Assembly: GCA_001563335.1 (NCBI GenBank)
Contig: LRSL01000049.1
Span: forward strand, 1 to 20,335
Length of the DNA stretch: 20,335 nt
Origin: Candidatus Thorarchaeota archaeon SMTZ1-45
Lineage (GTDB): Archaea; Asgardarchaeota; Thorarchaeia; Thorarchaeales; Thorarchaeaceae
Direction of reading: 5' to 3'
Shown: positions 1-20,335 of the stretch, one piece after another
Layout of the letters: the number at the start of each line of letters is the position of its first letter
Position numbering within the stretch: the stretch's first letter is position 1
The notes under the pieces: model-generated
Told to the model about the DNA's origin: nothing
Seen by the model: the letters and a program-made list of their open reading frames with translations, nothing else
Database searches by the model: none
Translations under genes and position numbers: made by a program

Positions 1-200
1 ATGCTTTATCCAAAAAAATAACCAGACTGACATCAGGAAACTACAGATTGGTTCCTGTGCTTGTCACTTGGCTTGTTGAAGACGTAGAACTTCACGAGGG
101 GGTGCCAGTTGTTCCTATCTTCAAACTGAACTCATTCATTTTAGATTTTGACCAATATGAGGACCTGATTGTATCCTATTTGGGCAGTTGTAATATTTAA
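1..200 (+). CDS. 3' end of a gene entering from the left; possibly an archaeal restriction-endonuclease-like (PD-(D/E)XK/NERD-type) protein
   Basis: Frame 3 is open from the window edge: ALSKKITRLTSGNYRLVPVLVTWLVEDVELHEGVPVVPIFKLNSFILDFDQYEDLIVSYLGSCNI, stop TAA at 198-200. The 'PVLVT...EGVPVVPIFKLNSF' segment recalls C-termini of archaeal endonuclease-like proteins (recollection, not searched). It shares TTAA (197-200) with the stop of the convergent gene. Confidence 0.55.
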   Translation, partial: ALSKKITRLTSGNYRLVPVLVTWLVEDVELHEGVPVVPIFKLNSFILDFDQYEDLIVSYLGSCNI

Positions 201-1225
201 TCATACAAGTACAAAGCATTTGTAACGGTATCCATTAATACTTCATCTATTTCAAGCTGTGATATGTCGTGTGAATCCACAATAGCTGGGTATGTGAGTA
301 GATTTGCTCTTGTTGCTTTTGATAATGACTTAACACGATCTTCAGGGCTCGAGGCGGGTATTGATTCAAATTCTATTGCCGACCTTTCAAGTTCCTCTAT
401 CATGAGCCGAAGAGATTTGCTAGATGTCGCTCTTGGATTGAGAGATTCTGTACCTGCACTGCATGATGGACCACTCCCTTCAAAATTGCCATGAGCCACA
501 ATGAGAATCCGTTTAGTGTCTTTACTTGACGTCAACCATTTCTCAAAGAATCGGTTTAATTGTTTGGTTTCATCATCATGTTGACTGTATTTAGATATGT
601 AGCCTGCTAAAGTTTGAATAGCCATTGGGACTCCTCTTTTTGTACATGGGGGACGAACTCTAGAGTCTGAACAGATAACAACAAGAAGTGAATCATCTAA
701 TGGGTCAGGTTTTCGGACCCAATGTAAAATTCGATTCTCGTATTCATAATCGCGTCCTTTGCCATGAACAATTAGCTTTACTCTTAGATTATCATAATTC
801 ACTTGAAAAGCAATAATTGGCATCGATTGCAATTCTGGGTGAAGTTTGATGTTTTCTAGCGTTTCTCTGATGACTTCTAAAGACTCATCGATATCAAATG
901 TTACAATTACTCCTTTTTTGCTGGGGAATCTGCTATAGAATGAAGCTGGACCTGTGAAAAGGGCGGGAGTTAAATCAGGTGGAAGTATTGCAAATCCTGG
1001 AACTCTTGTTGCATGCAGTGCATCGCCCTGATTCATGCTTAGTAGTTGCAGATCTTGACCGCTTCTGGTTATGGGAGAAATCAGTAGAAAACGTGGAAAC
1101 TGTCCTTGTGCTGCTAGTTCCATGCGTGCTATAAATAAAGCATCTTTCTTACGTTCATTCAAATGTTCCGCTGATATTTCCATCAGCTTATTGATCATAA
1201 TGAGTTTCTCCAAATTGTCCCTCAA
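197..1225 (-). CDS. Beta-class carbonic anhydrase-like protein with two tandem beta-CA folds (N-terminal one degenerate)
   Basis: The C-terminal half has VVICSDSRV (CxDxR) and a later His...Cys pair (AHGNFEGSGPSC). The N-terminal half has AAQGQFPRFLLIS, GDALHATRVPG and IRETLENIKLHP, which match beta-CA framework segments but lack Zn ligands. The start is uncertain (TTG at 1225 or a downstream ATG). Confidence 0.65.
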   Translation of the reverse strand: MRDNLEKLIMINKLMEISAEHLNERKKDALFIARMELAAQGQFPRFLLISPITRSGQDLQLLSMNQGDALHATRVPGFAILPPDLTPALFTGPASFYSRFPSKKGVIVTFDIDESLEVIRETLENIKLHPELQSMPIIAFQVNYDNLRVKLIVHGKGRDYEYENRILHWVRKPDPLDDSLLVVICSDSRVRPPCTKRGVPMAIQTLAGYISKYSQHDDETKQLNRFFEKWLTSSKDTKRILIVAHGNFEGSGPSCSAGTESLNPRATSSKSLRLMIEELERSAIEFESIPASSPEDRVKSLSKATRANLLTYPAIVDSHDISQLEIDEVLMDTVTNALYLYD

Positions 1226-1288
1226 GTAAGGTATCCCCCGAAGGTATATGGGTTTGCCTAAGTAGAAGTATAGATTTGTGGATAGTCC

Positions 1289-1294
1289 TTTTAA
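1289..1294 (+). promoter_or_regulatory. Candidate archaeal TATA box for the ATP-grasp ligase gene
   Basis: TTTTAA lies about 35-45 nt upstream of the candidate starts (GTG 1329, ATG 1332, ATG 1338). Confidence 0.35.
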
Positions 1295-1328
1295 CGGAGT
1301 TTCAAATCTGAAGGGTTAGTTATTCAAG

Positions 1329-2234
1329 GTGATGTCCATGTCTAGCCGCAAATTCGGAGTGGTCTACCACGAGAATGTGAATAATTGGGCTACCAAATCG
1401 CTCATAGAAGCCATGGAAAAAAAAGGACACGTCGCAAAACCATTTAGACTACCAGATGTGTCTGCACGGATTCCAAGCAAATTCACACACCTAGAAGATG
1501 AGGATATTTCAGACATCGATGGAGTGTTGGTTAGAACAATAGGCTTTGGCACTGGAGACCAAATAACATTCAGAATAAGTTTGTTAGAGCATCTTGAGGA
1601 TGCGGGAATCTATGTGATGAACCCTGCTTATTCCTTTAGGAGAGCGAAGGACAAGTATGCAACGTTGACGGCATTACATAAAGAGGGAATCAGAGTCCCA
1701 AGAACTTACATTGGAGAAAACCTTGAAGCTGCAATCGATTTCGTTGATAAAGTGGGAGATGTTATAGTTAAACCTCTGATAGGTGCGCGAGGGATGGGTG
1801 CTATTAGAGCTGAACATCGTGAACTCACATATCGAGCAATGAAGTTCATTCATCAATTAGGTCAAGTACTCTATGTTCAGGAGGTGATCGAGAAACCGAA
1901 TCGAGATATCCGCGCCTTTGTAATTGGAGGAACGATGATTGGTGCAATGTATCGGTATATTCCAGATGGTATTGAAGGCGAGTGGCGTACAAATGTCCAT
2001 GGAGGTGGGAAAGCTGAACTGACAAAGTTAGCACCGGAGTATGAAGAGTGTGCCATCAGAACTGCAGAAATTTTGAAACTGGATTATACTGGAATTGATA
2101 TCATAGAGTCTCCAGAAGGTCCATGTATCATCGAGGCAAATGCAGCCCCATCATGGAGTGCTCTATCCCGAGTAACAGGAATCGATGTAGCTTCTTTAAT
2201 TGTTGATAGATTAGTTGATCAATCAAGCCGGTAG
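1329..2234 (+). CDS. RimK-family ATP-grasp alpha-L-glutamate ligase, most like MptN/Orf5-type (tetrahydromethanopterin glutamate ligase)
   Basis: ATP-grasp motifs AKDKYAT, IVKPLIGARGMG, YVQEVI, DIRAFVIGG, WRTNVHGGG, GIDII and IEANAAPSW. The segment GTGDQITFRISLLEHLE resembles the MptN/Orf5 subfamily. The substrate is inferred. Confidence 0.8.
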   Translation: MMSMSSRKFGVVYHENVNNWATKSLIEAMEKKGHVAKPFRLPDVSARIPSKFTHLEDEDISDIDGVLVRTIGFGTGDQITFRISLLEHLEDAGIYVMNPAYSFRRAKDKYATLTALHKEGIRVPRTYIGENLEAAIDFVDKVGDVIVKPLIGARGMGAIRAEHRELTYRAMKFIHQLGQVLYVQEVIEKPNRDIRAFVIGGTMIGAMYRYIPDGIEGEWRTNVHGGGKAELTKLAPEYEECAIRTAEILKLDYTGIDIIESPEGPCIIEANAAPSWSALSRVTGIDVASLIVDRLVDQSSR

Positions 2235-2963
2235 TCTTGCTTTCAAAATCGCTTCAACTTCATCTTGGTCTAGGATTGTGAAGATTTTATCTTTGGTATC
2301 AATCCTACCAATCTCAAGAGTCTTTGCTTTCTCTTTAGGCTCTACATCTGCTTTATCAGTTGCCTTTAAGAGGCCTTCAATCGCCAGGTCAAGTGCTCCA
2401 TCGAGATTAATCGAGTCCTTGTATTTTTCACTAAAGAAATCACGCACCACATCAGCCTCCTTACCAATTGCTGCAGCTTTCCAACCCCAGAAAGATCCAG
2501 AAGGATCAGTTGTATATAACTGTGGACCATGATCGTCAATACCAGCAACAAGCAGAGACACTCCATAGGGCCGCACACCACCATATTGTGTGTGCATTTG
2601 TTTTGTGTCACAGATATTGACAACTAGAGAGGATATCGAGATTGGTTCATCATAACTAAGTCGATTAATTTGTGCTTGAACACGTGCTTGATCAATCAGC
2701 TTTCGTGCATCAGCATGCAAACCCGCAATTGCTGTTCCCACATGGTCATCGATAAGCAGAATTTTCCTAAGTGAATCAAGATCGGCCATAGGATGAGGAG
2801 ACCGTTTCTCTCCTACAAGTACAACACCATTTGTTGCCTTGACTCCTACTGCAAGCGGTCCATGACGTACTGCTTCAGTAGCATATTCTACTTGATACAA
2901 TCGACCTTCAGGGCTGAAGACTGTAATTGCTCTGTCATAGCCCATTGACTGTGTGGGAAACAT
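2223..2963 (-). CDS. psmA: 20S proteasome subunit alpha
   Basis: N-terminal signature GYDRAITVFSPEGRLYQVEYA, plus GLHADARKL, TQYGGVRPYGVSLLVAG and TDPSG..W.A.AIG. A GGAGTG RBS lies upstream. The 3' end overlaps the convergent ligase gene by 12 nt. Confidence 0.97.
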   Translation of the reverse strand: MFPTQSMGYDRAITVFSPEGRLYQVEYATEAVRHGPLAVGVKATNGVVLVGEKRSPHPMADLDSLRKILLIDDHVGTAIAGLHADARKLIDQARVQAQINRLSYDEPISISSLVVNICDTKQMHTQYGGVRPYGVSLLVAGIDDHGPQLYTTDPSGSFWGWKAAAIGKEADVVRDFFSEKYKDSINLDGALDLAIEGLLKATDKADVEPKEKAKTLEIGRIDTKDKIFTILDQDEVEAILKARLPA

Positions 2964-2974
2964 GTTTTGAACAA

Positions 2975-3041
2975 CACTCCAGTATTTTCTGACCTAGCAT
3001 CTGGTGTGGTCAAATCAACGTCATTCCTAGGGCGTTTAAAA
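2975..3041 (-). promoter_or_regulatory. psmA upstream region: TATA-like TTTTAAAC (3041-3034) and RBS GGAGTG (2980-2975)
   Basis: Both motifs read directly on the minus strand. Their spacing fits a leadered transcript with a promoter separate from nrdG. Confidence 0.45.
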
Positions 3042-3072
3042 GGTTGTCTGTGTGTTCGCGAGAGGTTTTATC

Positions 3073-3768
3073 CTATCGCCATTCAAATCGTAGACTAATT
3101 GAGTCTGGTATTTGACTTGTGAGAGATTTGACTTCATCCAAATTAGGTTCGGTGAAATTCTTCACATCTGCCGCGCGAGTTCCTGCGGATTTTACAAAGT
3201 TCTGAATTGTGTATTCCCCGGAAAATCCAAGGTTTGAAAGAAGTTCTGAGATTCTGATTATTTCATTTGGTTTTATTAGTCCACCAACATATGTTGTTCT
3301 TGGCCAGAATGCGACATTCGAATCTAGAATCATCTTGATACTCTGCTCTACACGAGGCCAAGGATTGTTCGAAACTCTTGTCACATCACAATAACGTTCT
3401 GGGATTGTTTTGATATCAAACCAAACAGAATCTAGGTATGGAATTGACTTCTGAAGCACATCAGGGACAGTTCCCTGTGTATTGAGATTCACATGTTTGG
3501 TTGCTTCAAATCGTAGTTTCCTCAACAAATCTGGAAGGTCTTTTTGGATTGTTGGCTCACCTCCAGTGATACAGTATCCATCAGTTAGGTTTCCGCGAAG
3601 TTTCAGCACAAGATCATCAATCGTAATCTTTTCACCAGATGTGAGAGGAATAATTTCAGCATTCTGACAATAGGGGCAATCTAAGTTACATCCTGCAGTG
3701 AAAAGTACAGTAACTGGGATACCAGGTACGTCAACAAGACTGATATCTATAATTGATGCGACGCGCAT
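3073..3768 (-). CDS. nrdG: Anaerobic ribonucleoside-triphosphate reductase activating protein (glycyl-radical activase, radical SAM)
   Basis: SLVDVPG...LFTAGCNLDCPYCQN (CxxxCxxC), ITGGEPTIQ, LNTQG, FDIK, RTT and YTIQNF follow the archaeal NrdG-type pattern. Confidence 0.8.
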   Translation of the reverse strand: MRVASIIDISLVDVPGIPVTVLFTAGCNLDCPYCQNAEIIPLTSGEKITIDDLVLKLRGNLTDGYCITGGEPTIQKDLPDLLRKLRFEATKHVNLNTQGTVPDVLQKSIPYLDSVWFDIKTIPERYCDVTRVSNNPWPRVEQSIKMILDSNVAFWPRTTYVGGLIKPNEIIRISELLSNLGFSGEYTIQNFVKSAGTRAADVKNFTEPNLDEVKSLTSQIPDSISLRFEWR

Positions 3769-3900
3769 TTTGATTTCAAATCCAACTTACAATAAGTCTG
3801 TCGATGTAATATGTTCAACCCTTTCCGATGCGAAGAGGGTTACTAGACACTTGGATGCATATTATTAGAATTCTTATTAGAAATATCCCCTCCCAAATAT

Positions 3901-4194
3901 GTGGGGACCGTGCATATGACCGTAGAAAATAGGTGCATATCTCGAGACGACATTCTTCAGAGCACTCTGTTTCACATTCAAATAAAGCAATGTCAATATA
4001 TCGACAATTTCCCAGAAGCAGTCACAAGAGTCATTGATAATGCAGTTGGAAAGAAGAAACTAAGGAAATACAGTGAGATAAAAAACAAGCTCTATCGCAT
4101 AAAGACCAATTTCTTTACCATTAACAAAGGGAAGGTAAGGAAGAAAGATTTCTTTGAAGGGCTATACGAACGTATTGAGAATCGAACTCGATAG
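3901..4194 (+). CDS. Small basic hypothetical protein (92-97 aa)
   Basis: It is the only ORF filling the gap of about 430 nt between nrdG and the kinase. It is Lys-rich, has an AT-rich upstream region and ends 12 nt from the convergent kinase stop. No recognisable motif. An alternative ATG start lies at 3916. Confidence 0.45.
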   Translation: MGTVHMTVENRCISRDDILQSTLFHIQIKQCQYIDNFPEAVTRVIDNAVGKKKLRKYSEIKNKLYRIKTNFFTINKGKVRKKDFFEGLYERIENRTR

Positions 4195-4206
4195 TAAATG
4201 GATTTG

Positions 4207-5706
4207 CTATTTCTTGTTCCTAGGTTCAGCTTTCCTTAACGTGACGATAAACTTTGAACCAAGAGCTGGTTTACCAATTACCCTATCTTGAACCTCAATC
4301 GAACCACCATATTTCCGTATCATCTGGGTTACAAGAGTGATTCCTACCCCGCCGCCATGCTTTCGTTCAGTGAAGAGATTCTTCTTCCGTAAATCACTAA
4401 GACCTGGTCCATCATCAGCGATAACTATAGTACATGTATCCGCATTTGTTTCGCAAGAAACCCAAACTTGTTTAGCTTCTTTGGGGTTATGACGTACTGC
4501 GTTCTCTAGGAGATTCCAAATCATCTCGCCCAGTAGGACATCAGCTTCAACAAGGAGATACTTTTTCAATCCTTGAACATGCACTTTTGCACCATAAACT
4601 CGTTCTAGGACTTTGATCTTTTCCTTCAACACAGGGATTGCATCGATGCGAGATAACGGAATGTACCGAATTTGTGCTGCACGTTTCACTTTCGTAATGA
4701 GTCTATTGCAGCGTTCAACAGCATCCAAAATATCAGTTCTTGCATCATCAATGTAAGATGAAGGAACTTCTTCCTCAAGAAGACCAGTACTTGTCATTAT
4801 CACTTGGAGCTGATTAGCGATATCATGACTCAACAAATCCAGATAGAACTGGACTGTCGCCTCAGCCTCTTTCTGAGATGAGATTTCAGTGATGACAGCA
4901 AAAGTACCAATGAAGTTGCCTTTACGGTCGATGTAAGGAGTAGCAGAAATAATAGTAGGAATGTCCTCTCCTGTCTTGCTGATCCAAGTCAATTCATAGC
5001 TAGATGACACACCAGACTTGCGTTCAGCCACCTTTGACTTGAATTCCTTCATTCCCATATCCTTTGTAAAGTCAATCCATTTCTTGCCAACTATTTCATC
5101 AGAATTGTAGCCTAGCATGCGACAAAACGCTTCATTGGCATATACTAAGTTACCTGATTCATTATCAATCGCAAGTCCATCATTCATAGTTTCAACTAGC
5201 AGCTTATACCTAGTTTCTGTTTCTTCAAGTGCATCTCTACTCTCGAGAATCTTCGTGATATCAATTACGTGAGCTAATGTTTTTGTTTTTCCATCGCTTG
5301 TCTGTACAATTTCTACTCGCCCCTCAAGAGTAATTTCAGTACCATCTTTTCTTAAAATCTGAAATGAATAAATATCAGGAACACGCTCCCCCTTTCTTCT
5401 CCTCTCATATCTCTCTGCTACAACCTTAGCAATATCATCCTTCAGGAACTGACGAAAATCATTTCCAATCAAGTCTTCTTTTTCTCCACCAAAAATCTTG
5501 GCACCAGTTTTGTTGATATACTCTAGAATATAATCATCCCCGATGATTGCAATGCCCTCATGAGCGTTATCCAAAACAGCTCTCAAAAAAAGACTATCAG
5601 ACGAAGGATCAAAGAGCGGCTTTCCTTTAAGTGACTTAACGGACTTGCTTTTTCGAGACCGCTTTCCTCCGCCCTGTGGCATGGCTAAACAGACCCCATA
5701 CTTCAT
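4207..5706 (-). CDS. Soluble PAS-PAS sensor histidine kinase
   Basis: Two PAS/PAC repeats (LDNAHEGIAII...YIN; VETMNDGLAI...YANEAFCRMLGY), H-box LSHDIANQLQVI, N-box NLLENAVRHN, G1 IADDGPG and G2 GGGVGI. No transmembrane segment. The true start may be ATG 5682 (MPQGG). Confidence 0.92.
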   Translation of the reverse strand: MKYGVCLAMPQGGGKRSRKSKSVKSLKGKPLFDPSSDSLFLRAVLDNAHEGIAIIGDDYILEYINKTGAKIFGGEKEDLIGNDFRQFLKDDIAKVVAERYERRRKGERVPDIYSFQILRKDGTEITLEGRVEIVQTSDGKTKTLAHVIDITKILESRDALEETETRYKLLVETMNDGLAIDNESGNLVYANEAFCRMLGYNSDEIVGKKWIDFTKDMGMKEFKSKVAERKSGVSSSYELTWISKTGEDIPTIISATPYIDRKGNFIGTFAVITEISSQKEAEATVQFYLDLLSHDIANQLQVIMTSTGLLEEEVPSSYIDDARTDILDAVERCNRLITKVKRAAQIRYIPLSRIDAIPVLKEKIKVLERVYGAKVHVQGLKKYLLVEADVLLGEMIWNLLENAVRHNPKEAKQVWVSCETNADTCTIVIADDGPGLSDLRKKNLFTERKHGGGVGITLVTQMIRKYGGSIEVQDRVIGKPALGSKFIVTLRKAEPRNKK

Positions 5707-5806
5707 TATTTGATACGCTGATAATATCAGATTCTATTACTACAAAAGCTGTTACTAACCAAAACAACCTTCTCACATTTTATTCTTTCCTAGTTTCTCA
5801 TCATCA

Positions 5807-7165
5807 TCATTGATTAAACTTCTTCCAGAACTTGGCTCCAGATTTTTGCCGCCCATATCCTACAATATCATCCATTCTAACAATCAACCGGTTAAGCCAA
5901 GGAGCATATTGTACTAACCAAAGTATCGCTTTATGAAAAAGACCATCCTTCTTATTGTAAGGACATGATCTAATACAATTAGAGCACTCTGAACCATTAT
6001 CAACCCAGAATCCATAACAACGTTCCACATTGATATACCATTTTTTGATGCCAGGATTATTCGAAGGGGAATTTCCACTCCAAGTCTGTTCTTTACCATA
6101 GGGTATCGATTGCGAGGGACATGTTGTGGCACATTTCTTGCATGTTTCACAGAATCGTACCACTGCCTTACAGAAATTCTCATCTGGATAATCTCGTAAA
6201 AGTGGCATATCCGTTAGTACTTTTGCAATCCGAACTCGTGGACCGTATTGTTTGGTGATAAGAATTCCATGCCTACCGTACTGACCAAGACCCGCATCAA
6301 TAGCTTGAGGAACACTTAAGGAAACATTGTTACCACAGCTCATAGCGTTGTAACCAAGTCTTTGTATGAAAGCAGCGAGTTCGACTTCAACGAATGCCAT
6401 GATTGAATATCCAAGAGCTGTAGCAGCAGAGCTTGTAAAGGATGGTGATGTTGCTATGGCATCATAGTCCATTTCTATTGCCATAACGATAACATATTGC
6501 ATCGTTTCAGGAATATCATAAGATTCTCCTCGTCGATTCTCAGAGTAGAGCCATTTTCGATTTAGAGGAGCAATCCCAACAAGCTCGGCCCCAAAGAATC
6601 TCGCAGCTCTCTTTACCATCTGAGTCAATGTATTAGAATCAGATGTTCTTTTCACACCAATCTCGGTCGCATTAGGATCAAGCCCTATCCCTGGTCTTTG
6701 TATTGATTGTCTTGAATCATATAGTTTCCAAGCAGCCACACAAAGTTCGTGTTCAAAACGACCATAACCAGGAAGATCCTTTGAAATCATCAATTCAGCA
6801 CCAGAGAACTCTGTCTTATGATAGAATTGAAAGCTAGGATCATATTGTACTCTAGCAAAGATTGTCTTTGCTTCCGACATTTGATGGAGTGTGTCAGAAA
6901 CATCATAGGGACAATACTCTGTTGTTTTGTTGACGCCGATTTCCGAAAGTTGTGCGCTCTTATGCGGCATCTGATTTATGACTATCGCTCCTAATGGACA
7001 ATCTCGAACACATGCAAGACATCTAGTGCATTTTTCAAGATTGATTATTGGATACCTATTCTCTTGAATGCTTAATGGTGAATCGTCGCCATGAATCTGT
7101 TGGCATGCACCAAGACATTCGATAGTGCATTTTGATGAGTCGCATAGGTCTGTCTTTACATACAT
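5807..7165 (-). CDS. rdhA: Reductive dehalogenase (RdhA-family cobalamin/Fe-S enzyme) with an N-terminal RLI-like ferredoxin domain; no TAT signal
   Basis: ARFFGAELVGIA, ALGYS, AIDAGLGQYGRHGILITKQYGPRVRIAKVLTDMPL, Fe-S motifs CETCKKCATTCP and C-x10-CSNCIRSCP, and C-terminal MDDIVGYG..FW. The N-terminus has C-x4-C-x3-C-x3-C...CTRCLACVRDCP. Confidence 0.85.
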   Translation of the reverse strand: MYVKTDLCDSSKCTIECLGACQQIHGDDSPLSIQENRYPIINLEKCTRCLACVRDCPLGAIVINQMPHKSAQLSEIGVNKTTEYCPYDVSDTLHQMSEAKTIFARVQYDPSFQFYHKTEFSGAELMISKDLPGYGRFEHELCVAAWKLYDSRQSIQRPGIGLDPNATEIGVKRTSDSNTLTQMVKRAARFFGAELVGIAPLNRKWLYSENRRGESYDIPETMQYVIVMAIEMDYDAIATSPSFTSSAATALGYSIMAFVEVELAAFIQRLGYNAMSCGNNVSLSVPQAIDAGLGQYGRHGILITKQYGPRVRIAKVLTDMPLLRDYPDENFCKAVVRFCETCKKCATTCPSQSIPYGKEQTWSGNSPSNNPGIKKWYINVERCYGFWVDNGSECSNCIRSCPYNKKDGLFHKAILWLVQYAPWLNRLIVRMDDIVGYGRQKSGAKFWKKFNQ

Positions 7166-7270
7166 TAGGAATTCTCCAAGGGTCTGAGCAATGTCTACAA
7201 ATCATCTAATACATTCTTCTATAGGAGAAGAGTAAAGAACATCAAATTACACACTCAAGGATATACAGGA

Positions 7271-8872
7271 TTGAGTAGATTGAAGAAACGCATAGTAATC
7301 TTTGAACCATCAGGTCTACGCATATCTGTTAGTCAAGAAAGTTCATTTCTTGAAGCTGTTAGGTCGGTTGGACTTCATCTGCCTTCCGATTGTGGAGGTG
7401 GAGGCACATGCGGTAAGTGCTCTATTGTTCTTCGACCTGCTCCTGAACCTACATCTATAGATGAGAAATATCTATCCTCAAACCACTTGGCACAAGGATT
7501 TCGTTTAGCATGTCAACACCGTGTAAAGTTTGATACACGAGCAGTCATACCAGAGCCCCGAAGAAAGGCCAAGATACTCATTGATGGCCTCTCTCGACTA
7601 GAATCATGGGAACCTGATTCAGGATACGAGGGGCAATTTGGAATTGCTATCGATTTGGGAACAACAACGATTGTGGCATATCTCCTTGCATTAGACTCGG
7701 GTATACAAGTAAGTCAATTAGCTTCACTGAATCCACAGGTTATCTTTGGTGAGGATGTTATTTCTAGGATAACACATGCAGTGCGAGAGGAGCATGGCAG
7801 TTCTGATTTAAAGAACAAGGTAGTAGAAGAGATTGATTCATTGATTGAGTCTCTTGTAGATGTTTCTAAAATTATCTTGGAAAGAATAAGCAGGATTAGT
7901 ATTGTTGGAAACACAGCAATGCACCACCTGTTACTAGGTGCTGATGTCAAATCGCTAGGTGTTTCACCCTATGAGCCAACAATTCGAGAATCGATTGTCA
8001 CCTCAAGTTCTGAATTGGGTCTTAATTCTAAACACAATATAGAGATTTATCTCCCGCCCAATATTGCGGGATTTGTAGGGGGAGATACTGTAGGTTTCAT
8101 TCTTTCTCAAAGGTTAGATTTGACGGAACAAATCATTGTAGGAATTGATATTGGAACAAACGGAGAGATTGTCCTATCGAATCGGGGTGATTTATCTTGT
8201 TGTTCAGCAGCAGCAGGACCAGCATTTGAAGGAGCAACAATTCGATATGGAATGAGGGGGCAGGATGGCGCTATCGAGCATGTCGCAATTGAAGATCTAG
8301 AAAAACCTCCAGAGATAACAGTGATTGGAGATGTCACACCTCGGGGTATCTGCGGTTCAGCAATCGTGGATACTGTTTCAGAAATGAGGAGAATGGGCAT
8401 CATAGATAAATCGGGCAGACTGCAGAAAATTTCGTCAAGGATATCTGAAGATGGAGATTTTGGACTAAGTTACTTACTTGTGGAGGTACCATCTAAATCA
8501 CTCAAAATATCATTCAACCAGAAAGATGTGAGACAAGTTCAGCTAGCGAAAGCTGCAATTAATTCTGGAGTAAGCCTACTTCTGCAGGAGGCTGATATCA
8601 GGGTCAAAGAAATAGATTCAGTAATGCTTGCTGGTGCATTTGGGAGTTATATCAGACCCGAGAGTGCTCTTGGAATTGGATTGTTGCCTCCAGTTGATAA
8701 AGAGCTAATTGGTCAGGTTGGTAACGCCGCTGGTGAAGGAGCCAAAGCTCTTCTATTATCCTCTCAAGCGAGGAAGATTGCTAGTGATTTAGTTTCTAAA
8801 ATCAAGTATATTGAGCTGGCGTCCCACGATGACTTCCAGTCAATATTCCTGAAATCAACATCGTTCCCATAG
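7271..8872 (+). CDS. ATP-dependent reductive activator of corrinoid proteins (RACo/DUF4445 ASKHA ATPase with N-terminal [2Fe-2S] domain)
   Basis: [2Fe-2S] motif CGGGGTCGKC...RLACQ. ASKHA motifs IAIDLGTTT, NPQVIFGEDVISRI, VGNTAMHHL, GFVGGD, IDIGTNGE, AAGPAFEG, GICGS, QKDVRQVQLAKAA, LAGAFGSY and GNAAGEGA. TTG start. Confidence 0.92.
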   Translation: MSRLKKRIVIFEPSGLRISVSQESSFLEAVRSVGLHLPSDCGGGGTCGKCSIVLRPAPEPTSIDEKYLSSNHLAQGFRLACQHRVKFDTRAVIPEPRRKAKILIDGLSRLESWEPDSGYEGQFGIAIDLGTTTIVAYLLALDSGIQVSQLASLNPQVIFGEDVISRITHAVREEHGSSDLKNKVVEEIDSLIESLVDVSKIILERISRISIVGNTAMHHLLLGADVKSLGVSPYEPTIRESIVTSSSELGLNSKHNIEIYLPPNIAGFVGGDTVGFILSQRLDLTEQIIVGIDIGTNGEIVLSNRGDLSCCSAAAGPAFEGATIRYGMRGQDGAIEHVAIEDLEKPPEITVIGDVTPRGICGSAIVDTVSEMRRMGIIDKSGRLQKISSRISEDGDFGLSYLLVEVPSKSLKISFNQKDVRQVQLAKAAINSGVSLLLQEADIRVKEIDSVMLAGAFGSYIRPESALGIGLLPPVDKELIGQVGNAAGEGAKALLLSSQARKIASDLVSKIKYIELASHDDFQSIFLKSTSFP

Positions 8873-8899
8873 GATTCTGTTGGGAGAATAGTAAGTGCT

Positions 8900-9997
8900 T
8901 CATGGATTATGAATATTCCAAATTCCAAGCTCGGAAAAAACCAGGCGCTTAACTTTCTGTATGTTCATTTGAACTATATCCCATGTTTCCTTGTCATCTT
9001 CGAATGGAGGTTTCTGTTTTGGCGGTTCATACTTGTAACCAGAGAGTACAGACATAACAACTCCAATACCCCACTTGAATGATTCATTGGTATAGCCACC
9101 CCCAGCTAAGACTCCAAGCTGTCCTTGACCGAACTTATGAGCCATTCTATGAAAATAGGTTGTAATGTATCGAATCAAATCTGTGGTCAGGTTAAGATGT
9201 GCGAGACGGTCCTTATAATGAGCATCAAAACCAGGCAAGAAGATTATGAACTCTGGTTTGAAGAACTCAACCAAGGGCGGCACAATCTCATCAAAAGCAT
9301 GTCTATAAACTCCATCACAAGAGTCCATTGGAAAATGCATGTTGATATTATATCCACGACCATGGCCCTCGCCAATATCTTCGATAAAACCATCATGAGG
9401 GTACATCCATTCCGGATCCTCATGGAAGGATATTTGCATCACGTGAGGATCGTTGTAGAAATAGGTCTGGGTCCCATTCCCATGATGAACATCAAAGTCA
9501 GCAATCAAAATTCTTTGATATCCTAGATTTTTTAACTCATACGCTGCTGCCGCTACATCATTGAATATACAGAAACCACCACCCCATTCGAATTTGGCAT
9601 GATGGAAACCTCCTGTTGGTGACAGGAAATGGTCTACTTTGCCAGAAGCAACTGCGCGAGCTCCTGTGACTGTTGCACCTGAAGTTATGCTTGCATTCTC
9701 GAAGATACCAAGAAATCCAGGTGTGTCTATAGCAATCTCACCCCGACCAGTTTCAGATATTTTTCGTACAGCTTTCAGATACTCCTTTGCATGGATGGTT
9801 TCTAGAAGTTCTTTGGACAATGGTTCTGGTGTCAGAATTTCGACATTTGGTTGACTGAGAAAACCGTTTTGATCTAAAAAATCATGGACCATCTGGAACC
9901 TCCCCACCTTGATTGGGTGCTTTGTTCCAAAATCAAAGGTTTCTAGACTAGGATTCCAGAGAAAGCCAACCTTGCAAATATCTGGGGACCTCATCAT
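8900..9997 (-). CDS. Zn-dependent histone deacetylase family protein (AcuC/class I-like amidohydrolase)
   Basis: HPIKVGR, GGFHHA, GGFCIFND, DFDVHHGNGT, SFHE, G.G.G.GYNIN, PGFDAHYKD and GGGY. All catalytic and Zn-binding residues are present. Confidence 0.93.
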   Translation of the reverse strand: MMRSPDICKVGFLWNPSLETFDFGTKHPIKVGRFQMVHDFLDQNGFLSQPNVEILTPEPLSKELLETIHAKEYLKAVRKISETGRGEIAIDTPGFLGIFENASITSGATVTGARAVASGKVDHFLSPTGGFHHAKFEWGGGFCIFNDVAAAAYELKNLGYQRILIADFDVHHGNGTQTYFYNDPHVMQISFHEDPEWMYPHDGFIEDIGEGHGRGYNINMHFPMDSCDGVYRHAFDEIVPPLVEFFKPEFIIFLPGFDAHYKDRLAHLNLTTDLIRYITTYFHRMAHKFGQGQLGVLAGGGYTNESFKWGIGVVMSVLSGYKYEPPKQKPPFEDDKETWDIVQMNIQKVKRLVFSELGIWNIHNP

Positions 9998-10063
9998 TTT
10001 GCTCGAAATCTATGCACACTTATATGGCTATGCAACAAGTATCCACAAGGTGCAGGATAGAAA

Positions 10064-11503
10064 TTGAAGATTCGCTCGGTTGCAAGTGTACCTACTTCTG
10101 CGAATGTTTACTCTGTCTATGTTCGTCAGAGAAAGGATGCCAGCACTCAGATCTTTTCTCTCGATTATGGAGATCGTCTTAGAGTCTTCGATGCAAAGGG
10201 AATGCTTCGAAGTGCAAGAAAATGGAGCAGTAAGGTTAGATGTATTGCTGTTGCTGATATTGAGGGAGAGGGCAAGGACTCTCTGGTAGGGGGAGTCGGA
10301 AAAAAGATTCTAGTTGTTGACCATCGAGGAAGTCCGGTTTGGAACATCAGACTTGAGAGCAACATTGTAGCTTGTGATGCTAGAGATATAGATGGGGATG
10401 ATGCAGCTGAGGTTGTTGTAGCACTACAGAACAATCGGGTGATTCTCTATAATGATGACAAAGACACAATTTTCACAAAAACGATGAGAGACCCCGTAGC
10501 TGATGTTTGGTTGGAGGATATCACAAAGGACACAGAATTAGAAGTAGTAGTAGCAGAGATGAGTGGTCTGATTACAGTACTCACAGCAGCAGGATATCAA
10601 TTAAAGGAGCTGCAACTAGGTTCTCGTCTTTCCGTCTTTGCTGTCCTTTCATTCAGTGATAGGATTCTATTCATCACTGGTGACCAGTCACTGACACTAC
10701 GAATTTGGGACATCGATGGAAATGAGATTGCTCGACTAGATGTTGATGACACTCCTAGAGCCATGGCTACTGGAATTCCAGATGATATAGCAGATGTCGC
10801 CTTTCTTGTTGTTAGTACTAAAAACCGAAAGTTGAGTTTCTGGGAAGTTCAAGAATCAGGAAAGGTAACAAGAACTGAGAAAGTAATACTTCAACAGATT
10901 GGTTCCACAAAGACTGTGCTCTATAGAAGAGCTATTAAGTGTGGTAACTGTGGAGCTCCAACCTCCCCCGAAGCGTCAACCTGCTCATCCTGTGGAGCTC
11001 AATTGGAGATGATTGAGGAATATGTAATCGAGGAATACATTCAGGAAAGCATTGACTCGATAACATCAAAACACAACAGGATTAAGCTCAAGGAGTTAGA
11101 TCGAATTCTGCGAAGAACACTGCCCAGGCCAGCTGCATATAACTTACGTCGTAGTCTTCAAGCAATGATTCAGAGTGATGTAATAGATGGGCACATTGAT
11201 GGAAACACATTCGTAAGAACAGAGGATAAGAAGAAGATTCCATCACCTTCAAGAGAAAACATCCAAAGGGTGAAAGGCACTCTTAGAGAACTACTTCGTG
11301 GTACCGATACTCTAAGCGTACGAAGTCTTGAAAAAGAAACAGGAGTCAATCGAAGAATTCTAAGAAGGACACTTATAATTCTCCTCGGTGAGGGCACAAT
11401 TCAGGGCTCATTGTCAGGGGATGATTTCATACTCCAAAAGAATCAGGACATTAATGATTTCGAGAAGAAGCTAGTAGATGAGCTATCTACTTGGAGTAAT
11501 TAG
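10064..11503 (+). CDS. Cytoplasmic multidomain protein: FG-GAP/WD40-like beta-propeller, C4 zinc ribbon, tandem winged-helix (PCI-like) domains
   Basis: Repeats VADIEGEGKDSLV, ARDIDGDDAAEVVV and LEDITKDTELEVVV; a WD-like blade ITGDQSLTLRIWD; zinc ribbon CGNCGAP-x7-CSSCG at 10940-10993; winged-helix-like ends MIQSDVIDGHIDGNTF and LLGEGTIQGSLSGDDF. No signal peptide. TTG start. Confidence 0.7.
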   Translation: MKIRSVASVPTSANVYSVYVRQRKDASTQIFSLDYGDRLRVFDAKGMLRSARKWSSKVRCIAVADIEGEGKDSLVGGVGKKILVVDHRGSPVWNIRLESNIVACDARDIDGDDAAEVVVALQNNRVILYNDDKDTIFTKTMRDPVADVWLEDITKDTELEVVVAEMSGLITVLTAAGYQLKELQLGSRLSVFAVLSFSDRILFITGDQSLTLRIWDIDGNEIARLDVDDTPRAMATGIPDDIADVAFLVVSTKNRKLSFWEVQESGKVTRTEKVILQQIGSTKTVLYRRAIKCGNCGAPTSPEASTCSSCGAQLEMIEEYVIEEYIQESIDSITSKHNRIKLKELDRILRRTLPRPAAYNLRRSLQAMIQSDVIDGHIDGNTFVRTEDKKKIPSPSRENIQRVKGTLRELLRGTDTLSVRSLEKETGVNRRILRRTLIILLGEGTIQGSLSGDDFILQKNQDINDFEKKLVDELSTWSN

Positions 11504-11562
11504 AGAGGATTGGAGATTGTGTTCATGAACAGTAAATCATTCAAAAACGAGGTAAAGGATCC

Positions 11563-14436
11563 ATGAATATCTCAAAACGAATAGTAGTCACATTTGTCAC
11601 TGTCGCGTTGATCCCAATTTTGGTAATTTCTTCATTATCGATTCTCGCGATAAATAATGTATCAAATGCGAATGCTGCTGATGCTGCAGCAGAACTTGAA
11701 GCTGAAGAGCTTGCTAATCTGATGAGGCTCGCTAATGATACAGGTCTCTTCATCGAAGAGAGATGGAAAAACTATGTAGATGGTGTCTACATGATGGAGG
11801 CTTATTGTGAAGACCTGTTCAATGAACGGATAAATGCTACACCACGATATAGCTATTACTGGGATCAGGCGGAGGAGCCTAACTGGGGAGATTTGACCTT
11901 TGAAACGGATCAAGATATTGTCGAAGCATATTTTTCGGAGTTCATCACGTTTGAAACTGATTGTTACTATATGCCTCGGTTTGCTTGGAATAATAACGAC
12001 CCACATGATTTGTCTCCTGGAACACAGTATGCTCTTGATGTTACATCCAACATGGTCAATATCTTCAGAGCCCTTCATGAAATGAATGAAGATTACAGAT
12101 GGTTATACATGGGGTTTGATCTGGGAATCTCAGACCAACATCTATTCAGAAATTACCCGTTTGACAATCTCTCTTATTTCCAACAGGATGATGAAGGTAA
12201 TCTACTACCACCCGAAGATGATTATGATCCCAACGCAGAAGATTGGTATACAAATGTAGTTGCGCAAGATCCGGGGGATGACAGCATTGTTTTCACTGAG
12301 CCATACATTGATCCTTCAGTCGGACTTGTAATATCAATGGGAAGACCGGTTAGGTTTGACGATGAAACATTGATTGGAGTAGTATCTGCAGATGTTACAA
12401 TGGCTACGATTAATGAAAAGGTCCTGAATCTTGAAGTCCTAGATAATGGATATGCGTATCTTCTTGATAGAAACGGTGTTGTTGTCGCTCATCCTGATCT
12501 TGGCGTATTTGATGACCCGCTCCCCATAGAGAATATTGAATTTGGTTCTTCAACTAGTAGTGAAGCAATTGCATTTGGAAATCTGCTCAGCTCCTCAGTG
12601 TTGGTAGATGCATCCGGGCTAGAAGAGTTTCAGAAAGATGGACAAAGGTGGCATATGGCATTCGTCAATGTCACCAACACAGACTATGTCTTGGCAATTG
12701 TAGTTCCTAATTCAGATGTGATTGGTCCAGCTATTGCAATGCTCAACCTTGTGGGAACGCAGACAGTCATTCTCACCATAGCTTTGGGAGCTGTCTTAGC
12801 CATCGTAGCAGGTGTTGTCACAGCTGTCTCATATCGTCGAGCTCACTCAGTCATTGAACCAATCACTGAAATGACTCGTCTTGTGAACAAGATGGCTGGA
12901 CAAGATTTCACTCGAGGAATAACTACAGCTGGTGCAATGTATGAGGAGGTTGGAACAACAGTTGATGCACTCCTTAGTTTCCAAGAAGCTGCAAGGTTCG
13001 GAAATCAAGCCTTTATTCGGGGAGATCTCAACAGGGCATTGGCTAACTATCAGAACCTTTTGGAAATAAGTCGAAGACTTCAGATTGATGTTGGGAGACA
13101 AACCATGCTTCTAAACATTGGTAATGTCTTCAGACAACGTGGCGATACAGGAAATGCAATGGACTATTATGAACAATCTATGGTCATAGCAAAGAACCTA
13201 CTTGAAAAAGCAAAGGAAGAAGGAGCTGATGAGAAAGATGCACTTGTTAGAATTGCATCGCTCTATCATAACATGGCTTTGGTTGAGATGGATCGAGGGC
13301 ATTCAGAAAAATCGATGGCTCTCTTGGAAGATGCAGAAGCAATTGATCGGACTCTGAAGAATCAATATGGATTAGCAAAACGCTTTGACGCTATGGGACT
13401 CGTCATGATGCGAGATGGTCGATATAGTCAAGCTCAATCGCGTTTCGATGAAGCTAAGGAAATTGCTCAATCTATAGACTATCTTAGGAGTATGGCATAT
13501 ATCAACTACCATGAAGGGGAACTTTACCAAGTCCAAGGAAAATGGAAGAAAGCTGAGGATTCATACAACGAGGCAATCTCATTTGGTAATCAGACAGATG
13601 AGCTTTGGCTTGTCGTATTTGCGATGCAACGATTAGCAGATGTACTTGATCAACAGAATAAACCTAGTCATGATGTTCGAAGGAAAGCCGAGAATCTCAG
13701 GCGTTCTATTATGTTCAAGAAGAGCGTTACATTCGTTATTGATTACTCAGGAAGTATGCAGGCTCAGAACAGAATAAGAGCAGCAGTTAATGGAGCTTTA
13801 GAGATTCTCCACAGTCAAGTCAACCCGCAAGATGCTGTATCTGTTATTGTCTTTAACTCATCCTATCGAGAACTTCTTCCTCTAACCTTGAAGGGAGAAC
13901 GCGATGATGACGAGAACCAAATTGTTAGAACTCTGAAATCGTTAAAGTATCCAAACTATGCTACAGCATTCTATGATGCTCTTGGAAGGGCATTGGAGGA
14001 ACTTGAGAAAATAGAGTCAAGTGAACATAGATGGGTAATAGCGCTCACGGATGGACAAGATAATAGCTCCAAGATTTATGCCTTAGACGTTCTTGAGGGC
14101 ATCCTAACAGAAAGCGATCGAACGAAGAGAAAGAAACCACTCACCATCGAGGGTTTCATTCGAGACCATCATTTAGATGTAAATCTAATAATCATTGGAG
14201 TAGGACAAGAACTGAGAGACCGGGCTGATACTGATAGAAGAATAATTTCAAAGAAAACTGGGCAAAATATTACGACTGAGGAATTACTGGAATCAATATG
14301 TGAGAGAGTTCCACAGGGACAATATTTCTCTGTAGTGGACAGCATGAACGTGCGATTAGATATCGAGAGAGCATTTGAAAAAGTGGGAGTCTTGATGGCA
14401 CAGATGGAAGTTGGAGGGACTACTACGGATTACTGA
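11563..14436 (+). CDS. Membrane receptor: TM-dCache_1-TM-HAMP-TPR repeats-vWA (intact MIDAS)
   Basis: TM1 IVVTFVTVALIPILVISSLSILAI; dCache motifs YDPNAEDWY, FTEPYID, GVVSADV and GYAYLLDRNGVVVAHP; TM2 VILTIALGAVLAIVAGVVTAV; HAMP IEPITEM...EEVG; TPRs (LNIGNVFRQRGDTGNAMDYYEQS, YHNMALV, YHEGELYQVQGKWKKA); vWA FVIDYSGSM...TAFYDAL...LTDGQDN. A GAGGT RBS lies at 11549-11553. Confidence 0.88.
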   Translation: MNISKRIVVTFVTVALIPILVISSLSILAINNVSNANAADAAAELEAEELANLMRLANDTGLFIEERWKNYVDGVYMMEAYCEDLFNERINATPRYSYYWDQAEEPNWGDLTFETDQDIVEAYFSEFITFETDCYYMPRFAWNNNDPHDLSPGTQYALDVTSNMVNIFRALHEMNEDYRWLYMGFDLGISDQHLFRNYPFDNLSYFQQDDEGNLLPPEDDYDPNAEDWYTNVVAQDPGDDSIVFTEPYIDPSVGLVISMGRPVRFDDETLIGVVSADVTMATINEKVLNLEVLDNGYAYLLDRNGVVVAHPDLGVFDDPLPIENIEFGSSTSSEAIAFGNLLSSSVLVDASGLEEFQKDGQRWHMAFVNVTNTDYVLAIVVPNSDVIGPAIAMLNLVGTQTVILTIALGAVLAIVAGVVTAVSYRRAHSVIEPITEMTRLVNKMAGQDFTRGITTAGAMYEEVGTTVDALLSFQEAARFGNQAFIRGDLNRALANYQNLLEISRRLQIDVGRQTMLLNIGNVFRQRGDTGNAMDYYEQSMVIAKNLLEKAKEEGADEKDALVRIASLYHNMALVEMDRGHSEKSMALLEDAEAIDRTLKNQYGLAKRFDAMGLVMMRDGRYSQAQSRFDEAKEIAQSIDYLRSMAYINYHEGELYQVQGKWKKAEDSYNEAISFGNQTDELWLVVFAMQRLADVLDQQNKPSHDVRRKAENLRRSIMFKKSVTFVIDYSGSMQAQNRIRAAVNGALEILHSQVNPQDAVSVIVFNSSYRELLPLTLKGERDDDENQIVRTLKSLKYPNYATAFYDALGRALEELEKIESSEHRWVIALTDGQDNSSKIYALDVLEGILTESDRTKRKKPLTIEGFIRDHHLDVNLIIIGVGQELRDRADTDRRIISKKTGQNITTEELLESICERVPQGQYFSVVDSMNVRLDIERAFEKVGVLMAQMEVGGTTTDY

Positions 14437-14437
14437 T

Positions 14438-14445
14438 GGAGGTGA
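14438..14445 (+). promoter_or_regulatory. Strong archaeal Shine-Dalgarno GGAGGTGA coupling the two dCache genes
   Basis: It lies between the TGA stop (14434-14436) of the receptor gene and ATG 14447, which supports 14447 rather than TTG 14411 as the start. Confidence 0.65.
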
Positions 14446-14446
14446 A

Positions 14447-15925
14447 ATGAAGTTGGTACAATCAGCAACACAAACAAAAAAGAAAGGAAGTTTTCGTACA
14501 AATGTTATTCTTACCTTCCTAGTAATCTCTCTTGTTTCCCTAGCAGCCACTGGAGTGGTTTCACTGACCTTTGTAGATTTGATAGGTAACTCGACGAGGA
14601 ACCAGAGTTCCACAGCACTGGAGAGTCAGATCCAAATCAACATGGATGAAACCGCACAGAAAACAGCTCTTGTAATAAATCAGAAACTAACTAGTGCAGA
14701 AGGCATGATTGCAGCTGCTGCAGAAGAGCTTGAGGCACTATTTGATGCTACTTCGACATATGAATATCGAGAAGTGTATTATGACCTCTTGTTCGAGGAT
14801 GACACAGTTTCTCCTGCTCCAGCAGACAATCATTATGACCCCAATTATGGGCTCAATGTTTCTTGGGATTATAGTAGCTGGTATATCGCTGGAACAGATT
14901 CTACAAACTACAATTCTAGCTATGCAGATCTTCCAGCAAATGCTGACAAGCTTGGACGTGTATCAAATATGGACTACATCTTCAAAGCTATTCACGATCG
15001 ATTAGCTTTCAGGTGGCTCTATATTGCATTTGCAGATGATGGATTGTTCATTAACTATCCCGGGAGTATATTGGGTCCATTATCAGATGTAGCCAGACTG
15101 GCGGATCCCTACGACCCAAGAGGCGAGTATTGGTACCAGACAATATGGGCGGGCAATGGTGACATGGTGTTCGTCGAGCCTTACTATGATGAGTTTGACA
15201 ATGTTCTTCTGATTTCCATCGGAAAAGTGGTGTATAGGAATAGTATCCCGTTTGCTGTGATTTCCGGAGACATCACGATAGAGGACATCAGGGAGAAAAT
15301 CATCAACGTTGAGATTCTGGAGAGCGGGTATGCATTTCTGGTGGATTCATACGGAGGAGTAGTTGCTCACCCAGAGGTTGCTGATGAGGACTATCTGGAG
15401 GGACTACCACCGCTTACTACTGTGGAAATCAACCCAGGTGGCTCACCCGCCTTGACACAGGCGAATATCGATCAGATAACCAATGTTGTCCCAGGAGCCT
15501 CAGGCACTCTTCGGTATACCAAAGCAGGAGCTGAGCACATTCTTGTCTTTACGCAGGTTGGTAAAGGAGACTACATATGTGTAATCTCTGTCCCTCTGGC
15601 TGAGGTCTTAGAGAGTATCCCTCTGCTTGAAGAACGAATCGCTGCACAGAACGCTTCCGCAGCTCAATATATCATCTTAGTCACAGCGGCGGGAATACTC
15701 ATCGCAGGAATTGTAGCAGTTGCCATTTCGAATACTATTACGAAACCATTGCAATACCTCATGAACCTTGCAGAGAGAAATGCTGCAGCAAGGATAATGG
15801 ATAAACCTCTCGACACTGGAGACCTTCAAGTAGATGCAGCATACATAGCTCAAGACGATGAAATTGGTGAGCTTGCTCGGGCATTCCAAGGAATGCTTGA
15901 CTCAATTCGCGAAGACGAAGAATAG
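14447..15925 (+). CDS. Membrane sensor protein: TM-dCache_1-TM-HAMP with no output domain (paralog of the upstream receptor's sensory half)
   Basis: TM1 VILTFLVISLVSLAATGVVSLTFV; dCache RWLYIAF..DGLFINYPG, YDPRGEYWY, FVEPYYD, VISGDI and GYAFLVDSYGGVVAHP; TM2 YIILVTAAGILIAGIVAVAI; HAMP TKPLQYL...DDEIGELARAFQGM, then stop after REDEE. The ORF track gives TTG 14411; ATG 14447 is preferred. Confidence 0.85.
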   Translation: MKLVQSATQTKKKGSFRTNVILTFLVISLVSLAATGVVSLTFVDLIGNSTRNQSSTALESQIQINMDETAQKTALVINQKLTSAEGMIAAAAEELEALFDATSTYEYREVYYDLLFEDDTVSPAPADNHYDPNYGLNVSWDYSSWYIAGTDSTNYNSSYADLPANADKLGRVSNMDYIFKAIHDRLAFRWLYIAFADDGLFINYPGSILGPLSDVARLADPYDPRGEYWYQTIWAGNGDMVFVEPYYDEFDNVLLISIGKVVYRNSIPFAVISGDITIEDIREKIINVEILESGYAFLVDSYGGVVAHPEVADEDYLEGLPPLTTVEINPGGSPALTQANIDQITNVVPGASGTLRYTKAGAEHILVFTQVGKGDYICVISVPLAEVLESIPLLEERIAAQNASAAQYIILVTAAGILIAGIVAVAISNTITKPLQYLMNLAERNAAARIMDKPLDTGDLQVDAAYIAQDDEIGELARAFQGMLDSIREDEE

Positions 15926-15953
15926 TTGTGCCCATCAAGAAATCAGAGCATAG

Positions 15954-17804
15954 GTGAAGACATTGGCAGAAGAAACTTGGTCATTAGATAAATCAAGACA
16001 AGTCTATGGCGTGAATCGGAATGATCTCCACTTTCTGGATATATCAGAGGAGGGGGATCTGTTTCTGCGTCTTCGTGGCAAATCTATCACTTTCAAGGAT
16101 ATTATTGAAAGAATCAAGAACATAAATGGCGACTCTCCAGGATATGCATCATCTTTTACTTTGAGGGTACCTCAACTTGTGACATATCAGGTAAAGAAAT
16201 TGAAAGCTGCATTCCAAAGAGTAATGGAAGAGCTTGATTATGGTGGAAAGTTCATAGGAATTTATCCAGTGAAGGTAAATCAGCGAAAAGATTGTGTCAC
16301 CGCTGTCCTTCGCTCCGATTCCGATTATGGGTTAGAGGCTGGTACAAAAGCAGAGCTTCTACTGATCAAAAATGTAATCGAGCGTGAAAAACATAGGCCA
16401 ATAGTTTGTAATGGAGCAAAGGATCCAAAATATTTGAAGTTGATTAAGGAATGTATGAAGGAGGGTTATAACATTGCAATTTCAGTTGAATCTGTTCATG
16501 AATCTCGTTTAATTATGAAGAGATTCAAACCTGAGCAGACTCATCTTGTATTGCGAATTAAACCCTATCTCAGTGTAGAAGGACACTGGTCCCATTCCAC
16601 CGGAAGAGACTCAAAATTTGGCCTTAGCATTCATGACCTCTATGATGTTGTTGAACTTCTAAAACAGAGAGGCTTTGCAAACTCAGTTAAAACAATTCTT
16701 GCACATGCAGGCTCACAGATAACTGAGATTGAGTCCTTTGAGAGATTCGGCAGACTCCTAACAAAGCTATATACAGAACTAAGAGATATGGGATTATCAA
16801 ATCTCGTGAACATAGACTTTGGAGGTGGGCTGGCAATTGACTACACAAGTTCTGAAACGTCAGATTTCATGCTTCGCTATGCACAATTGCTAGTTTCAGG
16901 TGTGAAGGCGCATTTATCTGAAATATCTGGCAAGCATCCCCCACCAAACATAATGATTGAGTCAGGTCGAGGCATAACCGCACTCTCAACAATGGTAGTT
17001 GTTGAGGCTCTAGAGGTACGGTCAATATTTCCACCTCGTGATGAGAATGCCATATCTGAGATCATTAAGGATGATGAGAGGAAGACACTTGACAGAATCA
17101 GGAAAGCCTCAACTCTTAAGGAGATAAGGGAGATTTGGAACAATTTTCAAGAGAAGTACGGTGGTTTGAATCTGGCAGGGATGAAATTCATCCTTGAACA
17201 AGAAATGGTGACAAGGATTCTCGAGGATGCTGTAAGAGCAAGACTTGTAGAATTAAGTCTGAAATCCTATGATATAGATGGATTGGTCAGAAGCTTTTGG
17301 CGTCCTGAACATATTGTAATTGGAAACTTTAGTGTCTTCAATAGTATTGCTGACCATGTCTTAGTGAAACAGCACTTTCCAGTCATTCCAATTCAGGAAC
17401 TCAATTTGAAACCTCAGACCACAGTACGTCTGGTGGATATTACATGCGACTCTGATGGTGAGATAGCACAGTTCTATAGACCTAGGACAGACTCGATATG
17501 GTTTGCAAAAGATAATAGACTCTTGACATCCCTAGAAGGGAGAATGGGTGAAGGTATACCTGTAGGCAGTCTAGAGAAAATTCCAGGTTCTTGCTTTGTA
17601 CTTACACTAGCAGGTGCATACCAAGATGCAATCGAGATGGATCATAATCTACTTGGAGACCTACCGGATGTTGAGTTATATCTCCAGGATGATGGAAAAT
17701 GGGCACTATCTTGGGTAACGGGCGCTGAGTCAATTGAGGAACTACTAAAAGATGTTGGCTATGCGGATATCGATGTAGATGAAGATCCATATATGTGGGA
17801 TTAA
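15954..17804 (+). CDS. speA: Biosynthetic PLP-dependent arginine decarboxylase (fold type III, bacterial/plant type)
   Basis: YPVKVNQ (PLP lysine), GLEAGTKAEL, CNGAKD, GRDSKFGL, HAGSQI, DFGGGL, ESGRGI, NFSVFNSIAD, DITCDSDG, GAYQD and HNLLG. GTG start after a 28-nt gap. Confidence 0.9.
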   Translation: MKTLAEETWSLDKSRQVYGVNRNDLHFLDISEEGDLFLRLRGKSITFKDIIERIKNINGDSPGYASSFTLRVPQLVTYQVKKLKAAFQRVMEELDYGGKFIGIYPVKVNQRKDCVTAVLRSDSDYGLEAGTKAELLLIKNVIEREKHRPIVCNGAKDPKYLKLIKECMKEGYNIAISVESVHESRLIMKRFKPEQTHLVLRIKPYLSVEGHWSHSTGRDSKFGLSIHDLYDVVELLKQRGFANSVKTILAHAGSQITEIESFERFGRLLTKLYTELRDMGLSNLVNIDFGGGLAIDYTSSETSDFMLRYAQLLVSGVKAHLSEISGKHPPPNIMIESGRGITALSTMVVVEALEVRSIFPPRDENAISEIIKDDERKTLDRIRKASTLKEIREIWNNFQEKYGGLNLAGMKFILEQEMVTRILEDAVRARLVELSLKSYDIDGLVRSFWRPEHIVIGNFSVFNSIADHVLVKQHFPVIPIQELNLKPQTTVRLVDITCDSDGEIAQFYRPRTDSIWFAKDNRLLTSLEGRMGEGIPVGSLEKIPGSCFVLTLAGAYQDAIEMDHNLLGDLPDVELYLQDDGKWALSWVTGAESIEELLKDVGYADIDVDEDPYMWD

Positions 17805-17807
17805 ATG

Positions 17808-18989
17808 CTAATTAATACAGATCAGTTCTTCTTGGGGTTTTGATAGGAACTCACATCCCTGCCGTGTAATTAGAATGTCCTCCTCGAGGCTAACCTGTCC
17901 ATAGTGTTCAGTCGTTACATAAAACTCCAGTGTGAAAACATTTCCCACTTCTACAACACCCATGGGACTCTCTCCATAACGCTCCCACTTTGGACCGAGT
18001 AGAGTGCCACCATCATGGGCGAGGCGTCCAAGTTGGTGACCCAACGCATGTTGATATTCTTCGTATCCTGCAGCTTTCACGAAATCACGAGCAATATTGT
18101 CGACCTCATAACCCACAGCCCCTGGCCTAATCCATTTTGCTGCAGCTTGAATGCCATCTCTCACTGTTTCAAATGCATCCTGCACCTCGGAAGGAATATC
18201 CTTCGTGTCACCAAAGAAGAACATTCGTTGAATGTCTGAACAGTATCCTTTGTACTTTACACCAAAATCGAAATGGAGAAGGTGACCATTCTTGGTCTTG
18301 TTGTCTGTTGGACCTGTATGTCCGAATTGCTTGTATGGACCCGCATCAACTGCCGGACAGTGATCTACATCCCAAGCACTAATGACTTTAAGGTCATTCA
18401 TACATCTATGGAAGAAGTCGTAGATTTCAATCTCAGTTTGTCCTACCTTAACGAATTTCGTTGCTCGTTCAAAGATGTCCTCAGTGATTTTGACAGCCTT
18501 CCGTATTCTTGAAACCTCCTCAGCAGTCTTTCTACCGCGGAGTTTTTGTATGTGGTTTTCTGCGGACATGAGTCGGTTGAGATAGGGTGTGTTCTTGAGG
18601 TAGTCCTGAAGCAGCATGTGCATCCCAACACTGAGCCCATCTGCAGCAACATCATTCATGCTATAATTGATTGCAATCTTCTTGGGGTCTTTTCTTGTTA
18701 GTTGCTTCACAAGTTCTTCTCTGATGCTTGCAGTATAGGGAATTATTGTATCGTATATCCCCTTACTCTCTACGCCATCTTTGTCAAAGTTACCAACAAT
18801 AGCTATCTTCTCATCCTCAGTAAATATGAGTGCAGATTGCCAAGTCAGATCTCCACCTAGTATGAGTTCAAGAACTGGGTCCGCCATTTGAGAGGTTTCT
18901 CGTACCCATACAAACCAAGCATCTATATCCTGTTCTTTGAGTATCTTGCATGCCTGCTCTGCTTTGGATTTCTCTATCGTAAAAGACAT
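17808..18989 (-). CDS. Xaa-Pro aminopeptidase/prolidase family (M24B) metallopeptidase
   Basis: LRGRKTAEE, HFDFGVKYKGYCSDIQR, HALGHQLGRLAHD, VFTLE and SLEEDILIT supply the D, D, H, E, E metal ligands. ATG 18989 sits 1 nt after the ADH stop with a GGTGA RBS; the ORF track start is 19001. Confidence 0.9.
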   Translation of the reverse strand: MSFTIEKSKAEQACKILKEQDIDAWFVWVRETSQMADPVLELILGGDLTWQSALIFTEDEKIAIVGNFDKDGVESKGIYDTIIPYTASIREELVKQLTRKDPKKIAINYSMNDVAADGLSVGMHMLLQDYLKNTPYLNRLMSAENHIQKLRGRKTAEEVSRIRKAVKITEDIFERATKFVKVGQTEIEIYDFFHRCMNDLKVISAWDVDHCPAVDAGPYKQFGHTGPTDNKTKNGHLLHFDFGVKYKGYCSDIQRMFFFGDTKDIPSEVQDAFETVRDGIQAAAKWIRPGAVGYEVDNIARDFVKAAGYEEYQHALGHQLGRLAHDGGTLLGPKWERYGESPMGVVEVGNVFTLEFYVTTEHYGQVSLEEDILITRQGCEFLSKPQEELICIN

Positions 18990-18990
18990 C

Positions 18991-20109
18991 TCAATCACCA
19001 TGGGGTTGTATGACAGCCTTCAGGGACATCTGTTTCTCTTGTGTTTCTAATGCTTTCTGAGCATCATCAAGAGAGAATTTGTGTGTGACTAGTTCTTCGA
19101 ATGGAAACCTGTCATAGTTATCAGCTACAGTCGTTATTCCCCTGTATACGTGGAGGGTCTTGGACCCCCATACTGTCTTTATGTCTAGATGTTTCTTGTT
19201 CATCAAGTGCGTATTGATTTCTGTGGTTCCGTGGTCTGTGTATTGACCACAGATTGTGTAACTTCCACCTTCTCTGACTAGCTCTATACCTTCAGGGATA
19301 GCATGAGGATTACCAGTTGCTTCATACACAATGTCTGGACCATGACTACCAGAGATCTCTCTGAGTTTGTCTTTTCGCTCCTGAAGCGTTGTTTCTTCTA
19401 TGTTGATAATGTCTGTTACCCCAAACTTTTTTGCAATATCAAGACGGTTCTTTGCCTTGTCCAATACAGTCACAGTTGAGGCGCCACTGACACTAGTAAG
19501 GACTGCAATCATGAGACCAACTGGTCCAGCTCCTTGAATAGCCACATTTAGACCCCATGTCATGGGACTCCTAAGAACTGTATGAACAGCAGTGGGCATG
19601 GCGCATCCGACAGCGCTAGCCCCATTAAAGCTCACATGATCAGGCAGTCTAATGATATGAGTGCCTGGAGACAGGTAAAGGTATTCACTATAACCTCCTA
19701 TCAGACGAGGAAACTTGGTCGAGTCCATAGTGATTCCATAGACCTTACGGTTCGGACATTTTGTAGGAGCATCTGCAATCAGGCAGAAATAGCAAGAGAA
19801 ACACGTCTGTGTGACATCATGAAAGCCAACACGATCCCCCTCCTTGATTTCATTGCCATCAAGATCCTTGATTGGTTTTGGTCCAATAGATTCAATTATA
19901 CCAACCACTTCATGACCAAGAATCAAAGGGTATGGAACTCCTGCAAGCTTCCCATGCCATAGATGAACATCAGTTCCACAGACACCAGCGTTAGCTACCT
20001 TCATTAATGCTGCACCAGGTTGCAGCTCAGGAATTTTATATTCCTCAATAATCAAGTCATCACTTGGTTTTGGTACAACAGCAGCTCGACTTTTCGTTGG
20101 CACCTGCAT
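18991..20109 (-). CDS. Zn-dependent medium-chain alcohol dehydrogenase (5-exo-hydroxycamphor-dehydrogenase-like MDR)
   Basis: GVCGTDVH, LGHEVVG, structural Zn site CFSCYFC-x7-C, Rossmann QGAGPVG and EATG. The start at ATG 20109 (MQVPTKSRAAVV) fits the MDR N-terminus and promoter spacing. Confidence 0.9.
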   Translation of the reverse strand: MQVPTKSRAAVVPKPSDDLIIEEYKIPELQPGAALMKVANAGVCGTDVHLWHGKLAGVPYPLILGHEVVGIIESIGPKPIKDLDGNEIKEGDRVGFHDVTQTCFSCYFCLIADAPTKCPNRKVYGITMDSTKFPRLIGGYSEYLYLSPGTHIIRLPDHVSFNGASAVGCAMPTAVHTVLRSPMTWGLNVAIQGAGPVGLMIAVLTSVSGASTVTVLDKAKNRLDIAKKFGVTDIINIEETTLQERKDKLREISGSHGPDIVYEATGNPHAIPEGIELVREGGSYTICGQYTDHGTTEINTHLMNKKHLDIKTVWGSKTLHVYRGITTVADNYDRFPFEELVTHKFSLDDAQKALETQEKQMSLKAVIQPHGD

Positions 20110-20134
20110 GCTGGAGAATAGAAACACACCATGA

Positions 20135-20140
20135 TTTAAA
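20135..20140 (-). promoter_or_regulatory. TATA box for a probably leaderless adh-peptidase transcript
   Basis: TTTAAA lies 26-31 nt upstream of ATG 20109, the typical archaeal leaderless spacing. Confidence 0.5.
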
Positions 20141-20153
20141 GAAAGAGGAAAGG

Positions 20154-20335
20154 ATGGATAAATGGAGGAATCTCCCCAAATATGCACTGGAGAGACGAGC
20201 TGACATTTTCTTTGGCGTTTATCTAAAAACAGTATTGGAGGCTAAGTATGATATTAAAATCAAAGAGGAGATAATTCCGGAGTTCCCTGTACGTAAAGCC
20301 ACGATTTATCCTAATGTTCAGACCAATCAGTCATT
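20154..20335 (+). CDS. 5' part of a gene running off the window; conserved hypothetical protein, possibly PD-(D/E)XK nuclease-like
   Basis: Not in the ORF track. Manual translation gives MDKWRNLPKYALERRADIFFGVYLKTVLEAKYDIKIKEEIIPEFPVRKATIYPNVQTNQS..., open to the edge, with GAGGA upstream. 'WR.LP.Y.LERRADIFF...IPEFP' recalls a conserved hypothetical family. Confidence 0.65.
   Translation, partial: MDKWRNLPKYALERRADIFFGVYLKTVLEAKYDIKIKEEIIPEFPVRKATIYPNVQTNQS

Follow-up and report, generated by a model that had tools for sequence, protein, structure and literature searches.

Organization of the four-gene locus

The window analyzed here, 20,335 nt in full, lies on contig LRSL01000049.1 of Candidatus Thorarchaeota archaeon SMTZ1-45, a genome that is 87.7% complete. 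Four co-directional genes, g1 to g4, occupy positions 10064-17804 of its forward strand, which carries all the features described below, and are separated by gaps of 59, 10, and 28 nt. The first, g1 (10064..11503), runs from a TTG start to a TAG stop at 11501-11503 and encodes a soluble protein of 479 aa, whereas g2 (11563..14436), with an ATG start and a TGA stop at 14434-14436, encodes a membrane receptor of 957 aa. For g3 (14447..15925, 492 aa), ATG 14447 is the preferred start, the alternative being a mechanical ORF from TTG 14411 that would overlap g2. The last gene, g4 (15954..17804, 616 aa), begins with GTG and encodes an arginine decarboxylase of the SpeA type; because orthologue alignments begin at residue 4, TTG 15963, which would leave a gap of 37 nt, is also a possible start. 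A Shine-Dalgarno-like site, GGAGGTGA, can be read directly at 14438..14445, inside the 10-nt gap and one base upstream of the g3 ATG. The gene directions, gaps, and internal ribosome-binding site given in the first-pass annotation of this DNA are thus correct, and so is its statement that the locus lacks the usual signaling components: searches with Pfam, NCBIfam, and PADLOC yielded no kinase, cyclase, phosphatase, MCPsignal, or receiver domain in the four proteins. No paper describing a four-gene module of this kind was found in the literature.

A probable paired transmembrane receptor

Pfam matches and reading of the sequence give g2 the topology TM1 - dCache_1 - TM2 - HAMP - TPR - linker - vWA(MIDAS), with Pfam matches to dCache_1 (61.2 bits), TPR_12, and VWA_2, and transmembrane stretches, read by eye, at about residues 6-30 and 399-424. 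The extracellular dCache_1 domain (11653..12747) was placed by phmmer alignment to PctA (5ltx), PctB (5lt9), and 6iop, at E-values of 1e-10 to 1e-12. Residues 430-478 (12850..12996) fall below the Pfam threshold for HAMP (E<=0.01), whereas g3 has a Pfam HAMP domain. However, this segment aligns with the HAMP domain of a short-form homologue (L062:6863-8590) that matches Pfam HAMP at 1.4e-7, and its P433 and E462 are invariant across 43 sequences, so that, judged from the alignment, it is homologous to HAMP. The dCache-HAMP-TPR-vWA architecture proposed earlier was therefore recovered by Pfam for the dCache, TPR, and vWA domains, but for HAMP only by way of the short form. The TPR region (residues 479-695, 12997..13647; Pfam TPR_12, TPR_2, and TPR_MalT), for which the PDB matches are consensus TPR proteins and LGN/Pins, leads into a linker (residues 696-714, 13648..13704) that includes His703 and is the docking site of the g1 propeller in a complex model described below. 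The chain ends in a cytoplasmic vWA domain (13720..14367; VWA_2, 54.8 bits) with a complete MIDAS consisting of D727, S729, S731, T801, and D830, and none of these five residues varies among 43 sequences, whose identity ranges from 24 to 88%.

The g3 protein is a paralogue of the N-terminal half of g2, with 31% identity to g2 residues 6-442. Pfam gives it the topology TM1 - dCache_1 - TM2 - HAMP (HAMP at 15725-15913, 31.3 bits), and the chain stops after HAMP with no output domain, as expected of the output-less dCache co-receptor that had been postulated. No dCache_1 match was found in the genome outside g2 and g3, and no Pfam HAMP match outside g3.

Of 400 genomes from the phylum, 128 have homologues of g2, and g2 and g3 are adjacent and colinear in all 59 retrieved loci whose contig extends beyond the 3' end of g2 (19 of 20 in one set and 40 in two others, among which L056 ends inside g2 and L062 and L063 are short forms). 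In a quick ML tree, a single branch (SH-aLRT 99) separates 27 of 27 g2 from 25 of 25 g3 sensor regions, and the two sides mirror each other in family structure. In the short form, the dCache domain has been lost from both partners in parallel and TM1-TM2-HAMP has been kept; the alignment of the 150-aa mini-g3 with g3 (E 3e-20) covers residues 1-56 and 399-495 of the latter. Furthermore, at least seven single-chain fusions of about 1520-1650 aa are present among the 150 representatives listed, two of the seven from EukProt, and the four that were scanned with Pfam have the order dCache ... dCache-TPR-VWA. This combination of fixed adjacency, mirrored trees, parallel domain loss, and fusion supports the heteromeric receptor originally suggested, and g2 and g3 very probably form one. 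The g3 orthologue of another family has a C-terminal part made up of a zinc ribbon and HEAT repeats, by domain content likewise an interaction module.

A conserved core with separable accessory genes

Colinearity of all four genes was observed in 17 of 19 loci from the same genus, the other two being cut by contig ends, and extends to the family's other genera, where 18 of 18 loci show it. Synteny within the genus takes in the entire neighborhood, unrelated genes included; in four of the 18 loci outside the genus (L065, L066, L067, and L078), however, the four genes remain together with none of the window's flanking genes found in the retrieved stretch. All four occur together in two families, with differing orientation. 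In families f20 and f14, speA follows g2-g3 in colinear order; in f18 and f5, it is adjacent but divergent; and in f12, it lies 6 kb from the pair. Across the 400 genomes, 93 have both g2 and speA, 35 g2 only, 15 speA only, and 257 neither; thus, 93 of 108 speA-positive genomes carry g2, and 35 of 128 g2-positive genomes, from families f9, f26, and f27, lack speA. When the ORFs of 29 loci from 11 lineage groups were clustered, only the Cache, SpeA, and propeller families were common to more than two groups, and no exporter gene belongs to the conserved set. Judging from this distribution, the arrangement is not a chance juxtaposition and is kept far beyond the genus, and the core of the module is an old paralogous pair, g2 and g3, to which speA and the propeller gene are separable accessories. 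Synteny across relatives, on which the first-pass annotation had staked its four-gene unit, was found, but a universal gene order was not, the core being g2 and g3.

The same comparison bears on the prospect that the receptor feeds a conventional pathway by controlling an enzyme (kinase, phosphatase, or producer of a second messenger) whose gene lies elsewhere in the genome. The genome is incomplete, seven receiver-domain matches are present on other contigs, and TPR and vWA domains are able to recruit enzymes; nevertheless, no such enzyme gene recurs beside the pair in the 11 lineage groups, and the genome has no MCPsignal match, and we regard this route as very improbable.

Altered ligand pockets

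The best solved relatives of both sensors (E 1e-10 to 1e-12) are the Pseudomonas aeruginosa chemoreceptors PctA, PctB, and PctC, along with 6iop and 3c8c (dCache_1AA). Six pocket positions were compared using the motif as defined in the available portions of PMC10589655 and PMC8915833. Alignment to PctA places g2 Y221, E226, W228, Y229, Y248, and D277 opposite PctA Y121, R126, W128, Y129, Y144, and D173, and alignment to PctA and PctB places g3 Y222, E227, W229, Y230, Y246, and D275 at the same positions. Both sensors thus keep five of the six residues (Y, W, Y, Y, D), but the carboxylate-binding R126 of PctA is replaced by Glu in each. Arginine occurs at this position in only 3 of 58 g2 and 2 of 54 g3 sequences, all five from the speA-less loci L058, L059, and L077, and the state of the position co-varies between the partners, which have either both Arg or both non-basic residues. 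Because the carboxylate-binding Arg has given way to Glu in both proteins, the leading candidate for the ligand is a cationic amine that has no carboxylate, for example agmatine, putrescine, or a polyamine related to them; the composition of both pockets supports a change in the direction expected for such a compound.

A comparable chemistry is known from McpU of P. putida and TlpQ of P. aeruginosa, dCache_1 receptors whose negatively charged pocket is reported, in the accessible part of PMC6234866, to bind agmatine (at 0.48 uM and 150 nM, respectively), putrescine, cadaverine, and spermidine, with an Asp/Tyr cluster holding the primary amine and an extra Glu contributing. A like logic may apply to E226/E227 together with D277/D275, but equivalence of the Glu residues is a lead only, because neither McpU nor TlpQ is among the phmmer matches of g2 or g3. 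Against an amine sensor stands the distribution given in the available portion of PMC10589655, where dCache_1AM is reported from a single phylum of archaea, Halobacteriota.

Alternatively, the pair could sense amino acids or another nutrient, speA lying close by because the genes were inherited or transferred together as a block, with no functional tie to agmatine or polyamines. This would agree with the identity of the closest solved relatives, with the full amino-acid motif retained in family f26 and in the second copy in genome G100, neither of which has speA nearby, with the many g2-positive genomes that lack speA, and with synteny that, within the genus, extends to unrelated genes. We take this reading seriously but consider it unlikely, given that speA stays with the pair in f1, f14, f18, f20, f5, and, at 6 kb, f12, whether colinear or divergent, that it is kept in the four f1 loci without the window's flanking genes, that no speA-linked pair has the carboxylate-binding Arg, and that most speA-positive genomes carry g2. 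An acidic pocket is not confined to speA-linked pairs, because f9 and f27 have an acidic residue at the R126 position despite the absence of speA, and several speA-linked g2 proteins (f20, f12) have Gln or an aromatic residue there instead of Glu.

SpeA as the arginine decarboxylase of the lineage

The g4 protein matches Pfam Orn_Arg_deC_N and the NCBIfam SpeA models PRK05354 (349.3 bits, against a cut-off of 369) and TIGR01273 (338 bits), and aligns with arginine decarboxylases of known structure (3nzp, 6.6e-58; 3n2o, 5.4e-53, residues 5-610; 3nzq, 2.1e-49) over the segments with the PLP-Lys, HxGSQ, GGG, ESGR, and CDS motifs. The arginine decarboxylase identity assigned to it at the outset thus holds, and g4 is predicted to be a PLP-dependent biosynthetic enzyme of the SpeA type. 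It is the single PF02784 match in the genome (87.7% complete), in which PdaD has no match; neither does PdaD in any of the 85 genomes searched in the organism's own family. From family to family, SpeA and PdaD are distributed in an almost complementary fashion, SpeA taking the place of the pyruvoyl enzyme in these lineages. As the sole arginine decarboxylase detected here, in a family where PdaD was found in 0 of 85 genomes, SpeA is a housekeeping enzyme. The genome also encodes an agmatinase-family protein and TiaS, elsewhere than in this locus. TiaS uses agmatine for the modification of tRNA-Ile2, so agmatine is presumably consumed inside the cell.

These observations bear on the suggestion that SpeA and the receptor form a synthase-plus-receptor system, with secreted agmatine sensed for cell-cell communication. 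Adjacent, conserved genes for synthase and receptor, pockets that would fit a cationic amine, and tight agmatine binding by known dCache domains (available part of PMC6234866) are compatible with such signaling. However, the housekeeping character of SpeA, the likely use of agmatine inside the cell, the conserved set without an exporter gene, and the occurrence of the pair in speA-less lineages all point away from it; the suggestion has fared poorly, and we hold it to be highly improbable. Given a housekeeping SpeA, feedback on polyamine and agmatine supply is the likelier role.

The propeller protein and its predicted docking on g2

The AlphaFold model of g1 (pLDDT 86.8, pTM 0.83) consists of a six-bladed propeller (residues 1-263), a helix (270-288), a CxxC...CxxC zinc ribbon (C293, C296, C307, and C310, all invariant in 24 sequences), two winged helices (322-385 and 397-457), and a further C-terminal helix at the end of the chain. 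Pfam yields weak beta-propeller matches and a zinc ribbon, homologues give weak FG-GAP/Itfg2-type Pfam matches, and VIA matches the propeller best to the NHL propeller of TRIM2 (Z 24.9, rmsd 2.6, 235 residues aligned). Reading of the g1 sequence revealed no hydrophobic N-terminal stretch. Fold searches with the C-terminus returned generic or scaffold-type winged helices (best Foldseek E 1.5e-3, VIA Z 8.1), the best matches being UFL1/DDRGK1, ESCRT-II, kleisin partners, cullin, and PCI, and neither Foldseek nor VIA found a clear DNA-binding regulator among them. The earlier view that the cytoplasmic side is made up of interaction modules alone stands, but the winged helix as an output is ambiguous.

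The propeller gene adjoins the pair in f1, f18, f26, f9, the f9 short form, and f27. The speA-bearing lineages without g1 (f20, f14, and f5) would need another route to any output.

Complex prediction for g2 residues 478-957 with g1 residues 1-290 gave a score of 0.61 (runs 0.61, 0.00, and 0.65), compared with 0.00 as the best of three for the controls. Among solved complexes, 58 of 80 attain that mark, as do 2 of 110 mismatched pairs, counts that apply only roughly here because custom alignments were used. Contact agreement between runs was at least 0% and partner pLDDT at least 74, with one of the three runs at 0.00. In the predicted interface, the g1 propeller sits on the g2 TPR-vWA linker, not on the vWA domain. 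His703, which belongs to this interface, is present in all 34 g2 proteins whose locus includes a propeller gene and in none of the 9 whose locus shows no such gene, a contrast that really amounts to 6 lineages versus 5, because related sequences are not independent, and in which three of the nine loci (L049, L050, and L084) have contig ends near the pair, such that a propeller gene could lie beyond. On the g1 side, the predicted contact Y16 is shared by all 29 propellers compared, including some with identities as low as 17%. The propeller, put forward earlier as an adaptor, is therefore a credible docking partner of g2, to the extent that the model passes its controls and His703 tracks the propeller gene.

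The abundance of scaffold-like parts raises the alternative of a membrane assembly platform that holds SpeA or other clients, for example beside a transporter, with the dCache domains tuning it or vestigial. All the cytoplasmic parts are of the scaffold type, including the matches of the g1 C-terminus; the dCache-less short forms retain the g2-like, mini-g3, and propeller genes; the invariant MIDAS implies a conserved protein ligand; and linked SpeA proteins have in common an acidic C-terminal tail, D(E/D)DPY[MF]. Nevertheless, HAMP, a signal-relay module, is present in both partners with its invariant P433 and E462, the conserved and co-varying pocket residues argue for a working ligand site, and the DPY tail is also found in some unlinked SpeA paralogues (L085, L086, and L091), making a platform rather improbable.

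Proposed mechanism and relationship to known systems

The four-gene set probably links external amines to the supply of agmatine and polyamines. In the mechanism that we propose, g2 and g3 would be joined via their transmembrane helices and HAMP domains into a heteromeric transmembrane receptor for a cationic amine lacking a carboxylate (agmatine, putrescine, or a related polyamine). Only g2 carries a cytoplasmic arm, namely, the TPR region, linker helix, and vWA domain with its intact metal site, and the signal would consist in a change of protein partners on this arm, with no catalysis. The top face of the g1 propeller would dock on the TPR-vWA linker around His703, as predicted with supporting co-variation, and the zinc ribbon and two winged helices of g1 would offer another surface on which nucleic acid or protein could bind. 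Synthesis of agmatine and polyamines could in this manner be matched to external supply, by way of operon expression or a direct effect on SpeA. We give this account as a whole, from the g2/g3 amine receptor through g1 docking to the tie with polyamine supply via SpeA, an even chance of being right.

The PctA-type receptors have the TM1-dCache-TM2-HAMP topology in common with g2 and g3 but are homodimers with an MCP signaling domain as output, whereas g2 and g3 appear to be a fixed paralogue pair in which g2 carries TPR-vWA and g3 no output. McpU and TlpQ are likewise MCPs that feed CheA, unlike g2 and g3. The proposed mode of action resembles that of methyl-accepting chemotaxis proteins, which also lack an enzymatic domain of their own and signal by altering the hold of a cytoplasmic module on the adaptor proteins CheW and CheA; in contrast, MCPsignal is absent here from the four proteins and the whole genome, the adaptor role would fall to a protein with a propeller, a zinc ribbon, and winged helices, and there is no known downstream kinase.

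Animal alpha2delta and CACHD1, like g2, combine a dCache_1 domain of the amino-acid-sensor lineage and a MIDAS vWA domain in one protein, and CACHD1 (8s7c) is a match for the sensors of both g2 (6.1e-8) and g3 (1.3e-5), with alpha2delta-1 matching g3 at about 5e-3. In these proteins, however, the vWA domain is extracellular and inserted into dCache, as described in the available text of PMC8915833, whereas that of g2 is cytoplasmic and C-terminal, is separated from dCache by TM2, HAMP, and TPR, and is accompanied by no VWA_N match in g2 at E<=0.01. The pairing of a propeller with a MIDAS vWA domain in g1 and g2 also recalls the integrin head, formed by the alpha-subunit propeller and the vWA-like I domain of the beta subunit, although both parts are cytoplasmic here, the modeled g1 propeller is six-bladed rather than seven-bladed, and the propeller is predicted to touch the TPR-vWA linker instead of the vWA domain.

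An enzyme-free receptor module of Asgard archaea

Four co-directional genes fill positions 10064–17804 of the window, itself an entire contig of 20,335 bp, with intergenic gaps of 59, 10 and 28 nt. By Pfam and NCBIfam, g1 (10064–11503, + strand) encodes a protein with weak beta-propeller matches and a zinc ribbon, g2 (11563–14436, +) a protein with dCache_1, TPR and VWA domains, g3 (14447–15925, +) a dCache_1 domain followed by HAMP and then the end of the protein, and g4 (15954–17804, +) a SpeA-type PLP decarboxylase. The sequence GGAGGTGA, which resembles a ribosome-binding site, lies at 14438–14445, in the 10-nt gap before g3. Neither Pfam nor NCBIfam finds a kinase, cyclase, phosphatase, MCP or receiver domain in the four proteins, so that the gene arrangement and the enzyme-free character described in the first-pass annotation both stand. 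Together with the conservation described below, these observations establish that the set is real and that Asgard archaea have a deeply conserved receptor module free of enzyme domains.

Several more familiar identities were considered for this module. It is not a sensor histidine kinase or two-component system, given that neither HisKA plus HATPase_c nor a receiver domain was detected at E<=0.01 in any of the four; the kinase models of NCBIfam align with the TM-HAMP part alone, far below cut-off. MCPsignal (PF00015) is absent from g2, g3 and the whole genome assembly (87.7% complete), leaving the name 'McpC', which one orthologue carries in a public record, unsupported. The combination of vWA and TPR recalls the Bat (BatA-E) aerotolerance operon, an assignment that we rejected because TPR_BatC_Lepto scores 25.2 bits against a cut-off of 175 and no BatA or BatB model matches. 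An anti-phage defense role was likewise rejected, as PADLOC yields only generic TPR models on g2 (3.6e-10 and 1.3e-7) and zero matches of its defense-system models for g1, g3 and g4. A scan of 9900–18000 for sigma-70 promoters and intrinsic terminators, which is not designed for archaea, returned 15 and 4 sites, respectively, compared to 17.7 and 4.6 expected from shuffled sequences.

The g2-g3 pair is the conserved core

The dCache_1 domain (PF02743) scores 61.2 bits in g2, above the curated cut-off of 45, and 36.1 bits in g3 by hmmscan of the protein, rising to 45.1 bits, over the cut-off, in a six-frame genome search. HAMP (PF00672), for which we required more than 25 bits plus the conserved Pro and Glu of helices 1 and 2, respectively, scores 31.3 bits in the g3 protein and 34.4 bits in the genome search. 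The HAMP domain that had initially been assigned to g2 is not a Pfam match at E<=0.01, the sole such match in the genome being g3, but is probably present at residues 430–478 on grounds of homology: the homologues to which g2 aligns have HAMP at 32.2 bits, a short-form homologue scores HAMP at 1.4e-7 in this region, and P433 and E462 are invariant.

The g3 protein is paralogous to the N-terminal half of g2 (31% identity over residues 6–442), and the two are the sole dCache_1 matches in the genome. Of 400 genomes in the phylum, 128, from ten families, carry a g2 homologue at E<=1e-20, and a g3-type gene directly follows g2 in all 59 fetched loci where the contig extends beyond the 3' end of g2; a sixtieth locus (L056), which stops inside g2, was left out of this count. 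In a quick maximum-likelihood tree built from the sensor regions of 27 g2 and 25 g3 proteins, one branch parts g2 from g3 (SH-aLRT 99) and the family structure is alike on both sides, which implies one old duplication after which the two copies were inherited together. We regard both the paralogy of g2 and g3 and their shared descent as shown.

Two variants of the pair bear on how its members associate. In a short form (L062, L063), dCache is gone from both partners while TM1-TM2-HAMP is retained, and the 150-aa mini-g3 aligns to g3 residues 1–56 and 399–495 (E 3e-20). Conversely, seven of the 150 cluster representatives listed (P0201, P0251, P0213, P0225, P0233, P0241 and P0242) are single chains of 1520–1650 aa; a Pfam scan of four of these reads dCache ... 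dCache-TPR-VWA, and the layout of the single-chain forms is dCache ... dCache-HAMP-TPR-VWA. The N-terminal TM2-HAMP of P0251 aligns to that of g3 by BLASTP. No longer fused forms, of 1676–4785 aa, were found at E<=1e-5. Taken together, the adjacency of the genes, the tree, the parallel loss of dCache and the fused chains make a heteromer, probably a heterodimer, joined through the TM and HAMP segments the most economical reading.

Two of the single chains (P0201 and P0251) come from EukProt, a collection of protist data, the latter under the name Mallomonas annulata. According to published work, all eukaryotic dCache_1 proteins have VWA inserted in dCache (PMC8915833); if truly eukaryotic rather than contamination, the EukProt forms do not fit this statement. 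The second dCache of P0251 retains the Arg of the amino-acid motif discussed below.

In one family (f12), the g3 orthologue is 585–670 aa long and continues beyond HAMP with a zinc ribbon and HEAT repeats (L050:293-2287, - strand; also in genomes G143 and G144), that is, another non-enzymatic output, on the partner that had been described as output-less.

The cytoplasmic arm and predicted docking of the propeller protein

The vWA domain of g2 (VWA_2 54.8 bits, VWA 42.1 bits) contains D727, S729, S731, T801 and D830, which are invariant in 43 g2 sequences of 24–88% identity and make up the metal-coordinating DxSxS ... T ... D pattern of a MIDAS; judged from the sequence, this site is intact. 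The last dozen residues of g2 (14395–14436) form an acidic tail conserved in all families, AQxEVGGxTxDY, or EVEGF in the distant ones, which could bind the protein's own MIDAS site.

In a confident model of g1 (pLDDT 86.8, pTM 0.83), a six-bladed propeller is followed by a helix, a zinc ribbon whose four Cys are invariant, a pair of winged helices and a last helix at the end. The propeller has 24 strands in its six blades and best matches six-bladed NHL propellers, and a fold search with whole g1 returned generic propellers only. We claim no kinship with the BBSome: BBS2, BBS9, BBS1 and ITFG2 rank high in Foldseek and are not separated from WD40/NHL proteins (E 4e-14 vs 3e-12).

A complex model of g2 residues 478–957 with g1 residues 1–290 scored 0.61 (0.61, 0.00 and 0.65 in individual runs), and the best of three controls scored 0.00; by rough counts, with own alignments used, the mark for this score is reached by 58 of 80 solved complexes and by 2 of 110 mismatched pairs. 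Contact agreement between the runs was at least 0% and the pLDDT of the partner at least 74. The predicted interface places the linker between TPR and vWA (g2 696–714) across the top face of the propeller. As an independent check, the column of His703, in this linker, was read in the alignment of 43 g2 sequences. His occurs in 34 of 34 whose loci include a propeller gene (six lineages) and in 0 of 9 whose loci lack it (five lineages), three of these nine loci being on contigs that end near the pair. Y16 of g1, which the model puts in contact with His703, does not vary among 29 propellers, the most distant at 17% identity. We regard the docking of g1 on this linker as predicted with support; the model favors binding and does not show it. 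An integrin-type pairing, with a seven-bladed FG-GAP propeller whose top face sits on the vWA, was rejected, considering the six blades of g1 and the location of the predicted contact outside the vWA domain.

The first winged helix of g1 carries an invariant basic helix. With the C-terminus alone, Foldseek returned no match at E<=1e-3, VIA gave a best Z of 8.1 for the Stn1 winged helix, tied with many others, and Pfam gave PCI (0.012) and GntR (0.013), both below cut-off. The fold matches are generic or scaffold-type, and together with the profile matches they are compatible with either a DNA-binding or a scaffold role.

speA and the propeller gene are separable neighbors

In f1, the family of the source archaeon, the four genes are colinear in 17 of 19 loci from the same genus, the other two being cut by contig ends, and in all 18 loci from other genera. 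Among these 18 are four, L065, L066, L067 and L078, with identities near 40% and with none of the window's flanking genes in the fetched stretch. In f18, all four genes are present, but speA points away from g2 and the propeller gene lies beyond g3 in convergent orientation; f20 and f14 have g2-g3-speA; f5 has a divergent speA; f26, f9 and f27 have g2-g3-propeller without speA; and a second copy in genome G100 consists of the g2-g3 pair alone. When all ORFs of 29 diverse loci were clustered, the only families common to more than two lineage groups were Cache, SpeA and the propeller. speA and the propeller gene are frequent but separable neighbors of the g2-g3 core.

The gene just upstream of g2 varies as well (L051:6624-7067, +; L057:2441-2716, -; L042:11159-11506, -). 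Family f1 has g1 at this position, whereas f20 has a gene for a small protein with an AbrB/MazE domain (121–147 aa; PF04014, 2.4e-9) and f14 one for a small RING-finger protein (91–115 aa; zf-RING_2, 4.3e-7 and 6e-5). The AbrB/MazE and RING proteins are possible alternative adaptors where g1 is absent.

In f20, speA is followed by a second fold-III PLP decarboxylase of 460–480 aa (L051:13193-14575, +; same position in L052-L054) and, past it, by an ORF of about 120 aa without a family match and a methyltransferase. This region may be an extended amine-biosynthesis operon.

SpeA, a probable housekeeping arginine decarboxylase

The g4 protein scores below the NCBIfam equivalog cut-offs (PRK05354, 349.3 bits vs 369; TIGR01273, 338.2 vs 624.1) and above that of PF02784 (83.6 bits vs 23.4). 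Over residues 5–610 it aligns to the solved arginine decarboxylase 3n2o, as well as to 3nzp and 3nzq, and the five SpeA motif segments, namely, PLP-Lys, HxGSQ, GGG, ESGR and CDS, all match the C. jejuni enzyme. It is the sole PF02784 match in the 87.7%-complete assembly, in which neither a LysA-type diaminopimelate decarboxylase nor PdaD, the pyruvoyl arginine decarboxylase, was detected; an agmatinase-family gene and TiaS reside on other contigs. Agmatine and polyamine supply is needed for tRNA-Ile2 modification and the hypusine pathway.

Across the 400 genomes, the two decarboxylases are complementary. SpeA occurs in 108 (f1 75/85, f20 11/12, f14 6/12, f12 6/19, f18 4/22, f5 4/31, f19 1/2) and was not found in f9, f26 or f27, whereas PdaD, in 204 genomes, shows the reverse pattern (f1 0/85, f18 0/22, f20 0/12, f12 0/19, f9 118/135, f26 14/14). 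Both g2 and speA are present in 93 genomes, g2 only in 35, speA only in 15 and neither in 257. SpeA is probably the housekeeping enzyme in these lineages, which weakens the idea, put forward in the first-pass annotation, that it makes a signal for the adjacent receptor, and favors a homeostatic link; with SpeA the only detected fold-III decarboxylase and PdaD missing throughout f1, cell-cell signaling is suggested only weakly.

Receptor-linked SpeA proteins (speA genes of L025-L083; window 17760–17804) end in an acidic tail, D(E/D)DPY[MF], which could be a TPR or MIDAS docking peptide. The tail is missing in f18 SpeA and several unlinked paralogues and present in the unlinked L085, L086 and L091; its occurrence on unlinked paralogues led us to reject a receptor-specific docking function.

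A proposed cationic-amine ligand of the sensor pockets

The closest PDB relatives of both sensors are the chemoreceptor entries 6iop and 3c8c along with the Pseudomonas amino-acid chemoreceptors PctA, PctB and PctC; CACHD1 and alpha2delta-1 are weaker matches. The published dCache_1AA motif comprises Y121, R126, W128, Y129, Y144 and D173 in PctA numbering, with R126 binding the ligand carboxylate (PMC10589655, PMC8915833). In alignment to PctA, these positions are Y221, E226, W228, Y229, Y248 and D277 in g2 and Y222, E227, W229, Y230, Y246 and D275 in g3. Both sensors thus retain the pocket lining and the contacts to the amino group, and the carboxylate-binding Arg is Glu in both proteins, which places them outside the dCache_1AA class of amino-acid sensors and indicates, at the level of aligned residues, an altered pocket.

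Arg occupies the R126 position in 3 of 58 aligned g2 and 2 of 54 aligned g3 sequences, all five from loci without speA (L058 and L059 of f26, and L077, the second copy of G100). Pairs linked to speA never have Arg here: the residue is E, Q, D or N, or an aromatic in f20 and f12. The pairs of f9 and f27, which lack speA, are likewise acidic, so the association between Arg and speA is one-way only. The dCache_1AM motif includes an insertion above the pocket in which an Arg-Asp pair is conserved, and has been reported in one archaeal phylum only, Halobacteriota (Cerna-Vargas et al. 2023, PMC10589655), and the Pseudomonas dCache_1 domains of McpU and TlpQ are described as having an acidic pocket with tight binding of agmatine and diamines (PMC6234866). 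We infer that the g2 and g3 sensors probably bind a cationic amine and that the module would control agmatine and polyamine supply.

A possible adaptor-based signaling logic

Receptors combining dCache and HAMP are the commonest extracellular sensors of prokaryotes, and in the accounts consulted the described dCache_1 receptor classes all feed an enzyme or a chemotaxis kinase. An output by docking alone in a conserved family, if true, would follow a different logic, nearer to eukaryotic receptor-adaptor signaling, and the module occurs in the archaeal group nearest to eukaryotes. We found no description of the dCache-TPR-vWA architecture or of the operon in the literature consulted, although supplementary datasets of motif papers may list such proteins. 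A 2018 census places archaeal Cache domains almost exclusively in Methanomicrobia (PMC5847659).

The most far-reaching interpretation, which we regard as rather unlikely, is an Asgard-wide adaptor-based signaling system in which an obligate heterodimeric dCache receptor, with a recruitment-only output of TPR, linker and MIDAS-vWA, captures or releases a propeller-winged-helix adaptor, serves as a sensor for polyamine and agmatine homeostasis in speA-bearing lineages and, through the protist single chains, represents a prokaryotic relative of an unnoticed eukaryotic receptor class distinct from alpha2delta/CACHD1. Our main reading, a receptor that senses cationic amines and would signal by docking, offers a testable hypothesis on how archaea regulate their agmatine and polyamine supply: agmatine or diamines should be ligands of the ectodomains, reversion of Glu to Arg should shift specificity toward amino acids, f26 orthologues should bind amino acids, and g2 H703A or g1 Y16A should break docking.

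Flanking genes

Divergent from g1 across the 66-nt spacer 9998–10063 lies a gene for an HDAC-family deacetylase (8900–9997, - strand), whose best PDB matches, HDAC6, HDAH and AcuC, indicate general likeness. It is kept beside g1 in most of f1 and absent from the fetched stretch at L065, L066, L067 and L078. Having only general matches and being absent from the stretches fetched at these four f1 loci, it was rejected as a polyamine deacetylase or member of the module. In two genomes, G338 and G341 (L089 and L090), a divergent speA (32–35% identity) sits directly beside the deacetylase gene, and g1-g3 are absent.

Farther upstream, a gene for a RACo-type corrinoid activation protein (7271–8872, +) with Fer2 and the RACo middle and C-terminal domains (AcsV 371 bits, below cut-off) suggests that corrinoid-dependent methyl transfer or Wood-Ljungdahl chemistry may be encoded close by. 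On the other side, genes for an M24 peptidase (17808–19001, -) and a zinc alcohol dehydrogenase (18991–20187, -) share an 11-nt overlap and run toward speA, from whose stop codon the facing one is separated by only 3 nt; synteny of this flank extends across the family.
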